IMG/VR virus record: IMGVR_UViG_2695420632_000003 | Location: 1-20,169 of that record | Source of the DNA: a virus | Taxonomy: Duplodnaviria; Heunggongvirae; Uroviricota; Caudoviricetes | Length of the DNA stretch: 20,169 nucleotides | Reading direction: 5' to 3' (one strand) | Shown here: piece by piece, positions 1 to 20,169 of the stretch | Numbering within the stretch: the first letter of the stretch is position 1 | Layout: the number at the start of each line of letters is the position of its first letter | Made by a program: the position numbers and the translations under genes | Notes under the pieces: generated by a model | What the model was told of the DNA's origin: nothing | What the model saw: only the letters and a program-made list of their open reading frames with translations | The model's database searches: none

Positions 1-5
1 AAAAA

Positions 6-215
6 ATGCAGGCTCTGTTACCGGCGATCGAAAAGGCGATGCCGCCTTTGCTGGTGGCCCGTATGCGCAGCCACAGTTCTGAATATTACCGTGAGATCGT
101 CGAACGGAGGGATCGGCTGGTGAAGGATGTCGATGATTTTGTTGCGTCAGCGGTTGTTTTGTATGACCAGATGAATCGCGGCGGCCCGGCAGGGAATGCT
201 GTGGTGATGCACTAA
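6..215 (+). CDS. Hypothetical early-region protein, possibly the 3' part of a gene starting upstream of the window
   Basis: Open frame from the window edge (no in-frame stop in nt 3-5); stop at 213-215; lies immediately upstream of the replication initiator. No recognisable motif. Confidence 0.3.
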   Translation: MQALLPAIEKAMPPLLVARMRSHSSEYYREIVERRDRLVKDVDDFVASAVVLYDQMNRGGPAGNAVVMH

Positions 216-237
216 AAGCACGGTGTTCGGGGGTTTT

Positions 238-1200
238 ATGAGCAGCAAGCTTCATGGTCTTGTCTGGGAAGGGTGCGCCTTCACCGGCATGATCTTATCC
301 AGGGTGGCGGTTATGGCCCGTCTTGCAGACTACAGCAATGACGAGGGCGTGTCATGGCCTGCCATTGAAACTATCCGGCGTCAGATCGGTGCAAGAAGTG
401 AATCCACAGTGAAATCGGCTATTGCAGAACTGGCGAAAGAGGGCTGGCTGACGAAGGAAGAGCGTAAGGTCGGTGGGCGTAATGTAAGCAATATCTATCG
501 GCTTAATGTGGAAAAACTCGAAGCAGCTGCGGCGGCGGCGCGTGAGTCATATAAACCGAAAAGAAAAATTAGCCCGGCAAAAAATGACCCGTTAACAGTT
601 GACCCGTCAAATATTGACCCCTCAACGGTTGACCCGTCAAATTTTGATGGATCAACTGTTGATAAAAAACTGCCGATTAGGGGGGCGATGATTGACCCCG
701 ATCCGTCAGTATTAAAACCTGATCCGTCAGATAAAAGATCTTCTTGTCCGGACGCTTCGCAACCGGACCCGCAGACGGCTGAACAGGATTTTTTAACCCG
801 ACACCCTGACGCGGTTGTGTTCAGTGCGAAAAAACGCCAGTGGGGAAGTCAGGAAGATTTGGTGTGCGCACAGTGGATCTGGGGACGAATCGTGAGTCTT
901 TACGAGCAGGCGGCCAGCGATGATGGCGAGATCACTAGACCGAAAGAACCCAACTGGACAGCATGGGCCAATGACGTTCGCACAATGCGGATGCTGGATG
1001 GCAGAACTCACAGACAAATTTGTGAAATGTTTGGGCGTCTCCAGCGGGATTCGTTCTGGGTAAAAAACATCATGAGTCCGGCAAAACTCCGGGAAAAATG
1101 GGATGAACTGGTTATCCGCCTGGGGCGTTCGCCTGCGCAGCGTTGCGTGAATCACATTTCTGAACCGGACACTGAAATACCGCCGGGATTCAGGGGGTGA
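238..1200 (+). CDS. Phage replication initiator / replisome organizer (lambda O-like), N-terminal DNA-binding region
   Basis: ATG at 238 preceded by GGGGG SD (ORF track frame opens at GTG 223). Gene contains the iteron array and AT-rich stretch typical of ori-lambda inside the O gene; the iterons encode the DPSNIDPSTVDPSNFDGSTVD repeat. Immediately followed by a DnaC-like loader gene. Confidence 0.7.
   Translation: MSSKLHGLVWEGCAFTGMILSRVAVMARLADYSNDEGVSWPAIETIRRQIGARSESTVKSAIAELAKEGWLTKEERKVGGRNVSNIYRLNVEKLEAAAAAARESYKPKRKISPAKNDPLTVDPSNIDPSTVDPSNFDGSTVDKKLPIRGAMIDPDPSVLKPDPSDKRSSCPDASQPDPQTAEQDFLTRHPDAVVFSAKKRQWGSQEDLVCAQWIWGRIVSLYEQAASDDGEITRPKEPNWTAWANDVRTMRMLDGRTHRQICEMFGRLQRDSFWVKNIMSPAKLREKWDELVIRLGRSPAQRCVNHISEPDTEIPPGFRG
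585..674 (+). repeat. Origin iterons: six tandem 15-bp repeats (core TGACCCGTCAA), followed by AT-rich segment to ~760
   Basis: Direct reading: TGACCCGTTAACAGT / TGACCCGTCAAATAT / TGACCCCTCAACGGT / TGACCCGTCAAATTT / TGATGGATCAACTGT / TGATAAAAAACTGCC with 15-bp periodicity; downstream GATCCGTCAG x2 and A/T-rich stretches (700-760). Confidence 0.6.
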
Positions 1201-1206
1201 CGTGTC

Positions 1207-1953
1207 ATGAAAAACATTGCGGCAGTTGGGGTTCTTGAACGTATTCGCAGACTTGCACCACAGGGGTCGGTTCCACCGTACCGGACGGTGGAGGAGTGGC
1301 GGGAATGGCAACTTGCTGAAGGACGAAAACGCAGCGAGGAGATTAACCGCCAGAATCGCCAGTTGCGGGTGGAAAAAATCCTGAATCGTTCGGGCATCCA
1401 GCCTCTGCACAGCAAATGCTCGTTTGCAAATTATCAGGTGCAGAACGACGGGCAAAAATACGCGCTGAGCCAGGCCAAATCCATAGCTGACGAACTGATG
1501 ACCGAGTGCACGAATTTTGTGTTCAGCGGTAAAACTGGCACCGGGAAAAATCACCTTGCAGCGGCGATGGGCAACCGGCTGATGGTGAAGGGGCGCAGCG
1601 TGATTATCGTCACCGTGTCTGACGTCATGAGCGTGTTGCATGACAGCTACGACAACGGCAAATCCGGGGAAAAATTTTTACAGGAGCTTTGCGGGGTTGA
1701 TTTGCTGGTCCTGGATGAAATAGGCGTTCAGCGGGAGACGAAAAACGAGCAGGTGGTATTGCACCAGATAATTGATCGCCGGACAGCATCACTGTGCAGT
1801 GTCGGGATGTTAACAAACCTGAATCATGCCGCAATGAGTACGCTTCTTGGTGAGAGGATTATGGACCGCATGACCATGAACGGTGGTCGATGGGTGACGT
1901 TTAACTGGGATAGCTGGCGTCCAAATGTCAGCAATATGAGGGTTGTGAAGTAA
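1207..1953 (+). CDS. DnaC-family AAA+ helicase loader (phage replication protein, IstB/DnaC-like)
   Basis: Walker A-like GKTGTGKNHLA and Walker B LLVLDEIG in translation; SD GGGGGTGA before ATG 1207; position directly after O-like gene. Confidence 0.8.
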   Translation: MKNIAAVGVLERIRRLAPQGSVPPYRTVEEWREWQLAEGRKRSEEINRQNRQLRVEKILNRSGIQPLHSKCSFANYQVQNDGQKYALSQAKSIADELMTECTNFVFSGKTGTGKNHLAAAMGNRLMVKGRSVIIVTVSDVMSVLHDSYDNGKSGEKFLQELCGVDLLVLDEIGVQRETKNEQVVLHQIIDRRTASLCSVGMLTNLNHAAMSTLLGERIMDRMTMNGGRWVTFNWDSWRPNVSNMRVVK

Positions 1954-1974
1954 TTTTGTCCGGAGGAAATTTTA

Positions 1975-2745
1975 ATGGAAACCGTATCTGACGCACTGAA
2001 AGCACTGAAAAAAGCCTCTTCACATGTGGTGGCAGCTCGCCTTGGAATCAGTCGTGAAGAGGCTGTCAACGAGCTGTGGGAACTCAAAAGAAAAGGCGTC
2101 GTTGATAAAACTGGTCACACCTGGTATCTGGCTGGCGAAGGTGAATCCCGGGTAACCGAAGAGCGGCCAGTAAAATCTGAAGCACAGGATATGCTGACCG
2201 GGGAGGTCGAACAAAAAGTTACCGCAGACATGATGATTGAGTTTATCGGTCAGGATGGGGCTAAAACGTGTGAGGAACTGGCGGGTAAGTTCGGTGTCAG
2301 TACTCGCAAGGTTGCTTCCACGCTGGCGGTGGTAACCGCAACGGGGCGGCTGGCACGCGTTAATCAGAACGGTAAATTTCGTTACTGCATGCCGGGCGAT
2401 AATTTACCAGCAGAGCCGAAAGCCGCTCTGGTAACGGAAAGTGATGGTAAGGCCTTTCCTCAGCCAGCAGGTGCTGCGTTACCAGTCCGGGAAGCCGCAA
2501 CACAGGAAGAAATTAAAACAGAAACTGTGGCGGACATTGTGCAGCCGTTGCCATCGTTTACCGAAACGCAAGCAGATGAGCTGATTTTTCCGTCCCTTCG
2601 CAGGGCAAACCTGGCGCTGCGCAGGGCGAAAAGTGATGTTCAGAAGTGGGAGCGAGTCTGCGCCGCGCTGCGGGAGCTGAACAAGCACCGGGATATTGTT
2701 CGACAGATTACTGATTCTTCCCGCCGTGTTGTATCGGAAAAGTGA
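1975..2745 (+). CDS. Hypothetical phage protein with winged-helix-like segments
   Basis: 256-aa ORF with SD GGAGGAAA 5 nt upstream of ATG; contains HTH-like stretches (AARLGISREEAVNELWELKRKG; CEELAGKFGVSTRKVASTLAVVTATGRL). Confidence 0.5.
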   Translation: METVSDALKALKKASSHVVAARLGISREEAVNELWELKRKGVVDKTGHTWYLAGEGESRVTEERPVKSEAQDMLTGEVEQKVTADMMIEFIGQDGAKTCEELAGKFGVSTRKVASTLAVVTATGRLARVNQNGKFRYCMPGDNLPAEPKAALVTESDGKAFPQPAGAALPVREAATQEEIKTETVADIVQPLPSFTETQADELIFPSLRRANLALRRAKSDVQKWERVCAALRELNKHRDIVRQITDSSRRVVSEK

Positions 2746-2760
2746 TTGCCGGAGGCGCTT

Positions 2761-3183
2761 ATGGCAAAAGTATTTACACAAGAAGAGCGGGAAAAAATTA
2801 AAGGGCTGATCGTGGAATTCGTACGCCTTAACGGACGAGGCACGATTCGGCAGTTATCGGATGAAATTGGTGTCAGTCATGCGTCTGTCGGTCGTTTATG
2901 CATGGAGCTGGCCGCCAGTGGTGATGTTTACAATTCCGGTTACGGAGTATTCCCGTCTGAGCAGGCGCGCAAGGACTGGCAAAACGCCCGCAAAAAACTC
3001 TCAAGGGCAAAGCTGAAGAAACCATCTGTGGTTGATCCGGACCTTATCTGGCTATTACCAGACGGCGAAATACGCCGCTACGACAGGCGCCTAAACATAA
3101 TCTGTCGCGAGTGCCGGAAGAGTGAAGCTATGCAGCGTGTACTGGCGTTTTATCAGGGGAATTTTGAGGAGGTGGTGCGGTGA
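2761..3183 (+). CDS. Hypothetical phage protein, N-terminal HTH-like domain paralogous to part of preceding ORF
   Basis: ATG 2761 with GGAGG SD 5 nt upstream (ORF track frame opens at TTG 2746); segment TIRQLSDEIGVSHASVGRLCMELAASGDV resembles the HTH-like segment of ORF 1975-2745. Confidence 0.5.
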   Translation: MAKVFTQEEREKIKGLIVEFVRLNGRGTIRQLSDEIGVSHASVGRLCMELAASGDVYNSGYGVFPSEQARKDWQNARKKLSRAKLKKPSVVDPDLIWLLPDGEIRRYDRRLNIICRECRKSEAMQRVLAFYQGNFEEVVR

Positions 3184-3434
3184 GTGAATCAAAATGCCAG
3201 GTTAATGGCAACAAGATAGAACCATGTGCAGCACTGGCAAAGTCCCTTGAGCGTGATGCTGAATACACGATGCGAAAAGGTCTGCTGATATACAAAATCT
3301 GGAATGAGAGTTTAACTCGCGGTCCTGATTTTGTGATGTTGCGTTCCGGTGAATTTTCTAAATTACCAGTTCGGGTTTCATTTTGTCCGTTCTGTGGTGA
3401 AAGTCTGAAAACGTGGGAGAACAGAAATGAATGA
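3180..3434 (+). CDS. Hypothetical small protein with C-terminal CPFCG zinc-ribbon-like motif
   Basis: GTG start overlapping the previous stop (GTGA), SD GGAGGTGG upstream; 84 aa. Confidence 0.45.
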   Translation: MSESKCQVNGNKIEPCAALAKSLERDAEYTMRKGLLIYKIWNESLTRGPDFVMLRSGEFSKLPVRVSFCPFCGESLKTWENRNE

Positions 3435-3738
3435 AATTAAAGAAATACCAGTAGTACGTGATGAATATGGCTGCTGGACGCATCCTGAATATGAAAAATT
3501 CTGTGACGGTCGGGAATATATTTCAACGGAAGAGTTTAACGCCTGGATGGAGGAAAATAATCTTCAATACGTCCTCTGCTTCAGAGATGAAGGATGTGCT
3601 GACCTTGATGCGTGTGATGCTGATATTTCTGCATGGGAACCGGAACGACCAGAGGGCAATGGATGGTTTATTGGTTCAATACATGACACCGAAGATGGCC
3701 CGGTTTGTGTATGGCTGAGAAATAAGGCCGAAGCATAA
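3427..3738 (+). CDS. Hypothetical phage protein (Cys/acidic-rich)
   Basis: ATG 3427 with GGGAGAACAG upstream, overlaps the previous gene end by 8 nt (translational coupling); 103 aa. Confidence 0.45.
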   Translation: MNEIKEIPVVRDEYGCWTHPEYEKFCDGREYISTEEFNAWMEENNLQYVLCFRDEGCADLDACDADISAWEPERPEGNGWFIGSIHDTEDGPVCVWLRNKAEA

Positions 3739-3866
3739 AGGCTATAAACCGACTAACAACTAAATACCGAAGATTTAAATCAGAAACGATTTTTATTAAA
3801 TCCTTAACCGGAGGGATTCCTGCACCCTCAGAACATCAGGAGGCCGTCCGAAAGGGCGGTAGTGAA

Positions 3867-4049
3867 ATGCGAAAATTCAAAATAATTATTGAAACGGGAA
3901 TAGCCGGTGGAGATTTCGAGGATGAATTCGAAGTGGATGATGATGCAACACCAGATGAAATACAGGATGAAGCTAAAGATATTTTCTTTAACTACTGCAA
4001 TTACTCATACCACGAAATAAAAGACGAAGAGGAAGAACAAAATGGCTGA
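3867..4049 (+). CDS. Hypothetical small acidic protein
   Basis: 60-aa ORF, highly acidic C-terminus; stop overlaps the next gene start. Confidence 0.4.
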   Translation: MRKFKIIIETGIAGGDFEDEFEVDDDATPDEIQDEAKDIFFNYCNYSYHEIKDEEEEQNG

Positions 4050-4218
4050 TTTTGGTTCAACTAAATATAACGCCAGTTTTGAAGAATGGCATGAACTGTT
4101 AATGGATTATGCAGAGTTACGCGGTGGAAGTGCCGCTGATGCTGAAGCATGGCGTGATGATTATGAAGCAGGGAAAACACCGGTCGAAGCATATTGTGAT
4201 GAGTGGGGCGATGAATGA
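4042..4218 (+). CDS. Hypothetical small protein (58 aa), not in supplied ORF track (<60 aa)
   Basis: Hand translation: MADFGSTKYNASFEEWHELLMDYAELRGGSAADAEAWRDDYEAGKTPVEAYCDEWGDE; start overlaps the upstream stop (ATGGCTGA) and stop overlaps the next start (ATGA): consistent with a coupled gene chain. Confidence 0.4.
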   Translation: MADFGSTKYNASFEEWHELLMDYAELRGGSAADAEAWRDDYEAGKTPVEAYCDEWGDE

Positions 4219-4574
4219 GCGAGATTAATTATCAGGAAGGGCATGAAAAGGCAGGGCAGGCAAAACCAGTGGCATGGCGATATCGCTACGTGAAAAAAGG
4301 CGTTACAGACTTTCAGGGGAAGCAGTGGGTTGGTGACTGGAAATATGTACCGACAAAAGAGGATTGCAACGACAGACCGAACTATGAAATTCAGGCGTTA
4401 TTCACTGCCCCGCCTGTGCCACTGACACCAGAAGGATTGATTAAAGCAGTGCGTTTCTATGAACAGGTAAAGCGTGAGAATCCGCCAGTCGAAACCGGAG
4501 CATGGAAAGACGCTGTTGACTGGGTGCTCAAAGAGGCTTGCCAGTCTGTAAACATTGGCATCAAAGGAGAGTGA
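4215..4574 (+). CDS. Hypothetical phage protein
   Basis: 119-aa ORF in the coupled gene chain; ends ...GIKGE followed by the repeated junction AAAGGAGAGTGA. Confidence 0.5.
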   Translation: MSEINYQEGHEKAGQAKPVAWRYRYVKKGVTDFQGKQWVGDWKYVPTKEDCNDRPNYEIQALFTAPPVPLTPEGLIKAVRFYEQVKRENPPVETGAWKDAVDWVLKEACQSVNIGIKGE

Positions 4575-4576
4575 GA

Positions 4577-5068
4577 ATGCAAATTTCACCGGTTACTCTT
4601 CGTGTTGCGAAGGCGTTTATATCCAGACATCACCGACACAATAAACCCCCGGTGGGGCATAAATTCAGCATTGGTCTGAGAAATGATGCCGGAGAATTGA
4701 TAGGTGTGGCGACAGCCGGTAGACCTGTTGCACGACATTTGGACGATGGATTAACGCTTGAAGTAAATCGCACATGTACCACAGGAGAACGCAACGCTAA
4801 CAGCGCGCTTTATGGTGCTGTCTGGCGGGCAGCAAAGGCTATGGGTTATCAACGTTGTATTACGTACACCCAGGCAGATGAATCAGGAGCATCTCTCCGC
4901 GCAGCTGGTTTTGTTCGTGTGAAAGAGCTTCCTCCAAGAAAAAGCTGGGCGGAATCAAGCGTCGCCCTGCGGAGTAAACGCGATCCGGTCGGAAACGGTG
5001 GTGTTCCTCGTGTGCTCTGGGAAATCAGGAGAATGAGTACCACTGGCATTCGCATCAAAGGAGAGTGA
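4577..5068 (+). CDS. Hypothetical phage protein; possible acyltransferase-like fold (weak inference)
   Basis: ATG 4577 with AAAGGAGAG SD (ORF track frame extends to 4538). 163 aa; bracketed by identical 17-bp junction sequences (4558-4574 and 5052-5068). Fold assignment is only an impression from the sequence pattern and is not supported by a canonical GNAT motif. Confidence 0.5.
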   Translation: MQISPVTLRVAKAFISRHHRHNKPPVGHKFSIGLRNDAGELIGVATAGRPVARHLDDGLTLEVNRTCTTGERNANSALYGAVWRAAKAMGYQRCITYTQADESGASLRAAGFVRVKELPPRKSWAESSVALRSKRDPVGNGGVPRVLWEIRRMSTTGIRIKGE

Positions 5069-5069
5069 T

Positions 5070-5333
5070 ATGGCAACTTTGACAAAAAAAGAACAAGCAT
5101 GGTTGAGCGAATTACAGGACGTTCTTGATCGCTGTCCATCACCGAAAAAAATTGGTTTTTACACCATTGGCGATAAAAGCATTTACCTGTATGACCTGCG
5201 CCGCATGGATGAAATCATGGAGGCTCTTGATAATCGTTCGTCGATGGATTGGTGTGTTGCTGTTCATGATATGAATGCAGGGTTTGATGAAAAGATTTTG
5301 TTCCCCTCATCAGTTGAAAGCACTGCGGGTTAA
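5070..5333 (+). CDS. Hypothetical phage protein
   Basis: 87-aa ORF, ATG 2 nt after the previous stop with the same AAAGGAGAG SD. Confidence 0.5.
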   Translation: MATLTKKEQAWLSELQDVLDRCPSPKKIGFYTIGDKSIYLYDLRRMDEIMEALDNRSSMDWCVAVHDMNAGFDEKILFPSSVESTAG

Positions 5334-5343
5334 GGAGTAACAC

Positions 5344-6246
5344 ATGACCACTATTACCAAAGAACGTATTGAATTGTTCATTAAAAATCCGCTTGAAAAC
5401 GGGCTTACCCGTGGTGAACAAATGGAACTGGCACGGATTGCGCTGGCATCGCTGGAAGCAGATCCAGTTAAACGAGTTAACTCAGATCAGATGCGCCGAG
5501 TCTGCTTAGAAGCTAATCGCCATTTAGATAAATATGACGCGATGGCGAAAGAGGTAAATAAGTTGCTTGGACGCATCGCCCCGCCAGCGCCGGTAGTGCC
5601 GGAAGAAGCAACTCCGGAAAACGTAGAAATGCTCTCTGGCTATGTTTCCACGTACAAATTAACCGATAGCGAGCGCGATATTGCTGCCGAAATATGGAAC
5701 GCCTGCCGCACCGCCATGCTTCAGTCCGGAAACTTTCGGGAAAGCAAGAATTCGTCAACCAATAATTTTCGGGAAATCCCGGAAGCGTCAACCAGCTCTC
5801 CGGTAACTCCGGCTCTTCTGCCTGGTGGTTTCACCATTGAGGAGGCGAAGGAATTACATGAAGACCTGGTACGCAGCCACATAAGCAAGGCCTTAAGTGG
5901 CGAAAAGATGAAAAAGAAAGATCGCGATGCTGATTTGCGCTGGATTCATGGCGTTATAGTTCAGGCAGCGTGGTTTGTAAAAGCATCACTGGAGCAGAAT
6001 GCACTATCGGGCAACTCTCCGGCAACTCCGGATGGTTGGATAAGCTGTAGTGAGCGAATGCCGAATACCAAAACAGCCGTTCTTGTTGCCGTGGAGTTTG
6101 ACAGGAAAGGTGACTGGCGAATGAAATGGGCTACTTACATCCCCGGGCATCCTGACGCTAATGATGGGTGGATAATTCCTGGTGCGTCGTGGAAACCGTC
6201 ACACTGGATGCCGCTACCAGAACCGCCGCAGGAGGTGAATCAATGA
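5344..6246 (+). CDS. Phage protein with C-terminal DUF551-like domain
   Basis: 300-aa ORF; C-terminus ...DGWIIPGASWKPSHWMPLPEPP matches my recollection of the DUF551 signature (W...HWMPLPEPP); Pro-rich linker in the middle. Confidence 0.55.
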   Translation: MTTITKERIELFIKNPLENGLTRGEQMELARIALASLEADPVKRVNSDQMRRVCLEANRHLDKYDAMAKEVNKLLGRIAPPAPVVPEEATPENVEMLSGYVSTYKLTDSERDIAAEIWNACRTAMLQSGNFRESKNSSTNNFREIPEASTSSPVTPALLPGGFTIEEAKELHEDLVRSHISKALSGEKMKKKDRDADLRWIHGVIVQAAWFVKASLEQNALSGNSPATPDGWISCSERMPNTKTAVLVAVEFDRKGDWRMKWATYIPGHPDANDGWIIPGASWKPSHWMPLPEPPQEVNQ

Positions 6247-6326
6247 GCTGGCCTGAAGCATTAACAACGGTAGGAATTGCGATGGCGGTGGCGCTGGTGG
6301 TGTATTCGATTTGCCGCTGGGGATAA
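6243..6326 (+). CDS. Small hydrophobic peptide (27 aa, single predicted TM)
   Basis: ATG overlaps the upstream stop (ATGA) and is preceded by a near-perfect SD AGGAGGTGA; translation MSWPEALTTVGIAMAVALVVYSICRWG. Confidence 0.35.
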   Translation: MSWPEALTTVGIAMAVALVVYSICRWG

Positions 6327-6537
6327 AAACGGTTTGCGGGAAAAGGAGAGTTAAGTAGAATTGCAGCGGGTGCTTGAGGCTATCTGTCTCAGGCATGAAC
6401 ACCAAAAGGCAGATAGAGAAAAGCCCCAGTTAACATTACGCGTCCGGCAAGACGCTTAACATTAATCTGAGGCCATATCTATGCTCTACACACGTAGGTT
6501 AGCCTCTTACGTGCCGAAAGGCAAGGAGAAGCAGGCT

Positions 6538-6693
6538 ATGAAGCAGCAAAAGGCGATGCTAATCGCCCTGATCGTCATCTGTTTAACCGTCATTGTGACG
6601 GCACTGGTAACGAGGAAAGACCTCTGCGAGGTACGAATCCGAACCGGCCAGACGGAGGTCGCTGTCTTCACAGCTTACGAACCTGAGGAGTAA
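6538..6693 (+). CDS. hok: Hok/Gef family type I toxin (HokD/RelF-like, 51 aa)
   Basis: Translation MKQQKAMLIALIVICLTVIVTALVTRKDLCEVRIRTGQTEVAVFTAYEPEE is a Hok-family membrane toxin as I recall it; SD AAGGAGA upstream; an in-frame upstream extension (6481) occupies the mok-like position; intrinsic terminator follows. Confidence 0.85.
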   Translation: MKQQKAMLIALIVICLTVIVTALVTRKDLCEVRIRTGQTEVAVFTAYEPEE

Positions 6694-6761
6694 GAGACCA
6701 GGCGGGGGAGAATCCCTCGCCACCTCTGATGTGTCAGGCATCCTCAACGCACCCGCACTTA

Positions 6762-6787
6762 ACCCGCTTCGGCGGGTTTTGTTTTTT
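6762..6787 (+). terminator. Rho-independent terminator downstream of hok
   Basis: ACCCGC-TTCG-GCGGGT hairpin (UUCG tetraloop) followed by TTTGTTTTTT. Confidence 0.6.
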
Positions 6788-6859
6788 CCTAGCATTCTGG
6801 TTTACAATTCGCACACCAGCCTGAACAACTGGCACCTGCTGCGCCAGCAGAGACAACCG

Positions 6860-7138
6860 ATGGCGCACGATACCAAATTACACAATTCTGATGATTCTGC
6901 CGTCTTTGCCAGCAGGCACGGGCGGCGTTCCCGCACTTTCAAATCTGACTGGTTCCAGCATCCCCCATGCACTGAAGAACAGGCCGAGTGGCTAATTCAG
7001 TGCTACCGCAGACACGGATACGAGATTAAGAAAGCCCTCAGCCTCGATTATCGTCACTGGATAATCTCCGTCAGGCTTCCTTACTCCGAACGCCCACCGC
7101 GTCCGTCCCGCACATTCCAGCAACGCATCTGGAGGTAA
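6860..7138 (+). CDS. Hypothetical protein in the position of rem (between hok and the DUF968 gene)
   Basis: Start placed at ATG 6860, downstream of the hok terminator and a TACAAT -10-like element (6802-6807); the ORF track extension to 6731 would run through the terminator. Stop is 1 nt before the next gene start. Confidence 0.4.
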   Translation: MAHDTKLHNSDDSAVFASRHGRRSRTFKSDWFQHPPCTEEQAEWLIQCYRRHGYEIKKALSLDYRHWIISVRLPYSERPPRPSRTFQQRIWR

Positions 7139-7139
7139 C

Positions 7140-8195
7140 GTGCGGGTATTACTTCGACCTGTTCTGGTACCGGAACTCGGGCTGGTGATCGTTAAGCCGG
7201 GCCGTGAATCCATGCCGGTATTCCACAATACCCGGGTACTGGTGGAGCCGGAACCGAAAAGCATGCGTAATCTGCCGTCCGGGGTCGTTCCTGCCGTTCG
7301 CCAGCCGCTGGCGGAGGATAAATCATTACTGCCATTTTTCAGCGACGAACGAGTGATTCGTGCTGCTGGTGGCGCTGGCGCATTGTCTGACTGGTTACTG
7401 CGCCATGTTAAATCCTGCCAGTGGCCACACGGCGATTATCACCACAGTGAAACCGTCATTCACCGTTATGGTACCGGCGCAATGGTGTTGTGCTGGCACT
7501 GCGACAACCAGCTGCGCGACCAGACCTCCGAATCACTCGGGCAACTTGCTCACCAAAACCTGTCTGCATGGATGATTGACGTCATACGCCATGCAATGAA
7601 TGGCTCGCAGGAACGGGAATTATCGCTGGCTGAATTATCCTGGTGGGCGGTCCGCAATCAGGTGGCGGACGCGCTACCGGAAGCGGTATTACGTCGTTCG
7701 CTGGGGTTGCGTGCGGAAAAAATCCGCTCAATGTACCGTGAAAGCGACATCGTACCGGGAGAGCAGACCGCCACCAGCATACTGAAGCAGCGCACAAAAA
7801 ATCTTGCGCCGCTGCCTCACGCCCACCAGCAAAACCCGCCACAGGAAAAGACGGTGGTCAGCATTGCCGTTGATCCGGAGTCACCGGCTCAGTATCTCCA
7901 GCGCCAGAAATCACAACGGGAAGAGATGCCTGTATACACGCGTTGGGTAAAAACGCAGAAATGCATGACGTGTGGCAATCAGGCAGATGATCCGCATCAC
8001 ATCATTGGTCATGGACTGGGAGGGATGGGAACAAAGGCTGATGATTTGTTTGTTATTCCGCTGTGCCGTAAATGCCATAGCGAACTACACGCCGGGGTAA
8101 AAGATTTTGAAGAAAAACACGGCAGCCAGCTGTTGTTGCTGATTCGTTTTTTAATGCACGCGAGAAATTCGGGTGTTCTGAAGTGGAAAGCATAA
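7140..8195 (+). CDS. DUF968-like phage protein with C-terminal HNH-like Cys/His motif
   Basis: GTG start with GGAGGT SD; C-terminus CMTCGNQADDPHHIIGHG...IPLCRKCHSELH resembles an HNH/zinc-binding nuclease motif; gene order hok - small ORF - DUF968 - Q mirrors the Qin prophage arrangement (hokD-rem-ydfU-quuQ) as I recall it. Confidence 0.6.
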   Translation: MRVLLRPVLVPELGLVIVKPGRESMPVFHNTRVLVEPEPKSMRNLPSGVVPAVRQPLAEDKSLLPFFSDERVIRAAGGAGALSDWLLRHVKSCQWPHGDYHHSETVIHRYGTGAMVLCWHCDNQLRDQTSESLGQLAHQNLSAWMIDVIRHAMNGSQERELSLAELSWWAVRNQVADALPEAVLRRSLGLRAEKIRSMYRESDIVPGEQTATSILKQRTKNLAPLPHAHQQNPPQEKTVVSIAVDPESPAQYLQRQKSQREEMPVYTRWVKTQKCMTCGNQADDPHHIIGHGLGGMGTKADDLFVIPLCRKCHSELHAGVKDFEEKHGSQLLLLIRFLMHARNSGVLKWKA

Positions 8196-8576
8196 ATGAC
8201 TGAACGCATAGAATTTGTTTTGCCTTACCCGCCAACGGTGAACACTTACTGGCGACGCCGTGGCAGCACATATTTTATCTCGGAGGAGGGAAAGCGTTAT
8301 CGCCGGGCTGTGGCGCTTATTGTTCGCCAGCAGCGGCTGAAATTAAGCCTGTCCGGAAGGCTGGCGATAAAGGTGATTGCAGAGCCACCGGATAAGCGTC
8401 GTCGCGACCTGGACAATATCCTGAAAGCACCGCTGGATGCGCTGACGCATGCGGGAGTGTTAATGGACGATGAGCAGTTTGATGAAATCAATATCGTTCG
8501 TGGTCAGCCAGTATCTGGTGGACGTATGGGGGTGAAGATTTACCCCATAATGCATGAAGAGCAGGTCAAAAAATGA
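8196..8576 (+). CDS. rusA: RusA-family Holliday junction resolvase
   Basis: Translation contains DKRRRDLDNILKAPLDALTHAGVLMDDEQ, matching the RusA catalytic region (DxRRRDLDN); typical nin-region position just upstream of Q. Confidence 0.85.
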   Translation: MTERIEFVLPYPPTVNTYWRRRGSTYFISEEGKRYRRAVALIVRQQRLKLSLSGRLAIKVIAEPPDKRRRDLDNILKAPLDALTHAGVLMDDEQFDEINIVRGQPVSGGRMGVKIYPIMHEEQVKK

Positions 8577-9394
8577 AACTGGAAGATTTACCGAAATACT
8601 ACTCCCCAAAATCCCCTGGCCTGACCGATGCATCGGCCTCAACGTCAAAAGATGCGCTGAGTATCACTGATGTGATGGCCGCGCAGGGCATGACACAGAA
8701 TCGGGCTGAGATGGGGTTTTCTGCGTTCCTGGGGAAAATGGGCATCAGTATGAATGACAGGGCGCGGGCAACAGAATTACTGGCAGATTATGCACTCAGT
8801 CGGTGCGATCGTGTGGCGGCGTTGAGAAAACTTCCGGCAGAAATAAAACCGGTAGTGATGCGCATTATGGCTTCGTATGCGTTTGAAGATTATGCCCGTA
8901 GCGCGGCGAGCAAAAAACAGTGCCCCTGCTGTCACGGAAAAAAATTTATTGAAAGCGAGGTTTTTACAAACAAGATCCAGTATCCGGATGGTAAGCCACC
9001 AGTGTGGGCAAAGTGCACAAAAGGCGTGTATCCGTCTTACTGGGAAGAATGGAAAAAAGTCAGGGAGGTGGTAAAAGTTGCCTGTCCGGAGTGTGGCGGA
9101 AAGGGTGAGGTTTCCACCGCCTGTAAGGATTGCCGTGGGCGTGGTGTCGCCATTCATCGTGAAGAGTCGGTAAAACGTGGTATGCCTGTTATCAGAGATT
9201 GCCAGCGTTGTGGTGGTCGTGGCTGTGAAAGGCTGCCATCAACGGAGGCATTTAATGCCATATGCAAAGTGACGAGTGCTATCACGCTTGATACGTGGAA
9301 AAAATCAGTGAAACGCTTTTACGATACGTTGGTGGTTCGGTTTGACATTGAAGAGGCATGGGCGGAGCGGCAGTTAAAGAGGGTAACGCGATAG
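8573..9394 (+). CDS. Late-gene antiterminator Q-like protein with four CxxCxGxG zinc-finger-like repeats
   Basis: Position between rusA and a promoter/terminator pair; start overlaps the rusA stop (ATGA); repeats CPCCHGKK, CPECGGKG, CKDCRGRG, CQRCGGRG. Functional call is mainly by synteny. Confidence 0.6.
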   Translation: MKLEDLPKYYSPKSPGLTDASASTSKDALSITDVMAAQGMTQNRAEMGFSAFLGKMGISMNDRARATELLADYALSRCDRVAALRKLPAEIKPVVMRIMASYAFEDYARSAASKKQCPCCHGKKFIESEVFTNKIQYPDGKPPVWAKCTKGVYPSYWEEWKKVREVVKVACPECGGKGEVSTACKDCRGRGVAIHREESVKRGMPVIRDCQRCGGRGCERLPSTEAFNAICKVTSAITLDTWKKSVKRFYDTLVVRFDIEEAWAERQLKRVTR

Positions 9395-9399
9395 TGTTG

Positions 9400-9427
9400 T
9401 TGATTTTTCCCGAATCTGTGGTAAATT
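9400..9427 (+). promoter_or_regulatory. Candidate late promoter PR' (-35 TTGATT, 16-bp spacer, -10 TAAATT)
   Basis: Sigma70-like hexamers read directly, 6 nt after the Q stop; predicted short transcript ends at the terminator at 9476-9498. Confidence 0.4.
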
Positions 9428-9475
9428 TGCTCTAACGATGGGCGTTTTATGCCTGACGTTAGAAGATTTTTTACA

Positions 9476-9498
9476 CCCCGCCGCCTGGCGGGTTTTTT
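9476..9498 (+). terminator. Intrinsic terminator (candidate tR')
   Basis: CCCGCC-GCCT-GGCGGG hairpin followed by TTTTTT. Confidence 0.55.
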
Positions 9499-9620
9499 AT
9501 GACTGAAATCGCGTCAGTACAGTAAACGCGCTGGTGGCGGTGAATACCTGTCTTTCAGCTTGCTGGCTTTTTCGACAAGAGTTATTGGTGTGTCACGTTA
9601 ACCGGAAAAGGGAAAAAGAC

Positions 9621-9818
9621 ATGCTAAAACAGCAGGATATGACAGAAACCGCCAGAGTGGTGTTTAATGAATTAAGCGTTAACGACCCGGCGACAGTCGG
9701 GGAGATTGCGCAGAATACTTACCTTTCACGCGAACGCTGCCAGTTAATACTGACCCAGCTGGTTATGGCGGGTCTGGCAGACTATCAGTTCGGTTGTTAC
9801 AGACGCCTTCCGCAGTGA
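9621..9818 (+). CDS. Small hypothetical protein (65 aa), possible winged-helix DNA-binding
   Basis: ATG 9621 with AAGGGA SD (ORF track frame opens at 9534); translation MLKQQDMTETARVVFNELSVNDPATVGEIAQNTYLSRERCQLILTQLVMAGLADYQFGCYRRLPQ. Confidence 0.4.
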   Translation: MLKQQDMTETARVVFNELSVNDPATVGEIAQNTYLSRERCQLILTQLVMAGLADYQFGCYRRLPQ

Positions 9819-9968
9819 AGGCTTTTTTATTTGTGGTAAATGGGCGGCTGGTGGGTGTTAGGGGCACCCACCAGCCATCTGCTCATGCGTTGGGTTCACA
9901 AGCACACCTCAGGCCCACTGCTTTGCGCAAAAGCAGAATGAGCCTATCAGAGACAGGCTTAATGATCC

Positions 9969-11018
9969 ATGCTTAATACTGTAAAAATATCCAGTTGTGA
10001 GTTAATCAACGCCGACTGCCTGGAATTTATCCGGTCGTTACCCGAAAATTCTGTTGACCTGATAGTCACGGACCCGCCGTACTTTAAAGTGAAGCCTGAG
10101 GGCTGGGATAACCAGTGGAAGGGCGACGATGATTACCTGAAGTGGCTGGACCAGTGTCTGGCGCAGTTCTGGCGGGTGCTGAAACCTGTCGGAAGTCTTT
10201 ACCTGTTCTGTGGTCATCGCCTGGCATCTGATATCGAAATCATGATGCGTGAACGCTTCAGTGTGCTGAACCATATTATCTGGGCGAAGCCGTCCGGACG
10301 CTGGAACGGATGCAACAAGGAAAGCCTGCGGGCGTATTTCCCCGCCACAGAGCGCATTCTGTTCGCGGAACATTATCAGGGGCCGTATCGTCCGAAAGAT
10401 GCCGGGTATGCGGCGAAGGGCAGTGCACTGAAACAGCATGTGATGGCCCCGCTGATTTCTTACTTTCGTGATGCGCGCGCGGCCCTGGGGATAACGGCAA
10501 AACAGATTGCAGATGCCACAGGAAAGAAAAACATGGTGTCGCACTGGTTCAGTGCCAGTCAGTGGCAGCTACCGAACGAAAGCGATTATCTGAAATTACA
10601 GTCGCTGTTTGCCCGGGTGGCAGAAGAGAAACATCAGCGCGGTGAACTGGAAAAGCCCCACCACCAGCTGGTGGATACGTATACGTCACTGAACCGGCAG
10701 TATGTGGAGCTGCAGAGTGAATATAAGCATCTGCGGCGGTATTTTGGTGTGACGGCGCAGGTGCCGTACACGGATGTGTGGACACATAAACCGGTGCAGT
10801 TCTATCCCGGGAAACATCCGTGCGAAAAACCGGCAGAAATGCTGCAGCAGATAATCAGCGCAAGCAGTCGTCCGGGAGACCAGGTTGCAGATTTTTTTAT
10901 GGGCTCAGGTTCAACGGTAAAAGCGGCACTGGCGCTCGGGCGTCGTGCGATTGGCGTTGAACTGGAGACCGGACGTTTTGAGCAGACAGTCAGGGAAGTT
11001 CAGGATTTAATCGTTTGA
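9969..11018 (+). CDS. DNA methyltransferase, beta-class amino-MTase (N6-adenine or N4-cytosine), apparently orphan
   Basis: Catalytic DPPY motif near the N-terminus (LIVTDPPYF) and SAM-binding FxGxG near the C-terminus (DFFMGSGST): motif order IV then I. No adjacent restriction endonuclease candidate. Confidence 0.8.
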   Translation: MLNTVKISSCELINADCLEFIRSLPENSVDLIVTDPPYFKVKPEGWDNQWKGDDDYLKWLDQCLAQFWRVLKPVGSLYLFCGHRLASDIEIMMRERFSVLNHIIWAKPSGRWNGCNKESLRAYFPATERILFAEHYQGPYRPKDAGYAAKGSALKQHVMAPLISYFRDARAALGITAKQIADATGKKNMVSHWFSASQWQLPNESDYLKLQSLFARVAEEKHQRGELEKPHHQLVDTYTSLNRQYVELQSEYKHLRRYFGVTAQVPYTDVWTHKPVQFYPGKHPCEKPAEMLQQIISASSRPGDQVADFFMGSGSTVKAALALGRRAIGVELETGRFEQTVREVQDLIV

Positions 11019-11067
11019 AACGGATGAGATTGCAGAATTAATTACGCACCATTATTATTCTGCTTCC

Positions 11068-11143
11068 GGCCCTTTAGCTCAGTGGTGAGAGCGAGCGACT
11101 CATAATCGCCAGGTCGCTGGTTCAAATCCAGCAAGGGCCACCA
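11068..11143 (+). tRNA. ileZ: tRNA with CAT anticodon, ileX/ileZ-like (tRNA-Ile2, lysidine type) rather than tRNA-Met
   Basis: 76 nt, cloverleaf folded by hand: acceptor GGCCCTT/AAGGGCC, anticodon loop CTCATAA, T-loop TTCAAAT, encoded CCA; close to E. coli ileX as I recall it. Confidence 0.8.
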
Positions 11144-11150
11144 TCACATA

Positions 11151-11227
11151 CCGCCATTAGCTCATCGGGATAGAGCGCCAGCCTTCGAAGCTGGCTGCGC
11201 GGGGTTCAAGTCCCCGATGGCGGTCCA
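11151..11227 (+). tRNA. argN: tRNA-Arg (anticodon TCG)
   Basis: 77 nt; acceptor CCGCCAT/ATGGCGG, D-stem GCTC/GAGC, anticodon loop CTTCGAA, T-arm CGGGG-TTCAAGT-CCCCG, encoded CCA. Confidence 0.75.
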
Positions 11228-11240
11228 TTATCTGCATCAT

Positions 11241-11317
11241 GCGTTGTTAGCTCAGCCGGACAGAGCAATTGCCTTCTAAGCAATCGGTCACTGGTTCGAA
11301 TCCAGTACAGCGCGCCA
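11241..11317 (+). tRNA. argO: tRNA-Arg (anticodon TCT, decodes AGA/AGG)
   Basis: 77 nt; acceptor GCGTTGT/ACAGCGC, anticodon loop CTTCTAA, T-arm ACTGG-TTCGAAT-CCAGT, encoded CCA. Confidence 0.8.
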
Positions 11318-11424
11318 TATTCATTCTTCCAGATTCCTTTCGGCAGAGCCTTATACTGAAATATACCTGGCTCAGGATATTGTTGAAAATATTATATGTT
11401 TGTCAAAAATAAAAGTTCTGTTAA

Positions 11425-11781
11425 GTGTTGATTGAGTGTTTGTTATACGGTCTAATGGTTTTTTCAGCATTAAATATTTATCATTCATATGGTGTGGGTA
11501 GAGTGAATATTGATGAGGCGTCGGGGTGTTTCATCCTTAGGCAGCGTATTGATATAGTCAATGCAGAACGAGCAAAGGCCTTCAGCCGTTTGACAGTTTT
11601 GTTCTGTACTCCTGATCGTCTTTCGGGAAGAGACGTTATTATTCTGAATAGTGATGCTATACAGAGGGTTTGCGATGAGTTCATGGTGGCTAATTCAGAA
11701 TTATTTGCTCTTGTTCAGGAGTACAACAGAATAGCCAGGACCTGTGGTATGGATGAACTTCGGATTACTCATCTGGGGTAG
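11425..11781 (+). CDS. Uncharacterized cargo ORF in the stx-equivalent slot (93-118 aa depending on start)
   Basis: Only long + ORF in the AT-rich segment; frame opens at GTG 11425; alternative GTG 11503 has a GGTAGAG SD-like sequence. Rich in AGA/AGG/ATA codons. No recognisable motif. Confidence 0.4.
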   Translation: MLIECLLYGLMVFSALNIYHSYGVGRVNIDEASGCFILRQRIDIVNAERAKAFSRLTVLFCTPDRLSGRDVIILNSDAIQRVCDEFMVANSELFALVQEYNRIARTCGMDELRITHLG

Positions 11782-12172
11782 ATACATATCTGGATTATCA
11801 CCGGTTACGGTAAAAAGTGATTGCTTACTGTTTTTGTGAATGGCATTGCAGCAGCCGGATAATGTCAGTGCTGGCTGACGGTGTGCTGGTGGCGGGTGTG
11901 GTGGTTGCTGCTTTCCCGTTGCTGAAAAAGAAAACGCCAGACTGTTAGCCGGGTATCAGTTAGCGGGAGAAATTTTTAAATACTTCACAATTCAGGCGGT
12001 TGACTGTTGTCTGGTTTGCGGGGAGTTTGTTAAAAGAAACTGGCATGGTGAATCCCCCTGTGCGGAGGGGCAATCAGCGAGTAGGTATATGGGATAATCG
12101 CGGATTCAGGTGCTGGTACTGAATTCACCGGGAGGCACCCGGCACCATGCAATGGCACATAGCGCCACTCTC

Positions 12173-12200
12173 CAGCCCCTCTCCGGAGGGGCTGTTTATA
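12173..12200 (+). terminator. Strong intrinsic terminator (+ strand) inside the cargo segment
   Basis: 9-bp GC-rich stem CAGCCCCTC / GAGGGGCTG with UCCG tetraloop, followed by TTTATATTGATTTT. Confidence 0.6.
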
Positions 12201-12228
12201 TTGATTTTGTCAGATGTGAGTAAACTCC

Positions 12229-12564
12229 TTATGGACTTTGTTGTTTTAGCCCATAAGGACATATTTGCAGAGTGCAACGGTTATTAAAGCATTCATTCAA
12301 TACGTTATCTGTATTTGTAGGGCATTCCTGGCTGTTTTTGATTAAATTCCAGAATGTTTTATTGAATGGTACTACGTTGTAAATGGTTACAGGCAGCACT
12401 TTGTTATTGAGCATGATGCCTGTGTGAGTCAGTGTAAATATACTTTCAGGAGGTAAGAAAGCATCCGATTGATACCAGATTATTAATTTTATTTTACTCC
12501 ATATGACTGAAAAAGATATTCCGCATGATGGCTGGATAACTGTATCAATCACAATCCACTTCAT
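12229..12564 (-). CDS. Uncharacterized Cys-rich 111-aa cargo ORF, antisense to the phage late transcript
   Basis: Long ORF in ~35% GC (stop-rich) DNA; AAGGAA SD 5 nt before ATG 12564; sigma70-like promoter on the minus strand around 12610-12650 (TTTACA ... TATACT). Confidence 0.45.
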
Positions 12565-12809
12565 TTAGTTTCCTTGTTTATGCCTTGCTGGTGATGTTCT
12601 GAAAAGTATAAATGATATTTTTGATTGTAAACCATAGAGCAGAATTATTTTTCTGATGTTGTTTATTGTTTATTTAAATGCAGGGTGGTTTATATCTCGT
12701 CTTGTAGTTTATCCATGCATATCTGCTTGATGATGAGGTTTTTAATTAAGGTATGGTTTTGTGTTTTTTCTGTATTACATGTCAGGTATTTTAAAGAATC
12801 ATTTTTCAG

Positions 12810-14678
12810 ATGGTGGAAAGAACCATGGCATTTAAACACTATGATGTTGTCAGGGCGGCGTCGCCGTCAGATCTTGCGGAAAAGCTGACACATAAACTGA
12901 AAGAGGGCTGGCAGCCGTTTGGTAGTCCGGTGGCCATAACCCCTTATACCCTGATGCAGGCGATTGCAGCAGAAGGTGATGTGGTCGTCAGTGGTGCAAC
13001 TGAGCCGGAGTGGTACTACGTCATCGTACTGGCCGGGCAGTCCAATGCCATGGCTTACGGTGAAGGGCTTCCGCTTCCGGATTCATACGATGCGCCCCAT
13101 CCGCGCATTAAGCAACTGGCCCGTCGTAACACAGTGACTCCCGGTGGTGAAGTATGCGTATTTAACGACATCATTCCTGCTGACCATTGTCTGCATGATG
13201 TTCAGGATATGAGTACGATTAACCATCCCCGGGCTGACCTGAGCAAAGGGCAGTACGGCTGTGTCGGCCAGGGCTTACATATTGCCAAAAAACTGCTTCC
13301 GTATATCCCTAATAATGCGGGGATCCTGCTGGTACCATGCTGTCGTGGTGGTTCGGCATTCACCCAGGGCACGGAGGGGACATTCAGCGAGTCCACGGGG
13401 GCCAGTCAGGATTCGGCTCGCTGGGGAGTGGGTAAGCCGTTATATCAGGATCTGCTTTTCCGCACGAAGGCAGCATTGCAGAAAAACCCGAAAAACGTTT
13501 TGCTGGCGATATGCTGGATGCAGGGGGAATTCGATATGACGAATGCCAGTTACGCCCAGCAGCCAGCAGCATTTCTTGCAATGGTACAGCAGTTCCGTGC
13601 TGACCTTGCCGGGCTGGCAGCGCAGTGTCACGGTGGAAGTCCGGCATCAGTCCCCTGGATTTGTGGCGACACGACATACGCGTGGAAACAAGAACACGGT
13701 ACGCAATATGAAGTGGTATATGGTGCATATAAAGGTAAAGAATCCCAGCAGATTTATTTTGTTCCCTTTATGACCGATGGTAGCGGAGTTAATACACCGA
13801 CAAACAACCCGTCAGAAGATCCTGATATTGCCGGGTCTGGTTATTACGGTTCGGCATCCCGAACGAACAAAAACTGGGTATCATCAAATCGCCCGACGCA
13901 TTTCAGCTCATGGGCGCGTCGTGGCATTATTCCCGATCGTATGGCAACTGCTATTCTGAACGTAGCCGGGCGCACCTCAGCCTTCATCAGTGGTAAGGCA
14001 CCGGAAATCAAACCCTCGCCCGGCGGCGACACGCCATCGGGTCCGTCTGCAGATACGTCCGTTCGCACAATCTCCCTGCTGCCGACAGCCGGAGAGGCTG
14101 CTGCGCAGGGCTGGACCATCACCGGCGGCAGTGTTGCGCTGGAAGATGGTGTGTTTAAGGTTACCAAGCAGAGCAATAAAACCTGGTCCCTGATGCATCC
14201 GGTGGATGACGCAGTCTCCCTGCTGACACGGGGTGGCAGACTGAGCTGTAAGTTTCGACTGTCAGGCGCACTGACCAACAACCAGTTCGGTCTGGGAATT
14301 TATCTGTATACCGATGTAGCGTTACCTGACGTCGTGGCGATGACCGGGACTGGTAACCCGTTCCTGATGTCGTTCTTCACCCAGACCACAGACGGCAAAC
14401 TGAATCTGATGCATCACAAGAAAGCCGGAAACACAAAGTTGGGCGAGTTCGGGAATTACAGTAACGACTGGCAGACGCTGGAGCTGGTGTTCACCGCCGG
14501 CAGTGCCACGGTTACTCCGAAACTGAATGGAGTGGCTGGCCCGGCATTCCAGGTTATAAAAGACAGTCTGACACTGGGACTGAATGCGCTGACGCTGACG
14601 GATATTACCAAAAATGCAGCGTATGGCGTTGAGATAGAAAGTCTGGTGCTGGAGATAAATGCACCGGCATCATCATAA
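12810..14678 (+). CDS. nanS: NanS-p-like sialate 9-O-acetylesterase (SGNH/SASA hydrolase domain, N-terminal DUF1737-like region)
   Basis: GQSN motif (VLAGQSNAMAYGEG) of SGNH esterases; size and location (downstream of the tRNA triplet, upstream of S) match the yjhS/nanS-like gene of Stx prophages. True start may be ATG 12825 (MAFKHYDV..., SD GGTGGA). Confidence 0.75.
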   Translation: MVERTMAFKHYDVVRAASPSDLAEKLTHKLKEGWQPFGSPVAITPYTLMQAIAAEGDVVVSGATEPEWYYVIVLAGQSNAMAYGEGLPLPDSYDAPHPRIKQLARRNTVTPGGEVCVFNDIIPADHCLHDVQDMSTINHPRADLSKGQYGCVGQGLHIAKKLLPYIPNNAGILLVPCCRGGSAFTQGTEGTFSESTGASQDSARWGVGKPLYQDLLFRTKAALQKNPKNVLLAICWMQGEFDMTNASYAQQPAAFLAMVQQFRADLAGLAAQCHGGSPASVPWICGDTTYAWKQEHGTQYEVVYGAYKGKESQQIYFVPFMTDGSGVNTPTNNPSEDPDIAGSGYYGSASRTNKNWVSSNRPTHFSSWARRGIIPDRMATAILNVAGRTSAFISGKAPEIKPSPGGDTPSGPSADTSVRTISLLPTAGEAAAQGWTITGGSVALEDGVFKVTKQSNKTWSLMHPVDDAVSLLTRGGRLSCKFRLSGALTNNQFGLGIYLYTDVALPDVVAMTGTGNPFLMSFFTQTTDGKLNLMHHKKAGNTKLGEFGNYSNDWQTLELVFTAGSATVTPKLNGVAGPAFQVIKDSLTLGLNALTLTDITKNAAYGVEIESLVLEINAPASS

Positions 14679-14761
14679 AAAGTGAGCCAGTCAAATGGAA
14701 GGTATCGTTAAACTCACCGGTAGTGTCAGTGGGTCGTCTGAGATGCCTGCATGAGTTATCA

Positions 14762-14793
14762 GAGCCATCAGTACTTAACTGGTGGCTTTTTTT
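14762..14793 (+). terminator. Intrinsic terminator between nanS-p and the holin gene
   Basis: 9-bp stem AGCCATCAG / CTGGTGGCT (one G-U pair), loop TACTTAA, followed by TTTTTTT. Confidence 0.5.
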
Positions 14794-14828
14794 ATTGTTG
14801 TCAGCTTCCGGATAACGGGAGACGGGGT

Positions 14829-15044
14829 ATGTACCAGATGGAAAAAATCACAACAGGTGTGTCATACACCACGTCAGCGGTGGGAACGGGCTACTGGTTC
14901 CTGCAGTTGCTGGACAGGGTTTCCCCGTCTCAGTGGGCGGCAATAGGCGTGCTGGGGAGTCTGCTGTTTGGGCTGCTGACATATCTGACTAACCTGTATT
15001 TCAAAATCAGAGAGGACCGGCGTAAGGCGGCGCGGGGAGAGTAA
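14829..15044 (+). CDS. S: Class II holin, S21-like pinholin (71 aa) with dual-start motif
   Basis: Translation [71 protein letters not shown]: two TM segments, Met1/Met4 dual start, charged C-terminus; partnered with a SAR endolysin downstream. The ORF track extension to 14751 runs through the terminator and is rejected. Confidence 0.8.
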
Positions 15045-15048
15045 AGCG

Positions 15049-15855
15049 ATGAAGAAAAAATACGAACTGGTTGTTAAAGGGATAAATAATTACCCGGATA
15101 AGATTACTGTTACTGTGGTACTGGAAATTGGTGGGTATCCGTCACTGTTGTTGCCAAATGTGGCGATTAGTCTTGACCGTACTGAAGGTGCCACGCTGGA
15201 GTTTTACGAAGCTGAGGCGAAAAAGCAGGCGAAGCAGTTTTTCATGGATGTTGCTGCCGGGTTATGTGAAGGGAACGAACCGTTGCCGGAAAAGCGCCCC
15301 ATAATTTTAGAGGCGCAGGATGTGTTGATAACCTACAAAGGAAAGCTACCGGGAAGAATTACTGGTTCTCTGAAGATGCCGCCGTCAACACTGCGGTCAG
15401 AAAAAGAGGCGTCTTGTCTGCAGTCTGAGTACTCCATTACGGTTAAAAGTGCCGGAGAGGAAGGAAATAAACGTTATTTTATTGCGTCTGCACCTGATAA
15501 AGATCAGGAATGGGAGTGTAACCGGCCATCCTTTGTTGTATACGGAGATGGCGGGAAAATAACCATCTCAGAAAATGGGAAATTAACACCGCCATCGCAC
15601 CAGCATAGTGAGGCGCTCATTGAATTTGCCATTGATTACCTGAAGAACAATAAAAAGCAGGGGCTGATGAAGCGCATTGGTCGTTGCATGGGATATCTGC
15701 AGGTAGCAGCTGAGATTGAAATGATGGCCAGTGGTGCTGACAATGATGCAGTTGTGCTGGAGGCTCTTCTGCGTGATTTTGATAATACGCCCTTTAAGAA
15801 AGCACCTGTTGACTGGATGCAGCCGGGGATGACTTATCTGAAAGGGCGTATATAA
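15049..15855 (+). CDS. Uncharacterized 268-aa soluble protein inserted between holin and endolysin
   Basis: GGGGAGAG SD, starts 4 nt after the holin stop (late-operon co-transcription); no TM segments or recognisable catalytic motifs. Confidence 0.5.
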   Translation: MKKKYELVVKGINNYPDKITVTVVLEIGGYPSLLLPNVAISLDRTEGATLEFYEAEAKKQAKQFFMDVAAGLCEGNEPLPEKRPIILEAQDVLITYKGKLPGRITGSLKMPPSTLRSEKEASCLQSEYSITVKSAGEEGNKRYFIASAPDKDQEWECNRPSFVVYGDGGKITISENGKLTPPSHQHSEALIEFAIDYLKNNKKQGLMKRIGRCMGYLQVAAEIEMMASGADNDAVVLEALLRDFDNTPFKKAPVDWMQPGMTYLKGRI

Positions 15856-15864
15856 GGTGGCTCG

Positions 15865-16179
15865 TTATCTGTTGCTGGATAATCGACTGAAGATGCGTTC
15901 TTTTTGTGTTTTTGCGTAATGATTGTCCCACTCACAATCAAGGTAGCTTAATTCTTCATTCAACCAGTTATTTATATTGGTCTTAATACGCATAAGCATG
16001 GGCTGTGTTAATGCTCTGGCGATAATGCCGAGAGTCACAGGTGTGAGATGTCCATACGGCTCAGCCTGAATGGATTTTACTGCATCGTGTTCTTGTGGGA
16101 GGAGTAAGAGGCACTCTGATTTTACCCGCTCATTTATGGCTTGCAGGCATAAATCATAATTATGTTGATCGTTATGCAT
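15865..16179 (-). CDS. Uncharacterized 104-aa protein, convergent with the 268-aa ORF
   Basis: GAGGA SD 6 nt upstream of ATG 16179 on the minus strand; its stop lies 10 nt from the stop of 15049-15855. Confidence 0.45.
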   Translation of the reverse strand: MHNDQHNYDLCLQAINERVKSECLLLLPQEHDAVKSIQAEPYGHLTPVTLGIIARALTQPMLMRIKTNINNWLNEELSYLDCEWDNHYAKTQKERIFSRLSSNR

Positions 16180-16307
16180 GGTTAATCCTCTACTGAAATT
16201 GTCAGATATATTTCAGCCATCAGGAAAAACGCCAGTGTCCTACCGCTGGCGGGCTGAAGATTTAACATATCCAGGGATTCGGAACCGATAAATCCTGATA
16301 AATATCC

Positions 16308-16745
16308 ATGAACACCAAAATCAAATATGGCCTGTCGGCTGCCGTTCTGGCGTTGATTGCCATCGGTGCGCCTGCGCCTGATATTCTCGACCAGTTTCTG
16401 GATGAAAAAGAAGGTAACCACACAACGGCATACCGTGATGGTGCGGGTATCTGGACCATCTGCCGCGGTGCCACAATGGTGGATGGTAAACCTGTTATTC
16501 CGGGCATGAAACTGTCGAAGGAAAAATGCGACCAGGTTAATGCCATTGAACGGGATAAGGCGCTGGCATGGGTGGAGCGCAATATTAAAGTTCCACTGAC
16601 CGAACCACAGAAAGCGGGTATAGCGTCATTCTGTCCCTATAACATTGGCCCCGGTAAGTGTTTCCCGTCGACGTTTTATAAGCGGCTGAATGCTGGTGAC
16701 CGCAGGGGAGCGTGTGAGGCGATTCGCTGGTGGATTAAGGACGGT
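16308..16745 (+). pseudogene. R: SAR endolysin R (R21-like lysozyme), N-terminal fragment interrupted by an IS21-family element
   Basis: N-terminal weakly hydrophobic Gly/Ala-rich SAR domain (GLSAAVLALIAIGAPA) and E-x8-D-x5-T catalytic triad (EGNHTTAYRDGAGIWT); reading frame broken after ...WWIKDG by the IS left end. Confidence 0.8.
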
Positions 16746-16938
16746 TGCGTATTTTCATGAAAGGAGATCACTCAATAACTTCCATCGAGATCGGGTAATA
16801 ACATTTGAACAGATCGCTGAATAACATCGATGGAGATCACTTTTGACTCATTTTGTTATTCAGTGATCTCCATCAATGTTATTGGAACTTCACAGGTGTG
16901 TTGATCTGTATCTTTTGCCATTCCGGTAAAGGATACCT

Positions 16939-18480
16939 ATGCCAACAGTTCCAATTTCTATGAGAAAACTTAAAGAAATTCTTAGGCTTAAATACGGTGT
17001 TGGACTCAGCCATCGACAAATTGGTCGTAGTCTTGCAATCTCCCCTTCCGTTGTATCCAGATATGCTAATCGGGCGGCTCAACTTGGCATAAAGCAGTGG
17101 CCCTTACCTACAGGATGGGATGATACAAAACTAAAACATGCGTTCCTTCAGACCCAGGTTAAGATGAAGAAGCACTCTCTGCCTGACTGGGCTACAGTAC
17201 ACCGGGAACTGCGTAATAAATGCGTGACGCTGCAGCTACTCTGGGAAGAATACTGTGAGCGTAATCCAGGCGGTTTTTACAGCTATAACCATTACTGCCG
17301 GATGTACCGTGAATGGCTCAAAACCACTTCACCATCAATGCGTCAGGTACATAAAGCTGGCGAAAAACTTTTCGTTGATTACTGTGGACCTACCGTTGGC
17401 GTTACCGACCCTGAGACCGGAGAAATAAGAACTGCTCAGGTCATCGTAGCTGTTCTCGGGGCATCAAGTTACACATGGGCAGAGGCCACCTGGTCTCAGC
17501 AGCTTGAAGACTGGGTGATGAGTCATGTTCGCTGCTTCCAGTGGTTGGGTGGCGTTCCTGAACTTGTTGTTCCGGACAATCTGAAAAGCGCCACATCCAG
17601 GGCATGTAAGTATGATCCTGACGTTAACCCTACCTACCAGCAGATGCTTGAGCATTATAATGTCGCAGTTTTGCCTGCGCGGCCACGTAAACCGAAAGAT
17701 AAAGCCAAAGCTGAAGTTGGCGTTCAGGTTGTTGAACGCTGGATCATGGCCCGAATCAGGCATGAGATCTTCTACAGCCTTGCATCGCTTAATCAGCGCA
17801 TTCGGGAGTTGCTGGAAAGACTGAATAACAAAATAATGCAGAAGTTGGGTTATTCACGTGCAGAACTCTTCATCCAGCTTGATAAACCCGCACTGAAGCC
17901 TCTTCCTGAAGCCAGTTACAGTTACACCCTGGTGAAGAAAGTCAGAGTTCATGCCGATTACCACGTGGAAATCGACAAACATTACTACTCGGTTCCATGT
18001 TCGCTGTTAGGCCAGCAACTGGAAGCATGGATCTCCGGAGAACTGGTAAGACTCTTCAATCAGGGGCAGGAGGTTGCTGTGCACCCGCGCAAGCGTACTT
18101 ATGGCTACAGTACCCGCAACGAGCACATGCCTGAAGCTCATCGACAGCATGCCACCTGGACGCCAGAGCGTCTTCTGGAATGGGCGGGGCACATAGGCAG
18201 TGAAACTCATAGTTATGTGCTTCATATACTGAACTCTCGTCCACATCCGGAACAAAGCTATCGCTTCTGCCTTGGACTCCTGAACCTTCATAAAAAATAC
18301 AGTAAAGCCAGACTTAATGCAGCATGTGCAAGAGCTCTGAAAACAAAGGTATGGCGTCTGTCAGGTATTAAATCGATCCTGGAAAAAGGTCTGGATAAAC
18401 AACCTGTTCAGGATCCAAAACCAGATCTGTTATCCACGATGGAACACGAAAACGTACGCGGCAGTGAGTATTACCACTGA
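16939..18480 (+). CDS. istA: IS21-family transposase IstA
   Basis: 513 aa with N-terminal HTH (LSHRQIGRSLAISPSVVSRY); followed 11 nt later by the IstB ATPase gene; AAAGGA SD. Confidence 0.85.
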   Translation: MPTVPISMRKLKEILRLKYGVGLSHRQIGRSLAISPSVVSRYANRAAQLGIKQWPLPTGWDDTKLKHAFLQTQVKMKKHSLPDWATVHRELRNKCVTLQLLWEEYCERNPGGFYSYNHYCRMYREWLKTTSPSMRQVHKAGEKLFVDYCGPTVGVTDPETGEIRTAQVIVAVLGASSYTWAEATWSQQLEDWVMSHVRCFQWLGGVPELVVPDNLKSATSRACKYDPDVNPTYQQMLEHYNVAVLPARPRKPKDKAKAEVGVQVVERWIMARIRHEIFYSLASLNQRIRELLERLNNKIMQKLGYSRAELFIQLDKPALKPLPEASYSYTLVKKVRVHADYHVEIDKHYYSVPCSLLGQQLEAWISGELVRLFNQGQEVAVHPRKRTYGYSTRNEHMPEAHRQHATWTPERLLEWAGHIGSETHSYVLHILNSRPHPEQSYRFCLGLLNLHKKYSKARLNAACARALKTKVWRLSGIKSILEKGLDKQPVQDPKPDLLSTMEHENVRGSEYYH

Positions 18481-18491
18481 TACGGGATCCA

Positions 18492-19241
18492 ATGATGAAT
18501 CATCTTTACGAACAACTGACCGCACTTAAACTCACCGGCTTCCGTGATGCGCTTAAAAAGCAACTTGCTCAGCCGGGCACATACCAGGAGCTGGGCTTCG
18601 AAGAACGCCTGTCATTACTGACAGCAGAAGAACTAACCTGCCGTGAAAACAGGAAGGCAGAGCGTCTGATCAAACATGCACGGTTCAGACTTAATGCTGA
18701 GTTATCAAAGCTGGATTATCGTAACAATAGAGGGCTGGACAGGGCCCTCATCCGTTCACTCAGTCAGGGAAACTGGTTAACCCTGAAACAAAATATTTTA
18801 CTGACCGGGGCCACCGGCAGCGGTAAAACGTTCCTGGCATGTGCACTTGGTCATAATGCCTGCCGACAGGGATACAAGGTCTACTATTATCGCCTTAAAG
18901 CGCTGATGGAACAGTGCTATCAGGGGCATGCTGATGGAAGATACAGCAAACTTTTGACCAGGCTGAATAATAGCGATCTGCTGCTTCTGGATGACTGGGG
19001 GCTGGAACCTCTCTCATCAGAACAGCGTAGCGACCTGCTGGAAATAGTGGATCTGATGTACCAACGAGGCTCAATCATCGTAGTGAGCCAGTTGCCGGTG
19101 GAAAACTGGTACAAAATGATCGGAGACTCCACACATGCGGATGCCATCCTAGATCGACTGGTTCATGGCAGTATCAAGATCGAACTTAAAGGAGAATCAA
19201 TGCGGAAAATACAATCTCCGTTGACCGAAGGAGATCAGTGA
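18492..19241 (+). CDS. istB: IS21-family helper ATPase IstB
   Basis: Walker A GATGSGKTFLA and Walker B LLLLDDWG; ~250 aa, typical IstB. Confidence 0.85.
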   Translation: MMNHLYEQLTALKLTGFRDALKKQLAQPGTYQELGFEERLSLLTAEELTCRENRKAERLIKHARFRLNAELSKLDYRNNRGLDRALIRSLSQGNWLTLKQNILLTGATGSGKTFLACALGHNACRQGYKVYYYRLKALMEQCYQGHADGRYSKLLTRLNNSDLLLLDDWGLEPLSSEQRSDLLEIVDLMYQRGSIIVVSQLPVENWYKMIGDSTHADAILDRLVHGSIKIELKGESMRKIQSPLTEGDQ

Positions 19242-19326
19242 AGGTAATTTAAAAACGGTTCTGTGAAAGTGACACGAACCGATCTCCATCGATGTTACTC
19301 ACCGATCTCCTTCACGGTAATACGCA

Positions 19327-19427
19327 ACGGTGGCAGGGACTGCCGTATTCGCTCAAATAACTGTTACGGTCAGGTATCCCGTCGTGACCAGGAGAGCGCG
19401 CTGGCGTGCTGGGGAATCGACAGATAA
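19327..19427 (+). pseudogene. R: SAR endolysin R, C-terminal fragment downstream of the IS
   Basis: Removing the IS plus one TSD copy restores ...IKDG-GRDCRIRSNNCYGQVSRRDQESALACWGIDR-stop in frame. Confidence 0.75.
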
Positions 19428-19521
19428 GCAGAATATTTTGCTAATAAATGACGTTGGCCAAGGCGGACGGATAACACGAAATCCTGCGAACTGGCAAAAT
19501 GTAAGTGAATAAAAGTAAAAA

Positions 19522-19556
19522 CCCCGTTTGTTGGCAGCAAGCGGGGTTTTGTTTTT
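19522..19556 (+). terminator. Intrinsic terminator downstream of the endolysin
   Basis: Stem CCCCGTTTG / CAAGCGGGG (one G-U pair), loop TTGGCAG, followed by TTTTGTTTTT. Confidence 0.55.
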
Positions 19557-19719
19557 ATGGCAGTAAGCTATGGGAGGCTGCCTTGATTGATTTTAGCAAA
19601 CTGATTAGGGAGTTGCGACTCATGATTAGTCAATTACCAAACTGGAAATTTTTGCTGGTCTGGAGCATCCCTTTTTTATGGGTAGTATCCCAGTTAATTG
19701 TGGCAATTAAGGGGTAGCT

Positions 19720-19851
19720 ATGTCAGACAAACTCATAACGCCGGCAAAGGTCCTGTGTGTGATTGTCGGTATTTCATTTTCACTAATGCTGGTTGCTCTT
19801 TTTCTGTCCCTCGCCTGGGTGATGTTGTCTTCGTCGGGGCTGCTGGGGTGA
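19720..19851 (+). CDS. Small membrane peptide (43 aa)
   Basis: AAGGGG SD 6 nt upstream of ATG; translation MSDKLITPAKVLCVIVGISFSLMLVALFLSLAWVMLSSSGLLG (one TM segment). Confidence 0.4.
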   Translation: MSDKLITPAKVLCVIVGISFSLMLVALFLSLAWVMLSSSGLLG

Positions 19852-19970
19852 CAGTGACTGATGACATCAGCAGAGCGCTGGCTTTTGCTATTAAGTGGGT
19901 GGCTGTTGGTATTGCTGTGTCTCCGATGCTGTATGGGCTGGCAAAACTGGTCATTGCGCTGAAATCGTGA
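19848..19970 (+). CDS. Small membrane peptide (~40 aa), paralogous to the following ORF
   Basis: GTG start overlapping the preceding stop (GTGA); ...DDISRALAFAIKWVAVGIAVSPMLYGLAKLVIALKS resembles ORF 19982-20068. Confidence 0.35.
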   Translation: MTVTDDISRALAFAIKWVAVGIAVSPMLYGLAKLVIALKS

Positions 19971-19981
19971 ACTTTAAAAAG

Positions 19982-20068
19982 ATGAGTGCTGAACTTATTC
20001 GGGCAATGGCATTTGCCATTCGTATTGTGGCCATTGCTGTTCTGGTCTGGGCAATCCGTTGGTGGTGA
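19982..20068 (+). CDS. Small membrane peptide (28 aa)
   Basis: MSAELIRAMAFAIRIVAIAVLVWAIRWW; stop 1 nt before the Rz start; weak SD. Confidence 0.3.
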   Translation: MSAELIRAMAFAIRIVAIAVLVWAIRWW

Positions 20069-20069
20069 T

Positions 20070-20169
20070 ATGAACCGTGTTCTGTGTGTGGTGATTATTG
20101 TCCTGCTGGTAGCCTGTGGTGTGCTTAGTCTGGGGCTGAATCATTACCGTGATAACGCCATAACCTACA
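20070..20169 (+). CDS. Rz: Rz i-spanin, 5' part (continues beyond the window)
   Basis: MNRVLCVVIIVLLVACGVLSLGLNHYRDNAITY... closely parallels the lambda Rz N-terminus (TM segment then NHYRDNAITY) as I recall it. Confidence 0.8.
   Translation, partial: MNRVLCVVIIVLLVACGVLSLGLNHYRDNAITY

Follow-up and report, generated by a model that had tools for sequence, protein, structure and literature searches.

What does it mean when a single phage gene is bracketed by two identical short sequences, each of which also joins it to a neighbour? The question arises in the window, by which we mean the whole stretch of DNA analysed (20,169 nucleotides of a tailed phage, IMG/VR record IMGVR_UViG_2695420632_000003). 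The original prediction held that identical 17-mers bracket one gene, and exact copies of GCATCAAAGGAGAGTGA indeed lie on the + strand at 4558-4574 and 5052-5068, just two in the window. There are no further matches in the window at two or fewer mismatches, none arose in 100 shuffles, and the 17-mer is the sole exact direct repeat of at least 17 nt in the window. With its flanks included, the repeat spans 22 nt with one mismatch, CATT[G/C]GCATCAAAGGAGAGTGA. By Pfam and RefSeq context, the region is a rightward early operon situated between replication genes and RusA/Q, and its relevant features are as follows.

4215-4574, + strand: upstream gene, 119 aa, PHROG 660, ending ...VNIGIKGE-stop
4553-4574, + strand: linker copy 1, 'IGIKGE' allele, with the 17-mer at 4558-4574, the ribosome-binding site (SD) at 4564-4569 and TGA at 4572-4574
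4575-5068, + strand: exchangeable unit of 494 bp, made up of GA, the XF1762 gene and one linker copy; precisely missing from contigs L233 and L238
4577-5068, + strand: cassette gene, 163 aa, predicted XF1762-family Mom-like protein of GNAT fold, ending ...TTGIRIKGE-stop; core at aa 1-153 (to 5035)
5036-5065, + strand: linker-derived tail STTGIRIKGE of the cassette protein, aa 154-163; relatives end at VLWEIRR
5039-5068, + strand: linker copy 2, 'GIRIKGE' allele, with the 17-mer at 5052-5068, the SD at 5058-5063 and the stop at 5066-5068
5070-5333, + strand: downstream gene, 87 aa, PHROG 1714; in other phages, about 10 different gene tails are found ahead of it
5344-6246, + strand: gene of 300 aa, Ead/Ea22-type at the N-terminus (..ELARIALASLEA) and DUF551 at the C-terminus; further mosaic breakpoints where it starts and past the conserved N-terminal segment

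The reading frames and AAGGAG positions agree with the further claim that each copy gives one gene its IKGE-stop ending and the next gene its SD. Translated, every 17-mer copy reads ...IKGE-stop, and each contains the ribosome-binding site AAGGAG, placed 7 and 6 nt ahead of the ATGs at 4577 and 5070, respectively, and the stop codons precede these ATGs by 2 and 1 nt (intergenic gaps of 2 and 1 nt). Beyond the 17-mer, the 'IGIKGE' allele of copy 1 is found again in other contigs, and 30 nt of copy 2 agree with the common linker (G/A)CC(G/A)CTGGCATTCGCATCAAAGGAGAGTGA. The last 148 nt of the upstream gene behave as a separately exchanged module, with matches beginning at window position 4427.

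The 17-mer is the core of a longer linker of 27-37 nt, with the consensus (CGC)GCCGCTGGCATTC-GCATCAAAGGAGAGTGA-(T/G)ATG. It is not private to the cassette gene: genes of the ead/Ea22 family have it as their conserved 3' end, in lambdoid and P22-like phages of E. coli and related bacteria as well as in some P1-like ones. Lambda-type ea22 terminates in ..gacgctggcattcGCATCAAAGGAGAGTGA, translated as ..SDAGIRIKGE-stop and including the exact 17-mer; the exact 27-mer closes hkaG of HK620, upf88.3 of P7 matches the 37-mer at 100%, and lambda, HK620 and the Stx phages have the same linker in their exo-xis/ea arm. The proposed search for the 17-mer at gene junctions recovered it, beside unrelated neighbours, in at least 119 viral contigs of IMG/VR, and the 37-nt form is present in 375 GenBank phage records (103 of the 375 at 99% identity or more). 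A 24-nt linker scan of genome contigs gave 38 matches, some 32 of which are lambda DNA contaminating unrelated assemblies; genuine-looking matches are limited to Escherichia spp., Shimwellia and two probably mis-binned MAG contigs.

Conservation around the stop/start junction drops to background beyond about 30 nt leftward and 4 nt rightward, and it is conservation at the nucleotide level, synonymous and third positions included. Part of it (AAAGGAGAG) is accounted for by the ribosome-binding site alone. Two segments of the linker are polymorphic and all four of their combinations occur, as chimeric alleles. Variant forms in phages of Enterobacteriaceae encode, among others, AGIRIKGE, AGIKEESE, AGIKVEAE, AGIKWEAE and AGIGVKGE, and in other variants the core stays purine-rich and SD-like, as in AAGGAGGAG and AAGGTGGAGG. 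A resemblance to the Chi site was considered and rejected: by our reading, GCTGGCAT differs from GCTGGTGG at three positions. Neither the string 'IRIKGE' nor the name 'XF1762' was found in the literature searched.

If the bracketed gene is exchangeable, the same position should be found empty or filled with other genes, and both states were recovered. Contigs L233 and L238 are 99.5% and 99.05% identical to the flanks in the window, precisely lack the 494-bp unit, and join both flanking genes via a single linker copy; their alignments to the window overlap by exactly the 22-nt linker. Counted as distinct sequences, the slot between the window's flanking genes holds the XF1762 cassette in 21 cases and is empty with one linker in six (these two contigs and four more). 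At least three other contents occupy it elsewhere, comprising two single cassettes (5 and 2 distinct sequences) and one three-gene filling (1), and the 17-mer itself is not limited to the window. The full occupied arrangement is present in 118 of 5,426 complete genomes, and in 119 records. A synthetic query joining the upstream and downstream genes returned 193 records from complete E. coli genomes, in which occupied and empty sites are pooled through the joining of split pieces; empty sites were therefore counted from IMG/VR loci.

Finding the slot both empty and occupied is not in itself proof of crossing-over within the linker, and it is the combinatorial pairing of neighbours that carries this argument. 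Among the matches listed, the flanks of 121 linker occurrences form 20 clusters on the left and 25 on the right (14 and 23 families by a conservative count), and the distinct adjacent left-right pairings at the linker number 62-68, with a graph cycle rank of 25-27. In the proteins encoded upstream of the linker, the tail is the sole shared part. For 83 pairs of loci, left flanks are at least 98% identical over 250 nt and right flanks are unrelated; 76 of these lose identity 0-4 nt 3' of the 17-mer. Conversely, right flanks are alike and left flanks unrelated in 112 pairs, 105 of which lose identity 0-16 nt 5' of the 17-mer. These pairings and breakpoints, drawn from sequence comparison, support the earlier suggestion that the repeat could be a boundary sequence at which modules are swapped.

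The downstream gene provides an internal control, having about eight upstream partner families at 52 linker junctions versus two at 27 junctions of another type. Along the window, the bin at 5040-5069 has the maximum number of distinct alternative upstream continuations (23). Other breakpoints, at 4410-4439, 5340-5369, 5460-5489 and 6780-6809, occur apart from any linker; the region has several hot spots, of which the linker is one. Loci entered the comparison mostly by carrying the linker, the downstream gene or the cassette, and E. coli isolates related to one another account for many of them. Because this inflates raw locus counts, we rely on counts of clusters and distinct sequences.

The bracketed gene itself has a recognisable family. 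The homology and structure search that had been proposed for its 163-aa product identifies it as a member of the XF1762 family with a predicted Mom-like GNAT fold. It scores 204.7 bits against XF1762_fam (NCBIfam NF045478; cut-off 50, 5e-61), with residues 3-136 corresponding to model positions 2-130 of 143; it is assigned to PHROG 1384, and an identical gene in RefSeq is annotated as an XF1762 family protein. In a Foldseek search with its AlphaFold model (pLDDT 84, pTM 0.77), the best PDB match is Mom of phage Mu (8bv8, E 2.5e-8, TM 0.73), followed by many GNAT acetyltransferases. Against the Pfam Mom family PF25680, the protein scores 22.4 bits, under the gathering threshold of 27.1, and several close homologues carry a precomputed PF25680 match. 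PDB chain searches with the sequence and with the family profile returned nothing meaningful and no Mom, and the link to Mom comes solely through the fold search.

Mu Mom has an HTH-like insertion (residues ~175-209) that, together with the catalytic residues R111/S124/R151, is essential for activity (PMC13219725). The cassette protein is about 70 residues shorter than Mu Mom, and at the place of this insertion its model has a low-confidence loop (~119-144) with one short helix, located between strands 113-118 and 145-151. On the strength of the model, we describe the cassette product as a predicted Mom-like GNAT-fold protein, and the locus shows how a gene of predicted DNA-modification type is passed around E. 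coli prophages.

Comparison with its relatives bears directly on the origin of the tail. Relatives at 82-87% identity have 153-154 aa and end in ..VLWEIRR(MK/GV/AV)-stop, and other relatives have different variants of the linker joined on at that point; in some other phages, the same cassette lies behind the variant AAGIKEESE-stop. The IKGE tail is present in just about 5 of 120 cluster representatives. In the model, the last strand stops at residue 151, and residues 157-163 are predicted to be disordered (pLDDT <50). By sequence comparison, then, the last 10 residues are linker-encoded and foreign in origin. This is a caution for annotators and structural biologists, as many small prophage proteins end in 8-10 residues that stem from the junction and do not belong to the fold.

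Taken together, these results make it likely that the 17-mer is the core of a conserved inter-gene linker that acts both as a coupling element and as a crossover patch. In mRNA, the linker would supply the last codons of one gene (..AGIRIKGE), its stop and a strong SD 6-7 nt before the next start, and neighbouring genes would be translationally coupled through it, whatever their identity; we infer that the linker SD drives this coupling. In DNA, the linker would be a patch of identity among otherwise unrelated genomes, and crossovers in or at the linker would re-join left-hand content, in working order, to right-hand content. Unequal exchange between linkers at different positions would leave a gene bracketed by two copies, as in the window, and exchange between both copies would remove it again. 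The XF1762/Mom-like gene would in this way have gained the linker as a 10-residue C-terminal extension outside its fold.

Judging from the sequences, we infer that joining proceeds by homologous recombination on short identity, through host RecA or phage annealases of the Red-beta, RecT, Erf or Sak type. Efficient pairing is cited as taking 23-27 bp with Red-beta and 31-34 bp with RecA (PMC3945230), and a linker of 27-37 nt falls within this reported range. The two copies in the window share only 17 exact nt, or 22 with one mismatch, which is under the quoted minima, so that local deletion or insertion between them would proceed with low efficiency. The empty form may, alternatively, be the ancestral one, with the cassette spreading via crossovers in longer flanking homology.

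The reading of the linker as a coupling element and crossover patch has to be weighed against explanations that give recombination at the linker no part. By our arithmetic, about 0.01 17-mer repeats would be expected in 20 kb by chance, which is not astronomically rare, but a chance repeat without meaning has a negligible probability: shuffling produced no match, and the repeat is decisive because both copies occupy gene junctions in one and the same frame and more than 100 junctions elsewhere have it as well. With hundreds of such junctions known, chance is refuted. It is also very unlikely that each pair of genes merely converged, evolving a ribosome-binding site, a stop and a nearby start independently. 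The AAGGAG at optimal spacing, the stop 1-2 nt ahead of the next ATG and the purine-rich SD-like cores kept by variant linkers would all fit convergence. An SD needs 6-9 nt, however, whereas identity extends over 27-37 nt and takes in synonymous positions as well as GCTGGCATTCGCATC, a stretch without an SD role. Moreover, the tail is appended past the natural end of the XF1762 protein, flanks of at least 98% identity change partner exactly at the linker, and comparisons already indicate identity by descent for the linker's non-SD portion between unrelated flanks.

Selection might instead have acted on the peptide, with ..AGIRIKGE ('+GE') serving as a tag for stability, targeting or interaction and DNA identity following as a by-product. 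Such a tag would explain why every Ea22 protein studied ends in K/R-G-E (PMC7093339) and why an 'AGI' motif recurs ahead of many variant tails. We nevertheless consider it decidedly unlikely, given that the tail ends proteins of at least 14 unrelated families, is missing from the majority of XF1762 orthologues and is predicted to be disordered, and that conservation lies at the nucleotide level, third positions included. A secondary role for the tail peptide is compatible with this evidence. Finally, two copies in occupied sites and one in empty sites are what a target-site duplication would give, and the copies might accordingly be read as the footprint of transposition, or as integron-like sites for site-specific recombination. 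This is highly improbable, as, outside the 17-mer, the two copies belong to different linker alleles (GTAAACATTG.. versus ACCACTGGCATTC..), the cassette elsewhere lies behind a different linker variant (AAGIKEESE-stop), and more than 100 single-copy junctions exist. The junctions also lack hairpin potential (z-scores from +0.08 to -1.16 for single-strand folding of both junctions on both strands), there is no transposase or integrase in or beside the 494-bp unit, and neither a recombinase binding or cleaving the linker nor terminal inverted repeats were found.

How does the linker, as a coupling element and crossover patch, compare with systems already described? Morons are autonomous transcription units, each with its own promoter and terminator. 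They were reportedly introduced by Juhala et al. in 2000 and Hendrix et al. in 2000. Like a moron, the cassette is an extra gene separating two neighbours that stand side by side in related phages (L233, L238 and four more). It differs in being a coupled member of the early operon, in the interval from the replication genes to Q. No promoter-like site was detected on the + strand at 3700-6455, and the one terminator-like match on that strand lies inside the cassette ORF, with counts equal to the shuffle expectation. GC content is 0.51 in the cassette, 0.49 upstream and 0.42 downstream, in an accessory region that is heterogeneous throughout. The original prediction of an 'acquired or exchangeable moron' therefore holds for exchangeability, which the empty and alternative sites support, but not for moron status in the strict sense, since the gene has no promoter or terminator of its own that we could find.

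The closest comparison is with lambdoid boundary sequences. Susskind and Botstein are said to have set out the modular evolution theory of lambdoid phages in 1978, and Clark et al. reportedly described seven short conserved boundary sequences in HK620 and its relatives in 2001 (J Mol Biol 311:657). The linker has in common with them a short conserved sequence at a gene boundary, alternative non-homologous modules, a proposed role as a focus of recombination, and the same group of phages. As far as the boundary sequences of Clark et al. can be compared by description, the linker differs in lying within coding sequence, in adding a peptide tail, and in separating single accessory genes rather than large modules. 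It illustrates a known model of gene shuffling, an old concept, and is not a new kind of element. Proposals of boundary sequences in phages have been summarised, together with the debate, now decades long, over whether mosaic genomes originate from homologous exchange at short boundary sequences or from random illegitimate joining followed by selection (PMC3233612). For the homologous-exchange model, the linker is an unusually clean and abundant case that is present in lambda itself, and its dozens of partner combinations, together with the empty, occupied and alternative states of the slot, make it testable by standard lambda genetics.

The '+GE' motif of Ea22 is the same sequence, as the 3' end of lambda-type ea22 contains the exact 17-mer. 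Dydecka et al. (2020), who reported that all Ea22 proteins end in K/R-G-E, stated that the significance was unknown (PMC7093339). They treated the motif as a feature of the Ea22 protein, whereas here it also ends non-Ea22 genes, including one for a GNAT-fold protein. The linker offers a simple explanation, and the '+GE' tail is best understood as what results when an SD-containing junction, AAA-GGA-GAG-TGA, is translated.

With integron cassettes, the arrangement shares promoterless single genes in an array, a junction element at the 3' end of each, and a slot whose content can be exchanged. Unlike integron attC sites, the linker has no attC-like imperfect palindrome and no integron integrase, and exchange would take place via general or phage homologous recombination instead of a site-specific system. 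We tentatively raise the idea, which we regard as doubtful, that the linkers are a maintained family of 'adapters', the homologous-recombination counterpart of attC sites. A recombination function of the phages, for instance one encoded by the Orf, Rap, RusA or annealase genes that they carry, might then even recognise the GCTGGCAT core. If the adapter reading were true, a linker-bearing gene could be plugged, already coupled, into accessory operons of the whole phage gene pool.

GCATCAAAGGAGAGTGA occurs in exactly two copies in the window, both on the + strand, and is its sole exact direct repeat of at least 17 nt. With its flanks the repeat extends to 22 nt with one mismatch. A third site was absent from the window at up to two mismatches, and 100 shuffles yielded none. 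The relevant features are:

4558-4574, + strand: linker copy 1, the 3′ end of the upstream ORF 4215-4574 (119 aa, ..VNIGIKGE-stop)
5052-5068, + strand: linker copy 2, the 3′ end of ORF 4577-5068 (163 aa, ..TTGIRIKGE-stop)
5070 onwards, + strand: start of the downstream ORF

In both copies, AAGGAG lies 6-7 nt 5′ of the next ATG and the stop codon 1-2 nt 5′ of it. The original prediction, which described two exact copies supplying an ..IKGE-stop and a Shine-Dalgarno (SD) sequence around ORF 4577-5068, was right in all details. Its broader reading as cassette exchange is also supported. The linker is a portable junction carrying tail codons, stop and SD; unrelated genes pair combinatorially across it, breakpoints are confined to ~35 nt and sharp at the 17-mer, and a single slot is found in empty, occupied and alternative states.

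Two comparison contigs, L233 and L238, align with window positions 3795-4574 at 99.5% and 5047-5469 at 99.05%, the alignments overlapping by the 22 nt of one linker. The 494-bp unit 4575-5068 is precisely absent, leaving the flanking genes joined by a single linker, as had been proposed for related genomes. Other contents between the same two genes, likewise anticipated, were recovered from 5, 2 and 1 distinct sequences.

Slot content, in distinct sequences, across all fetched loci that carry the downstream gene and the tail of the upstream one
Empty, with a single linker: 6
XF1762 cassette: 21
437-460-nt cassette ending ..INPYKEN-stop: 5
146-aa Ea22-like cassette, likewise present in phage vB_EcoS-689R5: 2
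Three-gene filling: 1

The XF1762 cassette follows at least 6 different upstream genes and precedes at least 8 different downstream ones; 118 of 5,426 complete E. coli genomes carry the full occupied arrangement. One copy in the same slot (L179, IMGVR_UViG_2874920711_000009) has lost 1 nt of length, shifts frame after ~33 codons and is a decaying cassette.

The linker is widespread beyond this slot. As the original prediction expected, an exact-match scan of IMG/VR found the 17-mer at junctions elsewhere, in at least 119 contigs; among the matches listed it was single-copy in most, with highly diverse flanks on both sides. Conservation extends leftward a further ~10-13 nt in most copies (..GCCGCTGGCATTC, encoding ..AAGIRIKGE-stop), and rightward only through (T/G)ATG. 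The 37-nt form matched 375 GenBank phage records (103 at ≥99% identity), among them Stx1 and Stx2 phages, P22-like phages, phiV10 and lambda-type phages. In the HK630 copy of lambda-type ea22 the 3′ end reads ..gacgctggcattcGCATCAAAGGAGAGTGA, encoding ..SDAGIRIKGE-stop; hkaG of HK620, an ead/Ea22-like gene, has the exact 27-mer at its 3′ end; and the Ead-like upf88.3 of the P1-like phage P7 ends in the 37-nt linker at 100% identity (AF503408.1 88982-89018; L321 1501-1537), with upf89.0 directly after. These endings identify the 17-mer as the conserved 3′ terminus of ead/Ea22-family genes, and the P7 copy indicates that the linker crosses from lambdoid to P1-type phages. Recent exchange between these groups has been reported as not seen (PMC3945230).

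Variants at equivalent junctions include AGIKEESE-stop, AGIKVEAE-stop, AGIKWEAE-stop, AGIGVKGE-stop, AGIVG-stop, AGITG-stop and others, drawn from L121-L200 (e.g. L160-L177, L184-L186, L196-L197) and from L002-L279 generally. The pattern 'AGI + 2-8 codons + stop + start' occurred 208 times, against 16 in reversed/complemented controls, in a sample biased to such regions. Just 3′ of the ea22 linker, lambda-type phages (HK630, L280 1528-1560) have GATCGGTTTTGTAAAAGATAACGC, the 5′-truncated remains of a short ORF whose intact form follows the linker in other phages (TATGAGCAGGAATACGGGTTTGTAAAAGATAACGC). The truncation leaves 190 nt untranslated before ea8.5. Separately, ~32 of the 38 genome_contigs matches to GGCATTCGCATCAAAGGAGAGTGA (L283-L320) are ≥99.7% identical to the lambda/HK630 exo-xis region. 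Their contigs are short or ~48.4-48.5 kb, of low coverage, and from assemblies including Streptomyces, Bacillus, Prevotella, Shewanella and Pseudomonas; these matches in unrelated species represent lambda DNA contamination of public genomes.

Partner shuffling was quantified from 250-nt flanks of 121 linker occurrences, omitting the 30 nt left-adjoining the linker. The flanks grouped into 20 clusters on the left and 25 on the right, joined in 68 pairings; merging visibly same-family clusters reduced these to 14 and 23 families, respectively, joined in 62 pairings, and the pairing graph has a cycle rank of 27 independent cycles. So many pairings and cycles are inexplicable without re-joining at the junction itself. 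The proteins upstream of the linker are unrelated apart from their tails. Where left flanks were ≥98% identical and right flanks unrelated, identity was lost 0-4 nt after the 17-mer in 76 of 83 pairs; in the converse pairs it was lost 0-16 nt before the 17-mer in 105 of 112. Chimeric linker alleles also occur, with all four combinations of GTAAACATT or GCTGGCATT followed by G or C before GCATC. As an internal control we anchored on the downstream gene rather than the linker: linker-type junctions (AAAGGAGAGTGA; n = 52) preceded it with ~8 upstream partner families, and other-type junctions (..INPYKEN-stop/..RINKEN-stop; n = 27) with 2.

Mapping breakpoints between the window and all fetched loci, a biased sample, placed the most distinct alternative upstream continuations (23) in bin 5040-5069, with bins 4560-4589 and 5070-5099 also near the top. 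Several hot spots in this sample do not coincide with any linker (3780-3809, 4410-4439, 5340-5369, 5460-5489 and 6780-6809). One non-linker breakpoint interrupts the upstream gene and sets off its C-terminal 49 aa as a separate module; another follows the N-terminal segment ..ELARIALASLEA of gene 5344-6246, a conserved Ead/Ea22 feature.

Relatives of the cassette protein at 82-87% identity end ..VLWEIRR(MK/GV/AV)-stop at 153-154 aa; in the E. coli form STTGIRIKGE continues past this end, and other relatives bear different linker variants at the same fusion point (e.g. ..VLWEIRRAAGIKWEAE-stop, ..VLWEIRSAAGIKVEVK-stop). Among 120 cluster representatives of this family of >5,600 proteins, the region past VLWEI[RK] is hypervariable and the IKGE tail occurs in only ~5. 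The AlphaFold model (pLDDT 84, pTM 0.77) has its final strand at 145-151, with pLDDT below 50 for residues 157-163. The tail is foreign to this Mom-like protein, a graft past its natural end. Dydecka et al. (PMC7093339) observed K/R-G-E at the C-terminus of every Ea22 protein and described its significance as unknown. AAA-GGA-GAG-TGA, the junction's ribosome-binding site and stop read as codons, explains this ending.

Selection for the SD could bring unrelated junctions to resemble one another, but such convergence cannot explain identity over 27-37 nt, nor a tail appended past a protein's natural end. A functional peptide tag would account for conservation of the residues and may have a secondary role; it is unlikely as the main cause, given at least 14 unrelated carriers, absence from most orthologues and predicted disorder. 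We rejected a target-site duplication (the copies belong to different alleles, and the cassette sits behind another linker elsewhere), an integron-like site (no hairpin at the junctions and no recombinase nearby) and a chance repeat, which is excluded by the linker's recurrence. We infer that crossovers would take place through homologous recombination between short identical stretches. At 27-37 nt, the common linker is in the range of lengths quoted for efficient pairing (Red-beta, 23-27 bp; RecA, 31-34 bp), and work on Rad52-like phage recombinases shows that they drive mosaicism where homology is short and diverged (PMC3945230). Since most phages carry a single copy of this linker, collinear genomes would usually exchange by one crossover. 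A gene bracketed by two linkers would arise by unequal exchange and be intrinsically deletable, although local excision or insertion would be inefficient in the window, where the copies share only 17-22 nt. Alternatively, the cassette may have spread mostly by crossovers in longer flanking homology.

Pfam and RefSeq context places the region in the rightward early operon of a Qin/Rac-type lambdoid prophage of E. coli. In order, the genes are an O-like initiator, a DnaC-like loader, DUF1627 and DUF977 genes, small ORFs and the linker region, followed by a DUF968/HNH gene, RusA, Q antiterminator, methyltransferase and tRNA genes. No promoter-like or terminator-like site on the + strand frames the 163-aa gene, and its intergenic gaps are 2 and 1 nt; the gene is thus a coupled operon member, and the original label of moron does not apply in its strict, autonomous sense. 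Within the O-like initiator gene (223-1200), four TTGACCCGTC-like iterons at 15-nt spacing (564-638) are probably the prophage replication origin. Junctions 5′ of the linker region have ATGA-type overlaps instead of a linker, and the small ORF 3867-4049 of the same accessory array (DUF7167, Pfam 1.2e-14) overlaps the next ORF by 8 nt. Three tRNA genes (11068-11317) lie 3′ of Q and the methyltransferase, an arrangement typical of Stx-type lambdoid prophages: a Met-type CAT anticodon, whose counterpart in E. coli YDC107 is annotated Ile by RefSeq, Arg-TCG and Arg-TCT.

The cassette product is predicted to be a Mom-like GNAT. It matches NCBIfam XF1762_fam (5e-61, 204.7 bits, cut-off 50) and PHROG 1384, 'Mom-like DNA modification protein'; against Pfam Mom it scored 22.4 bits, under the 27.1 threshold, and a PDB sequence search gave no match. 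The top structural match of the model is the phage Mu Mom crystal structure 8bv8 (E 2.5e-8, TM 0.73), followed by many GNAT acetyltransferases. Mom is a GNAT that carbamoylmethylates adenine using glycyl-tRNA and requires an HTH-like insertion (PMC13219725). A role in anti-restriction DNA modification is no more than a reasonable guess.

The linker is valuable chiefly as a clean, testable case in a debate of long standing. Exchange at boundaries is an old concept, reportedly originating in the modular theory of Susskind and Botstein, and Clark et al. in 2001 are reported to have described 'boundary sequences' of HK620 and relatives (summarised in PMC3233612); the linker sequence itself is present in phage lambda. 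Three points may be new: the recognition that the ea22-family tail is a general adapter for gene junctions, with dozens of partners on record; an account of the '+GE' motif; and the tail shown grafted onto a Mom-like enzyme. Compared with Mu Mom, the 163-aa protein is ~70 residues shorter and, in the AlphaFold model, has only a low-confidence loop where Mom has its HTH-like insertion.

Follow-up and report, generated by a model that had tools for sequence, protein, structure and literature searches.

A hok/mok/sok toxin-antitoxin cassette and a separate, putative small membrane peptide gene in the early operon of a lambdoid prophage

The locus described here raises the question of whether a hok-like toxin gene on a phage genome is still accompanied by all parts of a toxin-antitoxin system of type I, including a Sok antisense RNA, and whether the hydrophobic 27-codon reading frame just upstream is a gene in its own right. 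The window analysed is the whole of a 20,169-nucleotide stretch of DNA (positions 1 to 20,169 of IMG/VR virus record IMGVR_UViG_2695420632_000003, Caudoviricetes). The rightward early operon of a lambdoid (lambda-like) E. coli prophage very probably carries, at positions 6334-6790, an intact hok/mok/sok cassette that belongs to the hokD/hokW subtype. The order and orientation of the genes (cro, replication genes, DUF551, hokD, DUF968, rusA, Q) place the cassette within this operon, where it lies upstream of Q and reads in the operon's direction. The presence, integrity and conservation of every cassette element are established at the level of sequence and prediction; this part of the locus is already known, being a further intact copy, in a prophage, of a system that has been characterised, and brings no change for the field. 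The upstream frame, on the sequence evidence, is a real and widespread gene that is separate from hok/sok and has been missed by standard annotation.

The toxin gene and its in-frame extension were both recognised by the sequence-only reading, and database comparison bears out the two assignments. The hok coding sequence (6538-6693, plus strand, 51 aa) matches Pfam HOK_GEF (PF01848) at E=1.2e-23 (82.9 bits, cut-off 22) and PHROG 251 ("MokW-like host killing") at 2.8e-33, and is preceded by a Shine-Dalgarno sequence (AAGGAG, 6523-6528). The comparison with hokD/relF that had been suggested shows a product 100% identical to E. coli K-12 HokD and DNA that is near-identical from the hok Shine-Dalgarno sequence to the terminator; loci identical to that of the window are called "hokD" by PGAP. 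The frame at the mok position opens with an ATG at 6481 and shares the hok stop codon, giving a predicted 70-aa in-frame N-terminal extension of hok (6481-6693, plus strand) with the geometry of the annotated mokW of phage 933W and mokC of K-12, and its product is 91% identical to MokW. A GAGG motif at 6469-6472 on the plus strand represents the mok Shine-Dalgarno sequence, the same motif being named as such in R1 (PMC9841398).

The hok mRNA is predicted to extend over ~420 nt (6368-6787, plus strand) from an inferred start to the T-run of the terminator, and its full-length fold is unusually stable (-169.6 kcal/mol, z=-7.3). A consensus promoter scan detected neither the hok nor the Sok promoter, both of which fall below its threshold, and the plus-strand promoter that it proposed at 6456-6485 is implausible; promoters were instead placed by homology and published mutagenesis. 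The putative hok promoter read from the sequence (6334-6361, plus strand) consists of a -35 box TTGCGG (6334-6339), a 16-nt spacer and a -10 box TAGAAT (6356-6361), the latter aligning with the TATAAT of K-12 hokC and preceding position 1 of the Rfam leader model by 7 nt. That model, RF01794, matches the plus strand at 6368-6543 with 117.1 bits (gathering score 59) and is covered in full (1-157). An Rfam scan had been proposed as a check on the locus, and the 117-bit match does recover the hok leader, though the "sok" model that finds it is a sense-strand one. Taking this match for the antisense RNA itself was rejected, since it lies on the plus strand and its consensus ends at the hok Shine-Dalgarno sequence and AUG: RF01794 models the hok leader despite its name. 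Since the match is to the hok sense strand, automated annotation of "sok" with RF01794 would give the antitoxin both the wrong strand and the wrong length.

Within the leader, the tac element (6368-6379, plus strand) forms the 5' end of the mRNA and is followed by a hairpin (6380-6416, plus strand; fold and Rfam) with a 10-bp stem (6380-6389 with 6407-6416). This stem contains the inverted repeat CTATCTG...CAGATAG that had been noticed at ~6381-6416, its arms now lying at 6380-6386 and 6410-6416. The ucb (anti-Shine-Dalgarno) box AAGCCCCAG (6421-6429, plus strand) is predicted to sequester the mok Shine-Dalgarno sequence in the closed form, 6423-6429 pairing with 6467-6473 in the minimum free energy (MFE), centroid and alifold consensus structures. 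At the other end of the transcript, the fbi element (6742-6754, plus strand) is predicted to pair with tac in a 12-bp helix (6368-6379 with 6742-6754) that appears in both the MFE and centroid folds and is kept in at least 41 of 46 unique loci. The roles of tac are described in PMC9841398: its partner is fbi in the closed form and ucb in the open one. When the mRNA was trimmed at its 3' end, the MFE fold retained the closed hairpin and not the open tac/ucb form, and the one source of support for that open form is a stem in the Rfam consensus structure. Covariation support for the leader and tac/fbi helices was negligible across the 46 unique loci, a test left powerless because the homologs are too alike and the few divergent ones misalign. 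The transcript is closed by an intrinsic terminator (6761-6790, plus strand), and the UUCG-loop hairpin seen in the letters alone reappears in the terminator prediction as a 7-bp stem and loop at 6761-6778 with the T-run directly after it. This is the only terminator predicted between 6150 and 6900, and none is predicted from 6150, where the scanned stretch starts, to 6760.

An antisense RNA had been expected on the minus strand around 6440-6520, with a promoter that could not be placed confidently, and this expectation proves correct in substance. By homology to sokW, whose misc_RNA coordinates in 933W were transferred to the window, a predicted Sok RNA of ~71 nt runs from about 6489 to 6419 on the minus strand. 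A single-stranded 5' tail of 15 nt (6489-6475) leads into a long hairpin (6474-6422) that is followed by a U-rich tail, and the RNA is predicted to fold at -29.7 kcal/mol (z=-5.3) into the 5' tail and a terminator hairpin; in 933W, the misc_RNA of sokW and the opening 9 nt of mokW overlap. The Sok promoter (6496-6524, minus strand), assigned by identity to 933W, has a -35 box TTGCCT (6524-6519), a 17-nt spacer and a -10 box TAACCT (6501-6496) that matches TATAAT at only three of six positions. A promoter-less sokW mutant (TAGGTTAGCC changed to CCGGCTCGCC) loses antitoxin function, and a 71-nt sokW RNA has been seen by northern blot in Sp5 (PMC8621323). The position altered in that mutant is exactly the -10 box of the window's Sok. 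A lack of any antisense promoter or Sok-like complementarity would have pointed to a decayed locus; the promoter found here is identical to that of the tested sokW. Among the 46 unique loci, the promoter boxes, tac, ucb, the hok Shine-Dalgarno sequence and fbi are nearly invariant, and variation sits in the Sok 5' tail. This hypervariable tail may act as a specificity code that prevents cross-regulation among the several hok/sok copies that a cell can carry.

The closest characterised relative is hokW/mokW/sokW of the Stx2 phages 933W and Sp5 (annotated in the 933W record AF125520.1 and characterised by Takada et al. 2021, PMC8621323), which is ~96% identical to the window locus and was demonstrated by experiment in 2021 to work as a toxin-antitoxin system of type I. 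HokW is toxic and located in the inner membrane, and induction involves a RecA-dependent loss of Sok and a two-fold increase in phage release (PMC8621323). The two loci can be matched up base by base over the stretch that begins with the small ORF and ends with fbi: both belong to lambdoid prophages, the same 27-codon ORF precedes both cassettes, the Sok promoter, Sok hairpin and hok Shine-Dalgarno sequence are identical, and 47 of 51 Hok residues (92%) and 91% of Mok residues are shared. The differences comprise the C-terminus of Hok (TAYEPEE in the window rather than VDYESEK), the 3' end and terminator, which diverge after 6770, and six of the 16 nt that cover the Sok 5' tail and the first codons of mok (6474-6487); this last difference may weaken cross-recognition of the two Sok RNAs. 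The genomic setting also differs, since the window cassette lies in a nin-like region, between the replication genes and Q, whereas that of 933W lies at the far right end of the prophage. More distant relatives share the same layout: R1 hok/sok and K-12 hokC/mokC/sokC have the same tac/fbi, ucb and mok Shine-Dalgarno sequence GAGG, as well as a Sok promoter that lies within mok and is convergent. In K-12, mokC extends hokC in frame in the same manner, and its first 9 nt are shared with sokC. At its apex, the Sok hairpin of the window has an additional stem of ~18 nt (6438-6455) which neither hokC nor the Rfam consensus shows, and its Sok is therefore ~71 nt long rather than ~59 nt. HokW, which is 92% identical to the window Hok, is 44% identical to R1 Hok (PMC8621323), and the role of the R1 system is plasmid maintenance, whereas that reported for hokW is assisting phage release.

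By analogy, the window copy is inferred to behave as hokW-sokW does. A weak promoter would give rise to a stable hok mRNA of ~420 nt in which tac at the 5' end pairs with fbi at the 3' end and ucb covers the mok Shine-Dalgarno sequence, so that the full-length RNA would not be translated. Slow 3' trimming would remove fbi, allow tac to pair with ucb and expose the mok Shine-Dalgarno sequence, and translation of mok would be coupled to that of Hok, the 51-aa toxin predicted to act at the inner membrane. The convergent promoter within mok would meanwhile produce the unstable, ~71-nt Sok RNA, whose 5' tail and hairpin show perfect complementarity to the Shine-Dalgarno and start region of mok; this would block mok translation and mark the duplex for RNase III, and Hok would be made once Sok synthesis stops. 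The regulatory model as such is set out in PMC9841398. Read-through of the early operon from the DUF551 side would collide with the convergent Sok promoter, and we infer that such transcriptional interference contributes to Sok loss on induction. It would offer a simple and testable explanation for the RecA-dependent loss of SokW on induction, for which the 2021 study settles on no cause.

The partner of the small ORF is the DUF551-domain gene immediately upstream (5344-6246, plus strand, 300 aa; Pfam E=5.7e-21 over residues 231-296), which lies outside hok/sok. The small ORF itself, MSWPEALTTVGIAMAVALVVYSICRWG (6243-6326, plus strand), has 27 codons and a predicted product consisting of a single-helix membrane peptide, and its ATG overlaps the DUF551 TGA stop codon as ATGA (6243-6246). 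Inside the last codons of the DUF551 gene lies the Shine-Dalgarno sequence AGGAGGTG (6230-6237, plus strand), 5 nt upstream of the ATG, with its GGAGG core (6231-6235) 7 nt away. The near-perfect ribosome-binding site and the coupling to DUF551 that had been reported for this peptide are thus both present as described, and its placement outside the canonical hok layout agrees with the occurrence of the module with and without hok. Copies were collected by degenerate DNA-pattern scans and tblastn, and the window copy and 135 further copies match a pattern (M-[STN]-W-P-[ED]-A ... Y-S-x-C-R-W-G) accompanied by the ATGA overlap and a Shine-Dalgarno sequence in the upstream gene, a motif conserved in most of the 135 copies, including those behind different upstream genes. 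In the pattern scan of viral contigs the ORF was exactly 27 codons long in 118 of 119 cases; the same loose pattern in unrelated genomes, used as a control, returned chance ORFs of scattered length. A genome-wide pattern scan gave 35 matches, most of them arising by chance in high-GC genomes, and was kept as a negative control. Two tiny contigs in the pattern scan that are labelled "Xanthomonas" and "Acinetobacter" look like E. coli contamination.

The ORF is present in 32% of complete E. coli genomes, in up to eight copies each, and copies also occur on non-mobilizable plasmids of ~90-105 kb. The ORF's length, its single hydrophobic helix, its one C-terminal basic residue and its omission by standard gene callers recall the small membrane proteins (16-50 aa) that phages and enterobacteria encode, but the ORF shows no detectable sequence relationship to the catalogued families, and what defines it is the ATGA coupling to early genes of the DUF551/Ea type. 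A literature search with the peptide sequence returned nothing. A possible "Rosetta stone" fusion of DUF551 and the peptide, suggested by a 90% cluster with 121-aa Shigella proteins, was rejected because those proteins end in PEPPQEVNQ without the peptide, and the clustering is thus an artefact of overlapping partial calls.

Three other explanations bear on the locus, one for the cassette and two for the small ORF. The cassette could be a non-functional evolutionary remnant like K-12 hokD or the chromosomal hok loci disrupted by IS elements, with Hok never made and Sok irrelevant. K-12 chromosomal hok loci reportedly fail to bring about post-segregational killing, so activity should not be assumed from family membership alone; in addition, K-12 hokD is a truncated copy and both the hok and Sok promoters of the window are weak by consensus. 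This explanation is nevertheless very improbable, given that the regulatory elements of the window are all intact with neither an IS nor a truncation, that the cassette elements are strongly conserved over the 46 unique loci, and that hokW-sokW, at ~96% identity, works and has an effect on phage release. The homology of K-12 hokD (relF, Qin prophage) to the window begins only at ~6524, and it is without the hok promoter, tac, ucb, mok start and sok gene because relBE sequence abuts there. The comparison makes clear that the window locus, rather than being decayed, is best read as the full-length form of which K-12 hokD is the truncated remnant. That the 27-aa peptide is instead a working part of the hok system, such as a second toxin or a modulator of Hok, is the least probable of the three. 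Of 123 scorable loci, 53 do have a hok gene no more than 900 nt downstream, at one of two fixed spacings, both products are small peptides of inner-membrane type, and the published pBAD18-hokW-sokW clone starts at the small-ORF ATG (primer YO-432). Yet the remaining 70 of the 123 loci have no hok nearby and carry xis/int, other toxin-antitoxin genes or unrelated ORFs in its place, copies in virulent Avunavirus phages and a Punavirus (P1-type) phage all lack an adjacent hok, and most hok loci (K-12 hokA/B/C/E, R1) lack the small ORF. The ORF also ends upstream of the hok promoter and hence is not on the hok mRNA, and an arabinose-induced clone containing it, without its Shine-Dalgarno sequence, was non-toxic while Sok was present (PMC8621323). 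The small ORF is an independent module that is found both with and without hok.

The more serious competitor, still unlikely, holds that the 27-codon frame is not a gene and reflects either a DNA-level element (e.g., a recombination linker at a mosaic boundary or a regulatory site) or an ORF on the antisense strand. Lambdoid phages are mosaic and differing genes abut the conserved block on both sides, third codon positions are only mildly enriched for variable sites, and the ORF goes unrecognised by PGAP and Pfam, with a best NCBIfam match of E=0.23 and PHROG matches of E 0.0035 or weaker. Synonymous changes account for 73 of 164 events in a tree-based count, against 25% expected (p=7e-8), but the wobble-sharing antisense frame, which is mostly open, has the same excess, and counts of synonymous and nonsynonymous changes alone cannot separate these two frames. 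Other observations argue for a gene in the sense frame. The conserved block extends exactly from the Shine-Dalgarno sequence to the stop codon, where identity falls from ~0.9 to 0.39; the length is constant at 27 codons although the stop at codon 28 is not forced by the search pattern; and the ATGA overlap and Shine-Dalgarno sequence are maintained behind at least three unrelated upstream genes. The dN/dS ratio is 0.32 in the sense frame, compared with 0.69 and 2.0 in the other sense frames, all 34 peptide variants remain strongly hydrophobic, and the product of the antisense frame lacks both a conserved start and membrane-like character. Scored in the sense frame, replacements are conservative, and scored in the antisense frame they do worse than random ones. 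What favours the sense frame over the antisense one is thus chiefly the exact position of the block boundaries, with the conservativeness of replacements as a weaker argument. The small ORF is under purifying selection in the sense frame.

The small ORF would accordingly be read as a separate gene on the early transcript, translationally coupled to the gene that precedes it and encoding a single-helix membrane peptide. A broader joint proposal, which we consider somewhat better than evenly balanced, is that it is a translated phage small membrane protein of an uncatalogued family, expressed only upon firing of the early operon, and that the Sok tail serves as a specificity code. In this proposal the Shine-Dalgarno sequence and ORF would form a cassette carried behind DUF551/Ea22/EaA-type early genes of lambdoid, P1-like and Avunavirus phages of Escherichia, Shigella, Salmonella and Klebsiella, and the peptide would act during induction or early infection at the inner membrane. 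The peptide might, for instance, take part in the lysis-lysogeny or exclusion functions that are attributed to the exo-xis/ea region; the small ORF lies in regions of this poorly understood ea/exo-xis type, which influence the lysis-lysogeny behaviour of Stx phages. About one third of complete E. coli genomes carry this putative membrane-peptide gene, which is overlooked by current pipelines and family databases.

The stretch from 6243 to 6791, flagged by the sequence-only reading as a Hok/Gef type I toxin locus, contains a hok/mok/sok cassette that is already known, under the name hokD from annotation and as the hokW-sokW subtype from experiment; the observation is confirmed and its interpretation supported. 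The hok CDS (6538-6693, + strand) encodes 51 aa, matches Pfam HOK_GEF (E=1.2e-23), and specifies a toxin 100% identical to K-12 HokD, bearing out its placement in the Hok family. The in-frame extension proposed for the mok position is also present, running from ATG 6481 to the stop shared with hok (6481-6693, + strand, 70 aa), and its product shares 91% identity with MokW and 72% with MokC. A sequence scan of 6150-6900 recovered the UUCG-loop hairpin described as closing the locus (6761-6778, + strand, followed by a T-run) as the sole terminator-like site. A 701-nt query covering the locus found at least a partial match in 5,009 of 5,426 complete E. coli genomes and a match over at least 80% of its length in 886; the NCBI pipeline names the gene hokD, and amongst phage records the stretch matches many Stx-converting phages. 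The record of phage 933W (AF125520.1), in which hokW and mokW are annotated together with sokW, an antisense RNA of 71 nt overlapping the first 9 nt of mokW, aligns base for base with the window from a small upstream ORF through fbi (the 3' complement of the mRNA 5' element tac). In contrast, alignment to K-12 hokD, a check that had been proposed, demonstrates homology only from ~6524, immediately before the hok SD, and the K-12 copy therefore lacks the promoter, leader, mok start, and sok; by comparison, the window holds the complete form of this subtype.

In the Rfam scan also suggested for this locus, the family RF01794 ('sok') matches 6368-6543 on the + strand with 117 bits (gathering score 59), its first model position corresponding to G6368. 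The consensus closes with the hok SD and AUG, so what is modelled is the leader of the hok mRNA, in the open form with the tac/ucb stem (ucb being the anti-SD box over the mok SD). The 'sok' model therefore reports the hok sense strand rather than the antisense RNA, and reading the hit as Sok is ruled out; an annotation that did so would have the wrong strand and the wrong length, a practical caveat that counts amongst what is new here. Upstream of G6368 by 7 nt lies TAGAAT (6356-6361, + strand), which aligns with the hokC TATAAT, and 16 nt further upstream lies TTGCGG (6334-6339, + strand); these are the putative -10 and -35 of the hok promoter. The inverted repeat noted in the leader is present (CTATCTG at 6380-6386, CAGATAG at 6410-6416) within a 10-bp stem. 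In the predicted fold of the 420-nt RNA 6368-6787 (-169.6 kcal/mol, z=-7.3), the 5' 12 nt (tac) pair with fbi (6742-6754), and ucb (6423-6429) pairs with 6467-6473, spanning the mok SD GAGG, the same form as the closed, untranslatable mRNA described for R1 hok (PMC9841398). RefSeq sometimes places a minus-strand 'hypothetical protein' over the hok 3' UTR, fbi, and terminator (window 6583-6795; 6586-6765 in comparison locus L002), a call that is probably spurious. The hok Tyr47 codon TAC and the following G form a UACG motif (6676-6679), also found in hokW; according to a 2026 preprint, TadA A-to-I editing turns the corresponding Tyr of hokC, hokD, and hokE into Cys.

A Sok-like antisense RNA had been expected on the minus strand around 6440-6520, with its promoter left unplaced, and both can now be located by homology to sokW. 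Coordinates transferred from 933W place the RNA at 6489 to 6419 (- strand), with a predicted fold (-29.7 kcal/mol, z=-5.3) in which a free 5' tail of 15 nt precedes a long hairpin (6474-6422) and a U-rich tail. The promoter (6496-6524, - strand), which fell below detection in a consensus promoter scan, is assigned from homology and a published mutant, with a -35 of TTGCCT (6524-6519), a 17-nt spacer, and a -10 of TAACCT (6501-6496). The primers for the promoter-less sokW mutant convert TAGGTTAGCC to CCGGCTCGCC (Takada et al. 2021, PMC8621323); the mutated element is exactly the -10, which is identical in the window, and the mutant lost antitoxin function, partly regained when sokW was supplied in trans (PMC8621323).

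Across 46 unique homologous regions from the fetched contigs, the fraction of sequences differing from the window per position is close to zero for the hok SD (0.01), Sok -35 (0.02), tac, ucb, and the CDS (0.03 each), fbi (0.05), and Sok -10 (0.08), and rises to 0.29 in the Sok 5' tail and first mok codons (6475-6489), within the hypervariable part of the locus (6474-6493); these homologs are too alike to show any covariation. Relative to 933W, 6 of 16 Sok tail positions differ, versus 0 of 55 in the remaining Sok. A cis-encoded Sok is of necessity complementary to its own mRNA; what variation in the tail would alter is the recognition of other copies. The Sok 5' tail may set specificity amongst hok/sok copies resident in the same cell, and its hypervariability is part of what is new at this locus.

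HokW is toxic and localises to the inner membrane; the lysogen contains both sokW RNA and hokW mRNA, and after mitomycin C treatment sokW RNA is lost quickly in a RecA-dependent manner, and HokW is seen ~1 h before endolysin; deletion of the locus halves phage release (PMC8621323). The cause of sokW RNA removal was left open by the authors (PMC8621323), and the genomic context suggests a possible one. The gene order in close relatives is a cI-like repressor (minus strand), cro, ydaT, replication genes, several small genes, DUF551, and hokD, followed by DUF968, rusA, the Q antiterminator, a DNA methyltransferase, tRNAs, iraM (minus strand), an esterase, holin, and lysozyme. The ORF map of the window matches this order, and the cassette therefore lies inside the rightward early operon, co-oriented and upstream of Q. 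No terminator was predicted from 6150, where the scan starts within the 3' portion of the DUF551 gene, up to the terminator of hok. Upon induction, early transcription would cross the locus head-on into the Sok promoter, and this read-through would decrease Sok synthesis; such interference would account for the RecA-dependent loss of SokW. The hok intrinsic terminator (6761-6790) itself sits between the early promoter and the Q gene (8573-9394), so transcripts from that promoter can reach Q only by reading through it.

Directly upstream of the cassette, the small ORF (6243-6326, + strand, 27 codons) is preceded by AGGAGGTG at 6230-6237, and its start codon lies in an ATGA overlap with the TGA stop of the 300-aa DUF551 gene, in agreement with the translational coupling originally proposed. 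By tblastn, the ORF occurs in 95 phage records at 52-93% identity. Amongst ten diverse loci fetched (lambdoid Stx phages, two Avunavirus phages, and one Punavirus), nine have exactly 27 codons and the ATGA overlap onto the upstream gene, and one (POCJ13) is broken. That gene contains DUF551 in 5 of 8 sampled loci and in the window, and lacks it in ArgO145, 933W (L0139), and the Avunavirus phages. Downstream neighbours vary (hok, xis/int, a different TA pair, or unrelated ORFs), and in 53 of the 123 loci that could be scored hok follows within 900 nt; as first suggested, the peptide is not part of the canonical hok layout, and the small ORF and hok are often neighbours but do not form a unit. 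The ORF stops 8 nt short of the putative hok -35 and is therefore not on the hok mRNA. The disrupted copy in Shigella phage POCJ13 (fetched locus L012, 1501-1581), the only disrupted one in the sample, has a stop at codon 3 following an apparent small deletion, and is overlaid by two annotated minus-strand 'hypothetical proteins'.

A loose DNA pattern fixing only codons 1-6 and 25-26 matched >119 viral contigs, 118 (118/119) with the stop exactly at codon 28. The same pattern had 35 matches in 185,579 species genomes, of which 28 were in unrelated taxa with scattered ORF lengths and non-hydrophobic products, approximately the number expected by chance, and all seven 27-codon matches came from Escherichia or Shigella, or from tiny contigs that are likely contaminants. 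Two such contigs, from Xanthomonas pisi (L142, 431 bp) and Acinetobacter idrijaensis (L160, 369 bp), carry E. coli-type copies with the AGGAGGTGAATCA leader, most likely as contamination. For codons 7-24, outside the pattern constraint, 57 unique sequences gave pS 0.44, pN 0.18, and dN/dS 0.32 in the sense frame, compared with dN/dS of 0.69 and 2.0 in the other sense frames, which both always contain stops; parsimony on a tree counted 73 of 164 events as synonymous against 25% expected (p=7e-8). The antisense frame sharing wobble positions shows the same synonymous excess. However, mean pairwise identity, 0.3-0.5 upstream and 0.67 at the SD, reaches 0.7-0.9 within the ORF and drops to 0.39 right after the stop, so that the conserved block extends exactly from SD to stop. 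Sense-frame replacements score as more conservative (-0.12) than random ones (-0.33), and antisense-frame replacements as less conservative (-0.67) than random ones (-0.18); block boundaries and, less strongly, replacement scores favour the sense frame. A strongly hydrophobic core is retained in all 34 of 34 peptide variants, and the most that can be said of the product is that it would be a membrane peptide with a single helix, translated from the early transcript.

The ORF is present in 1,739 of the 5,426 complete E. coli genomes, in up to 8 copies and with 164 places on plasmids; 180 plasmids carry it, mostly non-mobilizable replicons of ~90-105 kb from Escherichia, Salmonella, and one Klebsiella. 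PGAP leaves it unannotated, Pfam, NCBIfam, and PHROGs yielded no convincing family, none of the papers in the library searched has the peptide sequence, and a few submitters have deposited the peptide as 'putative prophage protein' or 'hypothetical protein'. Conserved and widespread but missing from the catalogues, the 27-aa ORF is a predicted small-protein gene, and it too is part of what is new here. The pBAD18-hokW-sokW clone (PMC8621323, primer YO-432) starts at GAATCAATGACCTGG, the ATG of this ORF (1980-2000 in comparison locus L001), and the ORF without its SD was therefore inside the construct used for hokW-sokW function; PMC8621323 makes no comment on it.

Several other features of the window were observed. 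The DUF551 gene is intact (5344-6246, 300 aa); its annotation in the closest relatives, EC931 and AF39, consists of several pseudogene fragments and a 62-aa remnant (L002, 5195-6097; L170, 5748-6650). Three tRNA genes (11068-11317, + strand) have a CAT anticodon, Arg-TCG, and Arg-TCT, the cluster that Stx-type lambdoid phages typically carry downstream of Q; ARAGORN assigns the CAT tRNA to Met and PGAP calls its homolog tRNA-Ile, the latter consistent with a lysidine-modified ileX-type tRNA. Downstream of this cluster, a match to the STnc100 sRNA family (12014-12203, + strand; 132 bits, gathering score 47) adjoins an iraM-like gene on the opposite strand. Finally, a 176-aa ORF (4538-5068, + strand) has a weak, sub-threshold Pfam match to the Mom family (E=8.6e-5, 22.7 bits versus a cut-off of 27.1).

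Follow-up and report, generated by a model that had tools for sequence, protein, structure and literature searches.

Genes and borders of the slot

The window analysed here, the whole stretch of 20,169 nucleotides, contains a segment (11318-12809) that carries ORF1, a truncated gene of the DUF3927/TciB-like family, the small RNA STnc100 and, on the minus strand, a gene assigned to iraL (Table 1). This segment is very probably a variable cargo (moron) slot and belongs to the late region of a non-Stx, lambdoid prophage carried by E. coli O104:H4. Its left border is formed by three tRNA genes, namely a tRNA with a CAT anticodon (Met according to ARAGORN, Ile according to PGAP), tRNA-Arg(TCG) and tRNA-Arg(TCT). 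Its right border is a sialate O-acetylesterase gene, the start of which was placed at 12825 by PGAP and at 12810 in a preliminary description of this DNA.

Table 1. Features in and around the cargo slot, with positions in the window.
Feature	Position	Strand	Evidence or remark
Q antiterminator	8573-9394		PF03589
N6/N4 DNA methylase	9969-11018		
Three tRNA genes (left border)	11068-11143, 11151-11227, 11241-11317	+	ARAGORN; Rfam tRNA; PGAP at identical O104:H4 and CFT073 loci
ORF1, 92 aa, phrog_2873, GTG start	11503-11781	+	dN/dS; conserved length; AlphaFold2
DUF3927/TciB-like small membrane-protein gene, 5'-truncated	11817-11948	+	PF13064; phrog_1470
STnc100 sRNA gene (PasD-related family) with intrinsic terminator	12014-12203	+	Rfam RF02076; terminator scan
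iraL cassette (terminator hairpin, iraL, promoter, AT-rich upstream region)	12152-12824		GC 0.351; homology breakpoints
iraL, RssB anti-adaptor (IraM/IraL/RssC family), 111 aa	12229-12564	-	NF007393; CFT073 identity; PDB 8twd
iraL 5' UTR, Shine-Dalgarno AAGGAA and putative sigma-70 promoter	12565-12631	-	Read from sequence
nanS-p-like sialate O-acetylesterase (DUF1737+SASA+DUF6645; right border)	12810/12825-14678	+	Pfam; PGAP
P21-type holin	14751-15044		

The preliminary description had recognised the late-region layout of Stx phages at this locus, and the Q gene, the methylase gene, the three tRNAs, the esterase gene and the lysis genes were all located. It also noted an AT-rich segment between GC-rich flanks, which was confirmed: the GC content is 0.397 (39.7%) in 11318-12809, against 0.531 in 9969-11317 and 0.538 in 12810-14678. 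A GC content this low is reached by just 0.13% of the 1492-bp windows across the 20 kb, with the minimum at 11351-12842, making this the lowest-GC 1.5 kb of the window. The dip is uneven, with values of 0.31 in the spacer between the tRNAs and ORF1, 0.35 in iraL, 0.29 in the region upstream of iraL and 0.55 in the STnc100 element.

The reported plus-strand ORF, convergent minus-strand ORF and hydrophobic mini-ORF are all present. The statement that none of the encoded proteins matches a family did not hold, as all three do: IraL (NF007393), the DUF3927 protein (PF13064) and ORF1 (phrog_2873). The reported absence of an stx-like ORF stood, since tblastn with StxA and StxB at E<=10 returned nothing, and blastn against stxA and stxB gave only chance matches of 11-21 bases.

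The main gene of the slot: iraL

The minus-strand ORF encodes 111 residues with five cysteines, four of which lie at positions 81, 92, 97 and 102. Its product matches NCBIfam NF007393 over residues 1-110 at 162 bits (cut-off 121) and the IraM entry PDB 8twd at E 9e-32 (phmmer). It is identical to IraL of strain CFT073 at 111 of 111 residues (tblastn) and shares with it the RefSeq accession WP_000871291.1, while the two coding sequences differ at two nucleotides, 12250 and 12394. Identity of at least 95% to CFT073 iraL across the coding region is the criterion that separates iraL from iraM (PMC4045071), and the gene at 12229-12564 lies above this threshold. Judged by this sequence identity, the minus-strand ORF is iraL.

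K-12 IraM (YcgW; Mg-starvation/PhoPQ-induced; PDB 8twd; PMC10844676) belongs to the same family, NF007393, which is matched above its cut-off. However, at 61.7% amino acid identity (tblastn), it is a paralogue and not the same gene, and its genomic context is next to e14/icd. According to published work, IraL acts in the unstressed log phase and binds RssB at its N-terminal domain only, whereas IraM binds both RssB domains.

The preliminary description gave the minus-strand ORF its own ribosome-binding site and promoter, and both can be read from the sequence as AAGGAA and putative sigma-70 hexamers, with a -10 TACTTT at 12608-12603 and a -35 TTTACA at 12631-12626. The transcription start site would then lie near 12596. 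This placement fits the limits of a published construct, '-100 to +33 relative to the TSS' (PMC4045071). Both hexamers are the same in CFT073, and 12565-12631 differs from it only at 12567, 12598 and 12625. Over the entire upstream region (12565-12809), eight differences in 245 bp correspond to 96.7% identity. In all iraL strains, the promoter and upstream regulatory region were reported to be at least 96% identical to CFT073 (PMC4045071); the O104:H4 copy falls within this range, with no difference inside the putative hexamers. Expression of iraL in O104:H4 can thus be expected from its identity to CFT073. A literature search on iraL in O104:H4 yielded nothing relevant.

IraL acts as an anti-adaptor of RssB, with a mapped transcription start site and is active in log-phase lysogens (PMC4045071). 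Immunoblot, two-hybrid and co-purification assays demonstrated RssB binding and RpoS stabilisation by the identical protein, both in CFT073 and after its transfer to K-12 (PMC4045071). In the mechanism shown for that protein, IraL binds the N-terminal receiver domain of RssB, so that RssB cannot pass RpoS to ClpXP, and sigma-S rises already in growing lysogens. In the outbreak lineage O104:H4, both iraL and its promoter are intact, and log-phase RpoS and stress tolerance are therefore predicted to be raised there, as in CFT073. IraL levels are also higher in CFT073 without Fur (PMC7157518), and for this reason a Fur box was sought upstream of iraL; the best match, 12 of 19 positions, was equalled in 1052 of 2000 shuffles and thus supports no site.

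The orientation of iraL bears on when the cargo would be used. With a putative sigma-70 promoter and ribosome-binding site of its own, iraL would be transcribed from the strand opposite to late transcription. The earlier proposal that the cargo is expressed on prophage induction fails for this main gene, which is antisense to the late operon, and hence not an induction-dependent late gene, and acts in log-phase lysogens. The gene is very probably a lysogenic-conversion function and not an induction function. Late antisense transcription across iraL would switch it off on induction.

The closest neighbourhood is that of the CFT073 potB prophage island (Hryckowian et al. 2014, mBio, PMC4045071), with which the whole slot is 98.6% identical without gaps (21 single-base differences over 1492 bp). 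There, too, Q is followed by tRNA Ile/Arg/Arg, ORF1, DUF3927, STnc100, iraL, a DUF1737 gene and a holin. The two loci differ in their host, which is uropathogenic in the case of CFT073 and O104:H4 here, and in the esterase gene, which is intact here but truncated in CFT073. CFT073 also carries IS200C upstream of the tRNAs, where the methylase gene stands here. More broadly, 27% of complete E. coli genomes (1446 of 5426) carry the segment 12204-12809.

STnc100 and the mosaic structure of the slot

What had been described as a GC-rich leader with a strong terminator does exist as a structure at 12014-12203; its identity is that of a known small RNA, STnc100. The covariance match to RF02076 scores 132.4 bits, where the gathering score is 47, and covers model positions 1-206 of 206. 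The element folds with a minimum free energy of -74.6 kcal/mol (z -2.26). According to the terminator scan, the hairpin at 12173-12194 has a 9-bp stem (seven G-C pairs) followed by a T-rich tail. It faces STnc100 and the convergent iraL alike, and would serve as a terminator for both.

Previous work placed STnc100 75 nt downstream of stx2 and, using RT-qPCR, found it in the outer membrane vesicles (OMVs) of two STEC strains (PMC12370729). It is related to PasD, whose locus adjoins esterase genes (bioRxiv 10.64898/2026.05.13.724894). The element described here resembles this family in its full-length 132-bit match and in its place directly upstream of a sialate esterase gene, but differs in that, past 12151, it runs into cassette-specific sequence. 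For this reason, its terminator belongs to the iraL cassette.

Among the slot variants examined, STnc100 is found in all the others except L003 and L008, for example in JLK-2012, mEp460, 640R1 and OkiPb01694. It is the conserved anchor of the slot: it directly precedes the esterase gene, and Stx phages have it directly downstream of stxB. Supporting this, Shigella phage 75/02 Stx has an STnc100 family member between stxB and the esterase gene. Stx phages (75/02 Stx, 933W type) share the order of Q, (tRNAs), cargo, STnc100, esterase and S/R/Rz, with the cargo on the late strand. In contrast to these phages, the locus here has neither stx genes nor a remnant of them, and the position of the convergent iraL is taken in phage 75/02 by the minus-strand sRNA AgvB.

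The sequence shared with mEp460_ev081, Shigella phage 75/02 and JLK-2012 ends at 12151-12159 and resumes at 12825-12832. These breakpoints set iraL off as a discrete cassette, about 670 bp long, which separates the STnc100 body from the start of the esterase gene. A further breakpoint lies at 11849. In other phages, the same slot holds stxAB, tciA-tciB, a TolA-like gene or DUF1883. The earlier reading of the segment as a cargo slot holds. Swaps occur independently at two places within it, namely the stxAB position and a second one convergent to STnc100, occupied by AgvB in a Stx phage. The slot as a whole is very probably a recombinational mosaic of four independent units, namely iraL, STnc100, the tciB-like gene and ORF1.

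A truncated DUF3927 gene

The hydrophobic mini-ORF of 28 codons noted earlier is the 3' part of a DUF3927/TciB-like gene. The complete ORF matches PF13064 at E 1.3e-26 (92.7 bits, cut-off 25) and phrog_1470 'TciB-like' at E 1.5e-11. An additional N-terminal hydrophobic segment is present in canonical TciB proteins, such as those of JLK-2012 (54 aa) and Citrobacter (50 aa), whereas the gene here retains the second segment only (SSRIMSVLADGVLVAGVVVAAFPLLKKK). DNA homology to tciB of phage JLK-2012 begins only at 11849.

Compared with the tciA-tciB pair (P1, JLK-2012; PHROG 632/1470; TerB/DUF3927), the C-terminal hydrophobic segment of 28 aa is preserved and 96% identical to JLK-2012, but the first segment has been replaced by unrelated sequence. 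Neither the two-segment TciB architecture nor a coupled upstream tciA (TerB-like) is found at 11817-11948, and tblastn for tciA returned nothing at the slot. The truncated gene is most likely a recombination remnant. It may still be functional, and the fact that many genomes keep it in this shortened form might be explained by selection or by a recent spread.

Searches of the literature for 'TciB' and 'DUF3927' found no functional study. The name 'Tci' is an annotation label, and tciA occurs in the literature only as a gene name of phage P1 and phage-plasmids.

ORF1, a conserved gene missed by annotation

ORF1 matches phrog_2873 at E 2.5e-58, with residues 1-92 on profile positions 17-108. Against divergent copies its dN/dS is 0.24-0.29, compared with 0.9-1.3 in shifted frames. 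Homologues of the same length, with 60-64% amino acid identity, occur in ETEC4075 (L003) and OkiPb01694 (L004). In both, stop codons lie upstream of the common GTG, which is preceded by AGGAG in L003. On the strength of these substitution patterns, ORF1 is a real protein-coding gene under purifying selection. Longer forms with a hydrophobic N-terminus, starting at ATG 11455 (108 aa) or GTG 11425 (118 aa), were rejected, as they are not conserved and the divergent copies carry the upstream stops.

The family is narrow. In two big protein searches it was confined to E. coli/Shigella, Citrobacter and Salmonella, and a HMMER search over 1.84 billion proteins yielded no more than about 15 true relatives; P0024, P0031 and P0033, all three repetitive, were dismissed as false. 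One of the distant members, 43% identical, belongs to a prophage of Citrobacter, where it occupies the same Q-to-holin interval and is followed by tciA-tciB.

Pfam and NCBIfam scans of ORF1 found nothing, and when eight family members were run against Pfam at relaxed settings, the only hits were scattered ones at E>0.01. The best match of the ORF1 profile among PDB sequences had an E-value of 0.48. AlphaFold2 predicts a two-helix hairpin (pLDDT 85), for which Foldseek against PDB and BFVD returned no match at E<=0.001, the hits being generic helical hairpins and coiled-coil folds only. The conserved 92-aa form has neither a signal peptide nor a membrane segment.

Possible roles of the cargo

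ORF1 sits at the exact position of stxAB on the late strand, and is most likely transcribed by Q-antiterminated read-through from PR', like stx2. Its product could be a small coiled-coil protein that inhibits a host protein, or could partner a TerB/TciB envelope module. That it is a new kind of host-directed factor, functional and expressed late, is, however, unlikely.

A functional pairing of ORF1 with the DUF3927 product, in which a cytoplasmic coiled-coil protein and a membrane peptide would act on the envelope or on lysis timing, is similarly doubtful. In E. coli, both families share one Q-to-holin interval, where they are separated by 36 nt and lie just upstream of the lysis cassette, and they are found together in the distant Citrobacter prophage, with tciA between them and DUF3927 directly before the holins. 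However, ORF1 homologues stand without DUF3927 in ETEC4075, OkiPb01694 and Rep3 plasmids beside a fimbrial operon (L011-L013), JLK-2012 has DUF3927 without ORF1, and the first membrane segment is missing from the DUF3927 copy in this slot.

The preliminary description had also suggested host-directed cargo in the form of an undescribed toxin, superinfection-exclusion or anti-phage defence module, expressed on prophage induction. The host-directed part stands for the main gene, but the remainder is very improbable for the module as a whole. Its appeal comes from the slot being the place of stxAB in Stx phages and from a late-strand ORF1 without an assigned function. In addition, DUF3927/TciB is elsewhere paired with a TerB-like TciA annotated 'tellurite resistance', and TciB itself is annotated 'inhibition of cell division or resistance to colicin', although both are labels only. 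Against this, the largest and sole promoter-bearing ORF is iraL, which has a different, known function (PMC4045071). None of the three proteins (ORF1, the DUF3927 protein and IraL) matched a PADLOC-DB 2.0 family at E<=0.01, the tciB-like gene is truncated and tciA is missing. The idea is left only for ORF1, as a weak possibility, and there it is set against a predicted plain helical hairpin with no secretion or membrane signal.

A decayed stx locus with chance reading frames, which the stxAB position, the many short ORFs expected of AT-rich DNA and the lack of a PGAP call for ORF1 might suggest, is refuted by selection on ORF1 in its own frame only, by an iraL that is intact and identical to the functional gene, and by the null searches for stxA and stxB at both the protein and DNA level.

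As a discovery, the slot matters little: iraL, STnc100 and DUF3927 are already catalogued, and iraL has been functionally characterised. Useful by-products are the prediction for O104:H4, the iraL cassette with the two swap positions, and a point of annotation. PGAP calls no ORF1 CDS in any of the 36 near-identical genomes listed (at least 98% identity), while 1183 of 5426 complete E. coli genomes contain at least 80% of the ORF1 segment (11318-11800) and 1312 have any match to it. Overlooked by a standard annotation pipeline in more than a thousand complete genomes, this conserved 92-aa gene merits a CDS call.

Layout and composition of the slot

The slot between the last tRNA gene and a nanS-p-like esterase gene (window 11318-12809) belongs to a lambdoid prophage without stx. 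Its principal gene, RNA element and mini-ORF are already known, and the first of these, iraL, has been characterised experimentally in an identical copy. The statement in the preliminary description that no protein here matches a recognised family therefore fails, as iraL, the STnc100 RNA and the mini-ORF can each be assigned to a known family. Many E. coli O104:H4 isolates (2011C-3493, C227-11, HUSEC2011 and others) carry a chromosomal stretch with 100% identity to window 11000-13000, and 863 of 5426 complete E. coli genomes contain at least 80% of it.

The O104:H4 annotation and domain scans bear out the proposed order of Q, methyltransferase, tRNA triplet, cargo, nanS-p and lysis genes, and ORF and terminator scans recovered every ORF and the hairpin named earlier. 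The slot is AT-rich, as had been judged by eye, with 39.7% GC against 53-54% in both flanks. Among stretches of 1.5 kb in the 20-kb window it ranks lowest in GC, and only 0.13% of equal-length windows are as low. Inside it, two AT-rich blocks (11318-11816, and 12204-12809 with 29-36% GC) surround a G+C-rich island (11817-12203). It was also correctly described as lacking stx: a search for a stx remnant found none, and a decayed stx locus is rejected.

Features of the slot and its flanks (window positions; L001 and L006 are further loci with ORF1)
Feature	Position	Strand	Evidence
Q antiterminator	8573-9394		O104:H4 annotation, domain scans
DNA methyltransferase	9969-11018		O104:H4 annotation, domain scans
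Three tRNA genes	11068-11317		O104:H4 annotation, own scans
ORF1, 92 aa	11503-11781 (L001 12504-12782; L006 22740-23018)	plus	Conserved coding frame
DUF3927/TciB-like, 43 aa (PGAP call)	11817-11948		Pfam E 1.3e-26; phrog_1470 'TciB-like'
STnc100, Rfam RF02076	12014-12203		132 bits (gathering score 47), whole model
iraL	12229-12564	minus	NCBIfam, PDB match, RefSeq accession, tblastn
nanS-p-type esterase, DUF1737+SASA+DUF6645	12810/12825-14678		O104:H4 annotation, domain scans
P21-type holin, then more lysis genes	3' of esterase gene		O104:H4 annotation, domain scans

The CAT-anticodon tRNA (11068-11143) is called tRNA-Met by ARAGORN and tRNA-Ile by PGAP; the latter corresponds to the ileZ type of Stx-phage tRNA triplets and would require lysidine modification. 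Besides its three tRNA genes, the prophage encodes the tRNA-modification enzyme epoxyqueuosine reductase QueH (5643-6308; L001 6644-7309). Its early-right region carries the sok antisense RNA (RF01794, 117 bits; 6368-6543) and the hokD toxin gene (6546-6701). Further downstream, a 268-aa ORF (15049-15855) matches DUF1327 over its first 100 residues only, and PGAP restricts its call to the initial 336 nt, labelled an incomplete YdfR-family pseudogene. This ORF may have arisen in the lysis region by fusion or rearrangement.

The minus-strand gene

Judged by homology, the minus-strand 'Cys-rich' ORF is iraL. It exceeds the cut-off of the NCBIfam anti-adaptor IraM model (162 bits against 121) and matches the solved IraM chain 8twd (E 9e-32). 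The O104:H4 copy shares RefSeq accession WP_000871291.1 with its positional counterpart in the potB prophage of uropathogenic E. coli CFT073, and tblastn found 111/111 identical residues in CFT073 and 61.7% identity to K-12 IraM. All iraL copies are reported to share at least 95% identity and to stand apart from iraM (PMC4045071), and the window copy falls within this range. Segment 12204-12809 occurs in 1446 of the 5426 complete genomes, always annotated as anti-adapter protein IraM.

In CFT073, where iraL lies in the 'potB genomic island', IraL raises RpoS level and stability in logarithmic growth (Hryckowian et al. 2014, PMC4045071). The same effect followed transfer of iraL to K-12 with its native promoter, and the transcription start was mapped by 5' RACE (PMC4045071). 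In the window, we infer a promoter with -35 TTTACA (12631-12626), a 17-nt spacer, -10 TACTTT (12608-12603) and a start near 12596, in agreement with the published construct limits of '-100 to +33' (PMC4045071). Both hexamers are the same as in CFT073, and a Shine-Dalgarno sequence, AAGGAA, precedes the ATG at 12564, in line with the RBS and promoter first attributed to this ORF. No Fur box above chance was found upstream.

iraL is a known lysogenic-conversion factor, active in growing lysogens. The expectation of host-directed cargo in a moron slot is thus borne out by a known gene. An undescribed toxin, exclusion or defence function expressed on induction is not: iraL is antisense to the late operon and so is no induction-dependent toxin, and PADLOC defence models matched none of the slot proteins.

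STnc100 and the mosaic structure of the slot

The 'GC-rich structured leader and strong terminator' proved to be the known sRNA STnc100. The match takes in the terminal hairpin (12173-12194), and the fold is moderately stabler than shuffled sequences (z -2.26). STnc100 is the conserved anchor of the slot, because the family recurs there in other phages and has a published position by stx2 or the esterase gene. For example, it separates stxB from the esterase gene in Shigella phage 75/02 Stx, follows tciB in the lambdoid phage JLK-2012, and is also found in mEp460_ev081. In STEC, it sits 75 nt downstream of stx2 (PMC12370729), and the related PasD sRNAs lie directly upstream of a sialate esterase gene (Zhu, Shabalina and Storz, bioRxiv 10.64898/2026.05.13.724894).

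Copy number varies, with two copies in the slot of vB_EcoS-640R1 (3061-3254 and 3530-3718) and five in that of OkiPb01694 (NZ_AP042564.1; 1665-1877 and 3637-4616), four of them head-to-tail. A partial pseudo 'hypothetical protein' called by PGAP antisense to STnc100 (12033-12158, minus strand; L001 13034-13159) is probably a spurious call over the sRNA gene. A hairpin followed by a T-run (about 14770-14800; …cagtacttaactggtggcttttttt…), in the gap that separates the esterase stop codon from the holin gene, has no Rfam match; PasA/PasC sRNAs have been reported at the matching place in other prophages.

No phage record spans as much as 80% of the slot. Its left half, up to 12151, shares 98.7% identity with mEp460_ev081, and its right half, from 11985 on, 96.4% with vB_EcoS-640R1 and relatives. 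Against phages without iraL, homology ends at 12151-12159, inside STnc100 just 5' of the terminator, and restarts at 12825-12832, at the esterase gene start; these breakpoints delimit the iraL cassette, which spans about 670 bp and has 35% GC. Depending on the phage, the position left of STnc100 holds stxAB, tciA-tciB, ORF1 with truncated tciB, or a TolA-like gene. The idea of a discrete module that can be exchanged between phages is thus borne out, though with no fewer than two independent exchange positions.

To the right of STnc100, the minus strand encodes the sRNA AgvB in phage 75/02, whereas the window prophage has iraL. This anti-GcvB sRNA (RF02702; 3666-3725, minus strand; 56.6 bits against a gathering score of 56) is encoded immediately downstream of STnc100 and converges on it, in the place and orientation of iraL. 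The TolA-like CDS (142 aa), in the Q-to-lysis cargo slot of mEp460_ev081 (4998-5426) and OkiPb01694 (1129-1557), could encode a colicin- or phage-entry decoy.

The DUF3927 ORF

Full-length TciB has 54 aa in JLK-2012 and 50 aa in a Citrobacter prophage, each with two hydrophobic segments and translationally coupled to an upstream TerB-like tciA. The slot ORF keeps only the second segment, its DNA homology to JLK-2012 begins at 11849, and tciA is absent from the slot. We read it as a 5'-truncated recombination remnant. A literature search gave no functional study of the DUF3927/TciB family.

ORF1

ORF1 is a conserved, unannotated small gene of generic fold. By the Nei-Gojobori method, dN/dS comes to 0.24-0.29 in its own frame and to 0.9-1.3 in the two shifted ones, so ORF1 is coding. 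Divergent copies in ETEC4075 and OkiPb01694 (60-64% aa identity) span exactly 92 codons from a shared GTG, with stop codons just 5' of it in both and AGGAG in ETEC4075. Together, these comparisons show a real gene under purifying selection, with the 92-aa form as conserved product. The 108- and 118-aa forms were rejected, their hydrophobic N-terminal extensions lacking conservation.

Members of this small enterobacterial family, each of 91-95 aa, come from E. coli/Shigella, the Citrobacter freundii complex and one Salmonella serovar; the family is already catalogued as phrog_2873, function unknown. In the Citrobacter prophage, a homologue lies in the corresponding Q-to-holin interval, ahead of tciA-tciB and then holins; distant homologues also occur on E. 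coli Rep3 plasmids beside a fimbrial operon. AlphaFold2 predicts a confident two-helix hairpin (pLDDT 85; helices 3-35 and 50-81), in which the first helix ends, and the turn is formed, within the conserved FSRLTVLFCTPDR motif. Foldseek, PDB profile, Pfam and PADLOC searches gave nothing informative.

Given its late strand and stxAB position, ORF1 would be expressed through Q-dependent read-through, like stx2. That it is a new late-expressed host-directed factor seems improbable. The interval from the last tRNA to DUF3927 contains no PGAP gene call in O104:H4, CFT073 or any of the 36 near-identical (at least 98%) genomes listed; ORF1 thus represents a systematic PGAP annotation gap affecting more than 1100 complete E. 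coli genomes.

Follow-up and report, generated by a model that had tools for sequence, protein, structure and literature searches.

Phage tRNA genes beside an open reading frame (ORF) rich in codons that are rare in Escherichia coli raise the question of whether the codons of the ORF are matched to these tRNAs, and whether such a match indicates an expressed gene. The case considered here is an ORF in a 20,169-nucleotide stretch of DNA (IMG/VR record IMGVR_UViG_2695420632_000003, hereafter the window) which originates from a lambdoid prophage of E. coli. The initial annotation placed the ORF at 11425-11781 on the + strand (GTG start, 118 sense codons, 357 nt) and described it as cargo enriched in exactly the codons decoded by three upstream tRNAs, a relationship that was taken as an argument for a real, expressed moron by analogy with the stx genes of Stx phages. 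The rare-codon proposal for stx beside phage tRNAs is said to go back to Plunkett and colleagues in 1999 and Schmidt and colleagues in 1997. The window had no full-length counterpart among the complete genomes of E. coli in RefSeq, where the best match covered 73% of it, and prophages in numerous strains, E. coli O104:H4 among them, were 100% identical to it over positions 11318-12300.

The ORF lies between the genes for the Q antiterminator (8573..9394; Pfam Antiterm, E=2e-49) and a P21-type holin (14751-15044; Pfam Phage_holin_2_1, E=2.3e-32) and on the same strand as both, the late-slot features listed here being on the + strand with an IraM-like gene (12229-12564) on the opposite strand. 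A terminator-like hairpin (9477-9492) is located just 3' of Q and is followed by a DNA methyltransferase gene (9969-11018) and the three tRNA genes, all of which were called by ARAGORN and matched by Rfam. These are a tRNA-Ile with a lysidine-type CAT anticodon that reads ATA (11068..11143, Rfam tRNA 72.5 bits), a tRNA-Arg with anticodon TCG that reads CGA and CGG (11151..11227, 58.4 bits) and a tRNA-Arg with anticodon TCT that reads AGA and AGG (11241..11317, 68 bits). PGAP labels a sequence identical to the CAT tRNA as tRNA-Ile. Downstream of the ORF are a DUF3927 or TciB-like small membrane-protein gene (11817..11948; Pfam PF13064, E=1.3e-26; phrog_1470; PGAP), the small RNA STnc100 identified by Rfam, whose 3' end is the hairpin at 12173-12194, and a SASA-family esterase gene (12810-14678). 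Rfam searches of the interval returned the three tRNAs and the downstream STnc100 only, and the ORF itself had no family match. The DUF3927 gene starts 35 nt past the stop codon of the ORF and the two may be co-transcribed. A relative of the ORF in Citrobacter also has a DUF3927 gene directly after it.

The codon counts in the initial annotation were exact, with 3 AGA, 3 AGG, 1 CGA, 1 CGG and 3 ATA codons making up 11 of the 118 codons in 11425-11781, and the anticodons CAT, TCG and TCT were confirmed by ARAGORN in genes 108-357 bp 5' of the ORF. The description of this usage as far above that typical of E. coli also held, as the density of 93 per 1000 was 6.8-fold the 13.7 per 1000 of a baseline of 45 core chromosomal genes from one E. 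coli genome (binomial P=8e-7). All five cognate codon types are thus present, and the ORF had the highest density of the about 30 ORFs in the window (93-109 per 1000), with 10 rare codons in the 92-codon core described below. Its ratio of observed to composition-expected rare codons (1.3-1.4) was likewise the window maximum, the window median being about 0.56, and its combined use of AGA and AGG was 3.6-fold the mean of the prophage (P=0.0065, uncorrected). These values would suit a model, as proposed for stx, in which codon usage in the ORF co-evolved with the three tRNAs or serves in regulation by them, and in which efficient translation would depend on the tRNAs that the phage supplies.

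Set against this model, the rare codons were not above chance for this DNA by any of three comparisons, namely with other frames, with base composition and with shuffled sequence, and in this respect the claim of enrichment failed. The same five triplets occurred 10, 7, 5, 17 and 5 times in the other five frames of the 357 nt, so that non-coding frames carried an equal density, the very outcome that the initial annotation had named as refuting its claim. The base frequencies of the ORF predicted 8.6 rare codons vs the 11 observed, and at least 11 were reached by shuffled versions of the ORF with a probability of 0.23 for mononucleotide and 0.235 for dinucleotide shuffles. The GC content was 0.39 over the ORF, within an AT-rich stretch of 0.39-0.44, vs 0.49 for the window. 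Since the density equals that of shuffled and non-coding DNA, it cannot serve as evidence that the ORF is expressed. The same caution concerns other loci, as richness in rare codons beside phage tRNA genes is no proof of expression when non-coding AT-rich frames look alike.

Rare-codon frequencies were also compared gene by gene across the window, with the genes for codon comparison picked by hand from the ORFs because the window had no full-length match in the complete RefSeq E. coli genomes. The other approximately 29 ORFs averaged 43.5 per 1000, and the excess of the ORF over them was 2.1-fold (P=0.014, uncorrected). Half of this excess was accounted for by the richness of the protein in arginine and isoleucine (11 of each). 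When synonymous codons were resampled with the protein held fixed and the prophage's own codon usage, 7.8 rare codons were expected (P=0.10), so that synonymous choice in the ORF was as in the rest of the prophage. Most genes of the window avoid the five triplets in frame, as the median ratio of about 0.56 shows. The ORF is the least codon-adapted gene of the window, showing no avoidance of rare codons and no enrichment in them, in contrast to the larger phage genes, which show codon adaptation. Selection against these codons may be modestly relaxed, the tRNAs being supplied in cis, which would weigh against our main view.

The linkage between the ORF and the tRNA array was examined in 59 related contigs. 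The distance from the end of tRNA-Arg(TCT) to a GTG codon at 11503 was 185 nt and was constant in 58 of the 59, while in the remaining contig (L069) ARAGORN read the anticodon CAT at the position of the TCT tRNA. This fixed distance would favor coupling between the ORF and the array. However, the copies of the window's own lineage (lineage A) were 98-99% identical, which indicates that the linkage reflects one inherited block rather than a repeated independent association. All three tRNAs were found in only 7 of the 59 contigs, and in 51 of these near-identical copies the TCG tRNA was not detected, yet the CGA and CGG codons were kept.

Three lineages of the ORF that share 68-72% DNA identity were distinguished in E. 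coli: lineage A, lineage B (L003), for which PGAP annotates the protein WP_001017777.1, and lineage C (L004). Sixteen positions held a rare codon in any of these lineages and a single one, the CGA at 11569-11571, was common to all three. Many of the other rare-codon differences were AAG/AGG-type changes at variable residues, and polymorphisms within lineage A included ATA to ATT at 11661 in 9 loci as well as AGG to AGA. Lineage B had no tRNA nearby and lineage C was located 2.2 kb from a two-tRNA (Ile/Arg) array. Relatives in Serratia, Salmonella, Morganella, Citrobacter and an E. coli plasmid were found near Gly(TCC), Thr(TGT) and Asn(GTT) tRNAs or near none, with rare-codon densities of 11 to 94 per 1000 that were unrelated to the adjoining tRNAs. 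Of 311 phage records that matched the queried tRNA-array region, in most cases over the tRNA genes only, a single one had the ORF, that of mEp460_ev081, the one isolated phage found to carry it, and the other 310 had stx or other genes in the slot. Searches of complete E. coli genomes gave 7595 matching places for the tRNA array, compared with 1479 for the ORF. By these sequence comparisons, codon-tRNA matching is not a property of the gene family, as neither the cognate codons nor the tRNA neighborhood was conserved.

The Stx phages share the tRNA array, which we take to be ileZ-argN-argO, and then diverge into stx. Their array was approximately 93% identical to that of the window, and stxAB occupies the same slot, directly 3' of tRNA-Arg(TCT) and 5' of the SASA-esterase and lysis genes. 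At 88 per 1000, rare codons in the stx2A gene of an Stx2 phage were about as dense as in the ORF, which would speak for a common tRNA relationship in this slot, but the 28 codons observed were at the composition expectation of 25.4 and stx2B had none of these codons. This suggests that a codon-tRNA match is weak evidence even in the Stx model case. The resemblance does not extend to the products, as the ORF encodes an unrelated 92-amino-acid helical hairpin and not an AB5 toxin. Taken with the chance-level density, the ordinary synonymous choice and the sparse conservation of rare-codon positions, these results make a specific coupling of the ORF to the three tRNAs unlikely. It is plausible that the tRNAs aid translation of prophage genes and other acquired genes in general, because usage of the five codons is approximately threefold higher in the window genes than in the core genes.

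A different connection to tRNAs was considered, in which the protein family would process, stabilize or shield phage tRNAs, or block host anticodon nucleases, irrespective of codon usage. Five of about ten independent contexts had a tRNA of any anticodon within 700 bp upstream, these being E. coli lineage A (Ile/Arg/Arg), Serratia (CAT, an unassigned tRNA and Gly-TCC), Salmonella (Thr-TGT and Gly-TCC), one Morganella locus (L093, Asn-GTT) and the E. coli plasmid (Thr-TGT), and two further contexts had a tRNA within 2.3 kb. If true, this reading would account for the recurrence of the family beside tRNAs in E. coli, Serratia, Salmonella, Morganella and the plasmid. However, little space separates Q from the holin gene, and many lambdoid phages are known to carry tRNA genes in this interval (PMC3636060), so that proximity would be expected by position alone. 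Lineage B, a second Morganella locus (L092) and Xenorhabdus had no tRNA nearby, the ORF was in only one of the 311 records with the array, isoelectric points (pI) in the family spanned 4.8 to 9.9, and the searches revealed no homology to RNA-binding proteins or nuclease inhibitors. We regard such a role as very unlikely, and the simplest explanation for the recurrence of the family behind tRNA arrays, whatever their specificity, is the short interval and the known habit of tRNAs of sitting in it.

Evidence that the ORF is a gene came from its pattern of change, its relatives and its predicted fold rather than from its codons, and it was on these grounds that the view of a real cargo gene stood while the rare-codon argument for it fell. 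In the 92-codon core, dN/dS was 0.24-0.28 between lineages A, B and C (Fisher P 3e-7 to 3e-6), with 40-43 differences at third positions vs 18-25 at positions 1 and 2, and the other two + frames had values of 0.83-1.28. The antisense frame that shares wobble positions with the ORF (dN/dS 0.25-0.37) was ruled out as coding by its stop codons. The frame of the ORF was open in all three lineages despite 28-32% DNA divergence, and the 357-nt frame was intact with no indels in 79 of 79 IMG/VR contigs that fully covered it. Similarity between lineages started a few bases 5' of GTG 11503 and faded within a few bases past the stop codon. Within lineage A the core varied at 7 of 279 sites, five of which were synonymous third positions, and was approximately 3 times less polymorphic than its flanks. 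These patterns establish the ORF as a real gene, conserved and under purifying selection for the protein that it encodes.

The same comparisons bear on where the coding region begins. The GTG at 11425 with which the frame was first drawn is replaced by GTA in 48 of the 76 near-identical loci. Polymorphism in the 78 nt that precede 11503 affected 6 of 78 sites, 4 of the 6 being non-synonymous, a rate that matches the 8 of 107 sites in the non-coding DNA further upstream. In lineage C the frame of this 5' extension was not preserved, and in lineage B the upstream sequence was largely unrelated and aligned only over approximately 30 nt directly 5' of the start codon. The GTG at 11503 was conserved in all three lineages and, of the candidate starts, had the strongest Shine-Dalgarno pairing, although this pairing was weak (-4.5 kcal/mol). 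The most likely coding region is thus 11503..11781 on the + strand (GTG start, 92 codons and a stop), and the 26 codons at 11425..11502 on the same strand are probably a 5' leader and not coding, as judged by polymorphism and lineage comparison, which would make the original frame too long at its 5' end. A 108-amino-acid form from the ATG at 11455, where the profile of PHROG 2873 begins, is possible.

PHROG 2873, to which the coding region belongs, is a catalogued phage family with no function attached, and residues 11-118 of the 118-residue frame matched positions 1-108 of its 108-position profile (E=1.7e-70, 235 bits). Twenty relatives were found among 1.84 billion representative proteins. 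A profile search returned 40 relatives from six genera, all within the Enterobacterales and all labelled "hypothetical", and none of the 40 had a Pfam domain. These included proteins of 91-110 amino acids in Citrobacter, Salmonella, Morganella, Serratia and Xenorhabdus, and the residues R23, P37, N64, Y74 and N75 were invariant in the family. The AlphaFold2 model of the 92-residue core had a mean pLDDT of 85, with two long helices (residues 3-35 and 50-81) and, between them, a short beta-hairpin containing a conserved TPDR motif. The product is most likely a 92-amino-acid soluble protein with a predicted two-helix hairpin fold.

Searches of the ORF against Pfam, NCBIfam and PADLOC gave no match, Foldseek comparisons with PDB and BFVD (viral models) returned only generic helical hairpins with none at E<=0.001, and no similarity to the neighboring IraM-like protein was found. 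Four chains of GapR, which like other UPF0335 (DUF2312) proteins is small, alpha-helical and of approximately 90 amino acids, headed the PDB sequence profile search. This kinship was rejected, as the E-values were 0.04-0.2 (best 0.043) and the alignments covered helix 1 only, which amounts to coiled-coil noise, and GapR/UPF0335 was also absent from a Pfam DUF2312 search of family members and from the Foldseek PDB list. An alternative in which the frame is open by chance, in AT-rich DNA between the tRNA array and the DUF3927 gene that possibly holds only regulatory or leader sequence, would agree with its uncalled status in lineage A, its rare-codon content at the non-coding expectation, the lack of a Pfam or NCBIfam match, and the uncertain start codon with its weak Shine-Dalgarno site, but is extremely unlikely given constraint confined to the ORF frame among the + frames, the PGAP annotation of lineage B, the intact frames, the absence of an Rfam family over the ORF, and relatives in six genera with conserved motifs and a confident predicted fold.

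In our assessment the ORF is very probably a genuine gene whose rare codons are a by-product of composition, with no specific adaptation to the tRNAs. Under this reading the gene (most likely 11503 to 11781) fills an accessory slot between the Q, methyltransferase and tRNA array genes and the lysis cassette, and its rare-codon content would result from AT-rich DNA (39-44% GC), a protein rich in arginine and isoleucine, and missing codon adaptation. The tRNAs and the ORF would be linked solely by joint inheritance as one nearly identical DNA module. The protein itself would bind a host or phage protein in late infection, which is a guess from its size and predicted fold.

Relatives in Serratia, Salmonella, Morganella and Citrobacter were on the same strand and between Q and a holin or lysozyme gene. 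Late, Q-dependent transcription of the ORF is expected from the position that it shares with stx, and would proceed with the late operon from a promoter downstream of Q, with Q antitermination carrying it past terminators, as position and orientation suggest and as is the case for stx in Stx phages. A promoter scan identified one 9-of-12 site at 11383-11410, and 6 such sites occurred in the region vs 5.4 by chance; the gene may still have its own weak promoter. No terminator was found between 11781 and 11817, the next being the hairpin at the end of STnc100.

Morons have reportedly been described, by Juhala and colleagues and by Hendrix and colleagues in 2000, as accessory genes inserted between conserved genes. 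They typically have their own promoter and terminator. The ORF is similar to lambdoid morons in being an AT-rich island that is present or absent among related phages in a known accessory slot, and in that the similarity between lineages stops at the limits of the gene. It differs from them in that promoter matches were not above chance and no terminator directly follows the gene. The designation as a moron was thus borne out for the variable AT-rich slot and not for a transcription unit of its own, and the ORF may simply be a late gene that points with the late operon. Its sequence context suggests an ordinary accessory late-region gene in a well-known slot. The gene is already catalogued and nothing points to a new kind of system, and the function of the ORF may deserve attention as its slot equals that of the Shiga toxin genes.

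The ORF region was present in 1312 of 5426 complete E. coli genomes, or about a quarter. PGAP called no gene here in any lineage-A RefSeq genome that was inspected, and the record of phage mEp460_ev081 carries the ORF unannotated, so that RefSeq omits a selected and conserved gene in the commonest of its lineages. A single locus from the genome-contig scan, labelled as a Bacillota metagenome-assembled genome, carried the E. coli lineage-B gene and is probably a mis-binned contig.

The 92-codon ORF at 11503-11781 (+ strand) is selected and conserved. Of 5426 complete E. coli genomes, 1312 carry its sequence, yet the ORF was left uncalled by RefSeq/PGAP in all genomes shown that carry lineage A, the window's own form. 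The lineage B copy, which is 72% identical, does have an annotation (WP_001017777.1). In the isolated phage mEp460_ev081 a short minus-strand CDS was annotated just upstream of the ORF, at approximately 11375-11491 in window coordinates, while the ORF itself was uncalled. A minus-strand ORF of 67 aa (11481-11684) also overlaps the gene in the window. The apparent dN/dS was low (0.25-0.37) for the antisense frame sharing the wobble positions of 11503-11781 as well, and a low ratio in an antisense frame with common wobble positions is a known artefact.

The three-tRNA array upstream of the gene was variable among related phages. The full array as found in the window was a minority form, present in 7 of 59 related viral contigs from IMG/VR (L007-L074), and the middle member, tRNA-Arg(TCG) at 11151-11227, was undetected in fifty-one of these. 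The corresponding DNA in these contigs (locus coordinates of approximately 3640-3738) has either diverged or degenerated, and phage mEp460 shows the same.

Relatives of the ORF located downstream of tRNA genes were also identified in Citrobacter, an E. coli plasmid, Morganella, Serratia and Salmonella (L087, L089-L091, L093-L095 and L097), where the upstream tRNAs differed in specificity from those of the window and included Thr-TGT, Asn-GTT and Gly-TCC, as well as a CAT tRNA with, after it, an unusual tRNA whose anticodon was called as two bases. The family member P0036 (91 aa) and the tRNA-Thr(TGT)-like sequence 580 bp upstream of it lie within 4347-5276 of contigs L089-L091, which are Rep3-type plasmid contigs; a K88-like fimbrial operon adjoins the locus, which looks like a phage-derived fragment transferred to a plasmid. 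A family protein was also encoded on a 2.7-kb contig labelled as a Bacillota bacterium MAG (L006, JAEWMQ010000075.1). Its first 30 residues and codon counts were the same as those of the E. coli lineage B gene, and the contig is probably a mis-binned enterobacterial phage sequence.

Codon adaptation differs sharply between the two Shiga toxin genes of phage VT2phi_272 (stx2AB, L098 4411-5651). The five rare codons AGA, AGG, CGA, CGG and ATA made up 28 of 319 codons in stx2A, fifteen of them ATA, a count close to the base-composition prediction, while none was found among the 89 codons of stx2B, where 8 were expected.

Downstream of the ORF, the interval 12014-12203 (+ strand) strongly matched the prophage-encoded small RNA STnc100 (Rfam RF02076, 132 bits, E=4e-30), with the hairpin at 12173-12194 as its terminator. 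A 2026 preprint (10.64898/2026.05.13.724894) links STnc100 with PasD, a name for small RNAs found in pathogenic E. coli. The STnc100 match is placed between the DUF3927 gene and an IraM-like anti-adapter gene (12229-12564, - strand; NCBIfam NF007393, E=6e-47). AT content in the region is highest where the IraM-like gene lies (GC 0.31-0.40); of the 13 Ile codons in this gene, 6 are ATA, and it contains a single Arg codon.

Further along, the region 16308-19241 includes a short lysozyme ORF of 150 aa (16308-16760) and, as its downstream neighbour, an IS21-family element encoding an IstA-like protein (16939-18480) and IstB (18492-19241). The lysis cassette is probably disrupted in this prophage.

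Follow-up and report, generated by a model that had tools for sequence, protein, structure and literature searches.

In EDL933, 11 copies of the STnc100 sRNA are present, and one of them has been confirmed by Northern blot (PMC5331693). In Stx2 phages, the STnc100 element starts about 75 nt after stx2B (PMC12370729), and EcOnc27/sRNA103, an Hfq-bound sRNA encoded just 3' of stx2B, equals or overlaps an STnc100 copy (PMC12711010, PMC7873438, PMC4104026). Hfq binding of STnc100-type prophage sRNAs is recorded in two published datasets (PMC4104026, PMC7873438), and an RpoD ChIP-exo signal has been observed at the Salmonella STnc100 copies (PMC10794520). PasD, an Hfq-dependent RNA, is related to STnc100 (PMC8550237; bioRxiv 10.64898/2026.05.13.724894); STnc100 has been described as kin to PasD1 and PasD2 of EPEC and as linked to Q and sialate esterase genes (Zhu et al., 2026; bioRxiv 10.64898/2026.05.13.724894). 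From the literature on these homologues, the family would act as Hfq-associated, trans-acting sRNAs.

Described systems also exist for a short membrane-protein gene and for short terminated RNAs in prophages. In phage JLK-2012, the start of tciB (PF13064/PHROG 1470) overlaps the stop of a TerB-like gene, tciA; a literature search for DUF3927 and tciB found no functional study. Type I modules of the hok/sok kind contain a short hydrophobic ORF, and lambda 6S RNA and StxS are short terminated RNAs of the late-regulatory region that are read through under Q.

The stretch of viral DNA analyzed here, referred to as the window, is 20,169 nt long. A sequence-only reading had presented its positions 11862-12200 as one discrete structured RNA unit, in which a 28-codon hydrophobic ORF reminiscent of a type I toxin precedes GC-rich hairpins and a strong terminator, and had offered a small toxin mRNA, an sRNA or an attenuator as its nature. 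The interval very probably consists of two independent cargo-region pieces of a lambdoid prophage: what erosion has left of a tciB-like DUF3927 gene, and an STnc100 sRNA gene. Of the options offered, the sRNA holds for the downstream half, and the toxin mRNA and the attenuator do not. Both pieces are already known and catalogued, and are ordinary for a lambda-like prophage; what novelty is left concerns the STnc100 core, whose fold is under tight constraint.

Prophage setting and STnc100 identity

The window belongs to a lambdoid prophage of the E. coli type and covers its late-regulatory part. The cargo region follows the order Q, pR'-tR', methylase, ileZ/argN/argO-type tRNAs, cargo, STnc100, nanS-p and lysis genes, with the following features:

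6368-6543: hok/sok module, recognized by Rfam
8196-8576: RusA
8573-9394: Q antiterminator (PF03589)
9400-9428, plus strand: late promoter pR' (TTGATT-17-TAAATT), directly 3' of Q
9400-9498, plus strand: pR' with the lambda-type pause element AACGATGGG and the terminator tR' (9477-9498)
9969-11018: N6/N4 methylase
11068-11317: three tRNAs (cat, tcg and tct)
11455-11781, plus strand: 108-aa phage gene of unassigned function (PHROG 2873; 235 bits against phrog_2873)
12014-12203, plus strand: STnc100 sRNA gene (Rfam RF02076; 132.4 bits against a gathering score of 47, E = 2.2e-29)
12229-12564, minus strand: convergent iraM-like anti-adapter gene (NCBIfam NF007393, 162 bits against a cut-off of 121; RefSeq annotation)
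12810-14678: NanS-p (DUF1737/SASA esterase)
14751-15044: P21-type holin

The pR' hexamers are followed by CTAACGATGGG, the sigma-dependent pause element of the lambda pR' type. The PHROG 2873 gene, with homologues down to 56% identity, fills the cargo slot in which Stx phages have stx (the "moron" slot downstream of pR'-tR'). E. coli FORC_069 has the same annotated arrangement and is 100% identical over the stretch 11782-12013.

The option of an sRNA in the downstream half is borne out by the RF02076 match, which is full length (model positions 1-206 of 206, not truncated), and by the Northern blot and Hfq binding reported for its relatives (PMC5331693, PMC4104026, PMC7873438). STnc100 is the sole Rfam family matching 11300-12900, even at E ≤ 10. 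It lies between the Q/pR' cargo slot and the lysis genes and ends in an intrinsic terminator. The G+C content, said to be raised against AT-rich surroundings, is 0.52 in 11801-12200 and 0.40 and 0.36 in the flanking windows. Of 5426 complete E. coli genomes, 2860 contain the STnc100 region of the window, in up to 12 places per genome. STnc100 is not annotated in the RefSeq record of FORC_069 (the one feature table examined); there, as in the further E. coli records of RefSeq that were listed, nothing but a "hypothetical protein" lies under it, which in FORC_069 is called on the opposite strand and flagged as a pseudogene. A full-text literature search with strings from the conserved core returned only a qPCR primer. 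More than half of the complete E. coli genomes have a member of this family, and in Stx phages it adjoins stx2.

Among the closest counterparts is STnc100/EcOnc27/sRNA103 of Stx2 phages, which shares with the window a full-length match to the model, the same helices, the same type of terminator (GCCCCTCTCCGGAGGGGC) and the position between the post-pR' cargo slot and nanS-p (DUF1737 esterase). The cargo differs, being stx in those phages and the PHROG 2873 gene with a tciB relic here, and so does the convergent neighbor: Stx phages have an anti-sRNA of the AsxR/AgvB type (Tree et al., 2014; PMC4104026) in the slot held here by the iraM-like gene, and the Rfam search of 11300-12900, even at E ≤ 10, found no such anti-sRNA adjoining STnc100. 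Copies from Stx phages also differ from the window in the leader and the linker, the parts in which a seed would be expected; in STnc100, target specificity probably resides in these two variable parts, the 5' leader and the linker. PasD1 and PasD2 of EPEC prophages resemble the window copy in their shared fold and common ancestry with STnc100 (Zhu et al., 2026), in their linkage to a PF03589 Q and sialate esterase genes, and in Hfq dependence; the window copy, however, scores as STnc100 proper, PasD having been compared by description only.

The small ORF

The 28-codon frame and its hydrophobic segment followed by KKK are present as the sequence-only reading had them, and the ribosome-binding site suspected of being weak is indeed so (GCCGGATAATG). 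The features of this part are:

11862-11948, plus strand: 28-codon ORF from ATG 11862 to TAG 11946-11948 (translation MSVLADGVLVAGVVVAAFPLLKKKTPDC)
11817-11948, plus strand: 43-codon GTG ORF that contains the 28-codon ORF; RefSeq "DUF3927 family protein" WP_001438304
11786-11861, plus strand: degenerate 3' end of tciA and 5' part of a tciB-like gene, with 11-, 4- and 5-nt deletions relative to phage JLK-2012 (from the alignment)

Upstream of ATG 11862, the frame is open to GTG 11817, with a TAA at 11811-11813. Pfam PF13064 (DUF3927) recognizes the 43-aa form with 92.7 bits (E = 1.3e-26) and the 28-aa form with 55.7 bits (E = 4.8e-15) against a cut-off of 25, and PHROG 1470, "TciB-like", matches with E = 1.5e-11, though only through residues 12-40, which correspond to positions 23-51 of the 54 in the profile. 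Neither the ORF nor the structured region that follows it is a product of chance, each matching a curated family at a very low E-value. A protein search with the ORF recovered 43-aa forms, very common 28-aa forms starting at Met 11862, and forms of 54-57 aa. The last are the full-length relatives, with two hydrophobic/membrane segments (e.g., MTVKMRLAVVALLLFLVVMVDFSSRIMSVLADGVLVAGVVVVAFPLLKKKASGD). Diverged full-length copies of DUF3927 have a pN/pS of 0.19-0.32, and the long forms are therefore a real coding gene under purifying selection; copies of the 43-codon type found in the window are 95-100% identical to one another, too alike to measure selection.

Comparison with JLK-2012 shows how the window copy decayed. 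The C-terminal 32 codons (SSRIMSVLADGVLVAGVVV.AFPLLKKK) are 90-97% identical to those of DUF3927/TciB-like genes such as tciB, and the flanking DNA is homologous; against JLK-2012, the homology crosses from the last part of tciA into the beginning of tciB and is interrupted by the three deletions. The window copy has nonetheless lost its starts and its first TM: the canonical GTG start is now GTT, the ATG that followed it is deleted, and between the 4- and 5-nt deletions the first TM is out of frame (LLLFLVVMVDF reads AYCFCEWHC), the tciB frame being regained only from SSRIMSV onward. The TerB-like partner has been cut to about 30 nt, and the upstream gene is instead that of PHROG 2873. What is left has neither the full-length DUF3927/TciB architecture (about 54 aa, two hydrophobic segments and the original start) nor a preceding, overlapping TerB-like tciA gene. 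Since the alignment with JLK-2012 places the lost starts and the out-of-frame first TM upstream of it, Met 11862 corresponds to a conserved residue in the loop inside these two-TM proteins and not to a start codon.

It is quite improbable that the ORF, in its 28- or 43-codon form, encodes a functional one-TM membrane peptide, possibly toxic in the manner of type I toxins, with the downstream RNA as part of its mRNA or as its regulator. The hydrophobic segment and the KKK are real, both forms are intact in thousands of genomes and annotated in RefSeq, and the lack of a terminator-like site from the ORF stop to 12173 makes a transcript shared with STnc100 possible. Against such a peptide stand the internal position of Met 11862, the loss of the starts and the out-of-frame patches, the weak SD, and the occurrence of broken variants of the same 43-codon form, with a premature stop in one (L098) and frameshifts in two others (P0020, P0022). 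No type I antitoxin RNA family matched 11300-12900 in Rfam at E ≤ 10, and consensus scans, which can miss real sites, detected neither a promoter-like nor a terminator-like site around 11800-11960 on the minus strand. Where the family is intact, the coupling is to a TerB-like gene and not to an antisense RNA, unlike in toxin-antitoxin modules, and most STnc100 loci do not have the ORF. Unlike in hok/sok modules, with which it shares the short hydrophobic ORF in a prophage, no antisense RNA was found here, the ORF is not embedded in a conserved mRNA fold, and it is not conserved independently as a unit; Rfam recognizes the hok/sok module of the same window but not the ORF region. What looked reminiscent of a type I toxin in the sequence is most likely the 3' part of a decayed two-TM gene of the DUF3927/TciB-like family.

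The ORF at 11817-11948 is, most likely, a relic and not a functional gene, and the same probably applies to the 28- and 43-codon ORFs that are called "DUF3927 family protein" across thousands of E. coli genomes, which would be relics of a two-TM gene; this bears on how such calls are used in annotation. The remnant may persist by adjoining the conserved STnc100 block. That the two belong to different mosaic modules follows from their boundaries and their distribution: homology with Stx phages begins only at about 11969, past the ORF stop, and a DUF3927 ORF lies upstream in only about 27 of about 230 loci that carry the STnc100 core. The single discrete unit does not survive these comparisons, and the apparent pairing of a toxin ORF with a structured RNA is a mosaic accident. 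Co-transcription of the ORF and STnc100 is possible and does not imply a functional unit.

Promoter, transcript and terminator

Two elements flank the structured part of STnc100:

11969-12013, plus strand: conserved upstream block of the STnc100 module, an AT-rich stretch and TCACAATTCAG, shared among E. coli-type copies
12173-12199, plus strand: intrinsic terminator CAGCCCCTC-TCCG-GAGGGGCTG followed by TTTAT (hairpin 12173-12194)

Two transcription starts can be predicted. In the first, the TCACAATTCAG block would supply a -10 element, CACAAT at 11987-11992, for a start near 12000 and an RNA of about 200 nt; in the second, TTGACT at 12001-12006 as the -35 element and GAGTTT at 12024-12029 would direct a start near 12036 and an RNA of about 164 nt. 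Both candidates stand as predicted sites. A promoter scan of 11960-12040 reported none, and the local match to consensus is poor. In many genera, a promoter resembling TTGAC-17-TAAATT abuts P1, the outermost helix of the core, and the RNA would begin at P1 because the -10 element lies 13-16 nt before GGTGAA; in E. coli-type copies, the window included, this stretch before the core is 9-10 nt longer. The promoter-like sequences and the RpoD ChIP-exo signal in Salmonella suggest that STnc100 would be transcribed in the lysogen by sigma-70 RNA polymerase from its own promoter. By extension from the published work on homologous copies, STnc100 of the window may give rise to a separate RNA of about 160-210 nt that associates with Hfq.

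The terminator had been described as a 9-bp stem, and its hairpin at 12173-12194 consists of 9 pairs (7 G-C) that close a 4-nt loop, with the TTTAT tail behind it. A terminator hairpin with a U-tail is the usual Hfq-binding module. The STnc100 RNA would end at this terminator, which is the first terminator-like site downstream of the ORFs at 11455-11948; no other was found in 11636-12172. Because there is no such site between these ORFs and 12173, transcripts from upstream would also end here, and the terminator would stop transcription arriving from the cargo genes. In the lytic phase, Q-modified polymerase that started at pR' (9400-9428) would pass through it.

The same absence of a terminator-like site between the ORFs and STnc100 suits a rather unlikely alternative, in which STnc100 has no promoter of its own and is a 3'-UTR-derived sRNA, processed or terminated from transcripts of the cargo genes (11455-11948). 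The poor local match to a promoter also fits, as do a conserved A/U-rich GUUAAAA before P1 that could be an RNase E site and the start of the Stx2-phage element about 75 nt past stx2B (PMC12370729). A near-consensus TTGAC-17-TAAATT nevertheless abuts the core in many genera, RpoD ChIP-exo signal is found at Salmonella copies, and the conserved module boundary at about 11969 takes in the TCACAAT block upstream of the RNA. An origin in a 3' UTR is not exclusive with the reading of the interval as a gene remnant and an STnc100 gene.

STnc100 as a Q-dependent pR' leader akin to lambda 6S was also considered. The likeness is that of a short terminated RNA in the late-regulatory region, read through under Q, but the pR', the Q-binding spacer and the AACGAT pause are at 9400-9443 and not at 11960-12040. 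The 6S/StxS counterpart in the window is pR' with AACGATGGG and tR' at 9400-9498, some 2.5 kb upstream, and STnc100 is a second, separate unit. The 6S-like reading was rejected because pR'-tR' follows directly after Q and the order Q, pR'-tR', STnc100 recurs in nine other loci.

The conserved core and its contexts

The core of STnc100 is a five-helix junction with a covarying pseudoknot:

12043-12150, plus strand: conserved structured core
12043-50 / 12143-50: helix P1
12054-58 / 12064-69: helix P2, with 12066 bulged
12070-71 / 12100-01: helix P3'
12102-09 / 12119-26: helix P4
12128-32 / 12138-42: helix P5
12073-78 / 12112-17: pseudoknot, pairing the strand after P2 with the P4 loop
12126-12147, plus strand: 22-mer CACCGGGAGGCACCCGGCACCA, covering the last P4 pair, the entire P5 hairpin and the P1 3' strand

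Both GC hairpins singled out in the sequence-only reading belong to this fold, the CCCCC/GGGG hairpin at 12054-12069 as P2 and CCGGG-AGGCA-CCCGG at 12128-12142 as P5. The covariation and Rfam search that it had proposed as a check came out in favor of a structured RNA, with the STnc100 match at 132.4 bits and core helices that covary. In a MAFFT alignment of 93 diverse core copies, which was not fitted to any structure, 86.8% of the cells are paired over all helices as compared to 40-44% with the partners slid; the covariation score is 0.30 against 0.07-0.09 for slid partners and was reached by none of 500 shuffles. Both sides change in 20 of the 34 pairs. For the pseudoknot alone, 68% of cells are paired versus 22-47% when slid, and all six pairs change on both sides (e.g., CUGGUG/CACCGG, CCAGUC/GACUGG and AAGGUUG/CAACCUU). 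Duplex energies are -10.4 kcal/mol for self and -7.6 kcal/mol for cross pairing. The minimum free energy fold of 12036-12203 has -69.2 kcal/mol (z = -2.33 versus shuffles). This single-sequence fold yields P1, P2, P4 and P5 and draws a local GCGA/UCGC stem instead of P3' and the pseudoknot, which the comparative data favor as the predicted structure. A text search of Zhu et al. (2026) found no mention of "pseudoknot" or "promoter".

Conservation is concentrated in the same segment. Among 214 unique copies, it is limited to about 12046-12147, and the flanks vary. Exact matches to CACCGGGAGGCACCCGGCACCA occur in 110 stretches, which represent many Enterobacteriaceae genera, and in no fewer than 120 viral contigs. 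Of 182 unique copies chosen by the P2 motif, 176 have the 17-nt hairpin segment ACCGGGAGGCACCCGGC unchanged, and the invariance of P5 is therefore not an artefact of how copies were chosen. A location at a mosaic boundary, with flanks unrelated between phages, is also what a DNA-level recombination linker between phage modules, devoid of RNA function, might show, but compensatory changes in P1, P2, P3', P4 and the pseudoknot, together with published expression and Hfq binding, make that scarcely credible. A likeness of the core to cobalamin riboswitch, tRNA-like or ribozyme motifs was considered and dropped: no Rfam model except STnc100 matches, and ARAGORN makes no call in this region.

For an sRNA that simply base-pairs with targets, so extreme a conservation and a pseudoknot are out of the ordinary, and they point to some further or other activity. 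An unlikely reading is that of a cis-acting leader, riboswitch-like or protein-binding, in which the core would govern termination at 12173-12199 and downstream read-through and STnc100 would not, or not only, act in trans. The layout agrees with this in most lineages, where a promoter is followed by the core of about 105 nt, a linker of 25-70 nt and the terminator; some copies run straight into ORFs with an SD and ATG or precede kdgM porin genes by 160-230 nt, and the pseudoknot and near-invariant P5 would suit such a role. In E. coli-type copies, the 3' arm of P2 (GCGGAGGGGC) resembles the 3' arm of the terminator (CCGGAGGGGC), which would allow alternative pairing. Terminator sequences differ between lineages, however, with no conserved complementarity to the core, and a conserved, mutually exclusive terminator/antiterminator pairing with the core was not found across lineages; a conserved P2/terminator antiterminator was discarded, since the arm similarity is confined to E. 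coli-type copies and is unproven. According to published work, the RNA accumulates in its terminated form and binds Hfq, and the mixed gene contexts suggest no ligand or partner. In the window itself, the attenuator once proposed has no gene to attenuate directly downstream on the same strand: the next gene, the iraM-like one at 12229-12564, is convergent on the minus strand, and nanS-p starts about 600 nt away.

In some other loci, a same-strand gene does lie directly downstream. A first-ORF version of the clustering of downstream genes was noisy from spurious short ORFs, and the contexts given here rest on long ORFs only. By predicted promoter, the core is at the very 5' end of the transcript in many genera, and it recurs as a leader in settings that are unrelated to each other, namely prophage late regions, prophage operons of the yfdP-yfdQ type and, on chromosomes, operons for a kdgM porin and a pectate lyase. 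The papers examined describe neither the pseudoknot nor such leader settings. Because of the leader-like settings, the pseudoknot and the invariant P5 (ACCGGGAGGCACCCGGC), the idea is kept, tentatively, that the core of about 105 nt is an autonomous, complex-folded RNA domain that may bind a specific partner, be it a protein, RNA polymerase or a small molecule. The pseudoknotted, near-invariant core offers a handle on function.

The settings outside the late region are of two kinds. In a set of prophages, the core precedes yfdP-like, YfdQ (DUF2303) and yfdR-like genes. On the chromosomes of Kosakonia, Klebsiella, Raoultella and Enterobacter, the core is followed at a distance of 160-230 nt by a KdgM-family porin gene and then by one for a periplasmic pectate lyase, with a divergent LuxR-type gene on the other side.

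Annotation at STnc100

The RefSeq feature table of E. coli FORC_069 (locus L003) holds no RNA feature at STnc100, the prophage sRNA of Rfam RF02076, and contains an incomplete pseudogene running antisense to it:

L003 3752-3877 (window 12033-12158), minus strand: RefSeq incomplete 'hypothetical protein' pseudogene

Among the matches listed, a 'hypothetical protein' lies under the STnc100 match in ten of 12 other RefSeq E. coli records and nothing in the remaining two; this CDS is probably an artefact of annotation.

The late promoter and cargo slot

9400-9498, plus strand: lambda-type late promoter pR' (TTGATT-17-TAAATT), pause element and strong tR'
11068-11317: tRNA trio
11455-11781: 108-aa PHROG-2873 gene
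12229-12564, minus strand: iraM-like anti-adapter gene (NCBIfam, 162 bits)

The pR'-tR' unit lies directly 3' of the antiterminator gene Q, and AACGATGGG, which follows pR', is its lambda-type pause element. The transcript expected from the unit is short (~65 nt) and StxS/6S-like. Nine other loci share this layout upstream of STnc100. The tRNA trio is of the kind typical of Stx phages, and its cat-anticodon member is a tRNA-Ile according to RefSeq. The cargo position downstream of pR'-tR' is occupied by the PHROG-2873 gene, whereas Stx phages carry stx there; homologues of this gene reach down to 56% identity, yet despite them it is left without RefSeq annotation in FORC_069.

The iraM-like gene is convergent toward the STnc100 terminator; in Stx and other O157 prophages its place is held by the convergent anti-sRNAs AsxR/AgvB. 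The early region of the prophage that carries the STnc100 copy also contains a toxin-antitoxin module, with which ORF 6481-6693 belongs:

6368-6543, plus strand: hok/sok-type type I module (Rfam sok RF01794, 117 bits)

STnc100-type cores in other settings and in tandem

L023:2174-2875, minus strand: example of the KdgM-type setting
L053:3878-5815: example of the yfdP/YfdQ/yfdR setting

In seven loci (L009, L020, L023, L030, L046, L058, L073), cores resembling the conserved structured domain of STnc100 are found beside a divergent LuxR-type gene and precede, by 160-230 nt, a KdgM-family porin gene that is followed by a periplasmic pectate lyase. The loci come from Kosakonia, Klebsiella, Raoultella and Enterobacter and are chromosomal, not prophage. 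A core variant precedes yfdP-like, YfdQ (DUF2303) and yfdR-like prophage genes (L006, L053, L054), and its P2 hairpin, GCGGC...GCACGC, is fully compensatory.

In several viral loci, STnc100-type cores are repeated in tandem, two or three of them lying within a few hundred bases of one another in a single prophage: examples are L129, L146, L160 and L180, with two cores ~480 nt apart, and L138 and L169, with three P2 motifs each.

P2 and the terminator

The 3' arm of P2, GCGGAGGGGC (12062-12071), is nearly the same as that of the terminator, CCGGAGGGGC (12184-12193), and thus P2 could serve as an alternative pairing partner for the terminator 5' arm. The similarity is confined to E. coli-type STnc100 copies.

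Follow-up and report, generated by a model that had tools for sequence, protein, structure and literature searches.

The closest known counterpart of the locus considered here is iraL of strain CFT073 (gene c1429), which was found by a screen for effectors of sigma-S (Hryckowian 2014, PMC4045071). Its product IraL is an anti-adaptor of RssB that stabilizes sigma-S in exponential growth and acts in log phase in LB (PMC4045071). [quoted passage not shown] According to two-hybrid experiments, IraL interacts with RssB's N-terminal domain only, unlike IraM (PMC4045071). Among strains that bear iraL the identity of the locus is 96% or more, and the location of the gene was termed the 'potB genomic island' (PMC4045071). 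In later CFT073 transcriptomes iraL is again expressed, more strongly when fur is mutated and when the temperature is shifted to 37 °C.

The homolog in K-12, IraM (YcgW), is a PhoP-dependent RssB anti-adaptor of Mg2+ starvation with a known structure (PDB entry 8TWD). In the crystal structure, 14 residues of IraM contact RssB (PMC10844676). Residues 79–107 are omitted from this structure and are proteolytically unstable, and the tail that they form was termed less conserved and flexible (PMC10844676).

The window that we analysed is a stretch of 20 169 nucleotides of a Caudoviricetes virus record (IMG/VR entry IMGVR_UViG_2695420632_000003). The only open reading frame of at least 80 amino acids between positions 11782 and 12809 lies on the minus strand and encodes 111 residues, which confirms the real, Cys-rich antisense gene that the initial annotation had claimed for this region (Table 1). 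This gene is iraL, a prophage gene that has already been characterized, and is as such an ordinary lysogenic-conversion gene. The decisive result is that its translation is identical to that of CFT073 c1429 in 111 of 111 amino acids, and a single RefSeq accession covers both proteins. The CFT073 prophage at potB, in which c1429 is iraL, thus holds the very protein of the window. An alignment of the two iraL loci at the DNA level spans 681 columns with 98% identity, and the coding sequences differ by two synonymous changes. A megablast search with positions 11400–12850 of the window returns DNA of 100% identity from numerous chromosomes of E. coli, among them that of O104:H4 2011C-3493, where RefSeq names the product 'anti-adapter protein IraM' (WP_000871291.1). 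The initial annotation, which had proposed a homology and structure search of the protein, had missed that the gene has a name and a characterized function, and that the solved IraM–RssB complex includes its homolog.

Table 1. Features of the window around iraL
Feature	Position	Strand	Basis or remark
Q-like antiterminator	8573-9394	plus	strand opposite to iraL
DNA methylase	9969-11018	plus	annotation
Three tRNA genes (Ile, Arg, Arg per RefSeq)	11068-11314	plus	between methylase and DUF3927
DUF3927 gene	11817-11948	plus	annotation
STnc100 sRNA, full length	12014-12203	plus	Rfam RF02076 at 132 bits (gathering score 47)
GC-rich hairpin	12173-12194		35 nt past the iraL stop codon; intrinsic terminator of STnc100 on the plus strand
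AT-rich inserted module (~33% GC)	12204-12809		bears iraL and its promoter; from STnc100 terminator to nanS-p start
iraL CDS	12229-12564	minus	ATG start, 111 aa, stop codon included; ORF list, RefSeq, NCBIfam
5' UTR, 33 nt	12565-12597	minus	start is the A at 12597; from the aligned CFT073 5'-RACE sequence
Shine-Dalgarno AAGGAA	12570-12575	minus	5 nt ahead of the start codon; visible in the sequence
-10 hexamer TATACT	12605-12610	minus	-13 to -8 from the mapped start; ends 7 nt upstream
-35-like hexamer TTTACA	12626-12631	minus	15-nt spacer to the -10 hexamer; unchanged in CFT073
nanS-p-type SASA esterase	12810-14678	plus	annotation
Holin	14751-15044	plus	annotation
Lysozyme	16308-16760	plus	annotation

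IraL also belongs to the IraM/IraL/RssC family of RssB anti-adaptors. The NCBIfam model for IraM (NF007393) matches residues 1–110 with 162 bits against a cut-off of 121 bits (E = 4.7e-48), and the identity to K-12 IraM is 62% over 107 amino acids. Within the family, the window gene falls into the IraL subtype, since it is nearly identical both to IraL of CFT073 and to the promoter region mapped there. A scan of the protein against Pfam returned no family at E<=0.01, unlike precomputed tables, which list PF11183 (PmrD) for it; given the empty scan, the family call rested on NCBIfam, the PDB and the fold comparison. In PHROGs the family (PHROG 4407) is labelled 'unknown function'.

A phmmer search of the PDB aligns residues 1–78 of IraL with chain A of the IraM structure (8TWD_A) at E = 9e-32. 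An AlphaFold model built with 11 close homologs was unusable (pLDDT 48), and an alignment of 33 diverse family members was used instead. The resulting model has a pLDDT of 87, with values above 90 through residue 80 and of 57–77 in the tail; it contains strands and a helix at residues 69–77, and shows the IraM fold of an antiparallel β-barrel, a β-hairpin and one α-helix. It superimposes on chain A of 8TWD with a TM score of 0.90 and an r.m.s.d. of 1.2 Å over 78 columns (Foldseek). The RssB-contacting residues were compared by hand on the pairwise alignment of IraL with K-12 IraM: 10 of the 14 are identical (I4, I6, C14, F18, W22, K26, W30, I42, I61 and Y62) and the remaining four are conservatively replaced (T13S, H63N, I64V and L75I). 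IraL resembles K-12 IraM in family, fold, RssB contacts and the four-cysteine motif of its C-terminus, and differs from it by four extra C-terminal residues and by its reported action in log phase and through RssB's N-terminal domain only. Given this domain preference, the binding mode seen in 8TWD may not transfer fully to IraL.

After 8TWD, the next Foldseek matches of the model are PmrD structures (4HN7 with a TM score of 0.73, 2JSO and 2RQX), with which IraL shares a small fold of a β-barrel plus helix. PmrD is a PhoP-activated connector protein that protects phospho-PmrA. Both proteins are small and bind the receiver domain of a response regulator, but they are only 14–20% identical, the target of PmrD is PmrA and not RssB, and PmrD does not have the C-terminal Cys4 tail. 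The order of the Foldseek matches agrees with the relationship between the IraM and PmrD folds that has been reported (PMC10844676).

The initial annotation had assigned to the gene a good ribosome-binding site and a σ70-like promoter of its own, with the hexamers TTTACA and TATACT. The ribosome-binding site is confirmed at 5 nt before the ATG (minus-strand sequence around the start codon: AAACAAGGAAACTAAATG), and the AAGGAA sequence is kept in CFT073, phage 2851 and vB_EcoS-640R1. For the promoter, the 5' end of the CFT073 iraL mRNA has been determined by 5' RACE as ACATCACCAGCAAGGCATAAACAAGGAAACCA (PMC4045071). The CFT073 5'-RACE sequence, ACATCACCAGCAAGGCATAAACAAGGAAAC, aligns in the window such that transcription starts at 12597 (the minus strand reads ...TATACTTTTCAGA directly followed by ACATCACCAGCAAGGCATAAACAAGGAAACTAAATG at this point), and the resulting 5' UTR agrees with the '+33' of the published fragment (PMC4045071). 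The two hexamers flank this equivalent of the CFT073 start, on the upstream side of 12597 when read from the minus strand. The -10 hexamer is unchanged in CFT073 and reads TATAAT in the phage 2851 allele. By consensus alone the hexamer pair is not above chance. A generic σ70 scan, which needs spacers of 16–18 nt, does not return it because its spacer is only 15 nt, a length that is poor for σ70. The promoter call is nevertheless right, since the hexamers fit the mapped start, which is stronger ground than consensus. Two sites that the scan did return on the minus strand (12672–12644 and 12513–12486) were set aside as they do not fit the published iraL start.

From the -35 hexamer to the start codon, the window departs from CFT073 at three bases, namely the first base of the spacer, position -1 and the base 3 nt before the ATG. 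The ribosome-binding site and the two hexamers are intact; owing to the three differences, the level of iraL expression in the window could differ from that in CFT073. Judging from the DNA, the promoter is probably active in the window's own strain. Expression in an uninduced lysogen, as anticipated in the initial annotation, is published for the identical protein at the 98% identical CFT073 locus (PMC4045071).

The name given by RefSeq and NCBIfam and the 62% identity to K-12 IraM raise the question of whether IraL behaves like the latter, as a PhoP/PhoQ-dependent factor induced by Mg2+ starvation rather than as a log-phase factor. A direct repeat resembling a PhoP box, TGTTTATTGTTTATTTA, is present at 12660–12676 on the plus strand with one mismatch, in the intergenic region between iraL and nanS-p and 63–79 nt upstream of the iraL start. 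Such a repeat is within chance expectation, with 0.40 expected and at least one found in 32 of 100 shuffles, and the DNA upstream of iraL gives no alignment with the region upstream of K-12 iraM. IraL moreover works in log phase in LB from its own promoter (PMC4045071). We consider PhoP-dependent behaviour of the K-12 type improbable.

The ratio dN/dS for iraL, calculated by the method of Nei and Gojobori, is 0.13 against the allele of phage 2851 and 0.17 against K-12 iraM. Values for the N-terminal domain (0.13–0.16) and for the C-terminal tail (0.10–0.18) are similarly low. These ratios indicate that the protein sequence is under purifying selection. When 1.8 billion representative proteins are searched with a profile, 95 family members are recovered across Enterobacterales, and the named ones are from Salmonella salamae, Citrobacter, Enterobacter, Klebsiella, Intestinirhabdus, Dryocola and Pantoea. 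That iraL might be a chance open reading frame in an AT-rich spacer and not be expressed could be argued from the silence of the consensus scan at its promoter and from the PHROGs label of the family. This reading is already refuted and its probability is negligible: a dN/dS of 0.10–0.17, the 95 representatives across Enterobacterales, a homolog with a solved structure (8TWD) and published genetics for the identical protein (PMC4045071) all speak against it.

The iraL coding sequence has a GC content of 35% and the segment 12229–12809 of 33%, compared with 49% for the whole window (GC counts and composition profile). It lies in an AT-rich module whose flanks also occur without iraL: Nil3 and other Stx-type records match the window at 11973–12199 only, and mEp460_ev081 matches at 11400–12151 only and diverges at 12151. 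With its own promoter, its deviant GC content and its presence or absence between related phages, iraL has the properties of a moron. It is opposed to the plus-strand genes for Q, NanS-p, the holin and the lysozyme, and it is thus an antisense gene inside the late region.

Immediately next to the module lies STnc100, which is convergent with iraL at a distance of 25 nt. Its terminator hairpin has a folding z-score of -3.7 on the plus strand, where it is a canonical terminator, and of -4.2 on the minus strand. In the latter orientation the hairpin is not followed by a U-tract and is not of the canonical kind, but it is the sole candidate for the 3' end of the iraL mRNA. The same hairpin and an STnc100-like sequence follow the iraM-like reading frame of phage 2851. 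An E-value scan of 11900–12900 against Rfam found nothing antisense to iraL or overlapping it, STnc100 being adjacent only. RefSeq places a minus-strand coding sequence ('hypothetical protein, incomplete') at 12033–12158, inside STnc100; this annotation is probably spurious.

Elsewhere in the window, an IS21-family pair occupies 16939–19241 on the plus strand, directly after the lysozyme reading frame, and consists of an istA-like gene, whose product of 513 amino acids has an rve and a Mu-transposase C domain, and istB (249 amino acids). With this element the lysis region of the prophage copy in the window may be disrupted. Upstream of the Q region, a sok antitoxin RNA is found at 6368–6543 on the plus strand (Rfam RF01794, 117 bits), as part of a hok/sok toxin–antitoxin locus of the hokD type. 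The phage-borne tRNA genes are of the set (Ile, Arg, Arg) that precedes stx in Stx phages.

The 'potB genomic island' of CFT073 is annotated such that iraL lies in the late region of a lambdoid prophage, and its gene order matches that of the window: Q, tRNA-Ile/Arg/Arg, DUF3927, a pseudo-CDS in the STnc100 region, iraL (minus strand), a DUF1737/nanS-p coding sequence that is incomplete in CFT073, holin and lysozyme. The two copies differ in that the window has a DNA methylase after Q and a full-length nanS-p gene, whereas CFT073 has an IS200 after Q and the incomplete DUF1737/nanS-p. The arrangement of CFT073 and the window is also seen in Escherichia phage vB_EcoS-640R1, the record of which is a partial genome. 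Phage 2851, which carries Stx2c, encodes a 107-amino-acid member of the IraM family with 74% identity (NC_049943.1, 24239–24562). This reading frame directly follows stx2cB, precedes DUF1737/nanS-p, is antisense to the late genes and has no annotated feature. The allele P0017, of 60% identity, lies between a methylase downstream of Q and a DUF1737 gene, again in the opposite orientation. Three divergent alleles (IraL, the phage 2851 type and P0017) thus occupy one antisense slot.

The slot is common but not obligatory, as follows from two further sites. The allele P0007 (71% identical; three loci) is found outside a phage late region beside IS21, GGDEF and PerC-family genes, so that the IraM family also travels on non-lambdoid islands. 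K-12 iraM adjoins the e14 remnant together with ymgK, ymgL and ycgX; unlike iraL it is not in a late operon, and none of the genes annotated around it is a late gene.

The initial annotation had suggested that the gene could be a conversion factor, could exclude superinfecting phages or could modulate the timing of lysis by transcriptional interference. The first of these holds in the broad sense that IraL alters host physiology via RssB and sigma-S. The other two would make iraL an exclusion or anti-phage factor, or a gene that mainly delays or modulates lysis by being transcribed head-on to the Q-dependent transcript. The head-on geometry is real and conserved, with all three alleles antisense between Q-proximal cargo and nanS-p, and with a plus-strand terminator just before iraL only an antiterminated polymerase should collide. 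Against an exclusion role, the search of PADLOC-DB with IraL gave 0 families at E<=0.01, and the demonstrated target of the protein is the host adaptor RssB (PMC4045071). The purifying selection on the protein (dN/dS 0.10–0.17) would be needless for pure transcriptional interference, and of the copies elsewhere, P0007 is outside any phage late region and K-12 iraM has no late gene annotated nearby. Prophage copies that bear IS elements or a cut nanS-p have kept the gene as well: in CFT073 an IS200 follows Q and the nanS-p/DUF1737 coding sequence is incomplete, and in the window the IS21-family element comes after lysozyme. Such copies are presumably no longer able to lyse their host. We find no support for iraL transcription setting the timing of lysis, and regard both an exclusion function and a main role in lysis control as very improbable.

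We are highly confident in the remaining reading, in which iraL is a moron of a lambdoid prophage, is expressed from its own σ70 promoter and encodes a product that blocks RssB, such that sigma-S is stabilized in the lysogen. In this mechanism, iraL is transcribed in the lysogen against the direction of the late operon, and the 111-residue IraL binds the response-regulator-like adaptor RssB. Bound RssB is unable to hand sigma-S (RpoS) over to the ClpXP protease. Sigma-S is then stabilized in exponentially growing cells and the regulon of the general stress response is raised, which amounts to a lysogenic conversion of the stress physiology of the host. The anatomy of the locus further suggests that the plus-strand terminator at 12173–12194 would stop ordinary rightward transcription 35 nt before iraL and in this way insulate the gene in the lysogen. 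During lytic growth, Q-modified polymerase would ignore the STnc100 terminator, meet iraL head-on and probably silence it. [quoted passage not shown]

Of 5426 complete E. coli genomes, 1446 (27%) have the iraL coding sequence together with its promoter at >=90% identity, and a genome can contain up to three copies. A tblastn search places the IraM/IraL family in 46 phage records; 41 of these are 60–80% identical to IraL and belong mostly to Stx2c- and Stx2(a)-converting phages. In most of the Stx2c and Stx2a phage records listed there is no annotated feature under the match, and one labels it iraM. The comparison with Stx phages extends to position, as iraL fills the slot between Q/tRNAs and nanS-p where these phages bear stx1 or stx2. 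In Stx phages the late transcript largely drives the expression of stx. Accordingly placed but differently controlled, stx is co-oriented with the late transcript whereas iraL is antisense to it and independent of Q. Other cargo genes of lambdoid late regions are bor and lom; in being expressed in the lysogen from a promoter of its own, iraL resembles bor.

A distinctive element of the protein is its C-terminus. IraL has five cysteines among its 111 residues (4.5%), at positions 14, 81, 92, 97 and 102. The last four form the motif CP-x9-C-x4-C-x4-CPYG in the tail comprising residues 81–111 (window positions 12229–12324 on the minus strand). All four tail cysteines are invariant or at least 90% conserved among 33 family representatives with 20–63% identity to IraL; the other columns conserved to this degree are M1, P12, W30, W72 and P103. 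Of 59 full-length representatives, 48 have the motif; those that lack it seem to be truncated or frameshifted or to have another spacing. In the IraM/IraL literature searched, zinc or the tail cysteines are not mentioned, and only ClpX's zinc-binding domain and Cys57 of RssB are. From its conservation, the Cys4 tail may be a metal (Zn) or redox site that controls the stability or activity of IraL and IraM. A broader proposal combines such control by the Cys4 tail with a switch that confines iraL to lysogeny through silencing by Q-dependent read-through and with a retuning of sigma-S in O157:H7 by the iraM-like gene next to stx2. As a whole this combination is tentative, and we think it rather unlikely that all of its parts hold together.

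The identification mainly corrects the record, in that what appeared as an unknown Cys-rich antisense gene is iraL. Phage resources still treat the family as unknown, as exemplified by PHROG 4407 and most of the Stx2c and Stx2a records listed. Higher sigma-S in growing cells means more stress resistance, which explains why a lysogen would express iraL. Beyond this, some interest remains in the tail with its Cys4 motif, in STnc100 as it converges on iraL and in the unannotated IraM-family gene beside stx2 in Stx2c and Stx2a phages. The invariant Cys4 tail may offer a concrete handle on the regulation or turnover of RssB anti-adaptors. The presence of an IraM-family gene beside stx2 in the Stx2c phages of O157:H7 links the carriage of a toxin phage to the control of RpoS; if this link is true, carrying an Stx2c phage or some of the Stx2a phages would by itself retune sigma-S in O157:H7.

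What the first reader, a model, noticed from the sequence alone, without database searches (positions are those of the whole stretch)
15045..16307. Two-gene insert splitting the pinholin and SAR-endolysin genes
In phage 21-type lysis cassettes S and R are adjacent. Here about 1.25 kb separates them, holding a 268-aa soluble protein co-transcribed with the holin (start 4 nt after the S stop) and a convergent 104-aa gene on the opposite strand whose promoter region is shared divergently with R. Neither protein shows motifs I recognise. Placement inside the lysis cassette ties expression to late infection; candidate roles include lysis regulation, superinfection exclusion, or an anti-phage/anti-defence pair.
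Basis: partly seen in the sequence, partly recalled or inferred. Interest (0 to 1): 0.7.

Follow-up and report, generated by a model that had tools for sequence, protein, structure and literature searches.

The report
Accessory gene slot in lysis cassette
The two genes between the holin and lysozyme genes of this E. coli prophage are real, but the first is a long form of YdfR, a protein of unknown role found at this spot in many lambda-like prophages (E. coli K-12 included), and the second is one of at least five interchangeable small orphan genes found there on the opposite strand.

Summary
A 71-aa phage-21-type holin (14829..15044), a 268-aa ORF starting 4 nt after its stop (15049..15855), a convergent 104-aa ORF (15865..16179, minus strand) and a SAR-type lysozyme (from 16308) are all present.

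The "foreign insert" reading is only partly right. Residues 1-100 of the 268-aa protein match Pfam DUF1327/YdfR (E 1.7e-43). Holin-YdfR-lysozyme is the usual order in K-12 Qin (essQ-ydfR-rrrQ), BP-4795 and about 100 deposited phages. Against such cassettes the window differs by one 857-bp block (15385..16241). That block adds a C-terminal module ("CM") to YdfR and carries the reverse gene.

The same arrangement is deposited in Stx2 phage 86 (gp05/gp06, 97.9% identical DNA) and in an O104:H4 prophage. In 5426 complete E. coli genomes, CM occurs in 787 and the 104-aa gene in 95.

Both genes are under purifying selection (dN/dS 0.16-0.5). Neither CM nor the 104-aa protein has a Pfam, PADLOC, PDB or viral-structure relative.

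The only functional lead is published: K-12 YdfR binds the catalytic half of RNase E. At least five unrelated orphan families occupy the reverse-strand position.

Verdict: an ordinary, already-deposited variant of a known arrangement, function unknown. Interest is modest.

The parts
12014..12203 (+). Context: short late leader RNA (Rfam STnc100) ending in a strong terminator hairpin at 12173..12194. It marks the start of the late transcript that must run through nanS-p, S, the 268-aa gene and R.
   Evidence: Rfam match of 132 bits against a gathering score of 47. Terminator-like site at 12173..12194. Its identity as the pR'/tR' leader is inferred from its position and from knowledge of lambdoid phages.
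14829..15044 (+). Class II (phage-21-type) holin S, 71 aa, with a Met1/Met4 double start.
   Evidence: PF04971, E 2.3e-32. RefSeq annotates the identical 216-bp gene as a class II holin.
15049..15855 (+). 268-aa long YdfR-family gene. It has three parts: the DUF1327 N domain (aa 1-76, 15049..15276), a linker predicted to be disordered (aa 77-151), and a conserved C-terminal module 'CM' (aa 152-268, 15502..15855).
   Evidence: Pfam DUF1327 at E 1.7e-43 and phrog_1085 at E 2.5e-159. Module map from homologues. AlphaFold secondary structure and confidence by region. dN/dS 0.16-0.57.
15385..16241 (.). The 857-bp block present here but absent, at one precise junction, from short-YdfR cassettes such as BP-4795. 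It holds codons 113-268 of the forward gene, the reverse gene and 62 nt upstream of the reverse gene.
   Evidence: BLASTN breakpoints: window 14759..15384 matches L011 1501..2125, and window 16242..16748 matches L011 2122..2625.
15785..15851 (-). Long inverted repeat inside the 3' end of the CM coding region, beginning 14 nt after the stop of the reverse gene. Its role is unresolved.
   Evidence: Minus-strand RNA folds to -28.8 kcal/mol, z -4.6, with 0 of 200 shuffles folding as well. Covariation is not above shuffles.
15865..16179 (-). 104-aa orphan gene (phrog_1853), a soluble protein predicted to have five helices, convergent with the forward gene.
   Evidence: dN/dS 0.24-0.44 over 7 alleles. 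AlphaFold pLDDT 87.8, pTM 0.81. Only 21 cluster representatives among 1.84 billion proteins. AGAGGA lies 7 nt before the ATG.
16180..16307 (-). Intergenic leader between the divergent starts of the reverse gene and R. The stretch 16231..16307 is shared with cassettes that carry other reverse genes. A hairpin at 16230..16250 (followed by U5 on the minus strand here) sits at the mosaic junction. 16242..16307 is shared with the BP-4795 cassette, where it runs from the last codons of short ydfR across the spacer to R.
   Evidence: Alignments of leaders from eight cassettes and breakpoints. Hairpin -12.4 kcal/mol, z -1.2. No consensus promoter found.
16308..16745 (+). SAR-type lysozyme R, first 146 codons only, interrupted by an insertion sequence.
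   Evidence: PF00959, E 6.4e-23. All public matches stop at 16745-16748. Collinearity with L001 breaks there.
16746..19326 (+). IS21-family insertion sequence of 2581 bp (istA 16939..18480, istB 18492..19241) with a 5-bp target duplication.
   Evidence: IstB_IS21 at 227 bits; rve and Mu-transposase C-terminal domains. Junctions from comparison with L001.
19327..19427 (+). Displaced 3' end of R, consisting of the duplicated 5 bp plus the last 31 codons and the stop.
   Evidence: Window 19327..19556 matches L001 8041..8270.

Best explanation
The interval is the normal accessory slot of this lineage of lambdoid lysis cassettes, not a foreign insert that split an S-R pair.

Shown:
- The slot always begins with a YdfR-family gene starting a few nucleotides after the holin stop.
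- Here it holds a long recombinant allele: the DUF1327 N domain, a disordered linker and a conserved C-terminal module (CM). In other prophages CM is a separate 213-217-aa protein with a coiled-coil N terminus.
- Next comes one of at least five unrelated small orphan genes that occupy the same reverse-strand position just upstream of R.
- Against short-YdfR cassettes, the CM part and the reverse gene together form a single 857-bp block.

Inferred:
- The forward gene is made late, from the Q-dependent late transcript that starts near 12014, and is translationally coupled to S.
- It is a soluble cytoplasmic accessory protein rather than a lysis component. Its DUF1327 domain docks on the catalytic half of host RNase E and/or on RNA, as reported for K-12 YdfR. 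This would adjust RNA turnover late in infection, with CM adding a second, unknown partner.
- The 104-aa gene is an independent cargo gene of the moron type, transcribed against the late transcript, most likely in the lysogen. It is not a cognate partner of CM.

My confidence in the identity and the evolutionary picture is about 0.9. My confidence in the RNase E/RNA mechanism is about 0.3.
For: Identity:
- DUF1327 match at E 1.7e-43.
- 43.6% identity to K-12 YdfR over residues 1-78, E 1e-20.
- The same gene order, with the same 4-nt spacing after the holin stop in K-12 Qin and BP-4795; the other cassettes have the same order with 3-4 nt.

Prevalence:
- In phage records: the YdfR N domain in 100, CM in 5, the 104-aa gene in 4.
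- In 5426 complete E. coli genomes: 3159, 787 and 95 respectively.

Mosaic structure:
- A single 857-bp indel against BP-4795.
- Architectures seen in the slot: 296-aa and 329-aa genes alone, 213 aa + 104 aa, 213 + 75 + 95 aa, 211 + 86 aa, 328 + 104 aa, and 70 + 105 aa.
- Five reverse-gene families fall in five different PHROGs with no pairwise BLAST similarity. Three of them share the same roughly 80-nt leader and diverge right after its hairpin.

Real genes: dN/dS 0.16-0.57.

Soluble proteins: no membrane-spanning stretch.

Late expression: STnc100 leader and terminator at 12014..12203, with no other consensus promoter upstream of S.

Mechanism lead (PMC13232886): K-12 YdfR binds RNase E 1-597 in a bacterial two-hybrid assay and co-purifies RNase E 1-598. 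Residues 1-72 suffice for the interaction, and RNA co-purifies with it. In the AlphaFold model the N domain is three strands plus a long helix.

Not a cognate pair: divergence of the 104-aa gene and of the adjacent CM is uncorrelated (r = -0.16 over 15 allele pairs), and CM occurs about eight times more often than the 104-aa gene.
Against: - RNase E binding was shown only for the 103-aa K-12 protein, which is 44% identical to this N domain. The same paper found that overproducing it had little effect on the transcriptome and none on growth.
- The strict position between S and R, with translational coupling, would also fit a role in lysis.
- In all 10 contexts examined the 104-aa gene lies next to a CM-type gene or CM remnant, including a relative only about 45% identical. 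That leaves room for a functional link.
- No promoter for the reverse gene was found, so its expression in the lysogen is an assumption.
- The AlphaFold model of the 268-aa protein is poor overall (pLDDT 53.5).
- The double-stranded-RNA-binding-domain-like Foldseek hits are not significant (E 0.5).
Confidence: 0.45

Rival explanations
1. The YdfR-family protein is a lysis regulator. It would act from the cytoplasm on the N-terminal tail of the pinholin or antiholin, or of the SAR lysozyme, to tune when or whether lysis fires, loosely as the Mu releasin gp25 acts on the Mu SAR endolysin.
For: - Its position between S and R is invariant, its start lies 4 nt after the S stop, and in K-12 its stop overlaps the R start.
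- R begins MNTKIKYG, so it has lysines in a short cytoplasmic tail. In Mu, lysines 6 and 7 of that tail confer dependence on gp25 (PMC9239132).
Against: - There is no membrane segment or tether, whereas gp25 is membrane-tethered.
- Phage 21 itself lacks the gene, to my knowledge. Only 100 of the 368 phage records that share this S/R DNA encode a YdfR N domain, so it is dispensable for lysis.
- Its length and module content vary freely, from 70 to 333 aa.
- Overproducing K-12 YdfR caused no growth defect.
Confidence: 0.15
2. CM and the 104-aa protein form a functional pair. One would be a late-made effector, and the other a lysogen-made inhibitor or sensor. Together they would act as an exclusion, abortive-infection or anti-defence module riding in the lysis cassette.
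For: - The 104-aa gene was next to a CM-type gene in 10 of 10 contexts, always convergent and at most 11 nt apart; in L026 the two reading frames overlap by 8 nt. This includes a relative about 45% identical that sits beside a 70-aa CM remnant.
- A distant Salmonella CM relative is also followed by a reverse small gene, a DUF1883 protein.
- CM ends in a strongly conserved tail, P-x-F-K-K...W-x-x-P-G...Y-L-K-x-R-I, that is predicted to be disordered, as partner-binding peptides often are.
Against: - CM occurs without the 104-aa gene in most genomes (787 against 95) and in the 296-aa and 329-aa forms.
- The two genes do not co-diverge (r = -0.16).
- Neither protein matches PADLOC.
- Other cassettes place unrelated reverse genes at the same spot, next to YdfR forms without CM.
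Confidence: 0.15
3. The interval is decaying mosaic debris. The 268-aa ORF would be a broken YdfR gene, as RefSeq annotates it, and its C-terminal part would be non-functional.
For: - PGAP marks only 336 bp as 'YdfR family protein, incomplete, missing C-terminus' and leaves 15385..15855 unannotated.
- The host prophage is already damaged by an insertion sequence in R.
Against: - The ORF is intact and in frame.
- The 90%-identity cluster of this allele has 584 member sequences.
- The CM core has dN/dS of 0.16-0.39 at dS up to 1.1 and has 27 invariant positions, Salmonella relatives included.
- In GenBank and RefSeq, phage 86 has the full 268-aa gene annotated.
Confidence: 0.03
4. The 104-aa ORF is a chance antisense reading frame. 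What matters would be only the DNA or RNA, for example antisense transcription that damps leaky lysis-gene expression.
For: - No promoter was found.
- There is a strong inverted repeat just past its stop and a hairpin in its leader.
- The family is very small.
Against: - dN/dS is 0.24-0.44 with the length kept at 103-105 aa down to 28-43% identity.
- The fold prediction is confident.
- A good Shine-Dalgarno sequence precedes the ATG.
Confidence: 0.02

Closest known systems
YdfR of the E. coli K-12 Qin prophage (b1555, 103 aa, Pfam DUF1327), and the short YdfR genes of BP-4795 (ORF47) and H-19B
   Same: - The same Pfam family.
- The same place between a class II holin and the lysozyme.
- In K-12 Qin and BP-4795, the same 4-nt gap after the holin stop.
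- The N domain is 44% identical to K-12 YdfR and 94% identical to the BP-4795 protein.
   Different: - The window protein is 268 aa. It continues through a disordered linker into a 117-aa module (CM) that the short forms lack.
- K-12 YdfR stops shortly after the SEK...YS motif at which the window protein carries on.
Stx2-converting phage 86 gp05 and gp06 (NC_008464 / AB255436), and the matching non-Stx prophage of E. coli O104:H4
   Same: The same two genes in the same arrangement. DNA identity across S..R is 97.9% to phage 86 and 99.7% to O104:H4. The 104-aa protein is 100% identical.
   Different: - In those records R is intact; here it is cut by an IS21-family element.
- Phage 86 carries stx2 upstream. 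The window and the O104:H4 prophage do not.
Morons of lambdoid phages, such as lambda bor, which lies on the opposite strand beside the lysis genes and is expressed from the prophage (from my knowledge of the literature)
   Same: - A small gene on the opposite strand within the late region.
- Present or absent at a precise junction between otherwise collinear phages.
- Somewhat lower G+C, 0.41-0.45 against about 0.50 in the flanks.
   Different: - No promoter or terminator of its own could be identified.
- There is no signal peptide or lipobox, so it is a cytoplasmic protein, whereas Bor is a lipoprotein.
- It lies inside the S-R interval rather than after Rz.
Phage-encoded proteins that target RNase E: T7 gp0.7, T4 Srd and phiKZ Dip (from my knowledge of the literature)
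   Same: They would be functional analogues if the DUF1327 domain binds the catalytic half of RNase E, as K-12 YdfR does.
   Different: - No sequence or fold similarity was found. PDB searches by sequence, profile and fold returned none of them.
- No effect on RNase E has yet been shown for any YdfR.
Mu gp25 'releasin', a regulator of a SAR endolysin (PMC9239132)
   Same: It is encoded in a lysis cluster with a SAR endolysin and acts from the cytoplasmic side.
   Different: gp25 is membrane-tethered and required for lysis. The window proteins have no membrane segment, and the slot content is dispensable and variable.

Membership tests
YdfR / DUF1327 (Pfam PF07041) | Match to the family model above Pfam's gathering score | tested here: met
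   147.2 bits against a cut-off of 25, E 1.7e-43, residues 1-100.
YdfR / DUF1327 (Pfam PF07041) | Encoded between a class II holin and the lysozyme, starting a few nucleotides after the holin stop | tested here: met
   A 4-nt gap here, the same as K-12 essQ-ydfR and BP-4795.
YdfR / DUF1327 (Pfam PF07041) | Small single-domain protein of about 100-115 aa | tested here: not met
   268 aa, with a further conserved module at residues 152-268 that has no Pfam match.
YdfR / DUF1327 (Pfam PF07041) | Binds the N-terminal catalytic half of RNase E and co-purifies RNA (reported for K-12 YdfR only) | not testable with these tools
   PMC13232886. The window's N domain is 43.6% identical to K-12 YdfR over the interacting region.
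Phage-21-type pinholin / SAR-endolysin cassette | Class II holin of the S21 family with a double start | tested here: met
   PF04971, E 2.3e-32. The sequence begins MYQMEK.
Phage-21-type pinholin / SAR-endolysin cassette | Lysozyme with an N-terminal signal-anchor-release stretch and the Glu-Asp-Thr triad | tested here: met
   PF00959, E 6.4e-23. The sequence shows the Gly/Ala-rich stretch at residues 8-24 and E35, D44 and T50. That these are the R21 triad positions is from my knowledge.
Phage-21-type pinholin / SAR-endolysin cassette | S and R directly adjacent, and R intact | tested here: not met
   They are 1263 nt apart. R is cut after codon 146 by an IS21-family element.
Moron (independent accessory transcription unit in a lambdoid phage) | Present or absent at a precise junction between otherwise collinear phages | tested here: met
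   The 857-bp block 15385..16241 against BP-4795.
Moron (independent accessory transcription unit in a lambdoid phage) | Own promoter and terminator | tested here: inconclusive
   No consensus sigma-70 site in 16180..16307. There is a stable inverted repeat after the stop, but it has no U run and no covariation support.
Known anti-phage defence systems (PADLOC-DB 2.0) | Match of either protein to a defence-system model | tested here: not met
   No family at E up to 1 for either protein.
Cognate two-gene pair (toxin-antitoxin-like) | Obligate co-occurrence and co-divergence of the two genes | tested here: not met
   CM is in 787 genomes and the 104-aa gene in 95. Pairwise dN of the two genes is uncorrelated, r = -0.16. 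The one-way association, 104-aa gene always beside CM, is met in 10 of 10 contexts.

The most novel reading that the evidence does not exclude
The holin-lysozyme interval of 21/Stx-type lambdoid prophages may be an undescribed cargo hotspot. Behind a shared roughly 80-nt leader next to R, at least five unrelated orphan genes of 86-104 aa are swapped in on the reverse strand. These genes, together with the CM module that always accompanies the 104-aa family, could encode new lysogen-expressed exclusion or counter-defence factors. One possible arrangement is the 104-aa protein as a partner of the conserved C-terminal tail of CM.
Probability: 0.15. Interest if true: 0.6.

Novelty: new variant of a known kind. 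Interest (0 to 1): 0.3.

Why it matters
- It removes a false lead. The S-R "split" is the norm for a large group of E. coli prophages, including Shiga-toxin phages and K-12 Qin, so it is not evidence of a special insertion.
- It shows that YdfR is a modular family. Its long forms are mis-annotated in RefSeq as pseudogenes, which hides a conserved 117-aa module present in about 14% of complete E. coli genomes.
- It points to a compact, highly variable position where small orphan genes with no sequence or fold relatives are exchanged. This is a cheap place to look for new prophage accessory functions.
- Together with the 2026 report that K-12 YdfR binds RNase E, it gives a testable idea: many lambdoid phages may deliver an RNase E/RNA-binding factor along with their lysis genes.

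Tried and rejected
Searches that found nothing:
- Sequence searches of both proteins against PDB chains, as single sequences and as profiles, gave nothing significant. The best hits were coiled-coil noise and one E 0.03 hit to KEOPS Pcc1.
- NCBIfam and PADLOC gave no match.
- Pfam scans of all members of the CM and 104-aa alignments gave only coiled-coil noise.
- Fold searches:
  - It had no hit at E 0.001 or better in the viral structure library.
  - The 268-aa model had no Foldseek PDB hit at E 0.001 or better. Its weak hits to double-stranded-RNA-binding domains (probability 0.89, E 0.5) are recorded only as a hint.
- Literature: no paper in the library describes this slot, and DUF1327 appears in one unrelated genome paper.

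- The AlphaFold-database library was not available.
One viral-contig scan found nothing.

Readings tested and not supported:
- A terminator or structured-RNA reading of the inverted repeat at 15785..15851. It is stable, but covariation is not above shuffles.
- A consensus promoter for the reverse gene. None was found. By eye, TTTATC-17-TATGTT in the shared leader and GACAAT near the gene are weak candidates only.
- Co-evolution of CM and the 104-aa gene, rejected at r = -0.16.
- The pseudogene reading, rejected by dN/dS.
Full report
**1. What is in the sequence**

The ORF list and the raw sequence confirm every coordinate in the finding.

- The holin is the 71-aa product of 14829..15044. It matches PF04971 'P21 holin S' at E 2.3e-32, and its Met1/Met4 double start is visible in MYQMEK.
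- Four nucleotides after its TAA, and preceded by GGAGAG, the 268-aa ORF starts (15049..15855).
- Nine nucleotides after that ORF's stop lies the stop of a 104-aa ORF on the minus strand (15865..16179), which has AGAGGA 7 nt before its ATG.
- After a 128-nt gap, the lysozyme gene starts at 16308 (PF00959, E 6.4e-23). It has a Gly/Ala-rich N-terminal stretch and E35, D44 and T50, the residues I know as the catalytic triad of the phage 21 SAR endolysin.
- Upstream lie a 622-aa sialate-esterase-like gene (DUF1737 + SASA + DUF6645), three tRNAs, and a match to the Rfam sRNA STnc100 at 12014..12203 that ends in a strong terminator. From its position I read this as the short leader of the Q-dependent late transcript.
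- There is no stx gene. The window resembles a non-Stx prophage of E. coli O104:H4 that has Stx-phage architecture.

**2. Both genes are real**

- Across six or more alleles taken from related loci, the 104-aa gene keeps its length (103-105 aa). Its dN/dS is 0.24-0.44 at dS up to 0.6.
- The C-terminal 117 codons of the forward gene have dN/dS 0.16-0.39 at dS up to about 1.1. The N domain has 0.35-0.57.
- AlphaFold gives a confident five-helix model for the 104-aa protein (pLDDT 87.8, pTM 0.81).
- For the 268-aa protein the model has two moderately confident domains joined by a disordered linker at residues 70-154 (mean pLDDT 53.5). The N domain is three strands plus a long helix (residues 1-76). 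The C domain is three strands plus three helices (residues 160-245).
- Neither protein has a membrane-spanning stretch. Both are mildly acidic.

**3. The forward gene is a YdfR-family gene in its usual place**

- Residues 1-100 match Pfam DUF1327 at 147 bits against a cut-off of 25.
- In E. coli K-12 the Qin prophage reads essQ (holin), then ydfR, then rrrQ (lysozyme), then rzpQ. It has the same 4-nt gap after the holin stop.
- BP-4795 has S, then a 114-aa YdfR, then R.
- By tblastn, the N domain is encoded in 100 deposited phage records, mostly Stx1a and Stx2c phages plus H-19B and mEp460.
- ydfR-like DNA is found in 3159 of 5426 complete E. coli genomes.

The premise that S and R are adjacent in this cassette type therefore holds for phage 21 itself (from my knowledge) but not for this large lineage.

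**4. What is extra**

- BLASTN against the BP-4795 cassette gives two collinear segments: window 14759..15384 and 16242..16748. They abut at a single point in BP-4795.
- The difference is one 857-bp block, 15385..16241. It carries codons 113-268 of the forward gene, the reverse gene, and 62 nt upstream of the reverse gene.
- The remaining 66 nt before R (16242..16307) are shared with the BP-4795 cassette, where they run from the end of short ydfR to the start of R.
- Homologue mapping shows a modular family with three parts.
  - An N module at residues 1-120.
  - A variable middle, often a coiled coil.
  - A conserved C module, "CM", at residues 152-268. Its invariant motifs are G-R-C-M-G-Y-L-Q and a P-x-F-K-K...W-x-x-P-G...Y-L-K-x-R tail.
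- CM also exists as a separate 213-217-aa protein with a coiled-coil N terminus (P0056, seen on 203 contigs).
- The window allele looks like a recombinant. It is joined at a shared SEK(E/D) motif between a YdfR-linker gene and a stand-alone CM gene.
- RefSeq's pipeline annotates this ORF as a 336-bp 'incomplete' YdfR pseudogene and leaves CM unannotated. The selection data contradict that. The phage 86 record annotates the full 268-aa gene.

**5. The slot is a mosaic hotspot**

Between the same holin and lysozyme genes I found the following contents:

| Content between S and R | Source |
|---|---|
| YdfR of 72-114 aa alone | K-12 Qin, BP-4795 |
| 296-aa or 329-aa YdfR-coil-CM gene alone | L018, Stx2_95 |
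| 213-aa CM gene plus the 104-aa reverse gene | Stx2_12E129, L021 |
| 328-aa gene plus the 104-aa reverse gene | L024 |
| 213-aa CM gene, 75-aa DUF1327 gene, 95-aa reverse gene | L003 |
| 211-aa YdfR-coil gene plus an 86-aa reverse gene | PhiR5_1, E. coli B derivative |
| 72-aa DUF1327 gene plus a 98-aa reverse gene | L030 |
| 114-aa YdfR gene plus a 90-aa reverse gene | L032, L033 |
| 70-aa CM remnant plus a 105-aa relative of the reverse gene | L026 |

- The five reverse-strand proteins fall in five different PHROGs, all of unknown function. They show no pairwise BLAST similarity.
- Three of them (104, 95 and 86 aa) share the same roughly 80-nt leader next to R, including the hairpin GCCAGTGGTGGGCACTGGC. 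They diverge right after it.
- The window's combination is therefore one draw from a common, freely recombining set.
- It is already deposited. Stx2 phage 86 gp05/gp06 is 97.9% identical and O104:H4 is 99.7% identical. Fifty-three of 5426 genomes hold at least 80% of the S..R stretch.
- CM is in 787 genomes and the 104-aa gene in 95.

**6. Function: what can and cannot be said**

- Neither CM nor the 104-aa family has any match in Pfam, NCBIfam, PADLOC, PDB sequences (single or profile), PDB folds or the viral structure library.
- An exhaustive HMMER search of 1.84 billion cluster representatives found only 21 for the 104-aa family. A handful are full-length proteins of 105-120 aa at 28-43% identity.
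- The one experimental lead is a 2026 paper (PMC13232886).
  - K-12 YdfR was recovered in a two-hybrid screen using the RNase E paralogue RNase G as bait.
  - It binds RNase E 1-597 and co-purifies RNase E 1-598, and residues 1-72 suffice.
  - RNA co-purifies with it.
  - Overproducing it changes few transcripts and does not slow growth.
- The window's N domain is 43.6% identical to K-12 YdfR over exactly that region.
- The N domain's three-strands-plus-helix shape gave weak, non-significant Foldseek hits to double-stranded-RNA-binding domains.

On this basis I commit, at about 0.3, to the following mechanism. The forward protein is a late-made cytoplasmic factor whose DUF1327 domain docks on RNase E and/or RNA, with CM adding an unknown second contact. 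Late co-expression with S is inferred from the 4-nt coupling and from the absence of another promoter between the late leader and S.

The 104-aa gene must be read through, antisense, by the late transcript for R to be made. I regard it as an independent cargo gene of the moron type. Its promoter was not found, so the timing of its expression is unknown.

**7. Rivals**

- *Lysis regulator (0.15).* This fits the position and the coupling, and has a loose precedent in Mu gp25, which acts on the lysine-bearing cytoplasmic tail of a SAR endolysin. But these proteins have no membrane tether, and the slot content is dispensable and highly variable.
- *CM plus 104-aa functional pair (0.15).* The 104-aa gene lies beside CM in 10 of 10 contexts, even at about 45% identity. 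Against this, CM usually occurs alone and the two genes do not co-diverge (r = -0.16).
- *Pseudogene debris (0.03) and a spurious antisense ORF (0.02).* Both are contradicted by the selection and structure data.

**8. Novelty and score**

The arrangement is known and deposited. The family of the first gene is known by name only. The C-terminal module and the reverse gene are undescribed orphans. I rate it a new variant of a known kind, with interest 0.3.

The most novel reading not excluded is that the S-R interval is an unrecognised hotspot where small orphan cargo genes are exchanged behind a common leader. I give that a probability of about 0.15.

**9. Condition of this copy**

R is interrupted after codon 146 by a 2581-bp IS21-family element with a 5-bp target duplication. 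No complete E. coli genome in the collection shares that junction. This prophage is probably lysis-defective, and experiments should use an intact relative.

Noticed in passing
window 16746..19326 (R resumes at 19327..19427): The SAR lysozyme gene is split after codon 146 by a 2581-bp IS21-family element (istA 513 aa, istB 249 aa) with a 5-bp target duplication. None of 5426 complete E. coli genomes shares this junction, so the prophage is probably lysis-defective in this strain only.
   Followed up: yes
between the ydfR-type gene and R in L003, L012, L029-L033 and the window (16180..16307 for the shared leader): At least five unrelated orphan families (phrog_1853, 10490, 2572, 25324 and 2411; 86-104 aa) occupy the same reverse-strand position in different E. 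coli prophages. Three of them share a leader of about 80 nt and diverge right after its hairpin at window 16230..16250. The 95-aa type has a weak partial hit to the PADLOC candidate PDC-S51 (E 2.5e-5).
   Followed up: partly
window 15385..15855; RefSeq records NZ_CM129860 and NC_018658: RefSeq's pipeline calls the intact 268-aa ORF a 336-bp 'incomplete' YdfR pseudogene and leaves the conserved C-terminal module unannotated. Many of the 787 genomes with this module show no feature under it.
   Followed up: yes
window 15785..15851, minus strand: There is a stable inverted repeat inside the last 24 codons of the forward gene, just past the stop of the reverse gene (-28.8 kcal/mol, z -4.6). It is present in alleles with and without the reverse gene. 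It has no U run and no covariation signal.
   Followed up: partly
window 12014..12203 (+): Rfam STnc100 sRNA with a strong terminator at 12173..12194. It is probably the short pR'-tR' late leader of this prophage. No stx genes follow it.
   Followed up: no
window 6368..6543 (+): Rfam match to the sok antitoxin RNA (117 bits against a gathering score of 59), which suggests a hok/sok-type toxin-antitoxin locus in the early or replication region of the prophage.
   Followed up: no
L016 5001..5941 (Salmonella enterica subsp. diarizonae prophage): A distant relative of the C-terminal module (165 aa, 39% identical) lies upstream of a different holin type. It is followed by a reverse-strand DUF1883 gene, echoing the forward-gene-plus-reverse-gene layout.
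   Followed up: partly
P0192, P0193, P0205: Three very long predicted proteins (2532-6458 aa) gave several partial matches each to the 104-aa profile. They are probably repeats or assembly artefacts. I did not examine them.
   Followed up: no

Follow-up and report, generated by a model that had tools for sequence, protein, structure and literature searches.

The insertion sequence ISEc12 has been described in tssM of the ST131 clade C strain EC958, where it is flanked by a 5-bp duplication, ACTGC (PMC10711316). There the element splits a chromosomal secretion-system gene in two, and the disrupted allele has been inherited by descendants and is fixed in a large clade. The ISEc12 copy analysed here is like the one in tssM in its istA-istB layout, its TG...CA ends and its 5-bp duplication (PMC10711316), and also in the outcome, a divided gene that has been passed on to descendants. 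In contrast, its target is a prophage lysis gene and the resulting allele is rare (10 contigs).

For the interrupted gene, the described system is phage 21 R with the S21 pinholin (PDB 3HDE/3HDF). The two loci share a GH24 domain with a catalytic triad at the same residue numbers (35/44/50), a weakly hydrophobic Ala/Gly-rich N-terminus and an upstream P21-type dual-start holin. However, the relationship to R21 is distant (phmmer 62.6 bits, E = 3e-16) and the protein restored by excision of the IS is 12 residues longer; moreover, here two extra genes lie between holin and endolysin, and the endolysin is interrupted. The restored protein is much closer to the R proteins of Stx phages (95-97%), and it can be aligned from end to end with 177-aa R proteins found in Stx-converting and mEp460-type lambdoid phages.

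The third precedent is provided by the defective prophages of O157 Sakai, for example Sp4 with its disrupted nu1 gene, where, as here, an otherwise well-preserved lambdoid prophage carries an IS in a single essential late gene. The functional outcome for the IS-disrupted Sakai prophages depends on complementation by sibling prophages (PMC2669165). In Sakai, the lysis genes are reported to be complete in all lambdoid prophages; here it is the lysis gene that has been struck, and by an IS of a different family from that in nu1.

The DNA analysed here (the window, 20,169 nucleotides) is one entire contig of a draft assembly, CYEG01000053.1. An earlier note, made from the sequence alone, had placed an insertion in an endolysin gene at positions 16741-19331; this interval corresponds to the IS plus both copies of its target duplication, and every element that had been described was located there. 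The results suggest that, very probably, the R (endolysin) gene of an E. coli prophage of lambdoid, non-Stx type was hit by transposition of a single ISEc12, an instance of ordinary mutational decay. Events of this type are an ordinary, already known and well-understood form of prophage decay. The features of the locus are as follows.

14829-15044, + strand: pinholin of S21 type, 71 aa, intact (PF04971 'Bacteriophage P21 holin S', 111.2 bits)
15049-15855, + strand: 268-aa DUF1327 protein, an accessory gene between holin and endolysin (PF07041, 147.2 bits)
15865-16179, - strand: 104-aa hypothetical ORF, annotated as a hypothetical protein in locus L001
16308-16745, + strand: endolysin 5' fragment, codons 1-146, with SAR-like N-terminus and triad E35/D44/T50
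16741-16745: left copy of the duplication ACGGT
16746-19326, + strand: ISEc12 (IS21 family), 2581 bp, oriented like the endolysin
16746-16795, + strand: left terminal inverted repeat region, with GGAGATC-containing subterminal repeats
16939-18480, + strand: istA, 513-aa transposase with rve/DDE core (PF00665, PF22483, NF033546)
18492-19241, + strand: istB, AAA+ helper ATPase, 249 aa (PF01695, NF038214)
19277-19326, - strand: right terminal inverted repeat region, with two GATCTCC-containing repeats
19327-19331: right copy of the duplication ACGGT
19332-19427, + strand: endolysin 3' fragment, codons 147-177 and stop, with the conserved C-terminal G-x3-RR-x2-E segment
19518-19550, + strand: terminator-like hairpin downstream of the endolysin, present in intact relatives too
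20070-20169, + strand: start of an Rz-type i-spanin gene, cut by the contig end

The element had been assigned to the IS21 family, and this could be refined to ISEc12: over its whole length (1-2581) it has 100% nucleotide identity to copies that RefSeq annotates under this name. It starts TGCGTATT and ends AATACGCA, giving the TG...CA ends with multiple subterminal repeats that are found in the IS21 family. On re-inspection the terminal inverted repeats were present and imperfect, with 38 matches in 51 columns of a gapped alignment and the first 8 nt perfect. GGAGATC-containing repeats begin at 16763 and 16832 and occur in inverted form at 16865, 19281 and 19304; these subterminal repeats are presumed to be IstA binding sites. 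The repeat pair 16820-16841/16862-16883 gives a 22-nt hairpin.

The coding content follows the IS21 layout, with istA and then istB placed consecutively on the same strand. IstA scored 310.5 bits against NF033546, the NCBIfam equivalog for IS21 transposases (cut-off 160), and IstB scored 227.5 bits against PF01695 and 270 bits against NF038214, the NCBIfam equivalog for IstB (cut-off 200). Walker A (GATGSGKT) and Walker B (LLLLDD) motifs can be read from the istB translation. RefSeq starts istB at 18495, giving 248 aa. An ISEc12 copy covering at least 80% of the element is present in 1366 complete E. coli genomes, many of which carry several (median 3 places per genome having it). All six sampled copies were base-identical to the IS in the window, and 100% identity to it was recorded for copies in over 1,300 complete E. 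coli genomes. With both reading frames intact and a sequence identical to widespread copies, we infer that this copy is active in transposition.

ACGGT is found on both flanks of the element, as expected of a simple insertion with a clean 5-bp duplication, which the earlier note had proposed. IS21-family elements generate target duplications of 4-8 bp, and the steps by which they insert are established for the family. At this site, the IstA DDE transposase and the IstB AAA+ ATPase, which acts in target selection and preparation, would have joined both ends of the IS to target strands cut with a 5-bp stagger, and gap repair after end joining would have produced the ACGGT duplication. Among six sampled ISEc12 copies the duplication was 5 bp in three, 7 bp in one and lacking in two. 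The duplications seen (ACGGT, CCTGC, GCGTT, CCCGC and GTCAGGG), taken with ACTGC from the literature, have no common target motif.

In silico excision, joining 16308-16745 to 19332-19427, yields an ORF of 177 codons that is identical at 534/534 nt to a lysozyme gene annotated in E. coli 266917_2 (WP_001092910.1). Likewise, 15 complete genomes carry uninterrupted lysozyme genes that match the 600-bp excised junction at 100% identity, and the terminator-like hairpin at 19518-19550 falls inside this identical stretch. Joining the flanks thus restores an intact 177-codon lysozyme, as had been claimed, and the product is nucleotide-identical to a known gene. A 5-bp match between the flanks would arise by chance alone in about 1 in 1024 cases; because excision restores a known gene exactly, chance is excluded.

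These observations also bear on whether the endolysin is split by one IS at all. The contig could be a chimera or a gap-filled scaffold that joins two unrelated IS junctions, a concern raised by its being the full contig of a draft assembly, by the frequent multi-copy state of ISEc12 in E. coli, and by a related contig (L002) in which an unrelated locus follows this IS. However, in a random chimera one would not expect the flanks to share a 5-bp duplication and, once joined, to reproduce an intact gene without a single nucleotide difference. Moreover, each junction was seen in independent assemblies. The left junction is present in L002-L009, and the right junction is found in contig JNQZ01000117.1, whose first base is base 1 of the IS and which is 100% identical through window position 20016. 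In strain 2-427-07_S4_C1 two contigs overlap over nearly the whole IS, one (L004) reaching window position 19267 and the other (L010) starting at 16746. An assembly chimera, which we regard as exceedingly improbable, was rejected on the shared duplication, the exact restoration of the gene and the independently assembled junctions. In the strain represented by L002, with its different right flank, the locus is either rearranged or misassembled.

As the earlier note had stated, the reading frame is cut after codon 146 (GGT, ending at 16745). The restored protein matches PF00959 (Phage_lysozyme) with 89.5 bits over profile positions 2-125 of 125. It aligns end to end with intact R21-like endolysins (residues 32-163 of the 165 in phage 21 R), and is 96.6% identical over residues 1-177 to R of the Stx2-converting phage 86. 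The catalytic motif of this enzyme class has been defined as E-X8-D/C-X5-T (PMC9239132), and an E-X8-D-X5-T triad is present from residue 35 (EGNHTTAYRDGAGIWT; E35, D44 and T50), with the corresponding residues of R21 in alignment. At the N-terminus, residues 7-24 (YGLSAAVLALIAIGAPAP) are SAR-like in composition, the only property assessed, with 9 of 18 being Gly, Ala or Ser plus two Pro, and Lys4 and Lys6 precede them. A pinholin partner is a further criterion for a SAR endolysin, and a P21-type holin lies upstream. The defining behaviour of such enzymes is tethering to the membrane, followed by release and activation once it is depolarised, and an assay for this has been described (PMC9239132). 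Sequence features therefore support identification of the interrupted gene as a putative R21-like SAR-type endolysin, a GH24 'true lysozyme'.

The interrupted ORF runs into the IS, where 146 native residues are followed by CVFS and a stop codon (16758-16760) to give a 150-aa product. On this protein the PF00959 match extends over profile positions 2-110 of 125. Because the last 15 of the 125 domain positions are missing, loss of activity is very likely, and the truncated product is most probably inactive or misfolded. It would keep the SAR-like N-terminus with Glu35, Asp44 and Thr50, and would end without the last 31 residues, which hold a conserved C-terminal segment of the lysozyme fold. Retention of all catalytic residues is a counterpoint to inactivity.

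The same insertion allele was found on 10 contigs from at least eight draft assemblies, whereas the identical intact allele was present on about 998 contigs. None of the 5,426 complete E. coli genomes searched contained the insertion allele: with 600-800-bp queries for both junctions, coverage in any complete E. coli genome did not exceed about 53%. The exact 41-nt pattern of the left junction was also absent from GTDB species representatives and JGI metagenome contigs. Carriers differ by 0-6 substitutions outside a recombinant tract and three further substitutions in L007; the tract (window 9488-9973) lies upstream of the methyltransferase gene in L006 and L007, and the three substitutions are at 11155-11171. 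In L006 the insertion allele stands behind a different Q/replication module. Because the junction, and hence the CVFS tail, is identical in all carriers, the insertion is best read as having occurred once, in an ancestor, and as being carried today by few strains. An insertion hot spot, with independent insertions at one site, is unlikely: the flanks of the carriers are near-identical and ISEc12 duplications lack a common motif.

The neighbouring genes appear undamaged, and no lesion other than the insertion was found in the window. The pinholin has the dual-start motif (MYQMEK, with Met1 at 14829 and Met4 at 14838), and the 71-aa gene is called in all carrier loci. The counterpart of the DUF1327 slot in relatives is annotated as a truncated 'YdfR family' pseudogene. 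The 104-aa ORF at 15865-16179 has no Pfam or NCBIfam match. At the end of the contig, the Rz-type gene start (MNRVLCVVIIVLLVACG...) has as its counterpart in L001 and L017 a 'lysis protein'. As claimed previously, the upstream cargo is intact: the accessory ORFs (methyltransferase, three tRNAs, an IraM-like gene, a SASA/NanS-p-type esterase and the holin) match those of an intact relative in length.

The intact cargo had led the earlier note to see a domestication signature. A domesticated defective prophage is one that has lost autonomous lytic capacity, whose retained genes are under purifying selection and which has persisted for long by vertical inheritance. On the domestication reading, loss of lysis could have been selected, with the host keeping the prophage cargo (esterase, IraM-like anti-adaptor, methyltransferase, tRNAs and hok/sok) free of the cost of lytic release. 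Consistent with this, the upstream accessory ORFs are full length and equal in size across eight carrier loci as well as the intact relative, the insertion allele is common to at least eight assemblies, and it persisted through at least one modular recombination (L006). However, the pinholin is intact, such that induction should stay lethal; loss of the endolysin removes virion release rather than the cost to the cell. Furthermore, the expression of a lambdoid late-operon esterase, and probably also its release, depends on induction and lysis. The esterase here lies downstream of Q in the late region, and an endolysin mutation would hinder its release rather than help it.

The age and frequency of the allele also argue against domestication. 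Full (100%) identity, both of the IS to other copies and of the flanks to empty sites, points to a recent insertion; the window is free of other lesions; the allele is rare (on 10 contigs, with about 998 for the identical intact one, and in 0 of 5,426 complete genomes); and the carriers are separated by too few substitutions for dN/dS. With an intact pinholin, a rare allele and substitutions too few for an estimate of selection, the claimed signature was not borne out, and we consider domestication unlikely. A lone insertion in a gene otherwise unmutated, made by an IS that does not differ from active copies, has the look of neutral decay by recent transposition.

The description 'lysis-defective' is a reasonable one for this prophage taken alone, as judged over a 20-kb window that ends inside Rz, with the structural genes outside it. 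On induction, with its own endolysin lost and the pinholin intact, the prophage would depolarise and kill its host but leave the cell wall undegraded, and an endolysin from another resident prophage would be needed for lysis and virion release. The insertion could thus be real and the prophage nevertheless not be functionally lysis-defective, if a co-resident lambdoid endolysin complements in trans or if recombination with a paralogous R repairs the gene. Genomes with the identical intact allele hold a homologous lysozyme at 2-4 places each, which makes complementation in trans plausible, and in some genomes there are up to 12 such places. In addition, the breaks of this contig (20169) and of JNQZ01000117.1 (20016) both lie just upstream of or inside Rz, as would be expected if near-identical sequence is present elsewhere in the genome. 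In O157 Sakai, defective lambdoid prophages have been documented to complement one another (PMC2669165). However, complementation in trans requires co-induction in the same cell, and the second endolysin is a candidate only, our view of the source genome being limited to the 20-kb contig. We regard rescue by either route as less likely than not.

A more speculative proposal concerns the IS itself. ISEc12 is sense-oriented in a Q-antiterminated late operon, and no strong sense-strand terminator was found between the endolysin start and istA; induction may therefore drive read-through transcription of istA and istB, coupling a burst of IS transposition to SOS. With a sibling endolysin the IS-bearing genome could also be packaged, and the phage could then spread the IS. 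We consider this scenario very unlikely.

In summary, the preferred reading of a single ISEc12 insertion into R has little significance beyond correct annotation. The 150-aa ORF deposited under the name 'membrane-associated lysozyme; Qin prophage' represents the 5' part of R::ISEc12 and is very probably not a functional gene. The two junction sequences may serve as a marker for the few E. coli strains that have this insertion in common, and the locus is a usable system for studying the effect of endolysin loss alone on the cost of induction. For prophage biology, it cleanly illustrates how the lysis module of a lambdoid prophage with accessory genes is eroded by an apparently active IS.

An IS21-family insertion that inactivates a SAR-type endolysin is a well-supported prediction from the window sequence. 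The window covers the part of a lambdoid prophage that runs from replication genes to lysis genes, laid out as follows.

Features of the window in order, with the two genes of the inserted element last
223-1200: helix-turn-helix (HTH_36) protein, in the replication-initiator position
After the HTH_36 gene: DnaC/IstB-like loader
4538-5068: 176-aa protein with a weak Mom-family match (PF25680, 22.7 bits, below the cut-off of 27.1)
6368-6693: hok/sok type I toxin-antitoxin (Rfam sok at 6368-6543, 117 bits; Hok-family ORF ending at 6693)
After hok/sok: DUF968 protein, RusA and Q antiterminator, in that order
After the Q antiterminator: DNA methyltransferase
11068-11317, downstream of the methyltransferase: three phage-borne tRNAs (CAT, Arg-TCG, Arg-TCT)
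12014-12564: sRNA STnc100 (full-length match, 132 bits) and an adjoining IraM-like gene
Minus strand, the adjoining gene: IraM-like anti-adaptor, 111 aa (NF007393, 162 bits)
12825-14678, between Q and holin: DUF1737-SASA-DUF6645 carbohydrate esterase (NanS-p type), 617 aa
14829-15044, upstream of the endolysin: holin of the phage 21 S family, 71 aa (PF04971)
3' part, in order: pinholin, DUF1327 protein, 104-aa antisense ORF, interrupted endolysin gene (R::ISEc12), small membrane ORFs, start of Rz
16939-18480, plus strand: istA-type transposase gene, 513 aa (Pfam rve integrase core and Mu-transposase C-terminal domain)
18492-19241, plus strand: istB-type gene, 249 aa (Pfam IstB_IS21)

The element is 2581 bp in size, from a left end at 16746 that reads TGCGTATTTTCATGAAAGGAGATC... 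to a right end at 19326 that reads ...GATCTCCTTCACGGTAATACGCA, and ACGGT stands directly before it (16741-16745) and again directly after it (19327-19331). The terminal inverted repeats are imperfect, with the first 8 nt perfect and 38 of 51 columns matching in a gapped alignment, and GGAGATC/GATCTCC motifs are reiterated within them at both ends; together these are the usual IS21-family pattern. Both genes lie on the same strand, and in NCBIfam their products exceed the equivalog cut-offs of two IS21 models, with 310.5 bits (cut-off 160) for the family transposase and 270 bits (cut-off 200) for the helper ATPase IstB. The length, imperfect repeats, 5-bp duplication and family that the earlier note had claimed were thus all recovered, the length exactly, and the sequence is that of ISEc12. 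A 22-nt inverted repeat (16820-16883; 95% complementary, 20-nt spacing) follows the left terminal repeats and precedes istA; it may have a regulatory role in the expression of istA or in external read-through.

In a megablast search of 5,426 complete E. coli genomes the element matched many records at 100% identity over positions 1-2581; the RefSeq annotation of the genes there is 'IS21-like element ISEc12 family' for both the transposase and the helper ATPase. Copies that cover 80% or more of the query are present in 1,366 of the genomes. All six copies examined with their flanks are base-for-base identical to that of the window. Their target duplications vary: 5 bp in three (CCTGC, GCGTT, CCCGC), 7 bp (GTCAGGG) at the copy in psiA of plasmid p1540-4 (L016, NZ_CP019055.1), and none at the remaining two (L014, L015), which suggests later rearrangement at those copies. 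Because 5 bp was found at three sampled copies and also at ISEc12 in tssM of the ST131 strain EC958, flanked by ACTGC (PMC10711316), the ACGGT duplication is typical for this element.

The lysozyme frame starts at 16308 and is undisturbed through codon 146 (GGT, last base 16745), after which it continues into the element for four codons (CVFS) and a stop. Joining 16308-16745 to 19332-19427 in silico produced a 177-codon ORF whose 534 nt match the annotated E. coli 266917_2 lysozyme gene (WP_001092910.1) at every position, so the predicted restoration of an intact lysozyme of about 177 codons held. Fifteen complete genomes carry a 600-bp excised junction (300 bp per side) at 100% identity and without interruption, and in every one the gene is annotated 'lysozyme'. 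The end-to-end alignment proposed in the earlier note was also run, and the failure that would have refuted its reading did not occur: residues 32-174 of the restored protein align to residues 32-163 of the 165 of phage 21 endolysin R (PDB 3HDE), including the C-terminal GG...G-x3-RR-x2-E...WG segment, and over its full length the protein is 96.6% identical to R of the Stx2-converting phage 86. With R of mEp460 and with R of several Stx1/Stx2 phages it shares about 95% identity. The Pfam lysozyme domain covers profile positions 2-125 of 125 in the restored protein (residues 33-167), and only 2-110 in the interrupted product. The sole product translatable from the native start therefore falls 31 residues short of the full 177, and the missing part takes in the last 15 profile positions; knowledge of T4-lysozyme-like folds and lambdoid lysis suggests that this fragment would be inactive.

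The restored endolysin carries E35-X8-D44-X5-T50, the 'true lysozyme' triad (PMC9239132). At its N-terminus two lysines precede YGLSAAVLALIAIGAPAP, in which every second residue on average is Gly, Ala or Ser, as would be expected of a signal-anchor-release (SAR) domain. The Met1/Met4 dual start of the PF04971 holin parallels S21 71/68. From the triad, the N-terminal composition and this holin, assignment of the pair as a SAR endolysin with a pinholin is well supported by sequence.

The window is an entire contig (CYEG01000053.1, 20,169 bp) of a draft assembly (GCA_001285925.2), and chimerism therefore has to be considered. Ten contigs, belonging to at least eight draft assemblies, encode exactly the 150-aa truncated product that marks the left junction, and three of the 10 continue through the element. 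The right junction occurs in an independent assembly, that of E. coli 2-427-07_S4_C1, where contig JNQZ01000117.1 begins exactly at base 1 of the element and is 100% identical to the window as far as 20016; it overlaps the left-junction contig of the same strain across nearly the whole element. The duplication, the perfect restoration and the junctions in independent assemblies rule out an assembly artefact for practical purposes.

The interrupted allele is rare. The 5,426 complete E. coli genomes contain neither junction, a 41-nt junction string was absent from GTDB species representatives and JGI metagenomes, and about 998 contigs have the identical intact 177-aa allele, compared with 10 that have the truncated one. 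Over up to 13 kb the carriers differ from the window by 0-6 substitutions, except in L006 and L007, which share a clustered divergent and evidently recombinant tract at 9488-9973, upstream of the methyltransferase gene; L007 has three additional substitutions at 11155-11171. In L006 (CYAI01000002.1, 1-3179) the tract marks the join of the interrupted late region to a different early module, with a DnaB-type helicase and a 126-aa PF06530 Q versus the 273-aa PF03589 Q. This arrangement reflects recombination of modules between lambdoid prophages on either side of the interrupted allele's late region. The simplest reading is a single ancestral insertion, inherited by a small strain group, followed by at least one modular exchange. 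Carrier L002 (CYFP01000052.1, 9138-15101) follows the window up to the final base of ISEc12, beyond which it enters an unrelated chromosomal locus (flank CCAGG; patatin, YjcZ and dynamin-like GTPase genes) in place of the endolysin 3' fragment. This second junction, found in four complete genomes, reflects either recombination between two copies of the element or a chimeric contig.

A non-Stx prophage of O104:H4 2011C-3493 shares this layout of the late region and has an intact lysozyme. Its methyltransferase, IraM, esterase and holin genes equal those of the window in length, and the claim that upstream cargo is intact is correct for ORF integrity. The esterase, full length as in O104:H4, sits where Stx phages carry stx. 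The CAT tRNA is read as Met by ARAGORN versus Ile in the annotation of relatives. At 15049-16179 the 268-aa DUF1327 protein and the opposite-strand 104-aa ORF separate holin from endolysin, whereas two relatives (L001, L017) hold only a truncated 'YdfR family' pseudogene there; this slot within the lysis cassette is therefore variable. Between endolysin and Rz (19720-20068), downstream of a strong terminator-like hairpin (19518-19550), the contig's gene calls include several tiny ORFs (43, 51 and 28 aa) that contain hydrophobic segments. Intact relatives conserve them.

While the earlier note was accurate in every detail of what it observed (coordinates, repeats, duplication, restoration), its reading of the insertion as a signature of prophage domestication over-reached and is not supported by the data in hand. 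From what is known of lambdoid lysis, the pinholin would still trigger, so that an induced cell would die without cell-wall degradation rather than be spared. Expression of late-region genes in lambdoid operons depends on induction, and the esterase, lying in that region, is likewise tied to it. The element and both flanks show zero divergence from other copies and uninserted sites, the allele is rare, and variation among carriers is too small to measure selection. Spanin genes downstream are probably still transcribed across the element, because late transcription is Q-antiterminated. A lysis-defective prophage is a fair inference from the sequence. Endolysin may also come from another prophage in the cell: genomes with the identical intact allele carry two to four homologous lysozyme loci each, and in O157 Sakai defective lambdoid prophages cross-complement, an IS in nu1 of Sp4 having failed to block packaging (PMC2669165).

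ISEc12 and the intact target allele are already known sequences, and IS insertions that break E. coli prophage genes are common and well described. The limited persistence of this allele, in at least eight assemblies and on one recombinant backbone, is compatible with neutrality.

What the first reader, a model, noticed from the sequence alone, without database searches (positions are those of the whole stretch)
19428..20069. Tandem small membrane-peptide ORFs between endolysin and Rz
R and Rz are normally adjacent or overlapping. Here about 640 bp intervene, beginning with a terminator and then three translationally coupled small hydrophobic ORFs (43, ~40 and 28 aa). The first has a good SD and the second overlaps it by GTGA. 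The second and third are paralogous (RALAFAIKWVAVGIAV versus RAMAFAIRIVAIAVLV), implying a local duplication. Small single-TM peptides inside a lysis cassette could be antiholins, lysis-timing modulators, membrane-targeting toxins, or exclusion peptides.
Basis: partly seen in the sequence, partly recalled or inferred. Interest (0 to 1): 0.6.

Follow-up and report, generated by a model that had tools for sequence, protein, structure and literature searches.

The report
Small membrane-protein genes between endolysin and spanin
The 642 bases between the endolysin and spanin genes of this E. coli prophage hold four (not three) tightly packed genes for tiny membrane proteins. They belong to uncharacterised families that recur behind a conserved hairpin in the late operons of many enterobacterial phages, so they are real and conserved, but their function is still unknown.

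Summary
Window 19428-20069 lies between the stop of an R21-like SAR lysozyme and the Rz start. It begins with a strong hairpin terminator (19518-19550), followed by a chain of small hydrophobic ORFs.

All four match PHROG families of unknown function. Reading frames are conserved in diverged copies (pooled dN/dS 0.15 for the orf2 family, 0.43 for orf1). These families sit directly after five unrelated endolysin/holin sets. They also occur after a tail fibre and inside a baseplate operon, each time just downstream of a structurally conserved bidirectional hairpin. That argues against a pinholin-specific antiholin.

A conserved minus-strand promoter-like site at the 5' end of the leading ORF predicts a ~69-nt antisense RNA ending at the hairpin, with a geometry like P22 sar or a type I antitoxin. 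This is predicted, not shown.

Best reading: mobile, late-transcribed accessory inner-membrane proteins, possibly antisense-controlled. No paper on them was found.

In this window the endolysin itself is split by an IS21-family element, so this cassette is probably dead.

The parts
16308..16745 (+). 5' part of the R21-like SAR lysozyme gene (about 146 codons), cut off by the IS
   Evidence: Pfam Phage_lysozyme hit, E = 6e-23. BLAST against the intact gene in L001 places the junction.
16746..19326 (+). IS21-family insertion sequence: istA 16939-18480, istB 18492-19241, terminal repeats TGCGTATT, 5-bp target duplication ACGGT
   Evidence: Context only, not part of the small-ORF module.
19327..19427 (+). 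3' end of the lysozyme gene (..GGRDCRIRSNNCYGQVSRRDQESALACWGIDR, then stop)
19518..19550 (.). Bidirectional intrinsic-terminator hairpin, with an A-run on the 5' side and a T-run on the 3' side
   Evidence: Fold of -25.8 kcal/mol, z = -4.5. The structure is conserved in 10 diverged loci, and 5 of 15 pairs show compensatory changes.
19515..19583 (-). Predicted ~69-nt cis-antisense RNA. It would cover the SD and start codon of orf0 and end at the hairpin. Predicted only.
   Evidence: Extended -10 TGCTAAAAT at 19598->19590 is the only TGNTAWAAT in the whole window. It lies in a 20-nt block (19587-19606) that is identical to the CP-1639-type copy while the flanks diverge. The fold places CCUCCC in a loop, followed by a terminator.
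19583..19717 (+). orf0, 44 aa: TTG start, SD GGGAGG at 19572-19577, single transmembrane segment
   Evidence: phrog_6632, E = 1.3e-12. 45-aa homologues with GTG start and SD AAGGAG sit between R and Rz in CP-1639 and in Stx2a/Stx2c phages. Pooled dN/dS for the C-terminal tail is 0.33, from few sequences.
19720..19851 (+). orf1, 43 aa ('B family'): MSDKLIT.., single transmembrane segment, likely N-in
   Evidence: phrog_4906, E = 4.5e-21. 103 relatives were found, with length held at 43-44 aa down to 62% identity. dN/dS is 0.43 in frame, and this is the best of the six frames. PGAP annotates it as WP_001280935.1.
19848..19970 (+). orf2, 40 aa ('A family', KS-ending type). Here it lacks the usual 5' part and starts at a GTG that overlaps the orf1 stop (GTGA).
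   Evidence: phrog_1115, E = 6e-25. dN/dS is 0.12-0.15, with 755 third-position differences against 226 and 92 at positions 1 and 2. The canonical form is 48-60 aa.
19982..20068 (+). orf3, 28 aa ('A family', RWW-ending type, short form). No SD. Its stop lies 1 nt before the Rz ATG.
   Evidence: phrog_4493, E = 3.8e-6. 85% identical to the GER2 copy. The full-length 57-aa form is in phiSTEC1575-Stx2k.
20070..20169 (+). 5' end of Rz (i-spanin); it runs off the end of the window

Best explanation
The interval is a mosaic array of four small single-pass inner-membrane protein genes from three uncharacterised phage gene families: orf0 (phrog_6632), orf1 (phrog_4906), and orf2 and orf3 (phrog_1115/4493).

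These families move between enterobacterial temperate phages as 'hairpin-first' cassettes. Each cassette is a bidirectional terminator hairpin, then an SD and a small ORF within about 25-60 nt, often followed by an orf1-type ORF.

Shown:
- The ORFs and the hairpin are conserved.
- The orf2 family is under clear purifying selection.
- The cassettes sit in late operons.
- No sense-strand promoter is detectable in the gap, and the ORFs are chained stop-to-start into Rz.

Inferred:
- They are made only when Q-modified RNA polymerase reads through the hairpin, that is, together with the lysis genes.
- Translation of the leading ORF is damped by a ~69-nt cis-antisense RNA. It would start at a minus-strand promoter just inside the ORF and stop at the hairpin, which would explain why hairpin and ORF travel together.
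- The proteins act on the cytoplasmic membrane late in infection as dispensable, holin-type-independent accessories, for example nudging membrane energisation and lysis as HokW does for phage Sp5.

In this particular prophage the cassette is probably silent or useless, because R is disrupted by an IS.
For: Coding:
- PHROG hits for all four ORFs.
- PGAP calls them in many genomes.
- Pooled Nei-Gojobori dN/dS is 0.15 for the A-family core, 0.33 for its N-terminal extension and 0.43 for the B family. The annotated frame is the best of six and has no stops.
- Start codon and SD are kept at the same place in diverged copies.

Membrane: Kyte-Doolittle windows of 1.9-2.9.

Mobility and context:
- The families follow five endolysin/holin sets, a tail-fibre end and a baseplate operon.
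- Rz in Qin has no insert upstream.

Hairpin: present before the leading small ORF in every such context, with compensatory changes.

No plus-strand promoter was found in 19200-20169.

Antisense promoter:
- TAGTCA-18-TATAAT/TATACT in L174, L188 and Serratia L196.
- TGGACA-18-TATACT in GER2 and phiSTEC1575, retained despite a one-codon insertion.
- In the window, the single TGNTAWAAT match lies at the equivalent position, inside a 20-nt invariant block.
- The predicted RNAs fold as a stem-loop plus terminator, z = -2.6 to -4.6.

Precedents: hokW-sokW assists Sp5 release (PMC8621323); the 68/69-nt sar RNA of P22 pairs with ant mRNA (PMC12197685).
Against: - No expression or phenotype data exist for any of these ORFs. 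No paper was found.
- The dN/dS values pool non-independent pairs. orf1's 0.43 is only moderately below the 0.52 of the antisense frame that shares third positions.
- The antisense promoter rests on consensus matches in homologous, hence non-independent, sequences. The window pattern was chosen after looking. No Rfam family matches.
- The Hfq-bound sRNAs listed for Sakai in the part of the table that was read include none in the Sp9 R-Rz gap.
- orf2 and orf3 in this window lack the canonical 5' part, so they may be poorly translated remnants.
- Cassettes outside lysis modules argue that the function need not concern lysis at all.
- orf0, A and B are not demonstrably homologous to one another (hhalign probabilities 11% and 1%).
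Confidence: 0.5

Rival explanations
1. These are lysogenic-conversion or superinfection-exclusion 'morons'. The small membrane proteins bind a host inner-membrane protein, such as a DNA-entry or transport component. They protect the lysogen or the late-infected cell and have no role in lysis.
For: - Presence/absence polymorphism at a known accessory-gene slot. Stx phages carry ant in the same gap, and bor lies just downstream.
- The same A-family core occurs at a prophage end after a tail fibre and inside a baseplate operon.
- Copy number varies from 1 to 4.
Against: - No sense promoter was found in the gap.
- A terminator sits upstream rather than downstream of the ORFs, so expression in an uninduced lysogen is not expected.
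- There were no hits in PADLOC.
Confidence: 0.22
2. This is a self-contained type I toxin-antitoxin module. orf0, or the canonical A-type ORF, is a membrane toxin, and the antisense RNA is its antitoxin. The module serves prophage maintenance or abortive infection rather than the phage's own lysis.
For: - Small hydrophobic ORFs of no more than 60 aa.
- Predicted antisense promoter and terminator overlapping the translation-initiation region.
- Tandem paralogues, as is common for type I loci.
Against: - No toxin promoter or long structured 5' UTR.
- The ORFs are embedded in, and translationally chained to, a late operon.
- Toxicity is untested, and no known type I family matches in Rfam or Pfam.
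Confidence: 0.13
3. One reading: these are antiholins or timing modulators that act on the S21-type pinholin and SAR endolysin of this cassette.
For: - Position between R and Rz in a pinholin/SAR-endolysin cassette.
- Small transmembrane proteins can regulate SAR-endolysin release, as Mu gp25 releasin does (PMC9239132).
Against: - The same families accompany unrelated holins and soluble endolysins (GH108, M15) and also non-lysis contexts.
- No Pfam holin or DUF2730 hit.
- Many P21-type cassettes, such as Qin, lack them.
Confidence: 0.08
4. The interval is a non-coding spacer. The ORFs are gene-caller artefacts in an RNA-level or recombination-linker region.
For: - Gene callers disagree on starts (70-aa, 51-aa CTG and 90-aa calls).
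- orf3 lacks an SD.
- The antisense frame over orf2 is also open.
Against: - Third-position bias and dN/dS of 0.15 in the sense frame.
- Lengths, starts and SDs are conserved across E. coli, Salmonella and Serratia.
Confidence: 0.07

Closest known systems
R-ant-Rz arrangement of Stx phages (933W, VT2-Sakai, Stx2 II)
   Same: It uses the same slot between R and Rz and the same first ~90 nt after R. An orf1 homologue (44 aa, MISDKLIT..) lies directly upstream of Rz, and the Sakai record annotates it as ECs_5722.
   Different: Those phages carry an antirepressor-like gene and only orf1, sometimes with an orf0 tail. The window has no ant and has four small ORFs.
P22 sar RNA / ant
   Same: The predicted geometry matches what I recall of sar. 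That is a ~68-nt antisense RNA starting just inside the regulated gene, covering its ribosome-binding site and ending at a terminator upstream. The size and target of sar are taken from PMC12197685; its geometry is from my own knowledge.
   Different: There is no sequence or Rfam match. The regulated genes here are tiny membrane proteins. The RNA is only predicted.
Type I toxin-antitoxin hokW-sokW of prophage Sp5
   Same: It is a small inner-membrane peptide in a lambdoid prophage, controlled by an antisense RNA, and it measurably assists lysis and phage release (PMC8621323). This window also carries a hok/sok locus elsewhere, at 6368-6543.
   Different: hok/sok has its own promoters and a long folded mRNA and lies in the early region. 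The ORFs here sit inside the late lysis operon and show no homology to Hok.
Antiholins and the Mu releasin gp25 (DUF2730)
   Same: They are small membrane proteins encoded in lysis cassettes that tune endolysin release.
   Different: There is no Pfam match. There is no cytoplasmic or periplasmic domain of any size. The families do not track holin or endolysin type.
Phage morons (lambda bor and lom; HK97 gp15; from my own knowledge)
   Same: They are dispensable genes inserted between neighbours that are adjacent in related phages, and some encode small membrane proteins.
   Different: A classical moron has its own promoter upstream and a terminator downstream. Here the hairpin is upstream and no sense promoter is seen.

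Membership tests
PHROG families 6632 / 4906 / 1115-3246-4493 (unknown function) | Significant profile match over most of the protein | tested here: met
   E-values are 1.3e-12 (orf0), 4.5e-21 (orf1), 6.4e-25 (orf2) and 3.8e-6 (orf3).
Type I toxin-antitoxin | Small (<= ~60 aa) hydrophobic membrane peptide | tested here: met
   The ORFs are 28-44 aa in the window and 57-60 aa in the canonical form. Each has one hydrophobic stretch with a Kyte-Doolittle score of 1.9-2.9.
Type I toxin-antitoxin | Antisense or trans sRNA with its own promoter and terminator that pairs with the toxin mRNA | tested here: inconclusive
   A promoter-like site and a terminator are present at equivalent positions in six lineages. 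There are no expression data and no Rfam family.
Type I toxin-antitoxin | Toxin transcribed from its own promoter | tested here: not met
   No plus-strand sigma-70-like site was found in 19200-20169. Only ~25 nt separate the hairpin from the SD in canonical modules.
Type I toxin-antitoxin | Toxicity on overexpression, relieved by the RNA | not testable with these tools
   This needs an experiment.
Holin / antiholin | Match to a holin family, or co-variation with a particular holin | tested here: not met
   No Pfam or NCBIfam hit. The families occur with at least four different holin families and without any holin nearby.
Spanin (i-, o- or u-spanin) | Periplasmic coiled-coil domain after a transmembrane segment, or a lipobox lipoprotein | tested here: not met
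   None of the four ORFs has a lipobox, and the extramembrane tails are at most 20 residues. The true Rz starts at 20070.
Releasin (Mu gp25, DUF2730) | DUF2730 profile match: an N-terminal transmembrane segment plus a cytoplasmic domain | tested here: not met
   No Pfam hit at E <= 10.
Moron | Insertion between genes that are adjacent in related phages | tested here: met
   rrrQ and rzpQ overlap in K-12 Qin. The content of the slot varies between phages.
Moron | Own promoter upstream and terminator downstream | tested here: not met
   The hairpin is upstream and no sense promoter was found.
P22 sar-type antisense RNA | Rfam sar model match | tested here: not met
   It was not listed at E <= 10 in 19300-20169, nor at E <= 1 in ten related loci.

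The most novel reading that the evidence does not exclude
The hairpin-first cassettes are a new family of antisense-RNA-gated small membrane toxins built into phage late operons. A ~69-nt RNA made in the lysogen and early in infection would keep the peptides off. Q-driven read-through late in infection would outrun that RNA. The peptides would then depolarise the inner membrane and so act as a generic, holin-type-independent trigger or timer for lysis. This would explain why they travel between unrelated lysis cassettes.
Probability: 0.15. Interest if true: 0.75.

Novelty: new variant of a known kind. Interest (0 to 1): 0.5.

Why it matters
Lysis cassettes of lambdoid phages are textbook material, built from holin, endolysin and spanin. 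Yet about one in ten complete E. coli genomes carries this extra block of conserved small membrane-protein genes inside the cassette, and Stx phages carry part of it. Nobody appears to have studied it.

If the proteins tune lysis or membrane energisation, they bear on the timing of phage and Shiga-toxin release. If the predicted antisense RNA exists, it adds a regulatory layer inside the late operon. It would also be a further example of RNA-controlled small membrane peptides in prophages.

If the proteins are exclusion factors, they mark a compact and highly mobile accessory-gene slot. Either way the question is directly testable with inducible relatives that have an intact endolysin gene.

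Tried and rejected
- Pfam, NCBIfam and PADLOC gave nothing for any of the peptides.
- Rfam gave nothing above noise in the gap or in ten related loci.
- Two IMG/VR scans returned 160 loci that were almost all identical to the window, so they were useless for substitution analysis. Diverged copies came from the look-up of encoding contigs instead.
- A scan of species-representative genomes with the A-family alignment found only chance pattern matches; a first attempt failed for lack of a conserved stretch.
- I suspected that the published 66-nt prophage sRNA HnrS (EcOnc10-12) might be the predicted antisense RNA. Its coordinates place it downstream of Rz in Sakai Sp9, so it is a different RNA. 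EcOnc15 is the Q-stx1 leader RNA.
- I considered the small lipoprotein that follows the peptides in phiP27-like cassettes as an Rz1-like spanin. In GER2 its homologue is a pseudogene ~750 nt past Rz, it has no Pfam Rz1 hit, and its mature part is only ~29 residues, so I rejected this.
- I tried to unite orf0, A and B in one superfamily. hhalign does not support that.
- The minus-strand site CTGACA-18-CACAAT at 19726->19697 is no better than the shuffled expectation and was not used.
- Literature searches for the accessions and for the R-Rz interval found nothing.

Full report
**What is in the window.** The window is a lambdoid prophage late region. It carries a hok/sok locus, three tRNAs and an STnc100-type RNA. 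Further along come a nanS-p-like esterase (12810-14678), a P21-S-type holin (14751-15044), a DUF1327 protein and a phage lysozyme. The lysozyme gene is split: its first ~146 codons end at 16745. A 2581-bp IS21-family element (istA, istB, inverted ends TGCGTATT, 5-bp duplication ACGGT) occupies 16746-19326. The last 33 codons run 19327-19427. In K-12 Qin the homologous rrrQ and rzpQ overlap, so the 642 bp here are an insert.

**Anatomy of the interval.** A strong hairpin lies at 19518-19550, with an A-run before it and a T-run after it. It folds at -25.8 kcal/mol, z = -4.5. A chain of small ORFs follows:

| ORF | Coordinates | Length | Start and ribosome-binding site |
|---|---|---|---|
| orf0 | 19583-19717 | 44 aa | TTG; SD GGGAGG at 19572-19577 |
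| orf1 | 19720-19851 | 43 aa | ATG; SD AAGGGG |
| orf2 | 19848-19970 | 40 aa | GTG overlapping the orf1 stop as GTGA |
| orf3 | 19982-20068 | 28 aa | ATG; no SD |

The orf3 stop lies one base before the Rz ATG. Each ORF has one hydrophobic stretch with a 19-residue Kyte-Doolittle mean of 1.9-2.9. Some PGAP annotations extend it to a 70-aa GTG ORF that runs through the hairpin, which is unlikely to be right. Homologues in CP-1639 and in Stx2a and Stx2c phages start with GTG at the position of the TTG and have their own SD.

**Are they genes?** All four match PHROG families of unknown function: 6632, 4906, and 1115/3246/4493. None matches Pfam, NCBIfam or PADLOC. RefSeq calls them hypothetical proteins.
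- Protein searches found 103 relatives of orf1, all from E. coli, with length held at 43-44 aa down to ~62% identity.
- A profile search found 309 relatives of the orf2/orf3 family in E. coli, E. marmotae, Salmonella and Serratia. None carries a functional name.
- I computed pooled Nei-Gojobori statistics on diverged DNA copies. The orf2-family core has dN/dS 0.15, with 755 third-position differences against 226 and 92 at positions 1 and 2. Its N-terminal extension has 0.33, orf1 has 0.43, and the orf0 tail has 0.33 from few sequences.
- In every case the annotated frame is the best of six and is free of stops.
- One caveat: the antisense frame that shares third positions also scores low (0.28 for orf2, 0.52 for orf1), and the sequence pairs are not independent.
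- Start codons and SDs are kept at the same place even where the upstream sequence has been replaced.

I take the orf2 family as certainly coding. orf1 and orf0 are probably coding. The truncated orf2 and orf3 copies in this window may be weakly expressed.

**Where else the families occur.** The exact block is present in 578 of 5426 complete E. coli genomes and in isolated phages such as vB_EcoS-569R3. The families are shuffled between phages:
- orf2 then orf1 (PhiR12_2_star, ED1a)
- orf2, orf1, orf2, orf3
- orf0, orf1, orf2, orf1
- ant, an orf0 tail, then orf1 (Stx phages; in Sakai the orf1 homologue is annotated ECs_5722)

They also follow quite different lysis genes:
- Phage_holin_2_3 with a 179-aa lysozyme, and a 90-aa holin with a 161-aa lysozyme, in Salmonella
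- holin_8/holin_3_7 with a GH108 endolysin in E. coli
- the same holins with an M15 peptidase in phiP27 and phiSTEC1575-Stx2k

A-family genes with the same core also lie at a prophage end after a SASA/DUF6645 tail fibre in Salmonella. There they occur as tandem paralogues next to a DUF1353 gene. One lies inside a baseplate operon of a Serratia prophage. The common denominator is therefore a late operon, not a particular holin or endolysin. orf1-type genes were always second, behind an orf0-type or A-type ORF or its remnant.

**The hairpin travels with the leading ORF.** In all these contexts a terminator-like hairpin lies within ~25-60 nt upstream of the leading small ORF. In the GH108 cassettes, where the flanks upstream were aligned, homology to the other copies begins only at the hairpin. 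Across ten diverged copies the consensus fold has 15 pairs, and 5 of them show compensatory changes. There is no room for a sense promoter between hairpin and SD, and none was detected in the gap. Sense expression therefore needs read-through, which Q-modified polymerase provides. This step is inferred from the established behaviour of lambdoid late transcription.

**A predicted antisense RNA.** The promoter scan gave a single minus-strand hit at the equivalent place in five loci, just inside the 5' end of the leading ORF and pointing at the hairpin. The sites are TAGTCA-18-TATAAT/TATACT in Salmonella L174, E. coli L188 and Serratia L196. In GER2 and phiSTEC1575 the site is TGGACA-18-TATACT, where a one-codon insertion has been accommodated by a new -35.

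The window has orf0 in this position, and an extended -10, TGCTAAAAT, lies at 19598->19590 on the minus strand. It is the only TGNTAWAAT match in the 20-kb window. It sits inside a 20-nt block (19587-19606) that is identical between the window and the CP-1639-type orf0, although the two proteins are only 41-45% identical and the SD regions differ completely.

A transcript from ~19583 to ~19515 would be about 69 nt. It would be complementary to the orf0 SD and start codon. It folds as a 5' stem-loop with CCUCCC in the loop, an A/U spacer and the terminator. The canonical-module RNAs fold similarly, z = -3.2 to -4.6.

This is the geometry of P22 sar/ant and of cis-encoded type I antitoxins such as SymR. 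The size and target of sar are from PMC12197685; the rest is from my own knowledge. It remains a prediction. The hits are in homologous sequences and I chose the window pattern after seeing it. No Rfam family matches. The one published prophage sRNA of similar size, HnrS, maps downstream of Rz, not here.

**What they probably do.** No tool here can test function. I favour dispensable inner-membrane accessories that are made with the late genes and are independent of holin type. The precedent is HokW, a prophage-encoded membrane peptide that speeds Sp5-mediated lysis and doubles phage release (PMC8621323).
- A pinholin-specific antiholin or a releasin-like role is unlikely, given the range of partners and the absence of any DUF2730 or holin profile match.
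- An exclusion or moron role stays open and is the main rival. The non-lysis contexts favour it. The upstream terminator and the missing sense promoter count against it.
- A stand-alone type I addiction module is possible but lacks a toxin promoter.
- A non-coding spacer is contradicted by the substitution pattern.

**This copy.** R is interrupted and the late transcript would have to cross 2.6 kb of IS, so the block in this prophage is probably not doing anything now. It is best studied in relatives with an intact cassette.

**Novelty.** The ORFs are 'known unknowns'. They are annotated as hypothetical in thousands of genomes and clustered in PHROGs, but I found no description of them. Three things appear to be new here:
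- the families are hairpin-first mobile cassettes
- they occur with five unrelated lysis gene sets and also outside lysis modules
- a conserved antisense promoter is predicted

I rate the finding as a new variant of a known kind (phage accessory small membrane proteins, possibly RNA-controlled) and of moderate interest.

Noticed in passing
window 16746-19326 (target duplication at 16741-16745 and 19327-19331): An IS21-family element (istA and istB, inverted ends TGCGTATT, 5-bp duplication ACGGT) splits the SAR lysozyme gene, so the prophage is probably lysis-defective. The R part left of the IS is only 89% identical to the intact gene in L001, while the part to the right is 100% identical. That suggests a recombination junction at or near the IS.
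   Followed up: partly
L182 1100-2300; L188 1300-2000; L194 (phiP27) 1630-3200; L195 1270-3020: phiP27-like cassettes (holin_8 and holin_3_7 with a GH108 or M15 endolysin) have no recognisable Rz/Rz1. After the small membrane ORFs comes a conserved 51-62-aa lipoprotein (lipobox LVGC, phrog_7528, unknown function). How these phages breach the outer membrane is unclear.
   Followed up: partly
L196 2466-2790 (Serratia marcescens prophage): A hairpin plus an A-family ORF (..NYKRILLRLTMKNGLEVDAP..RWW) is inserted between two tail or baseplate genes of a myovirus-like prophage. A terminator-like hairpin in the middle of a baseplate operon is unexpected.
   Followed up: no
L180 1305-1668; L197 2501-2865 (Salmonella): Tandem diverged A-family paralogues (64 aa and 55 aa) lie after a SASA/DUF6645 tail-fibre protein and before a DUF1353 gene at the prophage end. 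Two terminator hairpins precede them.
   Followed up: partly
L170 712-1491, compared with L168 711-1406: In one E. coli contig the ant-like ORF in the R-Rz gap reads through into the orf0 transmembrane tail, giving 259 aa instead of 231 aa. This would be a membrane-anchored antirepressor-like protein, or it may be a frameshift artefact.
   Followed up: no
window 19733-19954 (minus strand): A 73-aa ORF antisense to orf1 and orf2 shares third codon positions with orf2 and stays open in diverged copies. Its dN/dS (0.28) is worse than that of the sense frame (0.15), and its length and start vary, so I treated it as a by-product.
   Followed up: yes
window 15049-15855: The DUF1327 (YdfR-like) ORF between holin and lysozyme is 268 aa here, against 114 aa in related prophages. 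Only its first 100 residues match the domain.
   Followed up: no
window 6368-6543; 11068-11314; 12014-12203: Rfam finds a hok/sok locus, three tRNA genes and an STnc100-type RNA upstream of the nanS-p-like gene. These are typical features of the lambdoid late-regulatory region.
   Followed up: no
L210 2023-2070 (Sakai Sp9, minus strand): The published 66-nt sRNA HnrS (EcOnc12) lies just downstream of Rz/Rz1, before a DUF3950 gene. The window ends before the equivalent position, so its presence here could not be checked.
   Followed up: partly
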